Source: Clostridia bacterium (GTDB lineage Bacteria > Bacillota > Clostridia > Oscillospirales > Acutalibacteraceae). From it: a DNA stretch of 52,735 nt. The stretch lies in contig CAAGRQ010000132.1 in the NCBI GenBank assembly GCA_900772705.1, positions 1 to 52,735 on the forward strand, in the 5' to 3' direction. Of this stretch, positions 1-52,735 are shown one piece after another. The position numbers and the translations under genes are program-made. Below the pieces are notes generated by a model, which saw only the letters and a program-made list of their open reading frames with translations, was not told where the DNA came from and did not search any database. The number at the start of each line of letters is the position of its first letter. Positions within the stretch are counted from its first letter, which is position 1.

Positions 1-61
1 AAATGCGAAGCATTTGGGTGGCTGAACGAAACAGTATGCAAGGCGAAGCCGCAGCAGACGC

Positions 62-82
62 CGAGCCCTGTTGTTCCCACCA
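62..82 (+). repeat. Isolated 3' end of a tRNA-Val-like gene (att-like duplicate, not a full tRNA)
   Basis: CGAGCCCTGTTGTTCCCACCA resembles the T-arm 3' half, acceptor strand and CCA of clostridial tRNA-Val(TAC). The 61 nt upstream lack GGTTC and do not form a cloverleaf. Confidence 0.6.
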
Positions 83-85
83 AAC

Positions 86-118
86 AAAAAGCAATCGTCT
101 TTTGGCGGTTGCTTTTTT
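86..118 (+). terminator. Rho-independent terminator
   Basis: AAAAAGCAATCGTC-TTTT-GGCGGTTGCTTTTTT hairpin with U tract. Confidence 0.8.
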
Positions 119-145
119 GTTTTATTTTTTATAAATTTGCAAAAT

Positions 146-185
146 AAAAGATATGCCAACGCTTATATATTGGCATATCTTTTTT
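146..185 (-). terminator. Bidirectional terminator downstream of htrA
   Basis: AAAAGATATGCCAA-N10-TTGGCATATCTTTT perfect inverted repeat. Confidence 0.8.
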
Positions 186-237
186 GATATTGTAACAGAT
201 AAAGTTAAAAAGCATAAATAAATCCGTTACTTAATTA

Positions 238-1752
238 TTATTCTTTGCTTTCTATAAGTTTGCATTCAACTTCAAAAGTTTTAATGCTGTTATTTTCGAT
301 TCTTGCAACAGTCAGTTTAACGGTATCGCCTGGAGATGATTTGCTCAAAACAGAAGTCATAACATCGGTAGAAGTAAGAACATCGCCGTTTACGGCAACA
401 ATCATATCATACTGCTTAACATCTTTATTTGCCAAATCGGAATCGGAACTGATTTCGTTAATTACCATTGCGCCTTCGGCATTCTTAAAGCCCTTTTCTG
501 CAAGAGCGGAAATAACCTGCTGTGCGTTGGTAACATTTGAAATAGGAACATAAGTTATACCGAGTTTTGCCCTGCCTGCCACATATCCGTTTTGTATAAG
601 GCTGTTTGCGGTATTAACGGCTGTATTACTCGGAATTGCAAAGCCCATGCCCTCGTACTCGGTAGAAGCAATCTTAGAAGAATTAATACCGATTACCTGA
701 CCGTCCATATTAAACAGAGCACCGCCGGAGTTACCGGGATTAATAGCCGTATCTGTCTGGATACATTCGTTATTATAACCGATTGATGAAGACACGGGGC
801 GGTCAAGTGCAGAGACAATACCCGTTGCTACACTGTTCATAAACTTACTGCCGCCCGGGCATCCGATAGCAACGCACTGCTCGCCGACAGAAATATTATC
901 ACTGTTTGCGAACTCTGCAATTTTAAGACCCGTAGCCTTAATGGCTAGCACGCCTATATCTGTCTGACTGTCAACGCCCACCATCGTGGCATCGTATTCG
1001 GTTCCGTCATTTGTAGTTACCTTAAATGTTGAGCCGTCCGAAATAACATGAGCACAAGTCATAATATATGTCTTGCCGTCAGCCTCGCTCATAATAACGC
1101 CGGAGCCCTCGCCCGACAGTGTCGGGTCTGATGATGACGAACTGTTATTTCCGTAGCCGTAAAAATAGTTATAAGCACTCTGTTCTGTATAAACGGAAAC
1201 GAGAACGCACGAATCCATATTTTCTTCGGCAACGCCTGCTACGGTCAGATTGCCGTTGCTGTCCTTCATATCCGCCTTTGAACCGTCAGTAATGCTTGCG
1301 GAAGCATCACTGCTTTGAGAGGTAGAGTTGTCGTTTGAATCGTCAGATTTAATAACACCCGTTGCAGAAAGCGCAATCGCCGCAATGGCGAACACGGCAC
1401 ATACCGCAACAACAATAATGATAATCTTAACCGATTTTTTCATCGGCTTTTTAGTCTTAACGGGTTTACCGTTTACATAGGTTGCGTCCGATTGCTGATG
1501 AGGTGCATAATACTGCTGTGACTGCTGAGCATAATTAGGAGCAGACGAAGCATTGTTGACCGTATTTTGATACTGTGAACCGCCGGTCGGTCTGTAATAA
1601 TAGCTCTGACTTTGCCCACTCGGCGGAGTCTGCTGTTCCTGCGGAGTCTTAGGCGGTACATAATGATACTCGCCCGACGGGCTGAAGTTTGGCTCCGATT
1701 GTGAATTATTATTTTCATCGGGAGTCAAATTTTGTTTGTTATAGTCATCCAT
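238..1752 (-). CDS. htrA: HtrA/DegP-family serine protease (membrane anchor, trypsin and PDZ domains)
   Basis: TCAHV, DIGVL and INPGNSGG triad motifs; single TM helix; C-terminal PDZ; Q/S/N-rich N-terminus. Confidence 0.93.
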   Translation of the reverse strand: MDDYNKQNLTPDENNNSQSEPNFSPSGEYHYVPPKTPQEQQTPPSGQSQSYYYRPTGGSQYQNTVNNASSAPNYAQQSQQYYAPHQQSDATYVNGKPVKTKKPMKKSVKIIIIVVAVCAVFAIAAIALSATGVIKSDDSNDNSTSQSSDASASITDGSKADMKDSNGNLTVAGVAEENMDSCVLVSVYTEQSAYNYFYGYGNNSSSSSDPTLSGEGSGVIMSEADGKTYIMTCAHVISDGSTFKVTTNDGTEYDATMVGVDSQTDIGVLAIKATGLKIAEFANSDNISVGEQCVAIGCPGGSKFMNSVATGIVSALDRPVSSSIGYNNECIQTDTAINPGNSGGALFNMDGQVIGINSSKIASTEYEGMGFAIPSNTAVNTANSLIQNGYVAGRAKLGITYVPISNVTNAQQVISALAEKGFKNAEGAMVINEISSDSDLANKDVKQYDMIVAVNGDVLTSTDVMTSVLSKSSPGDTVKLTVARIENNSIKTFEVECKLIESKE

Positions 1753-1785
1753 TAGAATTATCTCCTTTTTTGAGGCAATGCCCCA

Positions 1786-3294
1786 TTAATGTTGCTTTGG
1801 CAGAGTAAACACGAACTCAGCCTCCGTTTTGCTGTCGGAGCGTGCAAAAATTCTGCCGCCGTGCATTTCCACCATAGTTTTAACTATATACAGTCCCAAG
1901 CCTGCGCCCTTTGCGTCCAAAGAACGGGACTTGTCAACTTTGTAAAACCTTTCAAATATTCTGGACAATTCGGTCGAGTCAATGCCTTCGCCGCTGTTCT
2001 TAATCGAGCACTGAACGCTGTCACCCATATCTGTAATTTGAATATCTATATAACCGTTTTCGTTAGTAAATTTAACGGCGTTGTCAAACAGGTTATAAAC
2101 CACCTGATAAATCATATCGGGATCTGCCACAACATAATGCGGCTGAACATTATCAAGACCTCTTATCTCTATATTCTTCTTATCAATCTTTTGCTCAAAG
2201 GTCAAAAGAACATGAATAACCTGGTCTGTAATATTATACGGCTTTGGTTTCATCTCAAAGTCGCCCGATTCAATCTTGCTCATATTAAGCATAGCAACAA
2301 CAAGCCTTGAAAGGCGTCGAACCTCGTCGGAAACGATTTTAAGGTAATATTCTTCCTTTTCTTTCGGAATGGTTCCGTCAAGTATTCCGTCGATAAATCC
2401 CGCAATGGAGGTCATCGGTGTTTTCAACTCATGCGACACATTGGCGACAAAACTTCTTCTCGAACTTTCGAGTTTATCGAGTGCGTCAGCCATCTCATTA
2501 AACGCATATCCCAAGTCGGCAAGTTCATCGTTTGTTTTAATATTAACTCTGTATGAAAAATCACCTACGGCAAACTTCTTAGCCGCAAGGCTCATTTGCT
2601 GAAGCGGTGTGACCATTCTCTTAGTCAGTTTCCAAATGAGAATACCGGCAATGATAAGGCATATTAATGTTATTATCAAAAACGCTCTGAATATAAGAGA
2701 AACAACCTGAGTGGTTCCCGCCGGAGTAATGGCAAATACCGAGCCGATAATCCGACCGTTATCTCTAAGAGAGTCGTTGTCGTAATCGGACACAATGGGC
2801 GAGCCGACGATATAATACTTTTCGCCGTTGATAACCGCCCTGCTGACCGAAGCGGACGAGCCCTCGTAAACTCTCTGCACCTGCTTATCGCCTACCGACA
2901 GCGACTTATGATTATTACACACAAGAGAGCCGGAACGAATAGCGTTAACTCCCGTCTGCTCCTTGCACATAATAACCGTGCCGCCCGAATCACAAACAAA
3001 GACATCGGCGTCTATGCAGTTTGAAACCATACTCAAATTTTCGCAAATAGTCTCTTTATCGTAAGAATATGTGCTGTTCATATTGTTAACTATCATATTC
3101 TGAGAAATATAATTTGCAATCGACTGAGTATTTTCGCTGAGAAGTGCGGTCTTATCCTTTAAGGAATAGCCGTTTACAATAGTTACGAGCGCCATTCCGA
3201 GAACTATAAAGCATACCAAAAAAATGGCAATAAACAGGCAAAAATACTTTGTAAAAATATTCTGCCTTTTTCCTCTTTTCGCAGCTCCTACCAT
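1786..3294 (-). CDS. Sensor histidine kinase (2 TM, HAMP, HisKA, HATPase)
   Basis: NVSHELKTP H-box, NLFDNAVKF N-box, FERFYKVDKSR, GAGLGL. Confidence 0.95.
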   Translation of the reverse strand: MVGAAKRGKRQNIFTKYFCLFIAIFLVCFIVLGMALVTIVNGYSLKDKTALLSENTQSIANYISQNMIVNNMNSTYSYDKETICENLSMVSNCIDADVFVCDSGGTVIMCKEQTGVNAIRSGSLVCNNHKSLSVGDKQVQRVYEGSSASVSRAVINGEKYYIVGSPIVSDYDNDSLRDNGRIIGSVFAITPAGTTQVVSLIFRAFLIITLICLIIAGILIWKLTKRMVTPLQQMSLAAKKFAVGDFSYRVNIKTNDELADLGYAFNEMADALDKLESSRRSFVANVSHELKTPMTSIAGFIDGILDGTIPKEKEEYYLKIVSDEVRRLSRLVVAMLNMSKIESGDFEMKPKPYNITDQVIHVLLTFEQKIDKKNIEIRGLDNVQPHYVVADPDMIYQVVYNLFDNAVKFTNENGYIDIQITDMGDSVQCSIKNSGEGIDSTELSRIFERFYKVDKSRSLDAKGAGLGLYIVKTMVEMHGGRIFARSDSKTEAEFVFTLPKQH

Positions 3295-3297
3295 ACG

Positions 3298-3993
3298 TTA
3301 ATCCTTCGTTTCAAACTTATAGCCAACGCCCCATACGGTTTTAAGGCACCATTTGTCGGAAACGCCCTCAAGTTTTTCACGGAGTCTTTTTACATGAACA
3401 TCAACGGTTCGGCTGTCTCCGTAATAATCAAAGCCCCATACCTCGTCGAGAAGTTGGTCACGGGTATATACTCTGTTCGGATTAGATGCAAAATGATAAA
3501 TGAGTTCAAGTTCTTTTGGCGGCGTATCAACCGGCACACCCTTAACTTTCATCTCATAATTTTGGATATTTATTTCAAGATTATCGTAGATAACCGTTTT
3601 TTTCTTATCCTCGGCTGCCTCGGAGTCTCCCTTTGTTCTGCGGAGCACAGCCTTTACCCTAGCCATTACTTCCTTGGTATCAAACGGTTTTACGACATAA
3701 TCGTCCGCACCCAGTTCAAGACCGAGCACCTTGTCAAAAGTTTCGCCTTTGGCGGTAAGCATAATAATTGGAACGCTCGAAGTCTTTCTGATTTCACGGC
3801 AAACCTGCCAGCCGTCCATCTTAGGCAGCATAATATCAAGAAGTACCAAATCGGGAGTTTTGTTCTTAAACATATCCACGGCTTGCTTACCGTCGTTTGC
3901 GGTATAAACAACATATCCGTCATTCTCAAGGTAAAGTTTAAGCAACTCGCAAATGTTAAGGTCATCGTCAACAACAAGAATTTTATTAGCCAT
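3298..3993 (-). CDS. OmpR/PhoB-family response regulator
   Basis: VVDDD, LLDIMLP, GADDYVVKPF, RTVDVHVKRLREK, TVWGVGY. Confidence 0.95.
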   Translation of the reverse strand: MANKILVVDDDLNICELLKLYLENDGYVVYTANDGKQAVDMFKNKTPDLVLLDIMLPKMDGWQVCREIRKTSSVPIIMLTAKGETFDKVLGLELGADDYVVKPFDTKEVMARVKAVLRRTKGDSEAAEDKKKTVIYDNLEINIQNYEMKVKGVPVDTPPKELELIYHFASNPNRVYTRDQLLDEVWGFDYYGDSRTVDVHVKRLREKLEGVSDKWCLKTVWGVGYKFETKD

Positions 3994-4126
3994 AATTAAG
4001 TTTCCTTTCGTTTGTTTGTTTTTCCTATGTACTCATAATACAATCCGTTTTTGTTCACAATTTGTATTTTGAGTAAACAAAGAATTAAATTTTTGAACAA
4101 TTAGTTAATACAAATTAATCAAATTT

Positions 4127-5371
4127 TTACCACTGCATATCACGCTTTTCGCAACTCTCTACATAGTCGATAAACTGCTTTGCGCATCTGGGCGATCTGC
4201 CACCTCTTCTCAGAGCCCATGTATCGGCAGCGGCAAGAAGTTTCGGAATATCCGCTTTAAGTCCTCTGTCAAGAGCAATTTTCTCCACAATGTCGAAAAA
4301 CTGAGCCTTGTCGGGATTGATAAATGTAACCGAAAGACCGAACCTGTCGGAAAGGCTGAGTTCCTCCTGGAGAGTATCCGAACGGTTTACATCATTTTCT
4401 CTGTCGGAGAAATTCTCCTTAATAAGATGGCGGCGGTTTGAGGTTGCATAAATAAGAGTGTTATTTTGTCTGCCCGAGAGCGAACCCTCGAGAGCCGCTT
4501 TAAGTTCGCCGAAAGAATCATCGTGATTGTCAAAACTCAAATCGTCAATAAAGATAATGAATTTCATCGGGCTGTCCGCAATCTTTTCCCTAATCATAGT
4601 AAGGTCGTTGATGTCACCCTTTGATATTTCTATCATACGCAGTCCCTTTGACTTATACTCATTGAGAATTGCATGAACGGTTGAACTTTTGCCGGTTCCT
4701 CTGTCGCCGTAGAGCAAAACATTATTTGCCGGCAAGCCGTTAATAAACGCCGTGGTGTTATCCACAACCTTTCTGCGCTGAAGTTCATAATTTTTCAAAT
4801 CGCCGAGAGTAATCGGGTCAATTGCCGTAATCGGAACAAACTCCTCGTTTCGCCATGTAAACGCAACAAATTTTGCAAACACGCCGTAGCCGTTGTTTTT
4901 ATAAAAATCTTTGAGTTCGTCAAGCTGCTGCGCCCAATTCTCTTTAAGCGGAAGCATTGCCCTGCCGTTATTATTCCACTTCGGCATAGTAGAAAGCACC
5001 TCGGCAATGTCCTCATCCTGCTCGGCACGAACAATATCCTGTGCAGAAATACCCGCAATAAGTTCCAGTTTTTCCAAATCGGACTTTACTCCGTCGATTA
5101 CGGATGAGTCAAGTTCGTCGCATTTTCCCGCCGCAGCCGCTTTTGTAAAAACATTATCGTCGGTCAAAATGAGTTTTGACACATAGTGCCTAAATGAATG
5201 ATGCTCCGACACCAACTTAAAAAATCTGCTTTGCTTAATCAAAACAGTCTCGTCATCAATCGAATCAAGAAGTTCATACAGTGCGTTGATTATCTCGTCA
5301 TTCTTCAAATCATACACACAAAGAGACTCTATATAATATCTTATTTTTACCGCTTTATTCAACTTAATCAC
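4127..5371 (-). CDS. DUF815-family AAA+ ATP-binding protein
   Basis: Walker A GDRGTGKS, IIFIDDLSF, YATSNRRHL, SLSDRFGL, GGRSPR; GTG start. Confidence 0.88.
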   Translation of the reverse strand: MIKLNKAVKIRYYIESLCVYDLKNDEIINALYELLDSIDDETVLIKQSRFFKLVSEHHSFRHYVSKLILTDDNVFTKAAAAGKCDELDSSVIDGVKSDLEKLELIAGISAQDIVRAEQDEDIAEVLSTMPKWNNNGRAMLPLKENWAQQLDELKDFYKNNGYGVFAKFVAFTWRNEEFVPITAIDPITLGDLKNYELQRRKVVDNTTAFINGLPANNVLLYGDRGTGKSSTVHAILNEYKSKGLRMIEISKGDINDLTMIREKIADSPMKFIIFIDDLSFDNHDDSFGELKAALEGSLSGRQNNTLIYATSNRRHLIKENFSDRENDVNRSDTLQEELSLSDRFGLSVTFINPDKAQFFDIVEKIALDRGLKADIPKLLAAADTWALRRGGRSPRCAKQFIDYVESCEKRDMQW

Positions 5372-5480
5372 CTGCTTTACATAGAATGTAATTTATAATT
5401 AATTACATAATATACTATTTGTTCACAATTTACAATAGTATCGACACAGAAAAATGATATTTTTTTGCAAAAAATATTTT

Positions 5481-5500
5481 GATGTATGATGTCTGACAAC
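5481..5500. promoter_or_regulatory. Putative FadR/GntR operator upstream of the regulator
   Basis: GATGT-CTG-ACAAC (5488-5500) matches the GTTGT-N3-ACAAC palindromes upstream of ilvC. Confidence 0.6.
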
Positions 5501-5556
5501 TAATTGACACGAGTTCCCTTTTGTGCTATTATTATAAAGGAAAGCGAGGTCGGAGT

Positions 5557-6219
5557 ATGAACAAAGGAAGACTGTCCGATGTTACGGCGAAAAGAATAAG
5601 AAATATGATAGAAGAAAACCGCTTCAAGGTGGGCGACAAATTGCCTAACGAAAATGATTTTGCAAACGAACTCGGCATCAGCAGAAGCACGCTGAGGGAA
5701 GCAATCAAGGCATTGACCTCTCTGGGGATACTGGAGATAAGGCGTGGCAAGGGCACATTCGTTACAGATTCCACGGTTATCGAAAGCGGCGATCTGGGCG
5801 AGATTAATTCCGGACTCGGCGACCTGTTTGAAATGAGGCTGATGTTTGAGCCGGAATGTGCCTATTATGCGGCTCAGAGAGCCACAGACGAGGAAATTGC
5901 AACCATCTGCAAATACGGCGAGGCGGTAGAACAAAAGATAAAAAGCGGCGAGGACAGAACCTTTGAGGAACAAAAGTTCCACGAGAGTATAGCGAGCGCA
6001 ACGCACAACGCTTTCGTTCAGCAGTTTATGCCGATTATTTTCAACGCCATAAAAAAGGGCGTAATTGTAATGCAAAAAGACAGAATGGTAAGCGACGATA
6101 ACCTCAACGATGACCGACTGATTATGGACTTTTTGAAAGCACGAAACGCAGACGGTGCAAGAACAGCAATGCGTCTGCATATAATTCATGCAATGGAAGG
6201 GCTAAAAAATTTAAATTAA
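5557..6219 (+). CDS. FadR/GntR-family transcriptional regulator (wHTH plus FCD)
   Basis: GDKLPNE..LGISRSTLREA..RRGKGTFV; FCD motifs FH and HNA; start taken as ATG 5557 after GAGGTCGGAG. Confidence 0.92.
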   Translation: MNKGRLSDVTAKRIRNMIEENRFKVGDKLPNENDFANELGISRSTLREAIKALTSLGILEIRRGKGTFVTDSTVIESGDLGEINSGLGDLFEMRLMFEPECAYYAAQRATDEEIATICKYGEAVEQKIKSGEDRTFEEQKFHESIASATHNAFVQQFMPIIFNAIKKGVIVMQKDRMVSDDNLNDDRLIMDFLKARNADGARTAMRLHIIHAMEGLKNLN

Positions 6220-6222
6220 CTC

Positions 6223-6251
6223 TTGACATAAGACAACTAACAATATATAAT
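6223..6251 (+). promoter_or_regulatory. Sigma-A promoter of ilvC
   Basis: Perfect TTGACA (6223-6228), 17 bp spacer, TATAAT (6246-6251). Confidence 0.85.
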
Positions 6252-6272
6252 GTCATTAAAAGGTAAAACAAA

Positions 6273-6303
6273 TCAGTTGTTTGACAACTTGTCTTACAAC
6301 TGA
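6273..6303. promoter_or_regulatory. Tandem FadR/GntR-type operator in the ilvC leader
   Basis: TCAGTTGTTTGACAACTTGTCTTACAACTGA holds two adjacent TTGT-N3-ACAA palindromes. Confidence 0.7.
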
Positions 6304-6330
6304 CGAAACAGAATTTATTATTATTTTTAG

Positions 6331-7359
<1,029 letters not shown>

Positions 7360-7381
7360 TCTATAACAAATTTATATATAG

Positions 7382-7420
7382 AAAACGCTACCGAATTAAT
7401 TTCGATAGCGTTTTTATTTT
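7382..7420 (+). terminator. Rho-independent terminator of ilvC
   Basis: AAAACGCTACCGAA...TTCGATAGCGTTTTT hairpin with U tract. Confidence 0.8.
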
Positions 7421-7429
7421 GCCCCGTTA

Positions 7430-7579
7430 ATATGGGATAACGCACAGAAGTTAGCCGATACTCTTAATACCGAACTTGCACAAGGCTTTGCAAGGGGCGA
7501 GGCTTACGAAAAACTCACAAAGCAGATTATCAATAAATTCGAGACAGTCTCTCGTAATAATGCTTATAGACTCAGTTAA
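7430..7579 (+). pseudogene. Internal fragment of a phage minor capsid protein (MuF/SPP1 gp7-like)
   Basis: Startless frame IWDNAQKLADTLNTELAQGFARGEAYEKLTKQIINKFETVSRNNAYRLS*; resembles the IW..L..EL.QG..RG..A.RL segment of MuF and stops just before the expected RTE motif. Confidence 0.7.
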
Positions 7580-7710
7580 ATAAGACGAGAGCACAAAAGG
7601 TATTGAATAATCTGTCTGCTAATGGTACAATGTTAAAGGATGTTGATACAGGCAAGTATCAGTTTCCTATAACCGAAAAATCGTTAGAAAGAGTAAAGGC
7701 TATTTTCTAA
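7579..7710 (+). pseudogene. Second fragment of the phage minor capsid gene (linker and start of C-terminal extension), shifted frame
   Basis: NKTRAQKVLNNLSANGTMLKDVDTGKYQFPITEKSLERVKAIF*; resembles the linker ahead of toxin domains in long MuF proteins. Confidence 0.45.
7603..7631 (+). promoter_or_regulatory. Sigma-A promoter embedded in the MuF linker coding sequence
   Basis: TTGAAT (7603-7608), 17 bp spacer, TACAAT (7626-7631) with TGn extended -10. Confidence 0.7.
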
Positions 7711-7721
7711 GAAAATCTAAT

Positions 7722-7946
7722 ATGATGGGTATTGAGTGTATCGGAAATTCAGGCAATATTATTTACTCGTTTGTAAAACCTACTAATATTAAACCTGATA
7801 TATACGGATATGTAGATTACCTTAATGTTAGGTATCCTGAATATGAAGCATGTAAACATGGCAGAGATATAGAAAAAGCATATAAAATATGTGAGGAGGC
7901 TTTTTATGAAGCAGAAAAATACGGATACAAAATCTATACAAGATGA
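7722..7946 (+). pseudogene. Probable C-terminal remnant of a MuF-linked toxin domain (74-aa ORF)
   Basis: No clear RBS; frame open upstream (YFLRKSN-MMGIECIGNSGNIIYSFVK); lies between the MuF linker and an overlapping small acidic ORF. Confidence 0.45.
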
Positions 7947-8055
7947 TGATTTGGATTTTATGCTTGATGAGTTTATAGGATATGAAAAGTTTCATAAAAT
8001 CATTAAACAGTTAATAGATGAATGCGAGGAAGAGGAAAAGGATGATGAGCAATGA
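7906..8055 (+). CDS. 49-aa acidic protein, candidate immunity protein (not in ORF track)
   Basis: GAGGAGG RBS (7893-7899), ATG 7906, MKQKNTDTKSIQDDDLDFMLDEFIGYEKFHKIIKQLIDECEEEEKDDEQ*; overlaps the upstream ORF by 41 nt. Confidence 0.6.
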   Translation: MKQKNTDTKSIQDDDLDFMLDEFIGYEKFHKIIKQLIDECEEEEKDDEQ

Positions 8056-8084
8056 AGATAGATACGGTTATATTTAGGATATTT

Positions 8085-8112
8085 AAGCACCTTTAATCAG
8101 GTGCTTTTATTA
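8085..8112 (+). terminator. Phage-type Rho-independent terminator
   Basis: AAGCACCT-TTAATC-AGGTGCTT followed by TTATTATGCC. Confidence 0.75.
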
Positions 8113-8128
8113 TGCCTTGAGGTAATAT

Positions 8129-8212
8129 ATGACAACAGTAACCCTAGAAAACAACCGTCTATCGGTCGCAGGACACGCAGGCTACGGCAATGTCGGTTAT
8201 GATATAGTATCT
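8129..8212 (+). pseudogene. prp: 5' fragment of a Prp-family (DUF464) cysteine protease
   Basis: GAGGT RBS; MTTVTLENNRLSVAGHAGYGNVGYDIV matches the GHAxY..G.DIVCA signature but similarity stops at the Cys position. Confidence 0.75.
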
Positions 8213-8244
8213 GAAAGAGAGAAGCCGAACAATAACATAACAAC

Positions 8245-8287
8245 AAAAAACTCGCAGGTTTTATTAGACCTACGAGTTTTATATTTT
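8245..8287 (-). terminator. Bidirectional terminator downstream of the ABC permease
   Basis: AAAACTCGCAGGT...ACCTACGAGTTTT inverted repeat. Confidence 0.7.
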
Positions 8288-8296
8288 GTATCAAAT

Positions 8297-9547
8297 TTAA
8301 TCTGCTCTGAGGGCTTCAATCGGGCTTAACTGAGCCGCTTTTCGTGCCGGATATACGCCGAATACTAAGCCAACGCCCGAGGAGAAGAGAAGTGCAAGAA
8401 GTATCAGCCAAATGCTTATCTTAGGCTGAATATCAATTATTGCACACGCACCGTACGCTCCCGCAAGCCCCAACGTGACACCGATGATACCGCCGATAAG
8501 GCAGAGTATAACCGACTCGGTCAGGAACTGCATAGTAATCACTCGTGTCTTTGCTCCGAGAGATTTACGAATACCTATCTCTCTCGTTCGCTCCGTTACG
8601 GAAACAAGCATAATATTCATAACGCCGATACCGCCAACAAGAAGAGAAATAGCACCTACACCTGCGATGAAGATAGTAAGAACCTTCATAATAATATCTA
8701 CGATTTCGATATATGTAGCCATATTCTGAGCAGTATACATACCGTTAGAATAGTTGCCGTGAGCGGCTTTCAGGTAGTTAACAGTTGCGTTGCCGACTGC
8801 GTCATAGTCCGCACCCTCTTTGGCAATTACAAAAACATTGGAGAGATTTGCACTTGCGCCTGTTATCTGAGTAAGGGTTGTGCATGGCATAAACAGAGCA
8901 ATAACAGGTTTATCAGAGCCGTTTTGGAACATCTGACCGATATTGCCTCCGCCGCCGAGTGAACTGGTAAGCGAATCAATATTAGCAACACCGCAAACCT
9001 TAATCTTCATCGACTTGCCCGATGAGGTAACGGTAATGCTCTCGCCTGTCGCATCCTCGTAGCCGAAAACATTCTTTGCCGACTCAATACCCATAACGGC
9101 ATACGGCGCATTAGCGGCATATTCCTCATCGGTAAAGAATCTTCCGTACTCGCAGGTATTGGTCATAGCGAACTGAACATCACTGTTTACACCGACCATC
9201 ATTACAGTAGCCTCGGTAGCGGTCTTATCGATAGTAGCGTTACCGAAACCCATAAGCATCGGTGAGCAACGCTCAACGCCGCTGACCTTAGTTTTAATAT
9301 TATCGACATCCTCGAGAGTGATGTAATCGCTGTCGGTTGCCTGTGTTGTATCGCAGGACACCAACACGGCATTGGAACCCATATCCTCAATAAGACCGAC
9401 AATATAGTCCCTTACGCCCGTACCTGCACCGACTATCATAATAACCGAAGTAATACCGATAATAATACCAAGCATAGTAAGCACAGAACGCATCCAATTT
9501 GCTTTTATACACTTTATAGCGATTTTTAAGCTTTCTGTTATATTCAC
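8297..9547 (-). CDS. MacB/FtsX-family ABC transporter permease
   Basis: RSVLTMLGIIIGI; SLLVGGIGVMNIMLVSVTERTREIGIRKSLGA; PARKAAQLSPIEALR. Confidence 0.93.
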   Translation of the reverse strand: MNITESLKIAIKCIKANWMRSVLTMLGIIIGITSVIMIVGAGTGVRDYIVGLIEDMGSNAVLVSCDTTQATDSDYITLEDVDNIKTKVSGVERCSPMLMGFGNATIDKTATEATVMMVGVNSDVQFAMTNTCEYGRFFTDEEYAANAPYAVMGIESAKNVFGYEDATGESITVTSSGKSMKIKVCGVANIDSLTSSLGGGGNIGQMFQNGSDKPVIALFMPCTTLTQITGASANLSNVFVIAKEGADYDAVGNATVNYLKAAHGNYSNGMYTAQNMATYIEIVDIIMKVLTIFIAGVGAISLLVGGIGVMNIMLVSVTERTREIGIRKSLGAKTRVITMQFLTESVILCLIGGIIGVTLGLAGAYGACAIIDIQPKISIWLILLALLFSSGVGLVFGVYPARKAAQLSPIEALRAD

Positions 9548-9559
9548 CTATATTACCTC

Positions 9560-11206
9560 TTATTTAACTTTATCAACTACCTTAACCTTAAAGGTGTCTT
9601 CCTTATAATCGGACTGAGGAGTAGCGACAATCTTCTGTCCCTGTGAAAGTCCCGATGTAATCTCATACGAGGTATCGGAGGTTGCACCGGTTTTGATAGC
9701 GGTCTTTGTAACCGTCTGTGTATCCTCATCATAAAGATATACATATGTGCCCTCTTTTTCCAGGACGATAGACTCGATAGGTACGCACGGAACATTGTCA
9801 TATGTACCGGTTACAATCTCAACGTCTGCATTAAATCCGATGATAATATTTTCATCCGGCTGGTCTACAACTACTTTGCATTCTACGCCTGCACCCTGAG
9901 ATGTGAGAGAAGAAAGTCCGCTGATACCTGCCATTGAGCCGACAGAATCAAGCATAGAACCGTCCGAGCCGCCCGTAGCAGTCGGAGCGATAGAAGCAAC
10001 CTCGCCGTCATATTTTCCGTATGCGGTGGTAACAGTCGCTTTCATACCAACCTTAACCTTATGAACATCATATTCGCCCAGAGAAATTGTAACAACTCTC
10101 TGTGACATATTTTCGAGTGTAACTGCAGTTTGGAGTGCAGTTGTCTGCGAACCCGAATTAATAGAGCAAGCGGTGATAACGCCGTCAAAATCTGCTGTCC
10201 AACCTGCATCAAGTTCCTTTTGAGCCTTAAGTACAGAATCGTAAGCTGACTTAGAAGTATTAACAAGCTGCTTTTGAGCATCAACGGTTGTGCCCTTAGC
10301 GAGTACGGAATAAACTTCCTTTTGAGCCTGAAGAGCGGAAAGTTGCACCTGTGCGGTTGCAAGCTTAACATCATTTGATGAAGCGATTTCCTTAACGATA
10401 GCGTTCCAATCAATCTCCTCGACTGCATCAACGATACCCTGCTTTACAGCTTCTGCAACCTTTTGTGCAAAAGCATCCTGGTCGAAATTTTCAATATGAT
10501 CGCCAAGCTTTGAAAGTTCCTCCACAAGAGCCTGAACAAGCTGGTTTGTCTTATCAATACTGCCGGTAAGGTCCTTGATGTTATCAATAAGTTCCTTGAG
10601 CTGTTTTTGAATATCGTCTGTGCCGCCGGTAATACCGCCGAGCGTACCGTCTGCATATGTAACAACACCCGAACTATAATCAACAGAATAGGTTTGTTCT
10701 TCGCCCTTTGAAGCAGAAGCGGTTGCGGCTTTTTTCTTATTATTCTCAGACGCCATGGAATCAATACTGCTTTCAAGAGAAGCAATCTGCGAATTAACCG
10801 AAGCAAGCTGAGCCTTTGCGTCATTTTGATTCTTAAGAGCGGTATTATAAGCAGTCTGTGCATCATTGTATGTCACTGCAAGATTACTTACCTGTGCATC
10901 AAGGTTAGATGTATCGAATGTTGCAATTCTGTCACCCTTTGATACGCTGTCGCCCACCTTTACAAAAACCTCTTTAACGGTTGCGATAGTGCCTGCGGAG
11001 TAATCTCTCTTAAGTCCCGAAGTTACCTCGCCCGTTGAACTGACAGTCTGCACGATAGTGTCAACGCCGATTGTATTAAGACTTACCTGCTGTTTATTCT
11101 TATTAGTAGAAATAACTACCGAAGCAACTACAATAGCGGCAACAAGAACAACGGCTATAACAGCCCATATGATTTTTTTCTTTTTACTTTTTTTTACCGT
11201 AGCCAT
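9560..11206 (-). CDS. MacA/HlyD-like membrane-fusion adaptor with long coiled coil
   Basis: N-terminal TM, lipoyl-like VKEVFVKVGDSVSKGD, ADFDGVI, C-terminal EITSGLSQGQKIV. Confidence 0.85.
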   Translation of the reverse strand: MATVKKSKKKKIIWAVIAVVLVAAIVVASVVISTNKNKQQVSLNTIGVDTIVQTVSSTGEVTSGLKRDYSAGTIATVKEVFVKVGDSVSKGDRIATFDTSNLDAQVSNLAVTYNDAQTAYNTALKNQNDAKAQLASVNSQIASLESSIDSMASENNKKKAATASASKGEEQTYSVDYSSGVVTYADGTLGGITGGTDDIQKQLKELIDNIKDLTGSIDKTNQLVQALVEELSKLGDHIENFDQDAFAQKVAEAVKQGIVDAVEEIDWNAIVKEIASSNDVKLATAQVQLSALQAQKEVYSVLAKGTTVDAQKQLVNTSKSAYDSVLKAQKELDAGWTADFDGVITACSINSGSQTTALQTAVTLENMSQRVVTISLGEYDVHKVKVGMKATVTTAYGKYDGEVASIAPTATGGSDGSMLDSVGSMAGISGLSSLTSQGAGVECKVVVDQPDENIIIGFNADVEIVTGTYDNVPCVPIESIVLEKEGTYVYLYDEDTQTVTKTAIKTGATSDTSYEITSGLSQGQKIVATPQSDYKEDTFKVKVVDKVK

Positions 11207-11243
11207 AGTTTAATCCCCTACTCTACAAAATTAATACAGGATT

Positions 11244-11272
11244 AGTATAATCACTTTTTGTATAATTGTCAA
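11244..11272 (-). promoter_or_regulatory. Sigma-A promoter of the adaptor-permease pair
   Basis: Minus strand TTGACA, 17 bp, TATACT. Confidence 0.7.
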
Positions 11273-11292
11273 TAACTTTTTGTATTATTCAG

Positions 11293-12570
11293 TCATTTTA
11301 ATGCGTTAAGTGCCTTTTGACCGATGTCTTTCCTGTAATGTGCACCGTCAAATTTAATCTTCTCTACGCCGGCATATGATTTTGCCAGTGCATCCTGCAA
11401 TGACTCACCGAGAGCGGTAACTCCCAGCACCCTGCCGCCGGAAGTAACGAGTTTGTCGCCGTCACGCTTTGTGCCTGCGTGATAAATGGTTACTCCGTCT
11501 AACTGACCGTCGGTAAGTCCGTTAATTTCTATTCCCTTAGGATAAGATTTAGGATAGCCGCCCGACGCCATAATTACGCAGGTGCACGCTCTGTCGTCCC
11601 ATTCAATATCCAAATCGGAAAGAGTTTCGTTATTAATCGCATCAAAAATATCCATTATATCGGTTTTAAGTCTGGGAAGAACCACCTGAGTCTCGGGGTC
11701 TCCGAAGCGGCAGTTATATTCGATAACCTTTGGTCCCTTTTGAGTAAGCATAAGACCGAAGTAAAGACAGCCCTTAAAAGTTCTGCCCTCCTTATTCATA
11801 GCCTCGATCGTCGGGAGGAAAATTGTATTCATACATTCCTCGGCGATTTCGTCGGTATAATAAGGATTGGGAGAAACGGTGCCCATACCGCCGGTATTAA
11901 GACCCTTATCTCCGTCGAGTGCACGCTTATGGTCCATTGAAGTAACCATAGGCTTTACGCATTTTCCGTCTGTAAAAGCGAGAACGGAGACCTCGGGTCC
12001 GGTAAGAAATTCCTCGACAACAACATTGTTACCCGAGTCACCGAAAATCTTATCTTCCATAATTTCCTTAACGCCTGCGACAGCCTCATCAAGCGTTTCG
12101 GGAATTATTACGCCCTTGCCGAGAGCCAAGCCGTCAGCCTTAATGACGGTAGGAAATTCATTCTCCGCCTTGATGTAATCAATAACATCTTCCGCTTTAT
12201 CAAATACATTATATTTAGCGGTCGGAATATTGTATTTTTTCATAAGTTCCTTAGAGAACACCTTAGAGCCCTCAATGATTGCGGCGTTTGCCCTGGGTCC
12301 GAATGTGGCGAAACCCTCTGCGTTGAGTGCGTCAACCATACCCATAACAAGCGGGTCATCGGGAGCGACAACAACAAAATCGGCTTTTATCTCCTTTGCC
12401 AATTTTACCACGCCGTCAATATCGGTGGCTGAAACATCAAAGCATTCTGCATCATATGATATGCCGCCGTTACCGGGACAGCAGGCTATATAATCAACCC
12501 TCTTTGATTCCTTAATTTTTTTGACAAGAGCGTGCTCTCTGCCGCCCGAGCCGACTACCAAAACTCTCAT
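11293..12570 (-). CDS. purD: Phosphoribosylamine-glycine ligase
   Basis: GSGGREHAL, KADGLALGKGV, NTGGMG, EYNCRFGDPETQ. Confidence 0.97.
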   Translation of the reverse strand: MRVLVVGSGGREHALVKKIKESKRVDYIACCPGNGGISYDAECFDVSATDIDGVVKLAKEIKADFVVVAPDDPLVMGMVDALNAEGFATFGPRANAAIIEGSKVFSKELMKKYNIPTAKYNVFDKAEDVIDYIKAENEFPTVIKADGLALGKGVIIPETLDEAVAGVKEIMEDKIFGDSGNNVVVEEFLTGPEVSVLAFTDGKCVKPMVTSMDHKRALDGDKGLNTGGMGTVSPNPYYTDEIAEECMNTIFLPTIEAMNKEGRTFKGCLYFGLMLTQKGPKVIEYNCRFGDPETQVVLPRLKTDIMDIFDAINNETLSDLDIEWDDRACTCVIMASGGYPKSYPKGIEINGLTDGQLDGVTIYHAGTKRDGDKLVTSGGRVLGVTALGESLQDALAKSYAGVEKIKFDGAHYRKDIGQKALNALK

Positions 12571-12584
12571 CTGCTCTCCTCCGT

Positions 12585-13289
12585 TTACTTATTCTTATTA
12601 ACGATTCGTGTTTCCTCATCGCCTGTGTCAAGGTCAATATAGCGAGTGAAAAGCGAAACCTTATTGTCTTCGTTAAGATTGCTCCAGAGCATATCTGTAA
12701 ATTCGTCAATGCTCTCGTTGCCTAATTTAATCGGTGCAGGCTCACCTTCAAAGGACGGAATCGGATTTCCGTCACACTTATATGTATGGATAAAATGTCC
12801 GAGTCCGGGTTCTGCCGGATAATCAAAGAAAAATCTTAGACATTCGGGAACCCCGTTATTAGATTTAAGAATAGACAGTGTGTAATCGCCGTTTGCCCTT
12901 ACAACGCCGGAAATTCTCGGAGTGTAATTAGGTTCGTCCGGCTCAAATTCACGGGTAAAAAGTGCATCGCAGAATGACTTGCCCTGAGCATAAAAATCAT
13001 AAACCGTATCGGTTTGGTCACCGTTTGTTACAATCGTCTTATCCTCAAATTTAAGCACCGGATTATAAATAATAAGGCTCGGATCTTCCATCTTGCTCTC
13101 GTCAAAAGCCTTTGTGCGAATGCCGCCTCTGTCGTTTTCTTCAAAAATTCTGTTTCTCGAATTAACGCTTCTGCCCATTATAAAGTAAGCGATGACCGCT
13201 CTTTTTCCGTCTGCCGACTTTCCGAGAACAATACCTCTGCCGGGATATGAATTTGTATTAAGTTCTGCTGCAAGTGATTCGATTTTCAT
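12585..13289 (-). CDS. purO: IMP cyclohydrolase-like protein (PurO type)
   Basis: YPGRGI, YFIMGRS.NSRNR, IVTNGDQTD, EPDEPNYTPRISG; inside pur cluster; start at ATG 13289 after GAGGT. Confidence 0.8.
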   Translation of the reverse strand: MKIESLAAELNTNSYPGRGIVLGKSADGKRAVIAYFIMGRSVNSRNRIFEENDRGGIRTKAFDESKMEDPSLIIYNPVLKFEDKTIVTNGDQTDTVYDFYAQGKSFCDALFTREFEPDEPNYTPRISGVVRANGDYTLSILKSNNGVPECLRFFFDYPAEPGLGHFIHTYKCDGNPIPSFEGEPAPIKLGNESIDEFTDMLWSNLNEDNKVSLFTRYIDLDTGDEETRIVNKNK

Positions 13290-13297
13290 ACTGCACC

Positions 13298-13921
13298 TCA
13301 TATAATTTCTGTTTTATTGCCGTTTATTTTAATTCTGCCCTCGCAGAAAAGAGAAACCGCTTTTGGCAAAATTTCCCACTCTGCCTGACGCATAACACGA
13401 TACTGTAAAATATCCTCGTTGTCTCCCTGTTCAATCGGAACAGCCTTTTGGAGTATGATTGCACCGCCGTCTGTAATCTCGTTTACAAAATGCACGGTAG
13501 CACCCGTAACTTTCATTCCGCTGTTAAGCACTGCCGTATGTACCTTTTTTCCGTAAAAGCCGTCGCCGCAAAAAAGAGGGATAAGGCTGGGGTGAACATT
13601 GATAATTCTGTTGTTGTATTTTGATACAAGATCCTCGCCGAGAATGGAAAGAAATCCTGCAAGAACTATCAAATCTATGTCCCTGCCGTCAAGAGTTTTA
13701 AGCACCGCCTTATCGTAATCCGCTTTGCTTTCATACTGTTTTCTGTTTACTACAGCCGTATCTATGCCCGCTTTTTTAGCACGCTCGAGTGCGTAAGCGT
13801 TTTCGTTAGAGGCAAGAACGAAGTTGATTTTTCCGTTTTTTATCTCTCCTCTGTCCTGTGCGTCGATAAGGGCTTGCAGATTAGTTCCGCCGCCCGAAAC
13901 AAATACTGCTATGTTCAGCAT
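13298..13921 (-). CDS. purN: Phosphoribosylglycinamide formyltransferase
   Basis: [36 protein letters not shown]. Confidence 0.96.
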
Positions 13922-14952
13922 ATTTCTACTCCCTTTTGTCCGTTCTTAATCTCGCCGATTACAGCAGCCTGCTCACCGTTTGCATTAAGAATTCTTACCG
14001 CCTCGTCAGCCTTGTCGCTGTCAACGCAGAGCATAAGACCCGTACCCATATTAAAGGTATTATACATATCTCTTTCAGGGATATTGCCTGTCTTTTGAAT
14101 CAAGTCGAAAATGGGGAGCTTAAAGCACTTATCCTTTTCGATTACCGCAAGGGTATTATCATTAAGCATTCTCGGAACGTTCTCATAAAATCCGCCGCCC
14201 GTGATATGAGAAATAGCATTTACTCTGATTTCGTCCATAAGAGCAAGAAGAGGCTTAACATAAATTCTGGTAGGAGTCAAAAGAGTCTCGCCGAGTTTTG
14301 CTCCGAGTTCGTCATAATAAACATCAATGGTCTTTTCGTTAATATCGAAAACCTTACGAACAAGAGAGAAGCCGTTTGAATGAACACCCGAGGAAGCAAC
14401 GCCGATAATAGCGTCTCCTGCTTTAAGATGTTCGCCCGACACAAGTTTATCCTTTTCGCCGATTCCTACGGTAAAGCCCGCAAGGTCATATTCCTCATTC
14501 GGCATCATACCGGGGTGCTCTGCGGTTTCGCCGCCTACAAGCGCACAGCCCGACATAACGCAACCGTCGGCAACGCCCTTAACTATCTGCTCAATCTTTT
14601 CGGGATAATTCTTTCCGCAAGCGATATAGTCGAGGAAGAAAAGCGGCTTTGCGCCCGAACACGCAACATCGTTTACGCACATTGCCACGCAGTCGATACC
14701 GATTGTATCGTGCTTATCCATAAGAAACGCAAGTTTAATCTTTGTTCCCACGCCGTCTGTGCCCGATACGAGAACCGGATTTTTATACTGTGCCGACGCA
14801 AGTTCAAACATTCCGCCGAAGCCTCCGATACCGCCGATAACTCCCGGGATATTCGTACGCTTAACATGAGATTTGATAAGTTCTACCGACTCATATCCTG
14901 CCGTTACATCCACACCTGCTGCTGCATAGCTGTCGCTGAAACTCTTTTCCAT
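13915..14952 (-). CDS. purM: AIR synthase
   Basis: [40 protein letters not shown]. Confidence 0.97.
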
Positions 14953-15005
14953 AAATAACTCCTTTAATTTGTATACTTAAAATTCGTACAGATAAATTAC
15001 AATTT

Positions 15006-15503
15006 TCAGATTTCTTTAAGTTTTTCCTGCAAAGCCTTGTCCTTTTCTCTGACCTGCTGTGCCATATCCTTACGCATGGCGATAAGTTTATTCATAAGTT
15101 CATCATCGCCTACCGACAAAATCTCTGCGGCAAGGAGAGCGGCATTCTTAGCCGCATTTACGCCGACTGTGGCAACCGGAATTCCCGGAGGCATCATAAC
15201 GGTTGCAAGCATAGCGTCCATACCGTCAAGTACCTTAGCCGAACATGGGATACCGATAACGGGAAGCGTGGTTGAAGCGGCAAGCACACCGCCCAAATGA
15301 GCAGCCATACCTGCTGCGGCAATAATAACGCCGAAGCCGTTATCTATCGCATTCTTTGAAAACTCATGAGCCTCCTCGGGAGTACGGTGGGCAGACATAA
15401 CCCTTACCTCTGTCTCAATGCCGAGTTCTCTGAGTTGTTTAATTGCCGGTGTAACAACGGGCAAATCGCTGTCCGAGCCCATAATAATTGCAACCTTTTT
15501 CAT
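15006..15503 (-). CDS. purE: N5-CAIR mutase / AIR carboxylase
   Basis: IMGSDSDL, SAHRTP, AGMAAHL, MPPGIPVATV; start at ATG 15503 after GGGGTGA. Confidence 0.96.
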   Translation of the reverse strand: MKKVAIIMGSDSDLPVVTPAIKQLRELGIETEVRVMSAHRTPEEAHEFSKNAIDNGFGVIIAAAGMAAHLGGVLAASTTLPVIGIPCSAKVLDGMDAMLATVMMPPGIPVATVGVNAAKNAALLAAEILSVGDDELMNKLIAMRKDMAQQVREKDKALQEKLKEI

Positions 15504-15545
15504 AAACATATCACCCCTGAAATCAATGTTAAAATTAATGTTAAT

Positions 15546-15575
15546 ATTATACTTTATTTTATATACTATTTCAAG
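15546..15575 (-). promoter_or_regulatory. Putative sigma-A promoter of the pur cluster
   Basis: Minus strand TTGAAA, 18 bp, TATAAT. Confidence 0.55.
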
Positions 15576-15603
15576 CAAAATAATATAAATATTAAACCAA
15601 AAC

Positions 15604-15639
15604 AAGGCACAGACGGCATTTTATACCTGTCTGTACCTT
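15604..15639 (-). terminator. Putative terminator after the LRR protein gene
   Basis: Minus strand AAGGTACAGAC...GTCTGTGCCTT followed by GTTTT. Confidence 0.6.
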
Positions 15640-17540
15640 TAACTTCTTCTCCTGAGCAAATAATTATTGCCGAACTGCCAATAATCGTCCCCGAGAGTAT
15701 CTCTTTTTTCGTAGTAATAAATCAAATAATCCTTTGCGTTTACAACGCCGTCAGCGTTCATATCATAAGGTTTAAGCGCAATATTTCCGTAATCATAACT
15801 GCCTTTTTCGTCAACGCTCAGATAAAGCCGTGCGTCCTCTCCGTATTCATTATGAACCGTTGCATAACAATCATCGTAAGTACGAACACACCATGTGCCG
15901 TCGGCGTTTACATTATATCTTCTGCCGTCAAGCGTAATATAGGCTTGAGAATACGCAACATTATTTTCGTGCGTGCCGTAACTGTCCTCGTCCATAACGA
16001 ATCTGCCCGTAACCTTATAGGAAGTTGTTTCGACAAAATCAGCCTTATAACTGTCGTCGCAATTAACACAGGTATAAAGGGTATAGCCGTCGTTATCGAC
16101 AGTAGGATTAATAACCTCTCCCACATAACTGTGCTTTACCGTAAACGGATAAGAAGCATTACAGCCCTTTAGCGAAAGATGTGCCTCATTTTCTCCGCAG
16201 GAGAATGGCTTTTCGCTCTGGTCATCGGCATTTTTTACATAATCGCCGGCAATGTATCTGCTGTAATAAATTTCCTCTTTTTGTCCGTCTGCAAAGGACA
16301 CGGTGAGAATGAAACCGCCGAGCATAGAATGGGTAACAGCAAAAACACGCTTGTCGCCGTCCTGTTTTGAATCGGCGGCGGAAACGGTGAGCGAGCCTTT
16401 GTAAACCGACAGAGCCGAAATTTCACTCGGATAAACAAATATGCTGTAATCACCGGTCATCTTAACGGACGAGACATAAATATCGTACTTTTTGCCCTTT
16501 TGCATAATCTCGTCAAAACAAAAACCCGAATTGGATTTATCAATATCGTCACTCTCGGCAATCAGTTTTCCGTCAAGGTAAAGCTGAGCTTTGAGGTCGC
16601 ACTCACCCGAGGAATAAATGCTGTAACGTTGATTCGTTTCAGGCGTAAAAGTATAATGCAACTTATCATTAATTATATCGGAAGTAATCGTATTGGGGTT
16701 TTCCACGCATTCGTTAAGATCAAAACTTAGCAAAAGCGAATATAAAATTCCATTATTCTTTGCGTAATAATACGGCTGGGATTCGGAATAAACCTTAAGC
16801 GAAAAGCCGTCAATTACCTTATTTGAAATATTATAACCGAATGACATAACATCACAGGAAGCATTGCTCGGAAGGGTTACATTAAGCAAAGAAGTGCAAC
16901 CGTAAAACGCTTTTGAGCCGACTGCCGTTTTTTGGGTAGGCGAAGCAAACTTTGCACTGCTAAGCGAAGTGCATCTGTAAAAAGCGTTACTGCCCACCTT
17001 TTTCACAGATGACGGAATGACAATGTTCTCAAGAGAAGTGCACGAAGCAAAAGCCCTGTCGCCGATCGTCTTAACCGATTTCGGCAAAGTAATGCTTTTC
17101 ATTTTGACGCAGTTATTAAATGCGTTAGAATCTATAATCTCTATCCCGAACGGCAAATTCCACTCGGTCATACCGTTGGTGAGCGAAAGAGAATATGTGC
17201 CTATTCTCTTTAGTGTAGTCGGAAGAACAAACTCCTTTGCCTGAACGCCGTAAAACACATAGTCTCCAAGAGAGGTAATTCCCTCTGAAACAACCACCCT
17301 CTGAATTTTGCCGCTTTCCCATTCAAGCCAGGGAATGCTCGCCGTACTGTTAGAGAGATTCGGAATATCTCCGCTTCCGTTTATATAAAGAGTTTTATCG
17401 GCGGCGTCATAGTAATAATATGTAGTGCTGTTTTTTATCTGCGTGCCCTTATACTCCTGAGCCGAAGCGACAAAGGGAACACAAAAAGCGGTCGCAACGA
17501 AAAAACCGAGCGACAAAACAACGCACAAAAGCCTTTTCAT
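15639..17540 (-). CDS. Secreted BspA-type leucine-rich repeat protein with C-terminal dockerin-like motif
   Basis: AAGGAGG RBS, signal peptide ending ASA, repeats such as LPKSVKTIGDRAFASCTSL, HSY..PT..GYT.YTC..C.DSY module, DMNADGVVNAKDY. Confidence 0.85.
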   Translation of the reverse strand: MKRLLCVVLSLGFFVATAFCVPFVASAQEYKGTQIKNSTTYYYYDAADKTLYINGSGDIPNLSNSTASIPWLEWESGKIQRVVVSEGITSLGDYVFYGVQAKEFVLPTTLKRIGTYSLSLTNGMTEWNLPFGIEIIDSNAFNNCVKMKSITLPKSVKTIGDRAFASCTSLENIVIPSSVKKVGSNAFYRCTSLSSAKFASPTQKTAVGSKAFYGCTSLLNVTLPSNASCDVMSFGYNISNKVIDGFSLKVYSESQPYYYAKNNGILYSLLLSFDLNECVENPNTITSDIINDKLHYTFTPETNQRYSIYSSGECDLKAQLYLDGKLIAESDDIDKSNSGFCFDEIMQKGKKYDIYVSSVKMTGDYSIFVYPSEISALSVYKGSLTVSAADSKQDGDKRVFAVTHSMLGGFILTVSFADGQKEEIYYSRYIAGDYVKNADDQSEKPFSCGENEAHLSLKGCNASYPFTVKHSYVGEVINPTVDNDGYTLYTCVNCDDSYKADFVETTSYKVTGRFVMDEDSYGTHENNVAYSQAYITLDGRRYNVNADGTWCVRTYDDCYATVHNEYGEDARLYLSVDEKGSYDYGNIALKPYDMNADGVVNAKDYLIYYYEKRDTLGDDYWQFGNNYLLRRRS

Positions 17541-17562
17541 TACAACCGCCTCCTTATTTTTA

Positions 17563-17931
17563 TCAATCGTTTTCTTCAATATGCTCCAGACCCATAGCAA
17601 TAATGGTGCGTACATGGTCATCGGAGAGAGAATAGAAAACGGACTTTCCCTCTCGCCTGCTCTTTACAAGTTTATTTGCCTTGAGTATTCTGAGTTGGTG
17701 CGATATGGCAGACTGCGTCATATTAAGCGCATTTGCAAGGTCGCACACACAAACCTCCGCCTCAAAAAGAACGAACAAAATTCTTATTCTCGTTGAGTCG
17801 CCGAACACCTTAAACAGTTCCGACAAATCGTATAATTCTGTCTCGGCAGGCATTTTTTCATTAACGATTTTCAGCAGATTTTCATGGATGCAATTATCCT
17901 CACAGCAATCTGCCGTCTTATTTTCCGACAT
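17563..17931 (-). CDS. ArsR/SmtB-family metal-sensing repressor
   Basis: FKVFGDSTRIRIL, EVCVCDLA, SAISHQLRIL, alpha5 site DDHV..EHIEE, N-terminal CCEDNCIH. Confidence 0.93.
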   Translation of the reverse strand: MSENKTADCCEDNCIHENLLKIVNEKMPAETELYDLSELFKVFGDSTRIRILFVLFEAEVCVCDLANALNMTQSAISHQLRILKANKLVKSRREGKSVFYSLSDDHVRTIIAMGLEHIEEND

Positions 17932-17957
17932 ATATATTCCCCCTATACAAAGCCTTT

Positions 17958-20366
17958 TTACATGGCAACAAAATTAACAAGTTTACCGGGAACATATATT
18001 TCTTTCTTTATTTCCTTACCGTCGAGAAGTTCCGCAATCTTAGCGTCTGCCTTAGCTGCGGCGAGAACTTCATCTTTAGGCATATCCACGGGAACGGTAA
18101 GTTTTGAACGAACCTTGCCCATAACCTGAATAACTATCTCAACGCTGTTTTCCTTAGTCTTTTCCTCATCATAGGTCGGCCACTGAGCCTCGTTTACCAT
18201 ACCGCCGAAGTTCATAACCTGCCACATTTCCTCCGTAACATGAGGAGCAAACGGATTGAGAAGAATCGTAAGAGTTTTAAGTTCAGCCTTGTTGCAACCC
18301 TTTTGTGAGAACTCGTTTACGAGAGTCATCATAGATGCGATAGCGGTATTTGCCTTAAGATTATCAATATCGTAAGTAACCTTTTTAATCGTCTTATGCA
18401 TAAGAGCCTCATGCTCGGGTGAATACTCGTCGCCGTCTTTCACCTTTTCCTGAAGATTCCAGTACTTTTCGATAAATCTCTTACAGCCCTTAATTGAATC
18501 GGAATTCCACGGAGCGGCTTTTTCAAAATCGCCGATGAACATTTCATAAAGACGCATCGTGTCTGCGCCGTAGGTGTCTACGATTTCGTCGGGGTTAACG
18601 ACATTGCCTCTGGACTTCGACATTTTCTCGCCGTTTTCGCCGAGAATCATACCGTGTGAAGTTCTCTTTTTATATGGCTCCGAAGTGGGAACAACGCCGA
18701 TGTCATAAAGGAATTTATGCCAAAATCTCGAATAAAGGAGGTGAAGAGTCGTATGCTCCATACCGCCGTTGTACCAATCAACAGGCGTCCAATACTCTGC
18801 GGCTTCCTTAGAAATAAGTTCCTTATCGTTATGCGGGTCGCAATATCTGAGGAAGTACCATGACGAACCTGCCCACTGAGGCATGGTGTCGGTCTCTCTC
18901 TTTGCCGGACCACCGCAGCACGGACAGGTTGTATTAACCCAATCGGTCATTTTTGCAAGCGGAGATTCGCCGGTATCTGTAGGCTCATAGGACTCTACAT
19001 TAGGCAGAGTAAGCGGAAGTTCGCTCTCGTCAAGCGGTACATAGCCGCACTTTTCGCACTTAACAATCGGGATAGGCTCGCCCCAATATCTCTGGCGTGA
19101 GAATACCCAGTCACGAAGTTTGAAGTTAACCTTTTCGTGACCCTTGCCCTCTTTTGTAAGCCACTCGGTAATTGCCTTTTTAGCCTCCTCAACGCTCATA
19201 CCGGTAAGGAAAGAGGAGTTAGTCATAACACCGGTAGCGCAGTCGGTAAACGCCTCGTTTTCTACGCCGACCTCACTGCCCTTAACTACCTCTATAATAG
19301 GAAGATTAAACTTCTTAGCAAATTCCCAGTCACGGGTATCGTGAGCAGGTACAGCCATAATGGCACCCGTACCGTAGGACACGAGTACATAGTCGGAAAT
19401 AAAGATAGGAATTTCGGTATCGTTTACGGGATTAATACCCATTACGCCCTCAAGTTTAACGCCTGTCTTTTCCTTATTAAGTTCCGTACGCTCAAAATCC
19501 GATTTATGAGCGGCTTCGTCCTGATACTTACGAACCTCGTCAAGATTTGTAATCTTATCTGCCCACTTTTCAATCAGCGGATGCTCGGGAGAAATAACCA
19601 TATATGTTGCGCCGAAAAGAGTGTCGGGACGGGTGGTATATACCGTAAGGGTATCACCGAGAGTTGTACCGAAATCAACCTCCGCACCGGTAGAACGACC
19701 TATCCAGTTACGCTGCTGAGTCTTAACTCTCTCAATAAAATCAACATCGTCCAAATCCTTAACAAGTCTGTCTGCATATGCTGTAATTTTAAGCATCCAC
19801 TGGCTCTGATTTTTGCGGATAACCTCACTGCCGCAACGCTCGCAAACGCCGTTTACAACTTCCTCGTTTGCAAGAACGCACTTACACGAGGTGCACCAGT
19901 TTACCGCCATTTCTTTCTTATATGCAAGACCCTTCTTGTAAAGCTGAAGGAAAATCCACTGAGTCCACTTATAATATGACGGGTCGGTGGTATTAATCTC
20001 TCTCGTCCAGTCAAAACTGAAGCCGAGTGACTGAAGTTGCTCCTTAAAGTGAGCCACATTCTCCTTTGTTACCTCTGCGGGGTGAATATGGTTTTTAATC
20101 GCAAAGTTCTCGGTAGGCAGACCGAATGCATCCCAGCCCATGGGATAAAGAACATTATAGCCCTCAAGTCTTTTCTTTCTTGCAACAATATCGAGCGCCG
20201 TATATGAACGTGGGTGACCTACGTGAAGTCCCTGTCCGCTCGGGTACGGAAACTCAACAAGGCAGTAATACTTCGGCAATGTGAAATCCTGCTTTGCCGC
20301 AAATGTATTTTGTGAATACCACACATTCTGCCACTTTGATTCAATCTGCTTAAAATTATATTCCAT
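17958..20366 (-). CDS. leuS: Leucyl-tRNA synthetase
   Basis: [31 protein letters not shown]1 editing domain. Confidence 0.97.
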
Positions 20367-20391
20367 TACCTTTTCCTCCTAAGTAAATCTC

Positions 20392-20757
20392 TTAATCCTT
20401 TACAATAATATCGTCTATATCAACCTTTTCGCCGTCCTCCCACAGACGCTCGATTTGATAAAACCCACGCTGCTGCTTTAGGAGAATGTGAATAACCGTT
20501 CCGATATAATCAAGGCAAACCCACTCGCTTCTCTCGCCCTCTGTATGGTGCGGCTCATAACCTGCCTCGGAGAGTTTATATTCGACCTCGTCAGCCATAG
20601 CCTTGAGTTGAGTATTTGAGTTAGCCGTTGCAATTACAAAATAATCGGTAAGCACCGTAATATCCGATACTTTAATTACTTCTATGTCCTCGCCTCTTTT
20701 GCTGTCCATCGCCTTAACGGCAATTTTTGCAATGTCCAAATAATTATCCTTCGTCAT
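20392..20757 (-). CDS. rsfS: Ribosome silencing factor
   Basis: KRGEDI, TDYFVIAT, WVCLDY, FYQIERLW. Confidence 0.93.
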   Translation of the reverse strand: MTKDNYLDIAKIAVKAMDSKRGEDIEVIKVSDITVLTDYFVIATANSNTQLKAMADEVEYKLSEAGYEPHHTEGERSEWVCLDYIGTVIHILLKQQRGFYQIERLWEDGEKVDIDDIIVKD

Positions 20758-21332
20758 ATAATTCCACTTTCTGCTTTTATTTTACCGAGCGCCCAATTAT
20801 AGCAGTTAAGGGTGTCGGGATGTATAATTTCCTGCCTTTTTACCAAATCGGTGATTGTAAATTTCAGTGCGTAAAGCATAGCCTCAAGCAATGATTTGTC
20901 CGCAAGCGTTCTGACATATTCCACATCGTTATAACTTCGCTCCGCACTCGTTAAATCCGCCAGATATATCACCATATCAAACACGCTCATATTATCTCTG
21001 CCCGTGGTATGATACCTTATCCCCGAGAGTATTTCCTCATCGGTAATGCCGAGTTCTCTTTTTACATACTCGGCTCCCGAGATTTGATGATACACCAATT
21101 TATTACTTTTTTCAAGAGCAGAGGGGGAGAGATGCATATATTTTTCCTGTTCGTCGTACGGCATTTCCTTTGTTATATCATGCAAAATGCCTGCAAGATA
21201 TGCCTTGTCGGGGTCTGCACCGTTAAGAAGTGCAAGTTCTCTCGCTCTCTTTGCCACATTCATTGAATGAATAAATCTGTGTTCGGAGAGGCGTTCTTTA
21301 ATCAAATTTTCGTACTTTTCAAAATCATACAT
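20754..21332 (-). CDS. yqeK: HD-domain Ap4A hydrolase YqeK
   Basis: RFIHS, AGILHDITKE, IRYHTTG, IYLAD; follows nadD; start at ATG 21332. Confidence 0.9.
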   Translation of the reverse strand: MYDFEKYENLIKERLSEHRFIHSMNVAKRARELALLNGADPDKAYLAGILHDITKEMPYDEQEKYMHLSPSALEKSNKLVYHQISGAEYVKRELGITDEEILSGIRYHTTGRDNMSVFDMVIYLADLTSAERSYNDVEYVRTLADKSLLEAMLYALKFTITDLVKRQEIIHPDTLNCYNWALGKIKAESGII

Positions 21333-21918
21333 ATAAGCCGTGCTCCTTAATATATTTTTCCACTCCGTCGGGAACGAGGGAAGAAATATCTTTCTTTGCC
21401 TTAATGCGTGCCCTGATTTGGGACGACGACACTTCGGTAACATCGAAATCGGAAACAATCGAATTTTTCATTTCGGTATGACTGCTCTTATATTCTGATA
21501 ATTCTTTATACCTGTTTATATGTCGGCAAGCGGTAACAACGGTTGCAAGCTTTAATATATCCTCATACCTGTACCACTTATCGAAATATAAATACTGATC
21601 CTCTCCGACGATTAAGTAAAAATCATCATCGGGGTACTTATTCTTCAGATAAACAAGGGTGTCATAAGTATAACTTTTTCCCTCTCGCCTAAACTCGCAG
21701 TCGTCAATCTCAAAGTTATCAAATCCTGATAAAGCAACGGCAAGCATATTTATTCTGTCCGCCTCGCTCGCCAACAGTTCGTCCGTCTTATGCGGCGGAA
21801 TATGAGTCGGGATAAAGATAATCCGATCAAGCCCGAGCGAAGTCATATAGTGCCTTGCCAGAGCGATATGTCCGTTATGCACCGGGTTAAACGCTCCGCC
21901 GAAAATTCCTGTTTTCAT
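21325..21918 (-). CDS. nadD: Nicotinate-nucleotide adenylyltransferase
   Basis: GGAFNPVHNGH, PPHK, SYTYDTL, VSSSQIR. Confidence 0.95.
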   Translation of the reverse strand: MKTGIFGGAFNPVHNGHIALARHYMTSLGLDRIIFIPTHIPPHKTDELLASEADRINMLAVALSGFDNFEIDDCEFRREGKSYTYDTLVYLKNKYPDDDFYLIVGEDQYLYFDKWYRYEDILKLATVVTACRHINRYKELSEYKSSHTEMKNSIVSDFDVTEVSSSQIRARIKAKKDISSLVPDGVEKYIKEHGLYV

Positions 21919-21919
21919 A

Positions 21920-22366
21920 TCACTTTGTTCTGCTCTGCTTTTTGTTTTTGTCCTTATTCATTCTGTCATAAACGGCATAAGGATTTTTTGCTTCTTTTTC
22001 TCTCTGTCTTTGTCTGAGACCTTTGATTTTTACCTTTTTCTTTGCCTTAGCCTTTGCCGAGCCCGAGCCTCTTTTTTTCTTTTTCTCCGCTATTCTGTCG
22101 GGGTCTGCCTTACGGTAAAGGACTATCACTCCGCCGATAACCTGAATAACCTCCGCCTGCAAAGCCTCTGCCAATTTAGGTGCAAATTGCTTAGGACTCT
22201 CGGGTGCGGTCTCGAGATGAACTCTTATTTTAATCAATTCACGCACATCCAAAGTGTCGTCAATCTGGGTAATAAGGTTATCGGTAATTCCCTCCTTGCC
22301 TATCTGAATAATAGGCTCGAGTGAATTAGCCTTTGCACGCCAAGCGGCTCTTTCCTTTGATGTCAT
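21920..22366 (-). CDS. yhbY: YhbY/CRM RNA-binding protein with basic C-terminal tail
   Basis: MTSKERAAWRAKAN, IQIGKEG, RELIKI, QVIG..VLYR. Confidence 0.9.
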   Translation of the reverse strand: MTSKERAAWRAKANSLEPIIQIGKEGITDNLITQIDDTLDVRELIKIRVHLETAPESPKQFAPKLAEALQAEVIQVIGGVIVLYRKADPDRIAEKKKKRGSGSAKAKAKKKVKIKGLRQRQREKEAKNPYAVYDRMNKDKNKKQSRTK

Positions 22367-22986
22367 AAAATGTTCTCCAATTCCTTAGTAAGTAATCTGA
22401 GGGCTTTACCTCTGTGGGAGATTTTGTCTTTCTCCTCGCCCTCATATTTTCCGAATGATTTTCCGTTTATTATAAACAGCGGGTCATAGCCGAAGCCTGC
22501 GTTTCCGTCACGCTCAAAGCCGATATGTCCGTGGCATTCGCCCCTTACGGTAATCTCTTTTCCGTCGGGGAAAATACAGCAGATAGCGCATACATAATAT
22601 GCCGTGCGTTTTTCTTCTTCAACGCCCTCAAGTTTTTTGAGCAGAAGATTATTATTATCCTCATCGTCTGCGTTCTTTTCGTTATCCACGCATTCTCCGC
22701 CGTGAATTTCTATGTTTGCAAACCGTGCGGAGTATATTCCCGGATAACCGTCAAGATAATCAACGCACAGTCCGCTGTCATCGGCTATGGCAGGCAAGCC
22801 TGTGATTTTGCAGGCGCTTTCTGCCTTTATTTTTGCGTTAGCCTCAAAGGTGTCTCCGTCCTCGACTACCTCGGGCAGAGTTATTCCGAGCATCTTTGCG
22901 GTAACGACATTTATTCCGAGCGGAGCAAGAATTCTCTGCATTTCCGCAAGTTTTTTCATATTATTCGTGGCTAAAATAAAATCCAT
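22363..22986 (-). CDS. rdgB: Non-canonical purine NTP pyrophosphatase (RdgB/HAM1)
   Basis: ATNNMKKL, ADDSGL, PGIYSARF, GFGYDPLF, ISHRGKA. Confidence 0.95.
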   Translation of the reverse strand: MDFILATNNMKKLAEMQRILAPLGINVVTAKMLGITLPEVVEDGDTFEANAKIKAESACKITGLPAIADDSGLCVDYLDGYPGIYSARFANIEIHGGECVDNEKNADDEDNNNLLLKKLEGVEEEKRTAYYVCAICCIFPDGKEITVRGECHGHIGFERDGNAGFGYDPLFIINGKSFGKYEGEEKDKISHRGKALRLLTKELENIL

Positions 22987-23978
22987 TATTTTTCCTCTTT
23001 CTCCTCGAGTTCGGGGTCATTGCTGTGCATAAATTCCTTAATTGAATCATCCTCGCCGTGAGTGGGAGTCAAGTCGAACATAGCCGAAGCAAACGCTTCT
23101 GCGTCAAACGGCTGTAAATCATCTATCTGCTCGCCGACGCCGATAAATTTAACCGGCACATCAAGTTCGTTATTTATGGCAAGCACAACGCCGCCTCTTG
23201 CGGTTCCGTCAAGTTTTGTAAGAATAATGCCTGTAATGCCTGCCGCTTCCTTAAAGTCCTTTGCCTGATTAACGGCGTTTTGACCCGTGGTTGCGTCAAG
23301 GACAAGCAGCGTCTCACGGCTTGCGTCGGGAAGTTCACGGTCAATAACACGGCTGATTTTATTAAGTTCGTCCATAAGGTTTTTCTTATTATGCAATCTG
23401 CCTGCGGTGTCTATGATAATAACATCGGCATTTTTCGCCTTGCCCGACTGAATGGTATCGTATACAACCGCCGCCGGGTCTGCGCCCTCGCCGTGCTTTA
23501 CAAGCGGAACCTGCGCTCTGTCAGCCCAAACCTGAAGTTGCTCGATAGCACCTGCCCTAAATGTATCCGCAGCACCCAACACAACGCTTCTGCCCATGGA
23601 CTTGAGCCGCATTGCAAGTTTACCGATTGTGGTGGTTTTGCCCACTCCGTTTACGCCGATTACGAGAATAACCGACGGCTTTGTACGAAGTGACAAATAA
23701 CTGCCGCCCCACACTACGCCGGCTACAATGTCCTTTAACGTTTCACGAACATCGGCAACGCTTGTGATATTATCGTTTGCAATCTTTTCTTTAAGGTCGC
23801 CTATTACTCTTTCCGCTGTCGGAAAGCCGACATCGCCCATAATGAGCACTTCTTCAAGTTCGTCAAAAAGTCCATCGGTGATTTTTTCGTGTGACTCGAG
23901 AACGCTGTCAACCTGTGCGGTCATACCCTCTGTTCTCGTCTTTTTTAAGCCTTTTCTTAATTTTTCAAATAATCCCAT
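22986..23978 (-). CDS. ftsY: SRP receptor GTPase
   Basis: [30 protein letters not shown]. Confidence 0.96.
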
Positions 23979-23991
23979 ATTTACCTCTTTA

Positions 23992-26900
23992 CTATGCGTC
24001 TAATCCCATTTGAGCGGCAAGTTCGGTCGATTGAAGTTCAAGAAGTTTCGACACTCCCTTTTCCTGCATCGTTACTCCGTACAGCACATCTGCCTCTTCC
24101 ATAGTGCCCCTACGGTGAGTAATTGAGATGAACTGCGTTTTGTCCGTCATACGACGCATATATTTTGCAAATCGCTCGACATTGACATCGTCAAGTGCCG
24201 CCTCAACCTCGTCGTAAATACAAAACGGCGACGGTTGCACCTTAAGCACGCTGAACAAAAGTGCCATTGCGGCAAGCGATTTTTCTCCGCCGGAGAACAG
24301 GTTAATGTTCTGCACCGATTTTCCGGGCGGCTGAATTTTAATTTCAATCGGCGATTCAAGGCAGTTGTTCGGATCCTCGAGTATGAGTTCGCCCTTACCT
24401 CCGCCGAAGAAATCCGAAAAACTTATCTTAAATTCCTCGTTTATCTTCTTAAACTGAGTAAGGAACTTTTCGCTCATAGACGCCGTAAGGTCGGATATGA
24501 TATTGCCGAGTTCTTTCTTTGACGCCTCAATATCGTCAATCTGTTCTTTAAGGAAAGTATATCTTTCGCTCACTTCCTTATATTCTTCGATTGCGCCGAC
24601 ATTAATCGAGCCGAGTCCTCTTATGGCAACCTTAATCTCGTGAAGCCTTTTCTTAGCCGCCGACATATCCTCTATGACTATGCCGAGCATTTCAGCCTCG
24701 GGCTTTGTAAGTTCGTACTGCTCAAAGAGCATATCGCCGAGTTCATCATATTCTTTTTTCATATTATTCTTTCGTTCCTCTAACCTTACAAGGTCGGACG
24801 AAAGTTTTTCCTTGTCCTGAAGTCTTGCCTTTTCGTCGGCTCTGAGTTCATTTGTCTGCTTTTCGAGTTCGTTGCGGCGCTCGATTTCGCTCTGTACCGA
24901 CTCTCCCGCCTCGGCGGCTCTTTTTCTGAGTGCGTCCGCCTGCGACTTAATATCGTTTATTGACAGGAGCAAAGCCTCGTTTTTGGCATTGATTTCGGCG
25001 ATTTCGTCATTAATGGATTTAACCCTGTCGGACTGATTCGCCTTTCTCAGTTCAAGTTCGATAACAGCCTGTCTTGCCGCCTCCGTATCCTTTGTCAGGG
25101 TAACAAGTTCAAGGTTAATGCTTTCTGTTCTCTCACGAATATCGTCACGCTTTTTAATAAGTTCGCTTGCGCCCTCGGAAATCGAGTTGAGTTCGTTTTC
25201 GGTCTCCTCGCTCTCCGCCTTGATTCGCTCGCAGTCCGCCTGAGCCTTTTTGCCTGCCTCCTCAAAGAGGAGAATTCTGCCCTCGCTGTTTTCCTGCTCA
25301 CGAAGCATAGCCGCCTTTTGTGCCTCAAAGGACGAAAGTTTGTCTCCGATAAGTTTATCGTCGCCCTCTGCTCTGATGAGTTCTTCCTTTGCATTTCTCA
25401 AATCGGCATCTGCGCCCTGCAAGTCGGCACCCGCAAGATTAGCCGCCTCAACAGCCTTTTTGAGTTCGAGTTGTGCGCTGTCGAGTTCGTTTTTAATTTC
25501 CCGAGCCTCGTCCTTCAACTGCTCTATAAGGTTTGCACGGGAGAGAACTCCGCTGCCTCTGCCCTTTGAGCCACCCGTCATTGAACCGCCCGGATTGATA
25601 ACCTGACCGTCAAGAGTTACGGTCTTGTATTTATTTTCATATCTCTTAGAAATACCTACTGCACAGTCAATATCCTCAACAATCATAACCCTGCCGAGCA
25701 GATTTTCTATAATATCACGGTACTGCCCATCGCATTCTACAAGATTTGACGCCACATCGACAAAGCCGAAATTATCGTCCAAATTCTTTTCCTGCATAGT
25801 GCGTGGCTTTATTGCGGATATGGGGAGAAATGTTGCTCTGCCGACATTGTTCTGTTTAAGATAAGCGATAGCCCTCTTTGCGTCGCTCTCGGAAGAAACA
25901 ACAATATTCTGCATAGCCGCACCGAGTGCGATTTCAATAGCGGTGGAATATTCGTTATCAACCGTGATAAGTTGCGACAGTGTTCCGTGAATGCCGGAAA
26001 GCGCCTTGTTTTGGCTCTGCTTAAGCACAGCCTTAACCGCTCCCGAAAATCCCTCCATATTCTTTTCAAGGTCGAGAAGAACATTGGCTCTGTCGGTTTT
26101 TTCGCCGTATTTTCTGGAGAGAGAATTTACTTTATCTCTTATCTTCTCCGCAGCCTCGGTCTTGCCCTGAAGTTTAATGCGATAGCCGCCGAGAGAATTT
26201 TCGTACTCGGATATTCTCTCCCTGATAAATTCGAGATTTTTCTCGCTTTCGTCCTTTTGGCTTTTTGTATATTCAATATCCTTTTCCACGCTGTCTATCT
26301 GAGCGGACAAGATATCTTTTCTTGAATTGATTTCCTCTATGGACGAGCTTGCCTGCGATGCTTTAACCTTTGCGTCGCTGAGCTGAAGTGTGAGAGAGGT
26401 GAGTTTTTTATTAAGTTCAAGGGTTTTGTCCGAAATTTCCAAATTTTCGTCCTGCACCTTTGAGAGTTCGCCTGCGACAGCCTCGAGCATAGCCTTTTTC
26501 TCTGCCGACTTTTGCTCATTTTCGTCAATTACCGCCTGCTTTTGCTTAATCTGCTCATATATGCTTTTGCCCGAATCGTCGGCATCGTTTATGTCCGCAG
26601 TAAGACGGGCAACGGTTTCGTTATTATGCTCTACGGTTGCATTAAGAACGGAAGCCTCGCCGTCCTTACGCAAAGCCTCCTCCTCAAAGCCGGAGGCACC
26701 GAGTCTGCTCTGCTCGATTGCAAGATTTATACCTGCAATCTCATTGGCAATACTTTCAAGCCTGTTCTCAAGGTCGAGCAAATCCTTTTCGCAAACCTCG
26801 TACGATGCGTTTGCGGCGTCGATTTTATGCTCCTGCTCACGCAAGTCCACCGTAAACTTATTTATTTTATTAAGCCAAACGCCGATTTCAAGCGTTTTCT

Positions 26901-27564
26901 TTTCGTCGCTGAGCACCAAGAACTTCTGTGCCTTTTCGCTTTGTTTTTTAAGCGGACCGACTCTTCCCTCAAGTTCCGCAAGAATGTCAAGCAGTCGAAC
27001 AAGATTTTCCTGTGCCTGCTCCAGTCTTCTCTCTGCGTCCCGTCTCTTATGGCGAAAGCGTGAAATACCTGCCGCCTCTTCAAATAGTTCTCGTCTGTCC
27101 TCATTTTTTGCGGAAATGATAGAATCAATTTTGCCCTGACCTACCATAGAGTAGCCGTCTGCGCCGAGACCCGTATCCATAAACAGTTCGTGAATATCCT
27201 TGCGGCGAACGCTCTCTCCGTCTATCTTATACTCGCTCTCGCCCGAACGGTAATAGCGGCGGCTGACTGTCACAATATCGCCGTGACCGTCAAGCGAGCC
27301 GTCCGTGTTATCGAGAGTTAAAACGACTTGGGCAAAGCCGAGTGCCTTACGGCTGGAAGTACCGCCGAAAATTACATCCTCCATTTTAGAACCACGAAGC
27401 GACTTTGTGCTCGTTTCGCCGAGAACCCAGCGAACGGCGTCGGAAATATTACTCTTTCCCGAACCGTTAGGTCCCACAACGGCGGTGATACCCTTGCCGA
27501 AGTTTAATTCAGTTTTATCGGGGAATGACTTAAATCCCTGCATTTCTAATGTTCTGAGTAGCAT
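23992..27564 (-). CDS. smc: Chromosome segregation protein SMC
   Basis: GFKSF, GPNGSGKSN, hinge GRATFLP, FSGGEK, YDEVEAALD. Confidence 0.97.
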   Translation of the reverse strand: MLLRTLEMQGFKSFPDKTELNFGKGITAVVGPNGSGKSNISDAVRWVLGETSTKSLRGSKMEDVIFGGTSSRKALGFAQVVLTLDNTDGSLDGHGDIVTVSRRYYRSGESEYKIDGESVRRKDIHELFMDTGLGADGYSMVGQGKIDSIISAKNEDRRELFEEAAGISRFRHKRRDAERRLEQAQENLVRLLDILAELEGRVGPLKKQSEKAQKFLVLSDEKKTLEIGVWLNKINKFTVDLREQEHKIDAANASYEVCEKDLLDLENRLESIANEIAGINLAIEQSRLGASGFEEEALRKDGEASVLNATVEHNNETVARLTADINDADDSGKSIYEQIKQKQAVIDENEQKSAEKKAMLEAVAGELSKVQDENLEISDKTLELNKKLTSLTLQLSDAKVKASQASSSIEEINSRKDILSAQIDSVEKDIEYTKSQKDESEKNLEFIRERISEYENSLGGYRIKLQGKTEAAEKIRDKVNSLSRKYGEKTDRANVLLDLEKNMEGFSGAVKAVLKQSQNKALSGIHGTLSQLITVDNEYSTAIEIALGAAMQNIVVSSESDAKRAIAYLKQNNVGRATFLPISAIKPRTMQEKNLDDNFGFVDVASNLVECDGQYRDIIENLLGRVMIVEDIDCAVGISKRYENKYKTVTLDGQVINPGGSMTGGSKGRGSGVLSRANLIEQLKDEAREIKNELDSAQLELKKAVEAANLAGADLQGADADLRNAKEELIRAEGDDKLIGDKLSSFEAQKAAMLREQENSEGRILLFEEAGKKAQADCERIKAESEETENELNSISEGASELIKKRDDIRERTESINLELVTLTKDTEAARQAVIELELRKANQSDRVKSINDEIAEINAKNEALLLSINDIKSQADALRKRAAEAGESVQSEIERRNELEKQTNELRADEKARLQDKEKLSSDLVRLEERKNNMKKEYDELGDMLFEQYELTKPEAEMLGIVIEDMSAAKKRLHEIKVAIRGLGSINVGAIEEYKEVSERYTFLKEQIDDIEASKKELGNIISDLTASMSEKFLTQFKKINEEFKISFSDFFGGGKGELILEDPNNCLESPIEIKIQPPGKSVQNINLFSGGEKSLAAMALLFSVLKVQPSPFCIYDEVEAALDDVNVERFAKYMRRMTDKTQFISITHRRGTMEEADVLYGVTMQEKGVSKLLELQSTELAAQMGLDA

Positions 27565-27569
27565 ATTTT

Positions 27570-28547
27570 TTACCGTCTTACAATTTTAATATCGCCTGCG
27601 GCAACCTTATCGTTTACCGTGACTTTTATGTTATATCCCTCTTCCATAAGGAAGTATATGTTTCTCTTTTGCTGTCCCTTCAGTTGCGACACGGATTTTG
27701 AATTAACCATAATCTCGTAATCGGCAGGTGGGTACTTTAATATTTTATTGAGCATATATCTGCTCTTAACTATCTCGCCAAAGCTGTCGTGGAATGCACC
27801 CGCAATCATATTTTTCTTAAGTTCCGGTGATGAATGAAGTCCGAGCCTTATCACTCTTATGCCCGCTTTTTCAAACATAGGAACTATTTTCGTGCACAAA
27901 TTTGCGGCGTCGTCCACCGTCTGCGGCTTATATAATTCGTCCTCGTAAAGTTTTGCAAGATATGTATTTTTAAGTACAACGGTAGGATAAATCCTGATTG
28001 TATCGGGTGCAAGGTCAATTATTTTTTGAGCCGTTTGAACAGCCTTTTCGTCCGTGTCGAGATACAAGCCCGTCATCATCTGAAGTCCGAGTTCAAAGCC
28101 GAAAGACTTAATAAGTCTTGAAGCGTTTTCCACATCCTCTGCCGTGTGCCCTCTGAAATTGGCCCTAAGTACCTCATCGTCCATACTCTGTGCACCGAGT
28201 TCGATTGAGGTAACGCCGTATTTTTTCAGTATATCAAGCACTTCTTCATCAATGCAGTCGGGTCGGGTCGAGATACGAATACCGTTTACCCTGCCGTCCT
28301 TAACATAATCATAAGCCGCCTTTAAGAGAGAAAGCATATACTCTCTGTCTATTGCGGTAAAACTTCCGCCGAAGAAGGCTATTTCATAATCGTAATTCTT
28401 TTTTTTCAACGCCGTTTCCACAGCGGATCTTACATCGTCTGCGCTCGGTTGACTCTGCTTTCCCGTAATGGTATTTTGGTTACAAAATGAGCATTTGTGA
28501 GGGCAGCCGAGATGCGGAATAAAAAGACTTATATTTCCTTTTTTCAT
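27570..28547 (-). CDS. Elp3-like radical SAM protein
   Basis: CPHKCSFCNQ, FFGGSFT, ISTRPD, IELGAQS; usual clostridial position between rnc and smc. Confidence 0.88.
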   Translation of the reverse strand: MKKGNISLFIPHLGCPHKCSFCNQNTITGKQSQPSADDVRSAVETALKKKNYDYEIAFFGGSFTAIDREYMLSLLKAAYDYVKDGRVNGIRISTRPDCIDEEVLDILKKYGVTSIELGAQSMDDEVLRANFRGHTAEDVENASRLIKSFGFELGLQMMTGLYLDTDEKAVQTAQKIIDLAPDTIRIYPTVVLKNTYLAKLYEDELYKPQTVDDAANLCTKIVPMFEKAGIRVIRLGLHSSPELKKNMIAGAFHDSFGEIVKSRYMLNKILKYPPADYEIMVNSKSVSQLKGQQKRNIYFLMEEGYNIKVTVNDKVAAGDIKIVRR

Positions 28548-29215
28548 ATAATTCCCATCAGCGAAAGAGCCTCTTTCGCCGCCTCCTGCTCTGCCTGTTT
28601 CTTACTCTTGCCGACTCCCGTGCCGACAATATTTGAGTTAAGATGAACCTCTGCCTTAAAGGTACGGTCGTGCGGAGGTCCGTCCTCGCCGACGATAACA
28701 TAATTGAGCGTTTCGTCCTTATTCTGCTGAATGACCTCTTGAAGCGTAGTCTTATAATCCTTAAACGGAATATGATGAGTGTCTATATCCTTTGACAAAA
28801 AGCGCAGAATGTGTTTTCTCGCCTGCTCCATTCCGCCGTCAAGATATATGGCGGCAATAAGAGCCTCAAAGGCATTTTCCAAATTAGAGCTTCTGTCGCT
28901 GCCGCCCGTTTTTTCCTCACCTCTGCCGAGGAGCAAATAATCGCCCAAATCAATCTCTCTGGCAAAATCCGAAAGCGACTGAGTGCATACGAGCGATGAG
29001 CGAAGTTTTGACAAATCGCCCTCGGGCCAATCGGGATAACGCTCGTAAAGATACTGCGCCGAAACAAGACTCAGCACCGCATCGCCCAAAAATTCCATAC
29101 GCTCGTTATTATAGCCCAACTGGCAGTCGTTTGCATAACTCGAATGAGTCAGCGCCTCTTTAAGTAAATCCTTATTCTTGAAGGTATAATTTATTTTTTC
29201 TTCAAGCGTTTTCAT
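28544..29215 (-). CDS. rnc: Ribonuclease III
   Basis: ALTHSSY, NERMEFLGDAVL, dsRBD DYKTTLQE..SKKQAEQEAA. Confidence 0.97.
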   Translation of the reverse strand: MKTLEEKINYTFKNKDLLKEALTHSSYANDCQLGYNNERMEFLGDAVLSLVSAQYLYERYPDWPEGDLSKLRSSLVCTQSLSDFAREIDLGDYLLLGRGEEKTGGSDRSSNLENAFEALIAAIYLDGGMEQARKHILRFLSKDIDTHHIPFKDYKTTLQEVIQQNKDETLNYVIVGEDGPPHDRTFKAEVHLNSNIVGTGVGKSKKQAEQEAAKEALSLMGII

Positions 29216-29216
29216 A

Positions 29217-30209
29217 TCAATTCTCAGCCAATTCCTTTTCTATCTTTTCTGTCAAATCGGTCTGCAAAAACCAAACCGCCTGCTTAATCGCATTCTTAAA
29301 GGTGCGTGCGTCAGCCGAACCGTGAGCCTTAACCACCGGCTTTTTTATTCCGAGCATAACCGCTCCGCCGTACTCCTTATAATCAAAGCGGGTTTTCATA
29401 TCATTGATTCCCGAGCGAACGCCGAGATACGATAATTTTGAAATCGTATTTTTATAAAAAGCGTCCTTTATTCCCTGCATAAGCACCTTTGCAACGCCCT
29501 CGTAAGTTTTAAGTATCAAGTTGCCGGTAAAGCCGTCGGCTACTACAACATCTGCGTCACCGTAGGGAATTCTTCTGCCCTCTATGTTTCCGATAAAATT
29601 ATACGGCGCTTTTTTCATAAGAGCATACGCCTCTTTAACGGTCGGCGTACCTTTTGTTTCCTCGCTTCCGTTATTTGCAAGTGCAACTTTAGGATTAACC
29701 ACACCCATAATGTTTTTCATATAAAGTGAGCCCAGGAGTCCGAACTGGTAAAGATACTCGCTCTTACATTCGGCGTTTGCACCGCAGTCCATAAGCAAGA
29801 ACGGTTTGTCTGCGCTCGGCATAACGGAGGCAATGGCAGGTCTTTTAACGCCTTTAATTCTCTTTGTTATCAAGGTTGCGCCGACCGTAATGGCACCCGT
29901 GTTTCCTGCACTGACAAAGGCATCGCCCTCGCCGTCGTTGAGCATTTTGAAGCCTACCGACATAGAACTGTCCGGCTTACCTTTAAGCACCGTCTTTGCC
30001 TCGTCGCAGTTACCTATAACCTCAGAGCAATGAACAATATGAAACTTATCAAGCGGCACATTGTTTTTTTCAAAACTGTCTTGCACCGCCTTTTCATCGC
30101 CGAGCAAAATTATCTCGTCAATATCAAATTCCTCGAGTGCAAGAGCACAGCCCTTTATTATCTCATCGGGTGCGTTATCTCCGCCCATTGCGTCAACAAT
30201 AATTTTCAT
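29217..30209 (-). CDS. plsX: Phosphate acyltransferase PlsX
   Basis: VDAMGGDNAP, SAGNTGA, DGFTGN, KAHGS; start at ATG 30209. Confidence 0.95.
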   Translation of the reverse strand: MKIIVDAMGGDNAPDEIIKGCALALEEFDIDEIILLGDEKAVQDSFEKNNVPLDKFHIVHCSEVIGNCDEAKTVLKGKPDSSMSVGFKMLNDGEGDAFVSAGNTGAITVGATLITKRIKGVKRPAIASVMPSADKPFLLMDCGANAECKSEYLYQFGLLGSLYMKNIMGVVNPKVALANNGSEETKGTPTVKEAYALMKKAPYNFIGNIEGRRIPYGDADVVVADGFTGNLILKTYEGVAKVLMQGIKDAFYKNTISKLSYLGVRSGINDMKTRFDYKEYGGAVMLGIKKPVVKAHGSADARTFKNAIKQAVWFLQTDLTEKIEKELAEN

Positions 30210-30216
30210 AAATTTC

Positions 30217-31509
30217 TCATTCCGCCTTTTCAAGCCTGTCAAGTGCACGCCTGCCGAGTGCGGCATAGCGTTCCTTTTTATCTCTGATTTTCGGCTCTAT
30301 GGGAGGAAGTATACCGAAGTTTGCGCCCATAGGCTGAAAATTACTTACGCTCTCGTCGCTGATATATCGTGACAGGGCGCCTATCATATTATTTTCCGAA
30401 AGAACGAGAGGCTCCTCGCCGTTTGCTTTTCTTACGGCATTAATGCCTGCCATAATTCCCGAAGCGGCTGATTCCATATACCCCTCAACGCCTGTAATCT
30501 GCCCCGCAAAGAAAATGTTTTCATTGCTCCTAAGGCTGAAATCGGCATTCAAAAGTCGGGGTGAGTCCAAAAACGAATTGCGGTGCATTACTCCGTACCT
30601 TACAAACTCCGCATTTTCAAGACCGGGTATCATGGAAAACACTCTCTTTTGCTCGCCGAATTTCAAGTTCGTCTGAAATCCGACAAGATTAAACATAGTA
30701 CCCTTGCTGTTCTCACGTCTGAGTTGAACGCACGCCCACGGTCTGTGTCCCGTATTTGGGTCAACGAGTCCGACAGGTTTCATCGGTCCGAAGCGTGGTG
30801 CGTCAAATCCTCTTTTAGCCAGTTTTTCTATCGGCATACAGCCCTCATAGACATCAAAATCGTGAACGACTGCACCCTCTGCATTAATCAGTTCGTTTAT
30901 GAAAGCCTCATATTCCACCTTATTAAACGGACAGTTTACATAATCCTCGTCGCCGCCTCTGTCATATCTCGAAGCGCCGAATGCCTTTGTCATATCAACG
31001 CTTTCTGCGGTGACGATAGGTGCCGCCGCATCATAAAACGAAAGGCAGTCGCCGCACAGTCTTTGTATTTCCTGCGCCAGACTGTCCTCTGTCAAAGGGC
31101 CGGTGGCAATAATCAAAATCTCGTTTTCCTCGGGCTCGATTCTGTCAAAAATCCTGTTCTCGACCGTAATATTCGGATGATTTTTTATCATATCGGTAAC
31201 GGCTGAAGAAAAATCGTTTCTGTCAACGGCAAGTGCTCCCCCGGCAGGCACGGCACATCTGCGTGCAACAGCCACGGTAAGCGAACCGAGACGGAACATT
31301 TCCTCTTTGAGCAGTCCTGCGGCACTTTCGAGCCGTGACGCTTTTAGCGAATTTGAACAGACGAGTTCCGCAAAATTTTCACTTTTATGCGCCGGAGAAA
31401 ATTTTATCGGTTTCATCTCAACGAGAGTGACCGGATAACCGCTCTCCGCTATCTGCCAAGCCGCCTCACACCCTGCAAGACCTGCTCCGACTACTGTAAA
31501 TTTTTTCAT
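30217..31509 (-). CDS. trmFO: Folate/FAD-dependent tRNA m5U54 methyltransferase
   Basis: GAGLAGCEAA, ELVCSNS, EGCMPIE, GQITGVEGY; start at ATG 31509. Confidence 0.95.
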   Translation of the reverse strand: MKKFTVVGAGLAGCEAAWQIAESGYPVTLVEMKPIKFSPAHKSENFAELVCSNSLKASRLESAAGLLKEEMFRLGSLTVAVARRCAVPAGGALAVDRNDFSSAVTDMIKNHPNITVENRIFDRIEPEENEILIIATGPLTEDSLAQEIQRLCGDCLSFYDAAAPIVTAESVDMTKAFGASRYDRGGDEDYVNCPFNKVEYEAFINELINAEGAVVHDFDVYEGCMPIEKLAKRGFDAPRFGPMKPVGLVDPNTGHRPWACVQLRRENSKGTMFNLVGFQTNLKFGEQKRVFSMIPGLENAEFVRYGVMHRNSFLDSPRLLNADFSLRSNENIFFAGQITGVEGYMESAASGIMAGINAVRKANGEEPLVLSENNMIGALSRYISDESVSNFQPMGANFGILPPIEPKIRDKKERYAALGRRALDRLEKAE

Positions 31510-31510
31510 A

Positions 31511-33625
31511 TTACTTTTTCTTTTCCGCCTGCTTTGTGTAGCCGCAGTTTTCGGTATCGGGGCAATAGAGAACATTACCTTTCTTTCTGAACAGCGACTT
31601 TCCGCACTGCGGACAGGTTTCATCTGTAGGTGCGTCCCAGGTCATAAAGTTACATTTTGGATAATTTGAACAGCCGTAAAACGGTGTGCCCCTCTTTGTT
31701 TTCTTTTCTATTACATCACCGCCGCATACCGGACATTTTGCGTTTGTCTTTGTAACGAGCGGCTTTGCGTTTTTGCATTCGGGATAACCGGGGCAAGCAA
31801 GGAATTTTCCGAATCTGCCGACCTTAACGACCATCTTTCTGCCGCATTTTTCGCAGACAACATCGGTTTCTTCTTCCTTGAGTTTTATCTTAACGCCCTG
31901 CATATCTTTCTTTGCTTTTTCGAGCGGCTCAACAAAATCGTCATAGTAAAGCCTTATCATATCGATATAGTTCTTTTCGCCCGAATCAATTTTATCAAGG
32001 TCATCCTCCATCTTTGAGGTATACTTGACATTTACGATATTGGGAATTCTCTCTTTAAGAAGATTGGTTACAGCCTCGCCGAGTTCGGTAGGAACAAACT
32101 GCTTGCCCTCACGAACAACATACTCTTTTGAAAGAATGGTCGATGTGATTGTAACATAAGTAGACGGACGGCCTACACCGTTTTCCTCAAGTGCCTTGGT
32201 AAGAGAAGCCTCCGTATATCTTGCGGGCGGCTGAGTGAAATGCTGATTGCCGAGAATGGATTTGAGTTTGAGCACATCGCCCTTTGCAACGGGAGGAAGC
32301 GGAGATTCGCTGTCCTTCTTTTGGGCGTCATCGGTCTTTTCCTCATAAAGAGCGGTAAAGCCGTCAAACTTAACCGTATATCCGCTTGCCGAAAGGAGAT
32401 AGCCGTTTGCCTTAATCTCAACTTTCATAGTCTCCTGAACGCAGGAAGCCATAAGAGAAGCGATAAATCTCTCCCAAACAAGTTTATAAATCTTATACTG
32501 GTCGGAAGTAAGCGAAGCCTTAACCGACTCGGGAGTTACATTAGGCATAGACGGTCTGATAGCCTCGTGTCCGTCCTGTGCATTTCCTCTTGTCTTATAA
32601 AATCTCGGAGCGGACGGAAGATATTTTTCGCCGTATTCGCTCTTGATAAAATCATTACCTGCGGCTCTTGCCTCGTCGGAAATACGAAGCGAGTCGGTTC
32701 TCATATAGGTAATAAGACCGACGGTACCGAGTCCCTTAACATCAACACCCTCGTAAAGTTCCTGTGCGGCTTTCATAGTTCTTCTTGCCTGGAACGAGAG
32801 GCGGCGAGACGCCTCCTGCTGAAGAGTCGAAGTGATAAACGGCGGTGCGGGATTTTTCTTTCTCGTGCCTTTCTTAACGCTTTCAACAACATACTCTGCG
32901 TTTTCCAAATCGGAAAGCATTTTGTCGGAGGCTTCCTTAGACGGAATCTTGTTCTTATCCGTGCCCACCTTGTTTCCGTCGGCATCCTGTACGAGAACTG
33001 CACCGAATGTTTTTCTGTCGGGCGGATTTGTAAACTTAGCGTCTATCGTCCAATATTCCTCGGGCTTAAAAGCACGAATCTCGTTTTCTCTGTCAACAAC
33101 GAGTCTGAGAGCAACGCTCTGTACTCTGCCTGCCGAAAGTCCTCTGCGAATTTTCTGGCTGACGAACGGAGACAGTTTGTAGCCGATAAGTCTGTCGAGA
33201 ATACGGCGTGCCTGCTGAGCATTGACCAGGTCTATATCAATTTCTCTGGGGTGCGCCATACCGTTTTTAACGCCCGTTTTTGTAATTTCGTTAAATGTAA
33301 CACGATTTTTATCGTCAAGACTCAAATCAAGAATATTTGCAAGATGCCACGAAATTGCCTCTCCCTCACGGTCGGGGTCGGTTGCGAGATATACATATTC
33401 GGCTTTGTCAGCCTTTGTTTTAAGTTCCTCAACAAGAGCCTCTTTGCCCTTTATTACTGCGTACTTTGGCTCAAAGTTATGCTCAATATCAACGCTGAGC
33501 CTTGCCGCAGGGAGGTCACGAACATGACCCATGGATGCGATAACCTCGTATCCGTCGCCCAAATAGCCCTTTATGTTTTTAGCCTTTGCGGGTGACTCCA
33601 CAATTACTAATTTTGACTTTGCCAT
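31511..33625 (-). CDS. topA: DNA topoisomerase I
   Basis: IVESPAKA, ATDPDREGE, SAGRVQS, ITYMRTDS, three C4 zinc ribbons. Confidence 0.97.
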   Translation of the reverse strand: MAKSKLVIVESPAKAKNIKGYLGDGYEVIASMGHVRDLPAARLSVDIEHNFEPKYAVIKGKEALVEELKTKADKAEYVYLATDPDREGEAISWHLANILDLSLDDKNRVTFNEITKTGVKNGMAHPREIDIDLVNAQQARRILDRLIGYKLSPFVSQKIRRGLSAGRVQSVALRLVVDRENEIRAFKPEEYWTIDAKFTNPPDRKTFGAVLVQDADGNKVGTDKNKIPSKEASDKMLSDLENAEYVVESVKKGTRKKNPAPPFITSTLQQEASRRLSFQARRTMKAAQELYEGVDVKGLGTVGLITYMRTDSLRISDEARAAGNDFIKSEYGEKYLPSAPRFYKTRGNAQDGHEAIRPSMPNVTPESVKASLTSDQYKIYKLVWERFIASLMASCVQETMKVEIKANGYLLSASGYTVKFDGFTALYEEKTDDAQKKDSESPLPPVAKGDVLKLKSILGNQHFTQPPARYTEASLTKALEENGVGRPSTYVTITSTILSKEYVVREGKQFVPTELGEAVTNLLKERIPNIVNVKYTSKMEDDLDKIDSGEKNYIDMIRLYYDDFVEPLEKAKKDMQGVKIKLKEEETDVVCEKCGRKMVVKVGRFGKFLACPGYPECKNAKPLVTKTNAKCPVCGGDVIEKKTKRGTPFYGCSNYPKCNFMTWDAPTDETCPQCGKSLFRKKGNVLYCPDTENCGYTKQAEKKK

Positions 33626-33700
33626 TATTAAAAATCCTTTCGGTTAATGTTAATAAAAATATTTTTCAAGCAGTTAAAAAACGAATGCTAAGTACCGCTT

Positions 33701-34909
33701 TCACGCTTGCTTTTTTCTGTATCTTTTTCCTATGCCTGCTTCTGCCAAACCATCGAGTTCAAGCATAGTCAGCGACATAAGCACATTTTTTACATCCAGA
33801 TTTGCCCTTGCGGCTATACTGTCAATATCGGTATAACCATCGCTCAGAGCGTCATAAACCGTCTTTTCGTTGCCGGTAATTTTTGCGGCGGTCTGAATCA
33901 TTTTGTCCTGATTGTCTCTGTGCTCGTCTATTTTATCAAACGAGAGTTGTTCGTCTTTTTCAAATGGAATATCCCTCTCTTTATATTCATCCGAGAGAAG
34001 TTCCTCAAAAGAAGCCGACTTTGATATATCGAGCGTGCGATATTTTTCCTTATAGTGAGACAGTAAAACATTCATTGATGTAACGGGAATTGCGCCGTCC
34101 TCAATCAGTTTATTCGTTCCGTTAAACCCTGTATCGAATATGCTCGAGGGAAGAACAAAAATATCTCTGCCCTGGTCTGCGGCAAAAGAAGCGGTAATCA
34201 GCGAGCCGCTTTTTATCCCTGCTTCTGCGACAAACACGGCATCCGAAAGTCCGCTTATGATTCTGTTTCTTGCAGGAAATGTATATTTACTTGCCTGAGT
34301 GCCGGGCGGATATTCGCTGATAAGAGCACCGTTTGCGGCTATGCGCCGCCTCAAATCCGCATTGCTCATAAGATAATTTGCACCCAGACCACAGCCGAGA
34401 ACCGCAACGGTTTTTCCGCCGCCCTCGAGTGCTCCTTCGTGAGACGCCGTATCTATCCCGAGTGCACCTCCGCTCACGACAACGCCGCCGCATCTTGCAA
34501 CACCCTTTGCTATAACCTTAGAAGCTTTAAGCGCATAAGGCGACGCCTTTCGTGTGCCGACCGAACCGAAGGTTAGTGAATTATCTATATCCGGAAGATT
34601 GCCGCTGACATAAAGCACGGCAGGCGGATTGTAAATATTTTTCAGCTTAACGGGATATTCGCTGTCCTCATAAGTTATTATATTCCAGCCGTTTTTCTTA
34701 CACTTATCGACAATTTTCTTTGCGTCGTTTAGGGTGAACTCCTCACTTTTGCGAATCATATTATCATTCAATTCGGGACAACATTTTTTCTGCAAATAAT
34801 TACTCTCGTAAAACGCTTCTATGCTCCCGAAATAATCGAGCACATTATCAAAACATCTTGCACAGCCTATACAATGCTGAAGCCAAATCCAGTAAAGCAC
34901 ATCACTCAT
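33701..34909 (-). CDS. dprA: DNA-processing protein DprA/Smf
   Basis: VGTRKAS, VSGGALGID, FPARNRIISGLS, SGSLITA; start at ATG 34909 overlapping the upstream stop. Confidence 0.93.
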   Translation of the reverse strand: MSDVLYWIWLQHCIGCARCFDNVLDYFGSIEAFYESNYLQKKCCPELNDNMIRKSEEFTLNDAKKIVDKCKKNGWNIITYEDSEYPVKLKNIYNPPAVLYVSGNLPDIDNSLTFGSVGTRKASPYALKASKVIAKGVARCGGVVVSGGALGIDTASHEGALEGGGKTVAVLGCGLGANYLMSNADLRRRIAANGALISEYPPGTQASKYTFPARNRIISGLSDAVFVAEAGIKSGSLITASFAADQGRDIFVLPSSIFDTGFNGTNKLIEDGAIPVTSMNVLLSHYKEKYRTLDISKSASFEELLSDEYKERDIPFEKDEQLSFDKIDEHRDNQDKMIQTAAKITGNEKTVYDALSDGYTDIDSIAARANLDVKNVLMSLTMLELDGLAEAGIGKRYRKKQA

Positions 34910-35676
34910 CTGAGCATCTCCCACATAGTAATCGAAGCGGCAACGCTTGCATTAAGGCTCTCTGCTCTGCCGAGCATCGGTATGGTAATGAGCGAGTCGC
35001 AAGCCGCCTTAACGCTGTCCTCTACTCCGTTTGCCTCATTTCCGATAACGCAAAGCGTTTTGCCCGAAAAATCAATATCCGTAATCTTAGTTTCCCTGCT
35101 GTCGGGAACCGTAGCATAAGTTGCAAAACCGAGCGAAGATAAGTCTTTTATCAGTTGCGTAAGATTATCTGTTTTAACCGTATTCATTCTGAGCACCGAA
35201 CCCATACTTGCCCTGATTGCTTTCGGATTGTAAACATCACAGCCGGAATAAACTATGACGCTGTCAATCCCGAGTGCCTCCGCCGAGCGGATTATCGCAC
35301 CGACATTTGACGGGTCCTGAACATTATCGAGTGCTATCGCCTTGTTTTTTATTTTGTTTTCGCCGTCTCGCATTTTAACGGTAAGGAATATGCCCTGCGG
35401 ACTCTTTGTGTCGCTGAGTTTTTCGGCGATTTCCTCGGTAATCATATACGAGCCGCCGCAGCGACTTATGAGCGCATTTATTTCAGAGGGATATTTTTTT
35501 ATTATATTCTCGGTATAAAACACATTCTCAGGCTCATAAACTGAATTAAGGACATCAAAGCATAGCCTTGCCCCCTCCAAAACAAAGCGTTTTTCTTCGG
35601 CTCTTGCTTTAGATGAGGTAAAGAGTTTTTTGGTGTCCTTAATTATTGTATTGTTTTTGCTCGTGATTTTTTCCAT
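34906..35676 (-). CDS. TrmH/SpoU-family RNA methyltransferase
   Basis: QDPSNVGAIIRSA, KAIRASMG, IGNEANG, ESLNASVA; start at ATG 35676 after AGGAG. Confidence 0.93.
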   Translation of the reverse strand: MEKITSKNNTIIKDTKKLFTSSKARAEEKRFVLEGARLCFDVLNSVYEPENVFYTENIIKKYPSEINALISRCGGSYMITEEIAEKLSDTKSPQGIFLTVKMRDGENKIKNKAIALDNVQDPSNVGAIIRSAEALGIDSVIVYSGCDVYNPKAIRASMGSVLRMNTVKTDNLTQLIKDLSSLGFATYATVPDSRETKITDIDFSGKTLCVIGNEANGVEDSVKAACDSLITIPMLGRAESLNASVAASITMWEMLR

Positions 35677-35772
35677 ACACATCTCCTGTGCCATATTTTG
35701 CAACTTATTTTGCTTTTTCGTTTAATTAAAATCACCAAACGGCATTTGTGATACACTATTATATTTTTATAT

Positions 35773-35801
35773 AATATACATTATAATTAAAAAAATTTCA
35801 A
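35773..35801 (-). promoter_or_regulatory. Putative sigma-A promoter heading the long minus-strand run
   Basis: Minus strand TTGAAA, 17 bp, TATATT in an AT-rich region. Confidence 0.5.
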
Positions 35802-35822
35802 TACCTATTTTGATTTTTTAAG

Positions 35823-35851
35823 TTGACGGACAAAGCTATTTGTTTTATAAT
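35823..35851 (+). promoter_or_regulatory. Sigma-A promoter of the kinase-like gene
   Basis: TTGACG, 17 bp, TATAAT. Confidence 0.7.
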
Positions 35852-35887
35852 CACAATAGATAAATATTTTTATAAAGGAATTTTACT

Positions 35888-36613
35888 ATGCCATTTTACG
35901 ACATCGCAAATCTCAGAGTTGAAATAATCGGCCCTAAAGGCAGAACAAAAAAGCAGGCGATTCCCTATCTTTCAAAGAATCAAAGTTCCGATTCTGCACC
36001 CGACATTGTAATTAATGTTGATGAACAGAGGGTAAAAAATGCTATGGCGGAGCACCCCGAACTCACCCAGGGCGACTGGGAATATATGATAACGGGAAGT
36101 GATTTTTACACGGCTCTCATAGGCTTTGACGGCATTCTGCTTCATTCGTCATGCGTAGTCGTAGACGGCGTGGCATACGCATTCAGTGCGGACAGCGGCA
36201 CGGGCAAATCGACTCACACCCAACTTTGGCTCAAGCACTTCGGCGACAGAGCATACATATTAAACGATGACAAACCGGCTATCAGAATCATAGACGGCAA
36301 GCCATATGCCTGCGGCACTCCGTGGAGCGGAAAATACGATTATTCCACACCGGCCGTCGTGCCTCTGGGCGGAATCTGCTTTTTGAGCAGAAGCGAAACG
36401 AACCAAATAAAGCCTGCCGATACGGGAAGAGCCATTTACAACATCTTTTCGCAAACCATCAGACGACTCGGCGAAAACGGAATGAACAAACTTATGGATA
36501 ATCTGAACGAACTGTTCAAACTTGTGCCGATTTACGATCTCGGCTGTAATATGAGCGATGAAGCCGTGCTTTGCTCATATAACGCAATGAAAAGAGAAGT
36601 AACGGATATTTAA
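35888..36613 (+). CDS. HPr-kinase-like P-loop protein (ScmC/lasso-cluster kinase-like)
   Basis: LLHSS, FSADSGTGKSTH, LNDDKPAIR, GTPWSGK. Confidence 0.75.
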   Translation: MPFYDIANLRVEIIGPKGRTKKQAIPYLSKNQSSDSAPDIVINVDEQRVKNAMAEHPELTQGDWEYMITGSDFYTALIGFDGILLHSSCVVVDGVAYAFSADSGTGKSTHTQLWLKHFGDRAYILNDDKPAIRIIDGKPYACGTPWSGKYDYSTPAVVPLGGICFLSRSETNQIKPADTGRAIYNIFSQTIRRLGENGMNKLMDNLNELFKLVPIYDLGCNMSDEAVLCSYNAMKREVTDI

Positions 36614-36667
36614 TAAAAAACAGAAAATCAAATTAATAACAATCCGAAAACAGCATGTTCTTTAAGT

Positions 36668-36708
36668 AAAAATCGGAATGCAAAAAAGTATTTGCATTCC
36701 GATTTTTT
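36668..36708. terminator. Bidirectional terminator between convergent genes
   Basis: AAAAATCGGAATGCAAA...TTTGCATTCCGATTTTT. Confidence 0.85.
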
Positions 36709-37391
36709 TAATTTATATTATTTCTCAAATCCTCCAGCACCTTTTTTTCGATTCTCGAAACATAGGAACGGCTGATATTAAGCCTTTCGGCAACTTCTCG
36801 CTGAGTGAGCGGTTTTGCATTATTCAAGCCGTAGCGAAGAATAATAATTTCCTTTTCCCTCTCGTCCGTCATATTCCTGATAAGTTCGGTCATTTCGCCT
36901 ATTCTGCGTTTTTTCTCCAACTCCTCGACTATATCCGTATCGTCGCTGATTAAATCTTCCACGGTAAGTGGATTGCCCTGCTTATCGGTTTCTAAGGTGT
37001 CACCCATAAATATCTCGCCGTTCTGTTTTTTGAGACTCCTGAAATACATCAAAATCTCATTTTCCACGCACCTCGAGGCATAAGTAGAAAGGCGTGTGCC
37101 CTTTGTATAATCAAAACTGTCAACCGCTTTAATCAGCCCTATTGTACCGATGGAAATCAAGTCCTCGTTATCATTTGTCTTTGAATAATATTTTTTGCAA
37201 ATATGACTGACTAGACGCAGATTACGCTCTATAAGCACCGCTCTGGCATCAGGGTCGCCTTGTGCCATTCTGCCGAGATACTCCCTCTCCTCTTTTGCCG
37301 ACAGCGGTTTCGGAAAGCAAGAGGAACTTTGGATATGCAGAATAAAAAACATTATATTTGCGCCGATAAAACTGAAAAATGCCGATAACAT
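36708..37391 (-). CDS. sigK: Sporulation sigma factor K (pro-form)
   Basis: Hydrophobic pro-sequence, FPKPLS, LIERNLRLVSHICKKY, TYASRCVENEILM, TQREVA..ISRSYVSRIEKK. Confidence 0.88.
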   Translation of the reverse strand: MLSAFFSFIGANIMFFILHIQSSSCFPKPLSAKEEREYLGRMAQGDPDARAVLIERNLRLVSHICKKYYSKTNDNEDLISIGTIGLIKAVDSFDYTKGTRLSTYASRCVENEILMYFRSLKKQNGEIFMGDTLETDKQGNPLTVEDLISDDTDIVEELEKKRRIGEMTELIRNMTDEREKEIIILRYGLNNAKPLTQREVAERLNISRSYVSRIEKKVLEDLRNNIN

Positions 37392-37409
37392 AAAATCCTC
37401 TCCCCGTCA

Positions 37410-37438
37410 ATACTATGACAGAAAGAGGTTTTTAATTC
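37410..37438 (-). promoter_or_regulatory. Putative sigma-E-type promoter of sigK
   Basis: Minus strand GAATTAA, 14 bp, CATAGTAT, just upstream of the GAGAGGA RBS. Confidence 0.55.
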
Positions 37439-37450
37439 CGATTTAATTAT

Positions 37451-38008
37451 TTACTTAACAAATTTTTTCAGCCTGTTAGCCAAAATGCAGGCAACAACTA
37501 TCTTTACAATATCCGGCACGATATACGGAGCAACGCACAAGCCAAAGATATAAGAGAATGTAACTGCCGTTTTTGACTGCATATAAATAAAGAACCACAC
37601 GCTGCCGAACGCATAGCAAACCGCAATGCCGAGCACCATTGACAGTGCAAGAGCCCAAATTTTTCCGTTAAATTTTTCGCTGAACAGTCCGACAATTACA
37701 GCGGTAAAAATAAAGCCGACAATATATCCGCCCGTAGGTCCCGCAAGAACGCCAAAGCCCGACTTAAATCCGGCAAATACAGGCACGCCGATTGCGCCGA
37801 GAAGTATGTAAATCAAAGTTGAACACACCGCTCTTTTTGTCTTAAACAGTCCCGCAACAAGGCAAACGGCAAGGGTTTGCAGTGTAATCGGAATTTCGCC
37901 TATCGGTATCGAAATCCACGCACAAACCGCCATAAGGGCGGCGCCGAGCGCAATGTAAATCATATCTATTGTTTTAATCTTTTTTGTTTTCTTTTCTGTT
38001 TTTTCCAT
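37451..38008 (-). CDS. bioY: Biotin ECF transporter S component
   Basis: IPITLQTL, GAIGVPVFAG, GPTGGYIVGF, PYIVPDIVK. Confidence 0.93.
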   Translation of the reverse strand: MEKTEKKTKKIKTIDMIYIALGAALMAVCAWISIPIGEIPITLQTLAVCLVAGLFKTKRAVCSTLIYILLGAIGVPVFAGFKSGFGVLAGPTGGYIVGFIFTAVIVGLFSEKFNGKIWALALSMVLGIAVCYAFGSVWFFIYMQSKTAVTFSYIFGLCVAPYIVPDIVKIVVACILANRLKKFVK

Positions 38009-38055
38009 AACAGCCTCCTAAAAATTGCTGAAAATATTGTACCATAAAAAACATA

Positions 38056-38089
38056 ATTGTCAACCAAATTTTATATTTAAGTTTACAAT
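38056..38089. promoter_or_regulatory. BirA operator
   Basis: ATTGTCAAC-N16-GTTTACAAT directly upstream of bioY; fits the Firmicutes BirA site pattern. Confidence 0.75.
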
Positions 38090-38097
38090 CGTTCCGT

Positions 38098-38126
38098 TTG
38101 ACTTATTTTTTAATACATAGTATACT
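38098..38126 (+). promoter_or_regulatory. Sigma-A promoter with predicted +1 at the start codon
   Basis: TTGACT, 17 bp, TATACT, then 6 nt to ATG 38133. Confidence 0.65.
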
Positions 38127-38132
38127 TTAACT

Positions 38133-38936
38133 ATGAAAGAATTAGCAGAAAAAATCGACTTAAACGATAACCTTTGTGCCTCGGTTTTAAGCCTGTGCGA
38201 AAAACAAGAAAACAAAATAAACAAACTGGCAAAAAAATGCACACAGCACGGTTTTTCCGCCTTGGCGCATCAAAATGATTTAATGAAACTTGCCGTATGC
38301 CTGACCTGCGCAAAACATACAAAAGAGCAGTACAAACGTCTAAAGATAAGCGATGATATTTTTTACGACACAATGAGAGACATTCGCATCTGGTGCGAAA
38401 ACAACGGCAACAAAGGGCTGAAAAACTACGCCTGGATACAAAACCATTTGAAAACGGAACTGTTCAGGTTGGGCAGACTGCAATTTCAGTTTTACACCTG
38501 CAACAATCCGCTTTACGATTATTCCCGTCTTCCGTTTAATAAGGGAGAAAAAACGATATTTGTCCACATACCGCAGGGTGAGAGGCTGATATATTCGGAC
38601 TGTGTGAACTCGCTGAAAACGGCAAAGGCATTTTTCGCCGAGCATTTTCCCGATTACGATTACAAATTTTTCATTTGCGAAAGTTGGCTTTTATACGAGG
38701 ATAATTGGCGTTTTATGAAAAGCGGATGCAATATTCTCCAATTTCAATCACTGTTTGATATTGTAATGTCGAGCACCGATGACCGACAGTCAATCGAGCG
38801 AATTTTCGGCAAAAGGCGACTGATAAAAAAGAACTATCCCGAAAACACCTCACTGCAAAAAAGCGCAAAAAAATTTATGCTCGACGGCGGAAAAATGGGC
38901 GAAGGATTAGGCGTCATAAACAAAAACGAAATATAA
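38133..38936 (+). CDS. Acyltransferase-domain protein (DUF5596/GNAT_C-like)
   Basis: LFRLGRLQF, VHIPQG, FICESWLL, NILQFQ, ENTSLQK. Confidence 0.75.
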   Translation: MKELAEKIDLNDNLCASVLSLCEKQENKINKLAKKCTQHGFSALAHQNDLMKLAVCLTCAKHTKEQYKRLKISDDIFYDTMRDIRIWCENNGNKGLKNYAWIQNHLKTELFRLGRLQFQFYTCNNPLYDYSRLPFNKGEKTIFVHIPQGERLIYSDCVNSLKTAKAFFAEHFPDYDYKFFICESWLLYEDNWRFMKSGCNILQFQSLFDIVMSSTDDRQSIERIFGKRRLIKKNYPENTSLQKSAKKFMLDGGKMGEGLGVINKNEI

Positions 38937-38972
38937 GCATACTGTCTGTAAAATATTTAGACACGCTGATAT

Positions 38973-39019
38973 AAAAAACCGATTTGAAGCAGTTTCAAGC
39001 CTCAAATCGGTTTTTGTTT
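38973..39019. terminator. Bidirectional terminator
   Basis: AAAAACCGATTTGA...TCAAATCGGTTTTT. Confidence 0.8.
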
Positions 39020-40000
39020 TTATTGACTTTTTTCTTTATCGTTAGCACTTATATCTCTGTCGATGGCTTCCATCTCCGCACGGGCAAACTGCTCTTTATG
39101 GCTTTCTCTTTGCTCATCTATGAGTTTTGCTCTGATATTATGCTCGGTACGCAGAAACTCGGTTTTTTTGCTGTAATAGCGGTAATTGTATGCCACCATA
39201 ACTATGCCTATCACCAAAATAACTGCGCCGACCGCCATAATTATTTTCAGTATATCGTTCAAAACATCCGCAAGTGCCATATTATACACATCTATATCCA
39301 TAAACCTAAGCGTGGAGGTGTACTTCATTAAAAGCGCAAATATCGGCAAAATAACCATAGCTTCGCCTGCGGTAATCAGCCCCATTCCCATATAATCAAA
39401 TTTCTTATGTTTACCATAGGAAGTAAAGTCTATAATCACTGCACAGGCAATAAATATCAAAACGGAGAATATAATCGTTATAAGCGGCTTATTGGTATAA
39501 GTAAGAGCGAAAATAATAATATTCTTAGTACTCTCGTCGCCGACCGTATCGTTAAACACATCCACGGCAAAACACGAATCACGCACAAGTTCATCCTCTG
39601 TAATTGGGATTCCGTTTTCCTTACAGTAATTCAAAAGTCCCGTGCGATAGTAGCCATAAAGATATTTTGACTCGGTATAATCGGTGTCGTATCCCTTTAC
39701 GATATTATTAGCCGCCTGGTGCAAAGCGGTTCTGATGTGACCTTCTTGAATTGCACCGGTGTACGCCTTTGTGGGCAGTCCCGTAGTATCGGCAACGCCT
39801 GCGATAGCCGTATTAACTTCGTCCAAAAGTTGAGAATTATATTTTTCAAATCTCTTTTGAACAAAACTTTCGTCTCTGAGCAGACCCGATGAAATACCGA
39901 CCGATACGCTCAATACAACGCAAGCCGCCATAACAAGAGCCATAAAGAAATAAGCGATACGCCTGAGCGAAAAAGTTAAATCATGCTTTTTGTTTGACAT
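39020..40000 (-). CDS. Hypothetical membrane protein (1 N-terminal TM, large loop, 3 TM)
   Basis: Long ORF with hydrophobic segments; ATG 40000 after GAGGTG (alternative GTG 40009); abuts the sortase-like gene. Confidence 0.8.
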   Translation of the reverse strand: MSNKKHDLTFSLRRIAYFFMALVMAACVVLSVSVGISSGLLRDESFVQKRFEKYNSQLLDEVNTAIAGVADTTGLPTKAYTGAIQEGHIRTALHQAANNIVKGYDTDYTESKYLYGYYRTGLLNYCKENGIPITEDELVRDSCFAVDVFNDTVGDESTKNIIIFALTYTNKPLITIIFSVLIFIACAVIIDFTSYGKHKKFDYMGMGLITAGEAMVILPIFALLMKYTSTLRFMDIDVYNMALADVLNDILKIIMAVGAVILVIGIVMVAYNYRYYSKKTEFLRTEHNIRAKLIDEQRESHKEQFARAEMEAIDRDISANDKEKSQ

Positions 40001-40010
40001 TCCGCTCACC

Positions 40011-40616
40011 TCATTCCTTTACTGAATCGGCAATGTAAATCGTATAAAAATACGAGCCGTTCTCTTCAAAATTCTTATACGGTCTGCATAAAATCAAGGT
40101 ATTATCCTTTTTATAATTAAGAATCTCGTCTCTTGTGAGATTAACCTCAATCTGCTTTATTTTATAACTGTAAGAGTCCTTTGCATAAAAGTCAACCGTC
40201 ACAATATCGCCGACCGCAGCCTTGTGCAAATTACGAAATTCGCCATCGGTGTTGTCACCGACAATCATAACGCATCCGTTGTTCCACGGCTCGGCAGACT
40301 CAGGCATAAGAGACGCCGCATCCGTGTCCTCGTTCTCACTGTTATATGTAACGGCACAGCCGAGAGCCGCATCATCACTGCTTATCCAGCCCACAAAACG
40401 GTTAAGCCTTAAATCATCAAAACTGTCAAACTCTCTTAAATAATAATCGTAATCCTTTGCGTTATAGGTTTTAACAGCCTGCGTTTTGTCCGTCGCAACG
40501 GGAAGCGAAGCGATAATTTTAGGCACTGCCAAAGCCGCAATGACAATCAAAACGGCAACCGTCACAAGCGGAAACACAACAGCCTTTTTTATGTAGCTTG
40601 ACTTCAAGTCGTTCAT
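40011..40616 (-). CDS. Degenerate sortase-fold protein (class D-like)
   Basis: N-terminal TM; EPWNNGCVMIVGDN..FRNL....VGDIV....YSYKI....TLILCRPY follows the sortase pattern with catalytic positions altered; AGGAGG RBS. Confidence 0.65.
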   Translation of the reverse strand: MNDLKSSYIKKAVVFPLVTVAVLIVIAALAVPKIIASLPVATDKTQAVKTYNAKDYDYYLREFDSFDDLRLNRFVGWISSDDAALGCAVTYNSENEDTDAASLMPESAEPWNNGCVMIVGDNTDGEFRNLHKAAVGDIVTVDFYAKDSYSYKIKQIEVNLTRDEILNYKKDNTLILCRPYKNFEENGSYFYTIYIADSVKE

Positions 40617-40650
40617 CTAACCCCTCCTGCTTAAAGTCTTTATTATTACA

Positions 40651-40679
40651 ATTATATACTAAGCTAATATCATATTCAA
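40651..40679 (-). promoter_or_regulatory. Sigma-A promoter of the sortase-like pair
   Basis: Minus strand TTGAAT, 17 bp, TATAAT. Confidence 0.65.
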
Positions 40680-40705
40680 GCATTTTATTAACAGTATATT
40701 AAAAC

Positions 40706-40740
40706 AAAAACGGCGTTCGTGCTTTTGCGAATACCGTTTT
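40706..40740 (-). terminator. Second hairpin downstream of the GH112 gene
   Basis: AAAACGGCGTTCG...CGAATACCGTTTT. Confidence 0.5.
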
Positions 40741-40769
40741 CAATATTATTGTTCGGTTACAAAATCGTC

Positions 40770-40810
40770 AAAAACCGCTTTCTTAGGATTAACCTAAGAG
40801 AGCGGTTTTT
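40770..40810 (-). terminator. Terminator of the GH136/GH112 operon
   Basis: AAAAACCGCTTTCTTAGG-ATTAA-CCTAAGAGAGCGGTTTTT. Confidence 0.8.
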
Positions 40811-40837
40811 AATGTGTGATATTTTATTATGATTTTA

Positions 40838-43039
40838 TTATATATGATACCATTTAATCTCGTTAGCGTCGAGGTGAAGGTCGAAACTTGTGCCGTCGCC
40901 TACATATACGGTGGTATCCTGCGGTTCGTATGTATTATTTACAACACAGTATTTGCCGTTTTTAACATAAGCGTGAACCTCAACATTATAGTTAGTGGAA
41001 TACCAACGGTTAAGTTCATTCTCGGCACTTGCACTCCAAAGAACCGCACGGTAGAGAACACGGCTGTTCTCAAATGAATACGGAAGTCCGCTGATATAAA
41101 CGCCTCTGCCCTTACCGAACTGTCTGACAGCCATTTGCACCTCTTCGGCATGACGAACCATAAACGGAAGCTCGGTAGCATTTTGAACAAGAACGGTTGT
41201 ACCGTCAAGAGCGACAATGTTTTTCTTGCCCTCACCGAAGTCAACCTTACCGTTATCTGTATCGGCAAGAATGAAGTGGTCACGATGTTCCTCGGTATTG
41301 TATCTACGGGTATTGAGAGTAAAACCGTTTTCCTCCTCAACGCCCAAAATGTCGTCAAGCTGGAAGAACTTACCCTGCCAATGATGAGCAGCCGGCTCAC
41401 CTACGCCGATAAATCCTCCGCCGTTATATACAAAACTTTTAATTGCGGTAACGATTTCCTCATCTGCCCAATATTCGCCGCCCGACTGTGCGGTGTCTGC
41501 ATCACCGACATTGATAATAACATCAATATCGTCAAGCAAATTCTTATCATTTTTAATATCGTCAAAACTGATAAACTTAACATCAAACGGTGCGCCGCTG
41601 AGAGCCTCGATAATGCCGAAATATGAATAATTCTGTCTGTAATATAATCCGTGGTGCACCATATGATTTGCCCACGAACGCATCTTGCCCCAGCAGTTAA
41701 GCACTGCAACTTTCTTTACGCAGTAAGGAGTAACGCCCTGAATATTATCATAAAGAGTGCGGAATTCATCACAAACGCCCTCAATATAATCAACGAACTC
41801 GGGGAACTGAAGCGCAAGTTTCAAATATCCGCCGTAGCCGATACGCTGAATAGGACTTCTGAGAATTGCTCTTCTTGCAGTAACCCAATTAACCTTTGCC
41901 TCATAAATCGGGTCGCCGCCCTCATGGAAAACATCGGGGAAGAAGTAAGGCAAAAATCTGCCCTCTGTGTACTTAACATTCTTAATATCGCTGAAAAGAC
42001 GAAGAGTTGCGCCGTTTCCGACAGAACCTACAACCGCATCAAGACCGATTGAAGCAAACTCGTCCATAAACGGCTCCATACCGATCCAGTGGTCGCCCAT
42101 AAACATCATTGCCTCTTTGCCGTACTCGTGAACAATGTCAACCATTTCCTTAGCAAGTTTTGCGACCTCTCGTCTTTGGAACGCCTGGAAGTCCCTAAAC
42201 TCCTTTGACGGAATGCGATATGTATTATTCATATATCCCTGGTCAATGATGAACTCGGGACGGAATTTATATCCTACCTCCTGTTCAAACTGAGCAAGAA
42301 TATACGGGCTGACCGATGCGGAATAACCGAACCAGTCAACAAACTTTTCTCTGGCAAGTTCGTCAAAAATGAGAGTGAACTGATGGAAGAAAGTTGTAAA
42401 TCTTACAACATCAACATACTCGTGAGTTTCAAGGAATTTACGAAGTCTATCAAGAGAATGCGCTCTCGTCTTAGGCTGACGAACATCAAATGTAATCTGC
42501 GGTTCAACATCCTTCCATTCGTTTACCACAGCGTTATACATATGCACCGGGTCCCACATAATGTAAGCAAGAAAACTTACGGTATACTCGTGGAATGCCT
42601 TAGCGTTTGAAATAATTACATTTCCGCTTTGCGAGTCATACTTCCAATCGTTTACCGAAACAACCTCACCCGTTGTGCGGTCGATAACCTCCCACCATCT
42701 TGTAATATCGTCACGGTCATTTACTTTGAGCATATCGGGATAAAGGTTATCCATAAGATGAATTTCAAGTGAATCGCTTACAGCAGTATGGAACTTCGTC
42801 ATAATATACATCTGCTGAATTTCATCGGGGTTTGCCTTAGCCCATTCGTTATCCTTACGAGTGGTATAATAGGTGGCGTAAACCTTTGCACCTGCGTCCT
42901 TTAATTCCTGCGGAAATTCCGTACCGTCGCAGTCACGAATAGCGTCTGCGCCCCATTTGTCCATAATTTCGAGCGTTTCCTTTACCACATCCATATCGGT
43001 GGGTATAGTAACTCTTCCCTTTGCCTTTGCCTTTGCCAT
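40838..43039 (-). CDS. gnpA: 1,3-beta-galactosyl-N-acetylhexosamine phosphorylase (GH112)
   Basis: GRVTIPTD, WGADAIRDCDGT, WDPVHMYN, RFTTFFHQF, MFMGDHW, EGRFLPYFFPD, RIGYGGY. Confidence 0.95.
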   Translation of the reverse strand: MAKAKAKGRVTIPTDMDVVKETLEIMDKWGADAIRDCDGTEFPQELKDAGAKVYATYYTTRKDNEWAKANPDEIQQMYIMTKFHTAVSDSLEIHLMDNLYPDMLKVNDRDDITRWWEVIDRTTGEVVSVNDWKYDSQSGNVIISNAKAFHEYTVSFLAYIMWDPVHMYNAVVNEWKDVEPQITFDVRQPKTRAHSLDRLRKFLETHEYVDVVRFTTFFHQFTLIFDELAREKFVDWFGYSASVSPYILAQFEQEVGYKFRPEFIIDQGYMNNTYRIPSKEFRDFQAFQRREVAKLAKEMVDIVHEYGKEAMMFMGDHWIGMEPFMDEFASIGLDAVVGSVGNGATLRLFSDIKNVKYTEGRFLPYFFPDVFHEGGDPIYEAKVNWVTARRAILRSPIQRIGYGGYLKLALQFPEFVDYIEGVCDEFRTLYDNIQGVTPYCVKKVAVLNCWGKMRSWANHMVHHGLYYRQNYSYFGIIEALSGAPFDVKFISFDDIKNDKNLLDDIDVIINVGDADTAQSGGEYWADEEIVTAIKSFVYNGGGFIGVGEPAAHHWQGKFFQLDDILGVEEENGFTLNTRRYNTEEHRDHFILADTDNGKVDFGEGKKNIVALDGTTVLVQNATELPFMVRHAEEVQMAVRQFGKGRGVYISGLPYSFENSRVLYRAVLWSASAENELNRWYSTNYNVEVHAYVKNGKYCVVNNTYEPQDTTVYVGDGTSFDLHLDANEIKWYHI

Positions 43040-43055
43040 TAATCTACCTCGCTGT

Positions 43056-44345
43056 TTATTTTTCTATTTTAATAATTTCGTTGTCTTTAAGCGTCATCTT
43101 GCCGTGATTTCTCGGCCGTCTGAACGGAACGCCCTTGCGAACATAATATTTATTATTCGCAACATAAGCGTCGGGATTGCTCGCCGGAGTCATGGTTCCG
43201 CTCAAATCGTCAACGCTGACATTATTTGTAAATGTATTATGCACAGCCTGCTGCATACAAAACATCATACAACCGCCCTCGTTAAGACGGGAGTAGTTGC
43301 TGTCATATGTAGTACCGTCGCCCGAGTCTGCATCATACGCCATACCGTCCTGATTAAGTTTTGTATCCACAGCCTCGTTATATTTGAGCAATGCATTCTT
43401 GCACTTCCACGGCCAAATAGCCGCCGCAACCTTGCCCTGACGCTTTTCGGGATATTTATAATATCTGTCGTTCATCTCCGTAGCGCAGGAGTCGGACATA
43501 TTGTGCTCAACAATCGGCTCAAGCGCATACATCGGAGTAATTGCGTCGCCGCCTGCAAATTTAACATAGTTATTAGTGAGTTTAATATTCTCGTTGCCGT
43601 ATTTCTTAAAGGTCTCCTCGCTGAGTTCCTTAGTCGAAAAATCATTATGGCGGTAAGAGTAACCGACGGCAATGCCCCATCTGCTTACATTTTTAACGAA
43701 ACAACCGTTTACCGTAACGCCGTCATACCTTGCAACGCCTGTCTTTCCCTCATCTGCCGGAGTGAAGCAGGTCATATATATTCCGCCGTTATTCATATGC
43801 TTGTTGTAAACATTTCCGTTTACATCGTGGATATAAAGATTATCCAGAGTAATTGAATGAACGGTGCCTCTGTTTTGAGCAACTGCGGCAACGCCCGTTC
43901 TGTCCGTTTTGTCGGGAGCGGAATAAGCCTCTGCATTTTTGAACTCTGCTTTATTGCTGATTTCTATATCGTGAATAATAATATTCTCCGTATCGTAAAG
44001 AAGCACCGCCGAAGAAACATCACCCTTATACACATGATGCTGAAAATCCAGCACCGTGCCGTAGTCCTGAAACCACAACCCCGTACCGTTTGCGGCAATG
44101 TGCGGCATATTTTCGTTTTCGCCGTATGCACCGATTTCGATAGGCTCGCCGTTAATATCGCCTGCATTTTTGATATGCAAAAACTGATTTTCAAAAAGCG
44201 AACCGTTTTCAAGCAGGACCTTATCCCCTGCGCCGAGCGCAATTGAATTGATTTTATCAAGGGTCAAAAAAGCGGTCTCTTTCGTTAATCCGTCGTTTGA
44301 ATCGTTTCCGTTAAGAGAGCTGACATAATATACCGTTGATTTCAT
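43056..44345 (-). CDS. GH136 lacto-N-biosidase catalytic beta-helix subunit
   Basis: YYVSS..GNDSNDG beta-helix start, KHMNNGGI, AAIWPW, DGMAYDAD with Asp pair seven residues apart; no signal peptide; next to GH112. Confidence 0.8.
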   Translation of the reverse strand: MKSTVYYVSSLNGNDSNDGLTKETAFLTLDKINSIALGAGDKVLLENGSLFENQFLHIKNAGDINGEPIEIGAYGENENMPHIAANGTGLWFQDYGTVLDFQHHVYKGDVSSAVLLYDTENIIIHDIEISNKAEFKNAEAYSAPDKTDRTGVAAVAQNRGTVHSITLDNLYIHDVNGNVYNKHMNNGGIYMTCFTPADEGKTGVARYDGVTVNGCFVKNVSRWGIAVGYSYRHNDFSTKELSEETFKKYGNENIKLTNNYVKFAGGDAITPMYALEPIVEHNMSDSCATEMNDRYYKYPEKRQGKVAAAIWPWKCKNALLKYNEAVDTKLNQDGMAYDADSGDGTTYDSNYSRLNEGGCMMFCMQQAVHNTFTNNVSVDDLSGTMTPASNPDAYVANNKYYVRKGVPFRRPRNHGKMTLKDNEIIKIEK

Positions 44346-44757
44346 TTTCGTATTCTTCCTCTCTTATTTTTTTGTAAATAACCGTTTTAACCTCAAAAAA
44401 GAAAAAGCGTTCTCTGTTATATCTTGTGAACAAATCCTTGTTTGCCTTATAATAAGCCTTCATATCCTTTTTTGCAATCGGCTTAAAATCGTAATTAACC
44501 TTATCGCTTTCCGACACAAAATCGAGTTTAAATCTCGTAAGTTCGTAATCGAGATACTCCATAGGCGAAAGATGAACGGGTCCGTAAACAGTCTCGTTAT
44601 TTTCGAGTTTCTTTTTTCTGTTTTCGTTCTCTTTATTGCATCTGTCGTACACTGCATCAAGACTATCATCACTTATCAAAGACAGTCTTTTTGCAAAAGT
44701 AAGGCAGGCAAGAGCATATTTCCTTTCGTCCTCGGAGGAAAATATAATTTTATTCAT
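44311..44757 (-). CDS. GH136 accessory subunit (Lnb136-I/LnbY-like)
   Basis: 148-aa helical protein with EN..R......ETVYG and YYKANKDLFTRY; overlaps the beta-helix gene by 35 nt; start at ATG 44757. Confidence 0.7.
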   Translation of the reverse strand: MNKIIFSSEDERKYALACLTFAKRLSLISDDSLDAVYDRCNKENENRKKKLENNETVYGPVHLSPMEYLDYELTRFKLDFVSESDKVNYDFKPIAKKDMKAYYKANKDLFTRYNRERFFFFEVKTVIYKKIREEEYENEINGILCQLS

Positions 44758-44801
44758 AGCATTCTCCCGATAAAAAATCATTTTTCAGTTACAGTATTTA
44801 T

Positions 44802-44830
44802 ATAATACTTAATTCAGCCGCCTTTTGCAA
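44802..44830 (-). promoter_or_regulatory. Sigma-A promoter of the GH136/GH112 operon
   Basis: Minus strand TTGCAA, 17 bp, TATTAT. Confidence 0.6.
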
Positions 44831-44889
44831 GCAAAAACAAAAAATAGCACCCTCTTTTTTCAAAAGAAAACAGAGAGTGCTCCAAAATT

Positions 44890-46278
44890 CTATTTCTTAT
44901 GCCGAACGGATTTCTTGTTTTTGTCCAAAAGAGGGATTGTTTCCTTTGACATAGGAATAAGGACAATAAGATTAATTATCGTCATAAGCCCTATTCCCAC
45001 ATCGCCTAAGTCCCAAACAACGGTAAACGAACGCAAACCGCCAACAAAAAGCATAACGAGTGCGACCACCTTGTAAATGTTTTGGCTCAGCCAATTTTCG
45101 CCGCAGATATAGGATACATTCGAGCGAGCGTAAAAGAGCACGCCCAGAAATGTGGAAAAACTGAATAAAAACAAAATCACTGCAATAAAATACGATCCTA
45201 TCGGTCCGAGATGATAATTCATAGCCGTCTGCAAAAGTTCCATTCCCTGAAGAGAAGCGATAATATCCTGCGGTACAAGCAAAATAATCATAGCGGTACA
45301 GGTGCATATAACAACAGTGTCAATCAAAACGCCGAGAGACTGCACCATTCCGATGGTCTCGGGACTCTTGCCCTCTGCGGCTGCGGCGGCACACGGAGCA
45401 GAACCCGAGCCTGCCTCATTAGAAAACAGTCCTCGTTTTATTCCGTTCATAAGAACTGCACCGAAGCCTCCCGACACTGCCTGCTTAAAACCGAACGCCT
45501 CCTCAAAAATCCGAGAGAATACCGACGGCATAAGCCTGATATTTTTCAGCATAATAAAAATCGTAATCAGAAAATAAAGCACCGCCATAATCGGCACAAT
45601 GACATCGAGAAATTTAACCGTTGCGTTTTTTCTGAGCACTATAACCGCCGCAATGGCAACTAAAAGGGCGGTAGTATAAATCGGCGGTATCGAAAACGCA
45701 TTGCTGAAAGCGGAAGTAACGGAATTACTCACCACCTGGCTGATTCCGCACCAACACACCAATCCGAAGAACGCAAACAAAAGCGCAAGAACTGATTTTT
45801 TAATCTTCTTTTTTCGCTTTTCCTCAACAAAATCGTGGATATAATAAGCAGGTCCGCCGTGATAACCGCCGTACAACTTGTCCTTTTTCTTATGAAGTTG
45901 AGCAAGCGTGCCCTCTGCATAAGCGGTGGAGGCTCCCAAAATCGCAGTCACCCACATCCAAAACACAGCCCCTGCTCCGCCGAACGAAATGGCGGCAACA
46001 ACGCCGACGAGATTTCCCATTCCGACTCTGGTGGCGGTGGAAACGATAAGAGTCTGAAAGGCGGAAAGGCTGCTTTTATCATCCTTTTTCTCACCGAGTG
46101 CTCTCACCATTTCGGGAAATTTGCGAATGGGCATAACCCTTGTTCTTACCGTAAAATAAACTCCGGCAGGTATAAGCAACAAAACCAACAACGGTATGCC
46201 TATAACCGTATCGCCTAACCTGAGCGTAAATAAATCGTTCCACAAAAAGCCGTAAATCGCTTCAATTATTGCAGTCAT
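44890..46278 (-). CDS. alsT: Alanine/glycine:cation symporter (AGCS family)
   Basis: RVGMGNLVGV, GGAGAVFWMW, GGPAYYI, KRGLFSNEAGSGS; start at ATG 46278 after GGAG. Confidence 0.92.
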   Translation of the reverse strand: MTAIIEAIYGFLWNDLFTLRLGDTVIGIPLLVLLLIPAGVYFTVRTRVMPIRKFPEMVRALGEKKDDKSSLSAFQTLIVSTATRVGMGNLVGVVAAISFGGAGAVFWMWVTAILGASTAYAEGTLAQLHKKKDKLYGGYHGGPAYYIHDFVEEKRKKKIKKSVLALLFAFFGLVCWCGISQVVSNSVTSAFSNAFSIPPIYTTALLVAIAAVIVLRKNATVKFLDVIVPIMAVLYFLITIFIMLKNIRLMPSVFSRIFEEAFGFKQAVSGGFGAVLMNGIKRGLFSNEAGSGSAPCAAAAAEGKSPETIGMVQSLGVLIDTVVICTCTAMIILLVPQDIIASLQGMELLQTAMNYHLGPIGSYFIAVILFLFSFSTFLGVLFYARSNVSYICGENWLSQNIYKVVALVMLFVGGLRSFTVVWDLGDVGIGLMTIINLIVLIPMSKETIPLLDKNKKSVRHKK

Positions 46279-46429
46279 ATCAATTCTCCAAACAAAATAT
46301 AACGGCATCGCCCATACTAAGCAATGCCGCATATATTATCTAATCACAAATCAAGCCCTTTGTCAACAGCAATATCTCATTCACGCACTAAAGCGTGACG
46401 AATATTTTTCTTTCTTTTTGGCTAAATTA

Positions 46430-47386
46430 TCAAAGTCTGAGTTCGTCCTCTTTGCGTTTTTTATAGGAATTAACCGCAATGGGAACAGCCGCACCGATTC
46501 CGCCGCCGACAACTAAGCCGCCGAGCATAAACGCCCACCACAGCCTGAATTTCGGCTGTTTTTCCTGCTCCTGCTCGGTTTCTTCCTTTTTAGACTCAAC
46601 ATTTGAAGTAAGTTCGACCGTCTGACTGAATTCCTCGCCGAAGTCATTTTCATAGGTAATTGTTGCGGTACCCTTAATTTCGCCCAAGGCGTCCGAATCA
46701 ACCGTTAAATTAATCGTTCCGCTTTTGCTTTCACCGACAGGCACTTCGCCTATAAACAAAACGCCGCCCGTGGCAATTCCGTCAACATTAACAGAAACCT
46801 TTGCATTTTTTATTACAGATTTACCCGTGTTCATAAGAGCAACGCTCATCGACGATGAACTGTCCTGAGTCAGTTTTGACGGCAAAATAACACCGTCATA
46901 TGAAAGTTCCGTGCTCTGCTTAACATTAAGATTAACTGTATCGGAATTTGAAAAAGCGGAATAATATTCGTCCTCGTACTCACTCGACACCGTAACCTTA
47001 TGAACGCCGACCGCCGCATTCGCCACTGCGCCCACCTTGATTTTCCAAGTATAAGATGCGCCTGCGTTGATTTTCCGTACAAAAGCAGTACCGGTTCCGT
47101 CACTCTGAATTTCGCCGCTGTCCTCGGAAAATGTCAACTTGACATTATAAATCGCCTTATCACTGCTGTAATTCTTCAGCGTAAGAGAAAGTTCCTTTTG
47201 CTCCGACGGAGAAACATATCCGCCGTCAATACTGCACGAAGTGAGCATAAGTCTCGGCACGCTTGAATTTACCGGCTTCTCATCCTGTGCGTTTTCGGTC
47301 TCTGCGGCAAATGCCGTAAAGCACGGCACAAGCATACAAACGCAAAGCAAAATTGATACTGATAAAGATAATAGTTTTTTCATCAT
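46430..47386 (-). CDS. Secreted Ig-like (CARDB/COG1361-type) protein with C-terminal membrane anchor
   Basis: Signal peptide ending AFA, PRLML, two beta-rich repeats (TLKNYS, LMNTGK), C-terminal TM and basic tail. Confidence 0.75.
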   Translation of the reverse strand: MMKKLLSLSVSILLCVCMLVPCFTAFAAETENAQDEKPVNSSVPRLMLTSCSIDGGYVSPSEQKELSLTLKNYSSDKAIYNVKLTFSEDSGEIQSDGTGTAFVRKINAGASYTWKIKVGAVANAAVGVHKVTVSSEYEDEYYSAFSNSDTVNLNVKQSTELSYDGVILPSKLTQDSSSSMSVALMNTGKSVIKNAKVSVNVDGIATGGVLFIGEVPVGESKSGTINLTVDSDALGEIKGTATITYENDFGEEFSQTVELTSNVESKKEETEQEQEKQPKFRLWWAFMLGGLVVGGGIGAAVPIAVNSYKKRKEDELRL

Positions 47387-50076
47387 AACTCCCTAATGTT
47401 TTCCACAATACTGTTTTTCATTTCCTTGCTGATCTTTGAAAACAGATTAATAAAACAAAATACGAACAGCACCGCAACCATAATTGCCGATGCCCACGGA
47501 CTAAACACAAGATTTAATCCCATGTCCGGCAAATATCTGCACAAAATTTTAATTACAATAAATCCTATGATGTAAAGACCGAAGCCGACTCCCGCTCCCC
47601 AAGTAAACATAGACAGCATTCTTAAGCAGTATGATTTAACCAGTTCGCTCCTGCTTGCACCGACAGCACGCAGAGTTCCTATAACTCTCTTATTCTCCCT
47701 TATCTGGGCGGTAATCGAATTATTTATTATGCTTACACATACGGCAAAGCCTGTAATCAGCACAACAAGCATCGCCGTAACCATTGAGCGGTAGTTCTTT
47801 TCAATCGTTTGGTTATCCTCGTATGCCGAGGTTACAAAGCCGTCATACTTCAGTTTATATTCGTCGAGAAACTCTGTAAACTCCGCATCGGTTTTGTCGT
47901 TCGGCTCATCATAGAGGCTAATATATAAGTTTTCATATCCTGCCTCTTTATTAAAATTCAGTATACCGTCATTGCTTGTAATTATATGCGGAGAATGAGT
48001 CGAAATAATGTTACCTATAATATTGCTGTCATTTGAACACGAAACCAGAGCGCCTATCCTAACCTTCTTAAACGCCTTGTCCGCTGATGAATACACCTCG
48101 ATTTCATCGCCTGCCTTGTACGGACTGTTTTCGGTCATAACGGTTTTATATAGGTTTTTGGACTTTCCCACATCATCGTCATAATTATAATATGTGCCCA
48201 TTCCGTTATGATAAAGGCGCACCATAAGTTCCGCCTTTTTCGGCATAACGAGTATAACCTCCTCACCCGAGCGGAGTTTGTTATAATCTATTTTTCCGTC
48301 GTAAACCTTGTCTTCTAACTTTGAGAGGGTGTCTCGGTCATACGAATTAATCGTCATACTCCACATATCGTCCGTAATTCCCGGTCCCTCAAACTCGTCG
48401 GGAGCGTACGGTTCTCCCTTATTATTTTGAATACGGTTCTTATACTCTGCCACAGTGGTAGGAAACGAATAATCCTCGTTATCGCTGTCGTAATTGTAAA
48501 GGAACCGGTCGGGATTCATAACACGCATAAACATACTCGAATAGTCCGCCTTAATAGCAGAGCTTATGCTCTTTTCACCGACTACGGTCTCCACGAGCGG
48601 ATTTGAGACAATATTCTGCTTATCTGCATCGCTGAGACTATTATCCGAATTTCCGCACCAAAATGCGTAATCATACGGTATGACCGTTTTATTATCATTT
48701 TCATACGAAAGATAAGAAAATCCGAACGCCGACAGCATAACCGACAGCGAAAGAATTACGCCCACCGCAATTTTGCTTCCCTTATAAAACTGACCGTTTC
48801 GCCTTGCAAGATGAGCGGCAGGTTTATATTGCATCTTTGAATGAATCTTTTTTACCTTAGCCTTTCGCTGAATCCTGACATCCCTGATAGCCTGCATGGG
48901 CGAAATGTGCGATGCAAAAATCAACGGCACAAGTGCCGCAAGCATAACGACCGTCATATTTATAACCGCTGCAATCGGAAGCGTCCAAATGCTCTTTGTC
49001 ATAACCGCATTGTCGCTCATTAAATTGATACCCAGATACACAAGCAAATACGAAATCAAAATACTTATCGGCGTAGAAATAAGTGCTATAATAAACGCCT
49101 CTCTGCCGAAAATGCGTATTATCTGCCGCCTTGTTGTGCCGACTGCCCTGAGCATACCTATCTGCTGTCTGCGTTCCTTGAGGTTATTGTTAAACGAATT
49201 GACTATTCCCACACAGGATGTAAACACGAGCAAAAGGGCAATGAAGATAATCAAATCACCGTTTGCAAATTGATAGTAATCCAAAACAGATGAAGAATCA
49301 AAATTCGTACTGCATATATCATACTCTAAATCTTCGCCGTAATTCTTTGCCAAATAATCGTTAAATGTATTATTTCTTTTTTGCGTTCCCTCAAGATAGG
49401 CAATTTGCTTTGCCTTGCCTCCCGACTCCAAAATCGTATTATCCGCCACAAAAATCGCCGGTATCGAAGTGTCATACTCGTCATAGGAAAAAAACGAATA
49501 TCCTATATTGCTCTTTTTATCCTTTAGAATACCGGTTACAACATACTCCTTATCAACGGTTTGAGCGTAACCCTGAGCATTTTGCACCATAAATTTCAGG
49601 CTGATTGTACTTCCGACGCTTGCATTGCGGTAATCGAGTTTTTTCAGTGCCTCGCTCTCTATGGCTATTTCGTTTTCCGCCTCGGGCAGTCTGCCCTCAA
49701 GCAGTCTTTGGTTTGATATTTTTCTGAACTTATCATTTGCTCTGCCGACTGCCGAACCGAGCCTTTTGAACTTATCGTTCTTATACGCATAACCCAAAAT
49801 ATCAACTATGGCATAATCGTCCACAGCGCCGCTGTCCTTTGCCTTTTCATAATCCTTATCGCCGAATGACGGTATGTCGATAACAGTGTCCTGATAGCCA
49901 TAGTTATCCACATATTCGGCGTGCGAAGTTTCCTTTGCCGCCGCCATAAAAAATACGATACTGCCGGAAAAAACCATAGCAAGAACTATACCGATAATCA
50001 TTATCAAATATTGCTTTTTTCTCTGCCTGATATTAGCCAAGGCGATGGTATTTACTGTAAGTTTAGTTTTCATCAT
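47383..50076 (-). CDS. FtsX-like ABC permease with duplicated TM domains
   Basis: ERRQQIGMLRAVG and ENKRVIGTLRAVG repeats; ISPMQAIR; SIVENIREL. Confidence 0.9.
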   Translation of the reverse strand: MMKTKLTVNTIALANIRQRKKQYLIMIIGIVLAMVFSGSIVFFMAAAKETSHAEYVDNYGYQDTVIDIPSFGDKDYEKAKDSGAVDDYAIVDILGYAYKNDKFKRLGSAVGRANDKFRKISNQRLLEGRLPEAENEIAIESEALKKLDYRNASVGSTISLKFMVQNAQGYAQTVDKEYVVTGILKDKKSNIGYSFFSYDEYDTSIPAIFVADNTILESGGKAKQIAYLEGTQKRNNTFNDYLAKNYGEDLEYDICSTNFDSSSVLDYYQFANGDLIIFIALLLVFTSCVGIVNSFNNNLKERRQQIGMLRAVGTTRRQIIRIFGREAFIIALISTPISILISYLLVYLGINLMSDNAVMTKSIWTLPIAAVINMTVVMLAALVPLIFASHISPMQAIRDVRIQRKAKVKKIHSKMQYKPAAHLARRNGQFYKGSKIAVGVILSLSVMLSAFGFSYLSYENDNKTVIPYDYAFWCGNSDNSLSDADKQNIVSNPLVETVVGEKSISSAIKADYSSMFMRVMNPDRFLYNYDSDNEDYSFPTTVAEYKNRIQNNKGEPYAPDEFEGPGITDDMWSMTINSYDRDTLSKLEDKVYDGKIDYNKLRSGEEVILVMPKKAELMVRLYHNGMGTYYNYDDDVGKSKNLYKTVMTENSPYKAGDEIEVYSSADKAFKKVRIGALVSCSNDSNIIGNIISTHSPHIITSNDGILNFNKEAGYENLYISLYDEPNDKTDAEFTEFLDEYKLKYDGFVTSAYEDNQTIEKNYRSMVTAMLVVLITGFAVCVSIINNSITAQIRENKRVIGTLRAVGASRSELVKSYCLRMLSMFTWGAGVGFGLYIIGFIVIKILCRYLPDMGLNLVFSPWASAIMVAVLFVFCFINLFSKISKEMKNSIVENIREL

Positions 50077-50759
50077 ACCACCTCTGACCTTGAATCTCTG
50101 ACGATTTTTCCGTCCTCAATGGTTAAAATCCTGTCTGCCTGCTCCGCCACATGAAGGTCGTGGGTAACGAGAATAAGCGTTACACCGAGTTCATTTGCCG
50201 CATATTTAAGCAAGGTGAGTACCTCTTCTCCGCTCTTTTTATCGAGATTTCCCGTCGGCTCGTCCGCAAAAAGAATTGACGGCTTATTTGCAAGCGCTCT
50301 TGCTATCGCAATTCTCTGTTGCTGTCCGCCCGAAAGTGCAGACGGAAGATGCTCAAGTCTGTCACCGATACCCAATATTTTTATTATTTTATCAAGATAT
50401 TTTTCATCCGCTTTTTTTGAATCAAGCATAATCGGAAGCAAAATATTTTCCATTCCCGTAAGTTCGTTTACAAGATTGTATGCCTGAAACACAAAGCCGA
50501 AGCGTCTCCTGCGAAGAATGGAAAGCTGATTGTCGCTGTAATCTCCGAGTTTGGCATCATTATACAGAACATATCCCGAAGTGGGATTTTCCAAAGAGGA
50601 GAGCATATGCAAAAGAGTGGACTTGCCCGAGCCGCTGGGACCCGTAATGGCACAAAATTCCCCCTGCTCAAAATCAACGCTGATATTATCAACAGCCTTA
50701 ATAACGCTGTCGCCGCTCATATATTCCTTTGTCAATTTGTTACACGAAATAATGTTCAT
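50073..50759 (-). CDS. LolD/MacB-family ABC ATPase
   Basis: GPSGSGKS, LSGGQQQR, FADEPTGNLD, VTHD; start at ATG 50759. Confidence 0.95.
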   Translation of the reverse strand: MNIISCNKLTKEYMSGDSVIKAVDNISVDFEQGEFCAITGPSGSGKSTLLHMLSSLENPTSGYVLYNDAKLGDYSDNQLSILRRRRFGFVFQAYNLVNELTGMENILLPIMLDSKKADEKYLDKIIKILGIGDRLEHLPSALSGGQQQRIAIARALANKPSILFADEPTGNLDKKSGEEVLTLLKYAANELGVTLILVTHDLHVAEQADRILTIEDGKIVRDSRSEVV

Positions 50760-50784
50760 ATAAATCGCCCTTCTTTCTGCTTTC

Positions 50785-50849
50785 AATATATCACATATGT
50801 CTTTCAACAATCTTACGCCCGTCTTAAAAAATCGTAAGATATTGCAAGA
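50785..50849 (-). promoter_or_regulatory. Activator-dependent promoter with putative response-regulator boxes
   Basis: Minus strand TCTTGC/TCTTAC/TTTAAG/CGTAAG at 10-11 bp spacing, then extended -10 TGATATATT with no canonical -35. Confidence 0.6.
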
Positions 50850-50880
50850 AATCAACCCCGTTTTATAACAAGGTTGATTC
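50849..50880 (-). terminator. Putative terminator after the histidine kinase
   Basis: AATCAACC...GGTTGATT inverted repeat. Confidence 0.5.
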
Positions 50881-50889
50881 CTTTTACTT

Positions 50890-51795
50890 TTATATAATTT
50901 CGTTGGCTTCTATATGCGGCAGGCATATGCTCAGTGCCAAGCCGTCGCCCTGATTTTCGGCAGATATTACTCCGTGGTGCCTTTCCACAACCGCCTTTGC
51001 TATGGCAAGACCTATGCCCGTGCTTTTCTCGCTCGACTCCTTAGATTTATAAAAACGAATGAATATATTTTTCAAATCTTCCTCATCCGCACCGCCGCCG
51101 TTGTCGGAAATTTTAATTATGGAAGTACGCCCGGTATCGCTTATTTCAACCGTTATGCGCCCGTCATCCGCAGTATGCTCGCACGCATTTTTTATCACAT
51201 TTGAAACAGCCTCGCCAAGCCAATTTATACTGCATCTCATTTTACTTTCCCCGATAACGGCAAAAATCTTGTCGGGATAAAGCGGCTTAAAATCGCTTAT
51301 TATTCCCTTTATGAGCGCAGACAGGTCGCAACATTTGTAATCCTCGCAGTAAATGTCGCCCGTCTTAATTTTTTCAAGACGCAAAAGCTGATACACAAGG
51401 CTCTCCATCTTTGATATAAGTTCAAGTTCTTTCGTATTGTGTGTGCTGGGGTTCATTTCGTTATCCATCTCACAATAAAGTTTTATCGCCGCAATCGGAG
51501 TTTTGAGCTGGTGCGATATATCGGAAATGAATTCCGTATTCTTTCTGCTCTCCGCCGCCAGTTTATTTTGCTCCAACTTAACCAATTCTTCCAAGTCCGA
51601 AACGGAATTTTGCAACTTTGCAAAATCATTATCGTAAAGGCTGAACGGAGTCATAGTGTCATTATTAAGAAAATCCTCGATCTGCTCCGTAAGATTTCTC
51701 ACGTCTTTTTTCAGCCTGCGCTCTCTTTCGATAAGCACAACACAAGCGATAATCAAAGCCGTAATCAACGTACCCGATACAATCGCCGCCGTCAT
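50890..51795 (-). CDS. Histidine kinase with a single N-terminal TM and no external sensor domain
   Basis: DISHQLKTP, NVIKNACEH, DNGGG, GIGLAI; ATGA overlap with the regulator stop. Confidence 0.92.
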   Translation of the reverse strand: MTAAIVSGTLITALIIACVVLIERERRLKKDVRNLTEQIEDFLNNDTMTPFSLYDNDFAKLQNSVSDLEELVKLEQNKLAAESRKNTEFISDISHQLKTPIAAIKLYCEMDNEMNPSTHNTKELELISKMESLVYQLLRLEKIKTGDIYCEDYKCCDLSALIKGIISDFKPLYPDKIFAVIGESKMRCSINWLGEAVSNVIKNACEHTADDGRITVEISDTGRTSIIKISDNGGGADEEDLKNIFIRFYKSKESSEKSTGIGLAIAKAVVERHHGVISAENQGDGLALSICLPHIEANEII

Positions 51796-52460
51796 CTTGC
51801 GTCCTCCCATCTGTAGCCTACGCCTCTTACCGTAACGATATGCTCAAAGCCGATTTTTTCTCTGAGGCGACTCATGTGCACGCTCAGCGTATTGTCATAA
51901 ATAAAGTTTCCGCTCTCGTCCCAAATGTTTTTAAGCAGTGTGTCACGGGTAACGATAACGCCGCTGTTGCGAATAAGACAGCATAAAATCTGAAACTCCG
52001 TTTTTGTAAGAAATACGGTTTCGTTATTCTTTTTAACAGTCATATTATTCATATCAATAACTATGCCGTCACTGCTGACAAGAGACAAATTGTTCCCCGA
52101 GCGCCTGATGAGCGCACGCACCCTCGACATCAGTTCCAATAACTTAAACGGTTTTGTAACATAATCGTCGGCACCCGAGTCGAGCCCTTTTACTATATTT
52201 ATTTCATCATCGCACGCAGTCAAAAACAGTATCGGTGAAGTAACGCCCGAGGCTCTAAGCGATGCACAAAGGTCAAGGCCGCTTCCGTCCGGCAGCATAA
52301 CATCAAGGATAATCAAATCAAAGACACCCGACGCAATAATTCCCCTTGCCTGCGAAATCGTTTCGGCTGCCGTAACGGCATAACCCTGACCGGAGAGCAT
52401 CTCGCTCAGTCCGTCACGCAAATATGCATCGTCCTCAAGCAAAAATATTTTTTCATTCAT
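51792..52460 (-). CDS. OmpR-family response regulator
   Basis: LLEDD, ILDVMLPDG, GADDYVTKPF, NTLSVHMSRLREK, TVRGVGY. Confidence 0.95.
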   Translation of the reverse strand: MNEKIFLLEDDAYLRDGLSEMLSGQGYAVTAAETISQARGIIASGVFDLIILDVMLPDGSGLDLCASLRASGVTSPILFLTACDDEINIVKGLDSGADDYVTKPFKLLELMSRVRALIRRSGNNLSLVSSDGIVIDMNNMTVKKNNETVFLTKTEFQILCCLIRNSGVIVTRDTLLKNIWDESGNFIYDNTLSVHMSRLREKIGFEHIVTVRGVGYRWEDAR

Positions 52461-52735
52461 AACGCCACCGCCTTACTTCTTTAACTGAATGATACCATAA
52501 ACCTGCCTGCCCTGGCAATGATTATTACTAAATCGTAAATTAAAAAGCCGGGCAAGGGGCACACTACATAAGGAATAAATGCTTAAAAGCCAAATAGACA
52601 GCGAAATACTGCGTTAAATTTGCAGTGAAGGCGACAAGCCTGCCCTGCAAATTATGCCTTGTCTTTCATCTGTTTCTTTGGTTTTTAAGTGCTAAGCAGT
52701 TTAAGCAAACTGATTTTGTTCAGTGTGCATTAACA

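Follow-up and report, generated by a model that had tools for sequence, protein, structure and literature searches.

Remnant of a phage MuF gene with a C-terminal JAB/MPN domain, a linker promoter motif and a small acidic open reading frame at a chromosomal site of a Clostridia bacterium

The window analysed here, a stretch of 52,735 nt from a Clostridia bacterium (contig CAAGRQ010000132.1), contains a 0.94-kb gap where two genes converge, which we take from their translations to be ilvC (6343-7359, + strand) and an ABC permease gene (8297-9547, - strand), and within this gap lie low-GC pieces that form a remnant of 0.8 kb. Sequence comparison traces this ilvC-permease remnant to a phage MuF gene that ended in a JAB/MPN domain. 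The wider pattern is the stronger finding: three chromosomal sites in close relatives hold MuF, small open reading frame (ORF) and Prp scraps with swapped alleles. We give about an even chance to the reading that a chromosomal MuF toxin-immunity cassette lost its toxin here and left an orphan immunity unit. The MuF linker promoter motif and the toxin-less MuF-JAB remnant at a host site are real features that appear to be new, whereas MuF toxins with immunity genes, internal promoters in Rhs genes and orphan immunity arrays were already known. The parts of the remnant are as follows.

7382-7414, + strand: host hairpin after ilvC (-15.9 kcal/mol), left edge of the remnant
7429-7571, + strand: MuF (SPP1 gp7-like) fragment, start codon absent (PHROG 115, E 5.7e-10; 89% to the intact prophage L017)
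7572-7697, + strand: MuF linker fragment, joined to the preceding piece by a 244-nt deletion, with the MuF core gone (aligned to the relative L013)
7603-7631, + strand: sigma-A-type promoter motif (-35, 17 nt, extended -10)
7698-7946, + strand: JAB/MPN C-terminal lobe, after a 256-nt deletion of the E..HNHP..S..D motif (fold from an intact relative)
7893-7899, + strand: ribosome-binding site (RBS) GAGGAGG, spelled by JAB codons E-E-A (same in L013 and L012)
7906-8055, + strand: 49-aa acidic ORF, candidate cognate immunity protein
8052-8096, + strand: YjcQ-like gene stub, 14 codons (~286 nt missing relative to L012)
8085-8112, + strand: phage hairpin (8085-8106, -10.8 kcal/mol) with T-rich tail, candidate intrinsic terminator
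8129-8213, + strand: 5' stub of a phage Prp-family protease gene (PF04327, E 0.0065, below the cut-off; 86% amino acid identity to the intact L017 gene)
8247-8280, - strand: host terminator of the ABC permease gene, right edge of the remnant (also at the remnant-free site in G022)

The hairpin after ilvC likely shields the remnant from read-through. A preliminary description of this DNA held that every flanking phage gene is broken, which is the case for MuF, the JAB domain, the YjcQ-like gene and Prp; the breaks are deletions, and nonsense point mutations are absent from the surviving fragments. It also held that the 49-aa ORF is the only intact one with a strong RBS and is followed by a terminator. 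The GAGGAGG site is present, but a 74-aa ORF spanning the JAB C-lobe (7722-7946) also runs uninterrupted from ATG to stop, has no RBS and shares 41 nt with the small ORF; the hairpin with its T-rich tail is likewise present, but the YjcQ-like stub lies in between. A similar hairpin precedes Prp in L012 and in the intact prophage L017, and the YjcQ-like gene of L012 matches PF09639 (E 1.3e-20). No Rfam families were found in the window. As separate observations, a protein identical to the 74-aa ORF occurs on 17 contigs, and 76-aa variants with another C-terminus (P0057-P0059) hint that the core was lost in the same way next to another allele of the small gene. At three different chromosomal sites (window 8129-8213; L013 6038-6120; L012 6310-6395; also L190 in G093, where the join runs into a tRNA-end-like repeat) the end of the Prp stub lies no more than one or two codons from a D-I-V-C-A motif, which may reflect a hot spot, a common origin or selection against Prp.

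Comparison of the JAB lobe (7710-7943) with longer proteins gave eight matches among 17 candidates, all with PF04233 and 62-76% identity, and the protein P0003 is a 509-aa full-length MuF (PF04233, E 1.2e-23). The full-length homologue of the toxin fragment that had been called for was thus found among MuF proteins, and genes homologous to the small ORF follow the domain where it is full-length. Residues E52, H88, H90, S97 and D100 (an E...HxH-x7-S-x2-D motif) are conserved in at least 90% of 22 rows of relatives; this JAMM motif is deleted in the window. The model of an intact-relative JAB domain (pLDDT 89.6) has JAMM enzymes as its closest folds, at modest Z scores of 6.8 and 6.5 (top match: rmsd 3.9, 129 aligned residues, Foldseek E 0.14), with deaminase-fold rows close behind (Z <8). 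An earlier model of MuF core plus JAB from eight rows was discarded, its pLDDT of 52.7 making the fold search meaningless. There was no Pfam match at the cut-off, the best being Toxin-JAB1 (PF15659, E 0.053, in one of the 22 rows), with PF14220 also considered; the Tox-JAB atlas score of 0.80 is a lead only. Searches by sequence for a solved-structure relative of the domain, of the annotated phage collection and viral contigs, and of the genome contigs with the MuF-JAB alignment returned nothing, and P0081 was rejected as a repeat protein. L012/L013, L014, L017 and L018 have a common MuF core and diverge after the linker. A head-packaging context (portal, terminase) is present in L017, L018, G044, G065 and G070; in the window genome (G000, 84% complete) no other head genes were found by tblastn of the L017 frames. 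The JAB domain of these MuF proteins is a predicted toxin.

A metagenome scan, in which 80 of 185 confirmed matches were kept, contained the same ilvC-permease site in a relative (L013; pS of host genes 0.11-0.35). Here the MuF core, the linker and the whole C-terminal domain are open (284 aa, P0060, on 91 contigs), and the small gene is a 51-aa allele (P0032, on 171 contigs). Relative to L013, the window lacks 244 nt of the MuF core and 256 nt of the catalytic stretch, which upholds the earlier proposal that deletions had removed the MuF core and the toxin-like core. L017 has a microhomology of ~9 nt at the 244-nt join. The idea that the linker frame and the 74-aa frame meet through a one-base frameshift was rejected, as this join is the 256-nt deletion. 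The YjcQ-like gene and Prp are truncated at the same places in the window and L013, and these truncations are therefore older than the window's two deletions. Promoter, ORF and hairpin were indeed spared, but this had been taken as a sign of keeping by the host, and two random deletions of these sizes spare all three in 12.6% of simulations (p = 0.13). The closest species representative, G022, has no remnant at its ilvC site, and among the best 30 ilvC loci in the genus a remnant was found only at the window's own locus. As the L013 remnant has an intact JAB frame, the ilvC site is not kept for immunity alone.

Identity between the window and L013 is 100% in the promoter, 93-97% in the linker, JAB tail and hairpin, 80% in the variable JAB lobe and 56% in the unique part of the small ORF, which makes the small ORF the least conserved part of the remnant. 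This points to allele replacement and not to the slow conservation of one domesticated gene, and together with the intact JAB domain of L013 it speaks against the preliminary picture of a single gene kept by the host. The startless MuF piece differs mainly silently between the two (9.5/26 silent against 3.5/91 non-silent; pS 0.37, pN 0.04; Fisher p ~1e-4), as if both copies came from working phage genes. Breakage of JAB first (window, L012, G069, G083, G045, G140) is expected from target size (p 0.25-0.31). For the small ORF, the low pN/pS could be a legacy of its time in phages, and we doubt that the host selects for the window copy.

The 49-aa ORF is strongly acidic (17 D/E, 7 K/R, pI 4.2), with GAGGAGG ending 6 nt before its ATG, and its RBS and first 13 codons lie inside the JAB frame. 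The 49-aa protein occurs on 36 contigs. An ORF of 40-66 aa overlaps or abuts the end of JAB in 18 of the 19 genus loci with that end on the contig. In MuF-JAB loci the usual start is an ATG made by conserved Tyr-Gly codons; in the window lineage this pair has lost the ATG, and the gene starts at another ATG further upstream, preceded by GAGGAGG. All eight DNA copies (six sequences) are open, with pS above pN in each of the 28 pairwise comparisons; the window copy and copy 1 of L196, the same allele at two sites, differ by three synonymous changes and one non-synonymous change. The narrow family of the small ORF has ten matches, one of them spurious, in 1.84 billion representatives, one of its proteins being labelled 'uncultured Eubacterium sp.' in the database. 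A search of genome contigs gave two loci, and searches for a family, atlas or distant match gave none. We conclude that the small ORF is very probably a genuine phage gene, and, from its position, that its product may well be the cognate immunity protein.

The promoter motif is as previously described: TTGAAT (7603-7608), a 17-nt spacer with TG at 7623-7624 (-15/-14) and TACAAT (7626-7631), encoded by the LNNLSANGTM codons. In a plain scan it is weak on its own (9/12 plus TG; 23 matches in 6 kb, compared with 13.9 +/- 3.9 after shuffling). With a MuF-independent matrix built from 220 of the host's 823 upstream regions, its score is 13.5; 0.5% of 600 coding windows score at least as high, as do 19% of the 823 upstream windows. 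It is the only strict match within 7360-8330, is identical in L013 and has the same hexamers in L012. For the linker survey, which had been suggested earlier, 79 MuF-core motifs were found, three with extensions <60 aa were left out and the rest were reduced to 29 representatives; the sample, seeded from the query's family, does not represent MuF genes at random. The strict rule, set after inspection of the MuF-core survey, was matched by 14 of the 29 linkers against 2/142 control windows of the same genes, 0/29 reverse strands and 32/3929 windows of host coding background, with 1.8 matches expected from synonymous resampling and 0.4 from codon shuffling. The enrichment also holds with the host matrix (13/29 linkers vs 6/142 control windows, p 9e-8), and with it after removal of the four linkers sharing the query's -35 (9/25, p 3e-5). 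Hexamers and 17-nt spacing are constant, spacer and amino acids vary, and unrelated C-terminal domains start just past the -10. The motif is present in the intact prophages L017 and L018 and in five of the seven intact JAB loci of the genus; the intact JAB phage L014 has no such motif, nor, by the strict rule, do 15 of the 29 linkers. Its frequency in truncated loci (7/14) does not exceed that in intact prophages (5/7). Its presence in intact prophages makes it a phage feature that domestication did not create. Phages already have the promoter motif, the RBS and the hairpin, which counts against a simple story of domestication, and a promoter or terminator arising after capture was rejected, both occurring in intact prophages. 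We regard the motif as probably a working promoter, phage-made and best read as serving the small gene. There is no in-frame ATG, GTG or TTG within 120 nt of the predicted transcript start in L013, L010, L011, L017 and L102; the other 13 rows, scored for the same three codons, have one, mostly without an evident RBS.

At a second site, before a tRNA-Leu gene (G022, G093, L196), a dead fragment of a different toxin (pN ~0.07-0.08, pS 0-0.07) is followed by one or two small ORFs of different alleles, L196 carrying the window's allele and G093 the L012 allele. Three copies of a 55-codon stretch of the dead fragment contain three stops, different in each genome, and all five adjacent small ORFs are open. 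The small ORFs form tandem pairs in G022 and L196, and the window has one. By eye, TTGCAA-17-TAAA(A/C)T lies upstream of the small ORF at this site. Between the tandem copies (L004 in G022, 1250-1690; L196, 370-770) runs a hybrid frame in which the beginning of the YjcQ-like gene is fused to the 28 final codons of JAB, and with these codons come the RBS and start of the second copy. In L004 (900-1150) and L190, the stretch from the tRNA gene to the remnant contains hairpins and degenerate repeats of the tRNA-Leu 3' end that resemble scars left by successive integrations. The third site has the order of what are presumably a sigma-factor gene, tRNA-Leu, the remnant, and holin and amidase genes. 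It holds a frameshifted MuF-JAB and a small ORF in L012, only a small ORF of another JAB subfamily in G022, and in G093 only the tail of an immunity-like ORF before the holin-amidase end. Ten of eleven matches of a 9-kb probe from the intact prophage L017 in five genomes fell in the MuF-to-Prp interval.

A survey of 145 genomes of the genus with a JAB profile gave 23 matches, of which 21 were retained after the window itself and a spurious match in G017 were set aside. In seven of these loci a portal-like gene precedes a full-length MuF; in the other 14, MuF is 5'-truncated and, as judged by eye, mostly adjoins host genes. In the truncated loci the small ORF is open in 11 (with JAB broken in four of those), gone in one and off the contig in two. 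For PF04233 and PF05133, the two families compared, and irrespective of contig ends, 24/41 PF04233 matches have no PF05133 match within 3 kb, and the reverse is true of 9/27. Only the 3' end of an immunity-like ORF is kept at G093:C7, a small ORF is kept without the linker promoter at G022:C17, and the JAB-linked ORF is lost in G041. At L205 (G022:C17) the toxin gene is nearly all gone, and ~9 codons of an L014-type JAB end carry the RBS of an intact 41-aa ORF. In L095 (G012), L099 (G045) and L116 (G150:C15) a 5'-truncated MuF lies head-to-head with glyA, with a different C-terminal domain or allele in each.

MuF toxins have been described with a small downstream ORF in 89.4% of 191 muf toxin genes (PMC5576092), with Apk2 (PMC12226406) and Bxa (PMC11699363) as further cases from temperate phages. 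The loci studied here resemble these descriptions in the MuF domain, the variable C-terminal extension, the small ORF, the head-morphogenesis position and the Firmicutes hosts; they differ in having a JAB/MPN C-terminal domain (the main text of PMC5576092 does not contain the word JAB) and in occurring as host-site remnants without a head operon, and the accessible parts of the published descriptions mention no promoter inside muf. In Rhs systems, an internal promoter upstream of the toxin domain is reported to uncouple the expression of toxin and immunity genes (PMC7043789; PMC7618764). Like these, the remnant has a promoter motif within the delivery gene just upstream of the toxin domain, and in both orphan cassettes persist; unlike Rhs, where toxin and immunity are made together as in a type II toxin-antitoxin (TA) system, there is no standard in-frame start and the toxin core is deleted in the window, and the carrier is a phage head protein. 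Acquired interbacterial defence (AID) and polyimmunity loci (10.1101/471110; PMC3482391) likewise comprise toxin-less immunity-like genes in gut bacteria that differ between close relatives, and the tandem copies at one site (G022, L196) are a further likeness; if the ORF is an immunity gene, the window, G022, G093 and L196 all have such genes without the cognate toxin. Unlike AID as presented in these sources, the target would be phage-borne MuF and not T6SS effectors, each site has one or two genes and no array, no dedicated recombinase was seen, and the flanks are phage homology. JAB domains (Tox-JAB-1/Tox-JAB-2, RadC-like) have been proposed from prediction (PMC3482391) as nuclease toxins with immunity partners (PMC3482391; PMC5512222). 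Ours share the JAMM motif and, as far as the modest model scores suggest, may share the fold with Tox-JAB-1/Tox-JAB-2; the carriers given there are RHS and secreted proteins, and their immunity proteins, Imm65 and Imm-NTF2-2, are of other kinds. In the literature searched, nothing turned up on promoters within muf, on MuF-JAB fusions per se or on MuF immunity cassettes retained by hosts; MuF-JAB may be listed in the domain tables of PMC5576092 and PMC3482391. According to a published model (PMC5576092), immunity genes of the prophage protect lysogens; this requires that the immunity protein be produced when the head operon is off, and the linker promoter would supply this missing step. What MuF toxins do in the phage cycle is given as unknown in PMC12254948. 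Copies without a toxin, if retained by hosts, would be evidence from nature that these toxins are delivered and matter.

The orphan immunity reading would run as follows. The phage has a MuF protein with a C-terminal JAB/MPN domain and a small gene that starts in its last codons, and the predicted sigma-A-type promoter in the linker would give a transcript without a standard in-frame start for JAB, so that a lysogen would make the small protein alone, which may confer immunity to its own and incoming MuF-JAB. Upon prophage decay the MuF-to-Prp interval would stay at the ilvC site and, its ends being homologous to related phages, its interior could be replaced by recombination, as the mosaic identity suggests. 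In the window lineage, two deletions would have removed the MuF core and the catalytic motif, and the remaining promoter, small gene and terminator would be an orphan immunity unit that is probably still expressed. A rather unlikely extension is that gut Eubacterium-like bacteria possess 'immunity docks', with the MuF piece and the Prp start as homology arms between which a phage allele is copied in, the toxin is lost and the immunity gene is expressed from the phage linker promoter. If true, this would be an acquired, updatable defence against virion-delivered toxins without a recombinase of its own, and MuF toxins would really act on cells in the gut.

The remnant could also be the leftover of an addiction module, fixed in the manner of TA systems with the toxin made at a low level from the linker transcript through a non-standard start, as in Salmonella Rhs; the toxin would have had to break before anything else, and the small ORF would now persist without use until it decays. 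JAB and small ORF are both open in eight truncated loci (L013, G119, G125, G158, G103, G020, G011:C53, G012:C17), none of the loci examined has an intact JAB with a broken small ORF, internal Rhs transcripts have been reported to use a CTG start (PMC7043789), and the absence of point nonsense changes from the window fragments fits deletions that look young. Four JAB loci (L013, L010, L011, L102) have no in-frame ATG, GTG or TTG after the promoter (CTG, ATT and ATA were not scored), and the second site has open small ORFs, as tandem pairs in two genomes, next to an unrelated toxin fragment that died long ago; on this evidence we hold addiction to be rather improbable. A mere coincidence of codons, with the promoter a by-product of Leu-Asn...Gly-Thr-Met and the 49-aa ORF a shadow frame of the JAB end, could draw on the weak plain-scan score and on the RBS and first 13 codons lying inside the JAB frame, but it is very improbable and already largely refuted: linkers of unrelated amino acid sequence keep TTG-17-TAnnAT, 14 strict matches stand against 1.8 and 0.4 expected, and the ORF is open in 8/8 DNA copies with pS > pN in 28/28 pairs.

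Neutral prophage debris, in which the small ORF is an accessory phage gene of another role and the interval recurs as a recombination hot spot without selection by the host, would be compatible with sparing of the unit by chance (p = 0.13), with a low pN/pS between alleles inherited from the phage stage and with broken small ORFs (G093:C7, G041). Recombination between temperate phages and defective prophages is documented as homologous and tolerant of divergence (PMC3945230), and orphan portal matches also occur (9/27). Recombination leaves unexplained, however, that terminase, portal, scaffold and capsid are all gone while the interval stays at three sites, and 24/41 MuF matches lack a portal within 3 kb; the three stops in three dead 55-codon fragments, against none in five adjacent small ORFs, also make debris unlikely.

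Elsewhere in the window, near-perfect sigma-A promoters lie before ilvC (6223-6251) and before a gene for a GntR-type regulator (5504-5532). An ordinary-looking 660-aa ORF on the minus strand (15639-17621), with leucine-rich-like repeats and a dockerin-like end, sits between what we take to be purE and the gene of an ArsR-type regulator.
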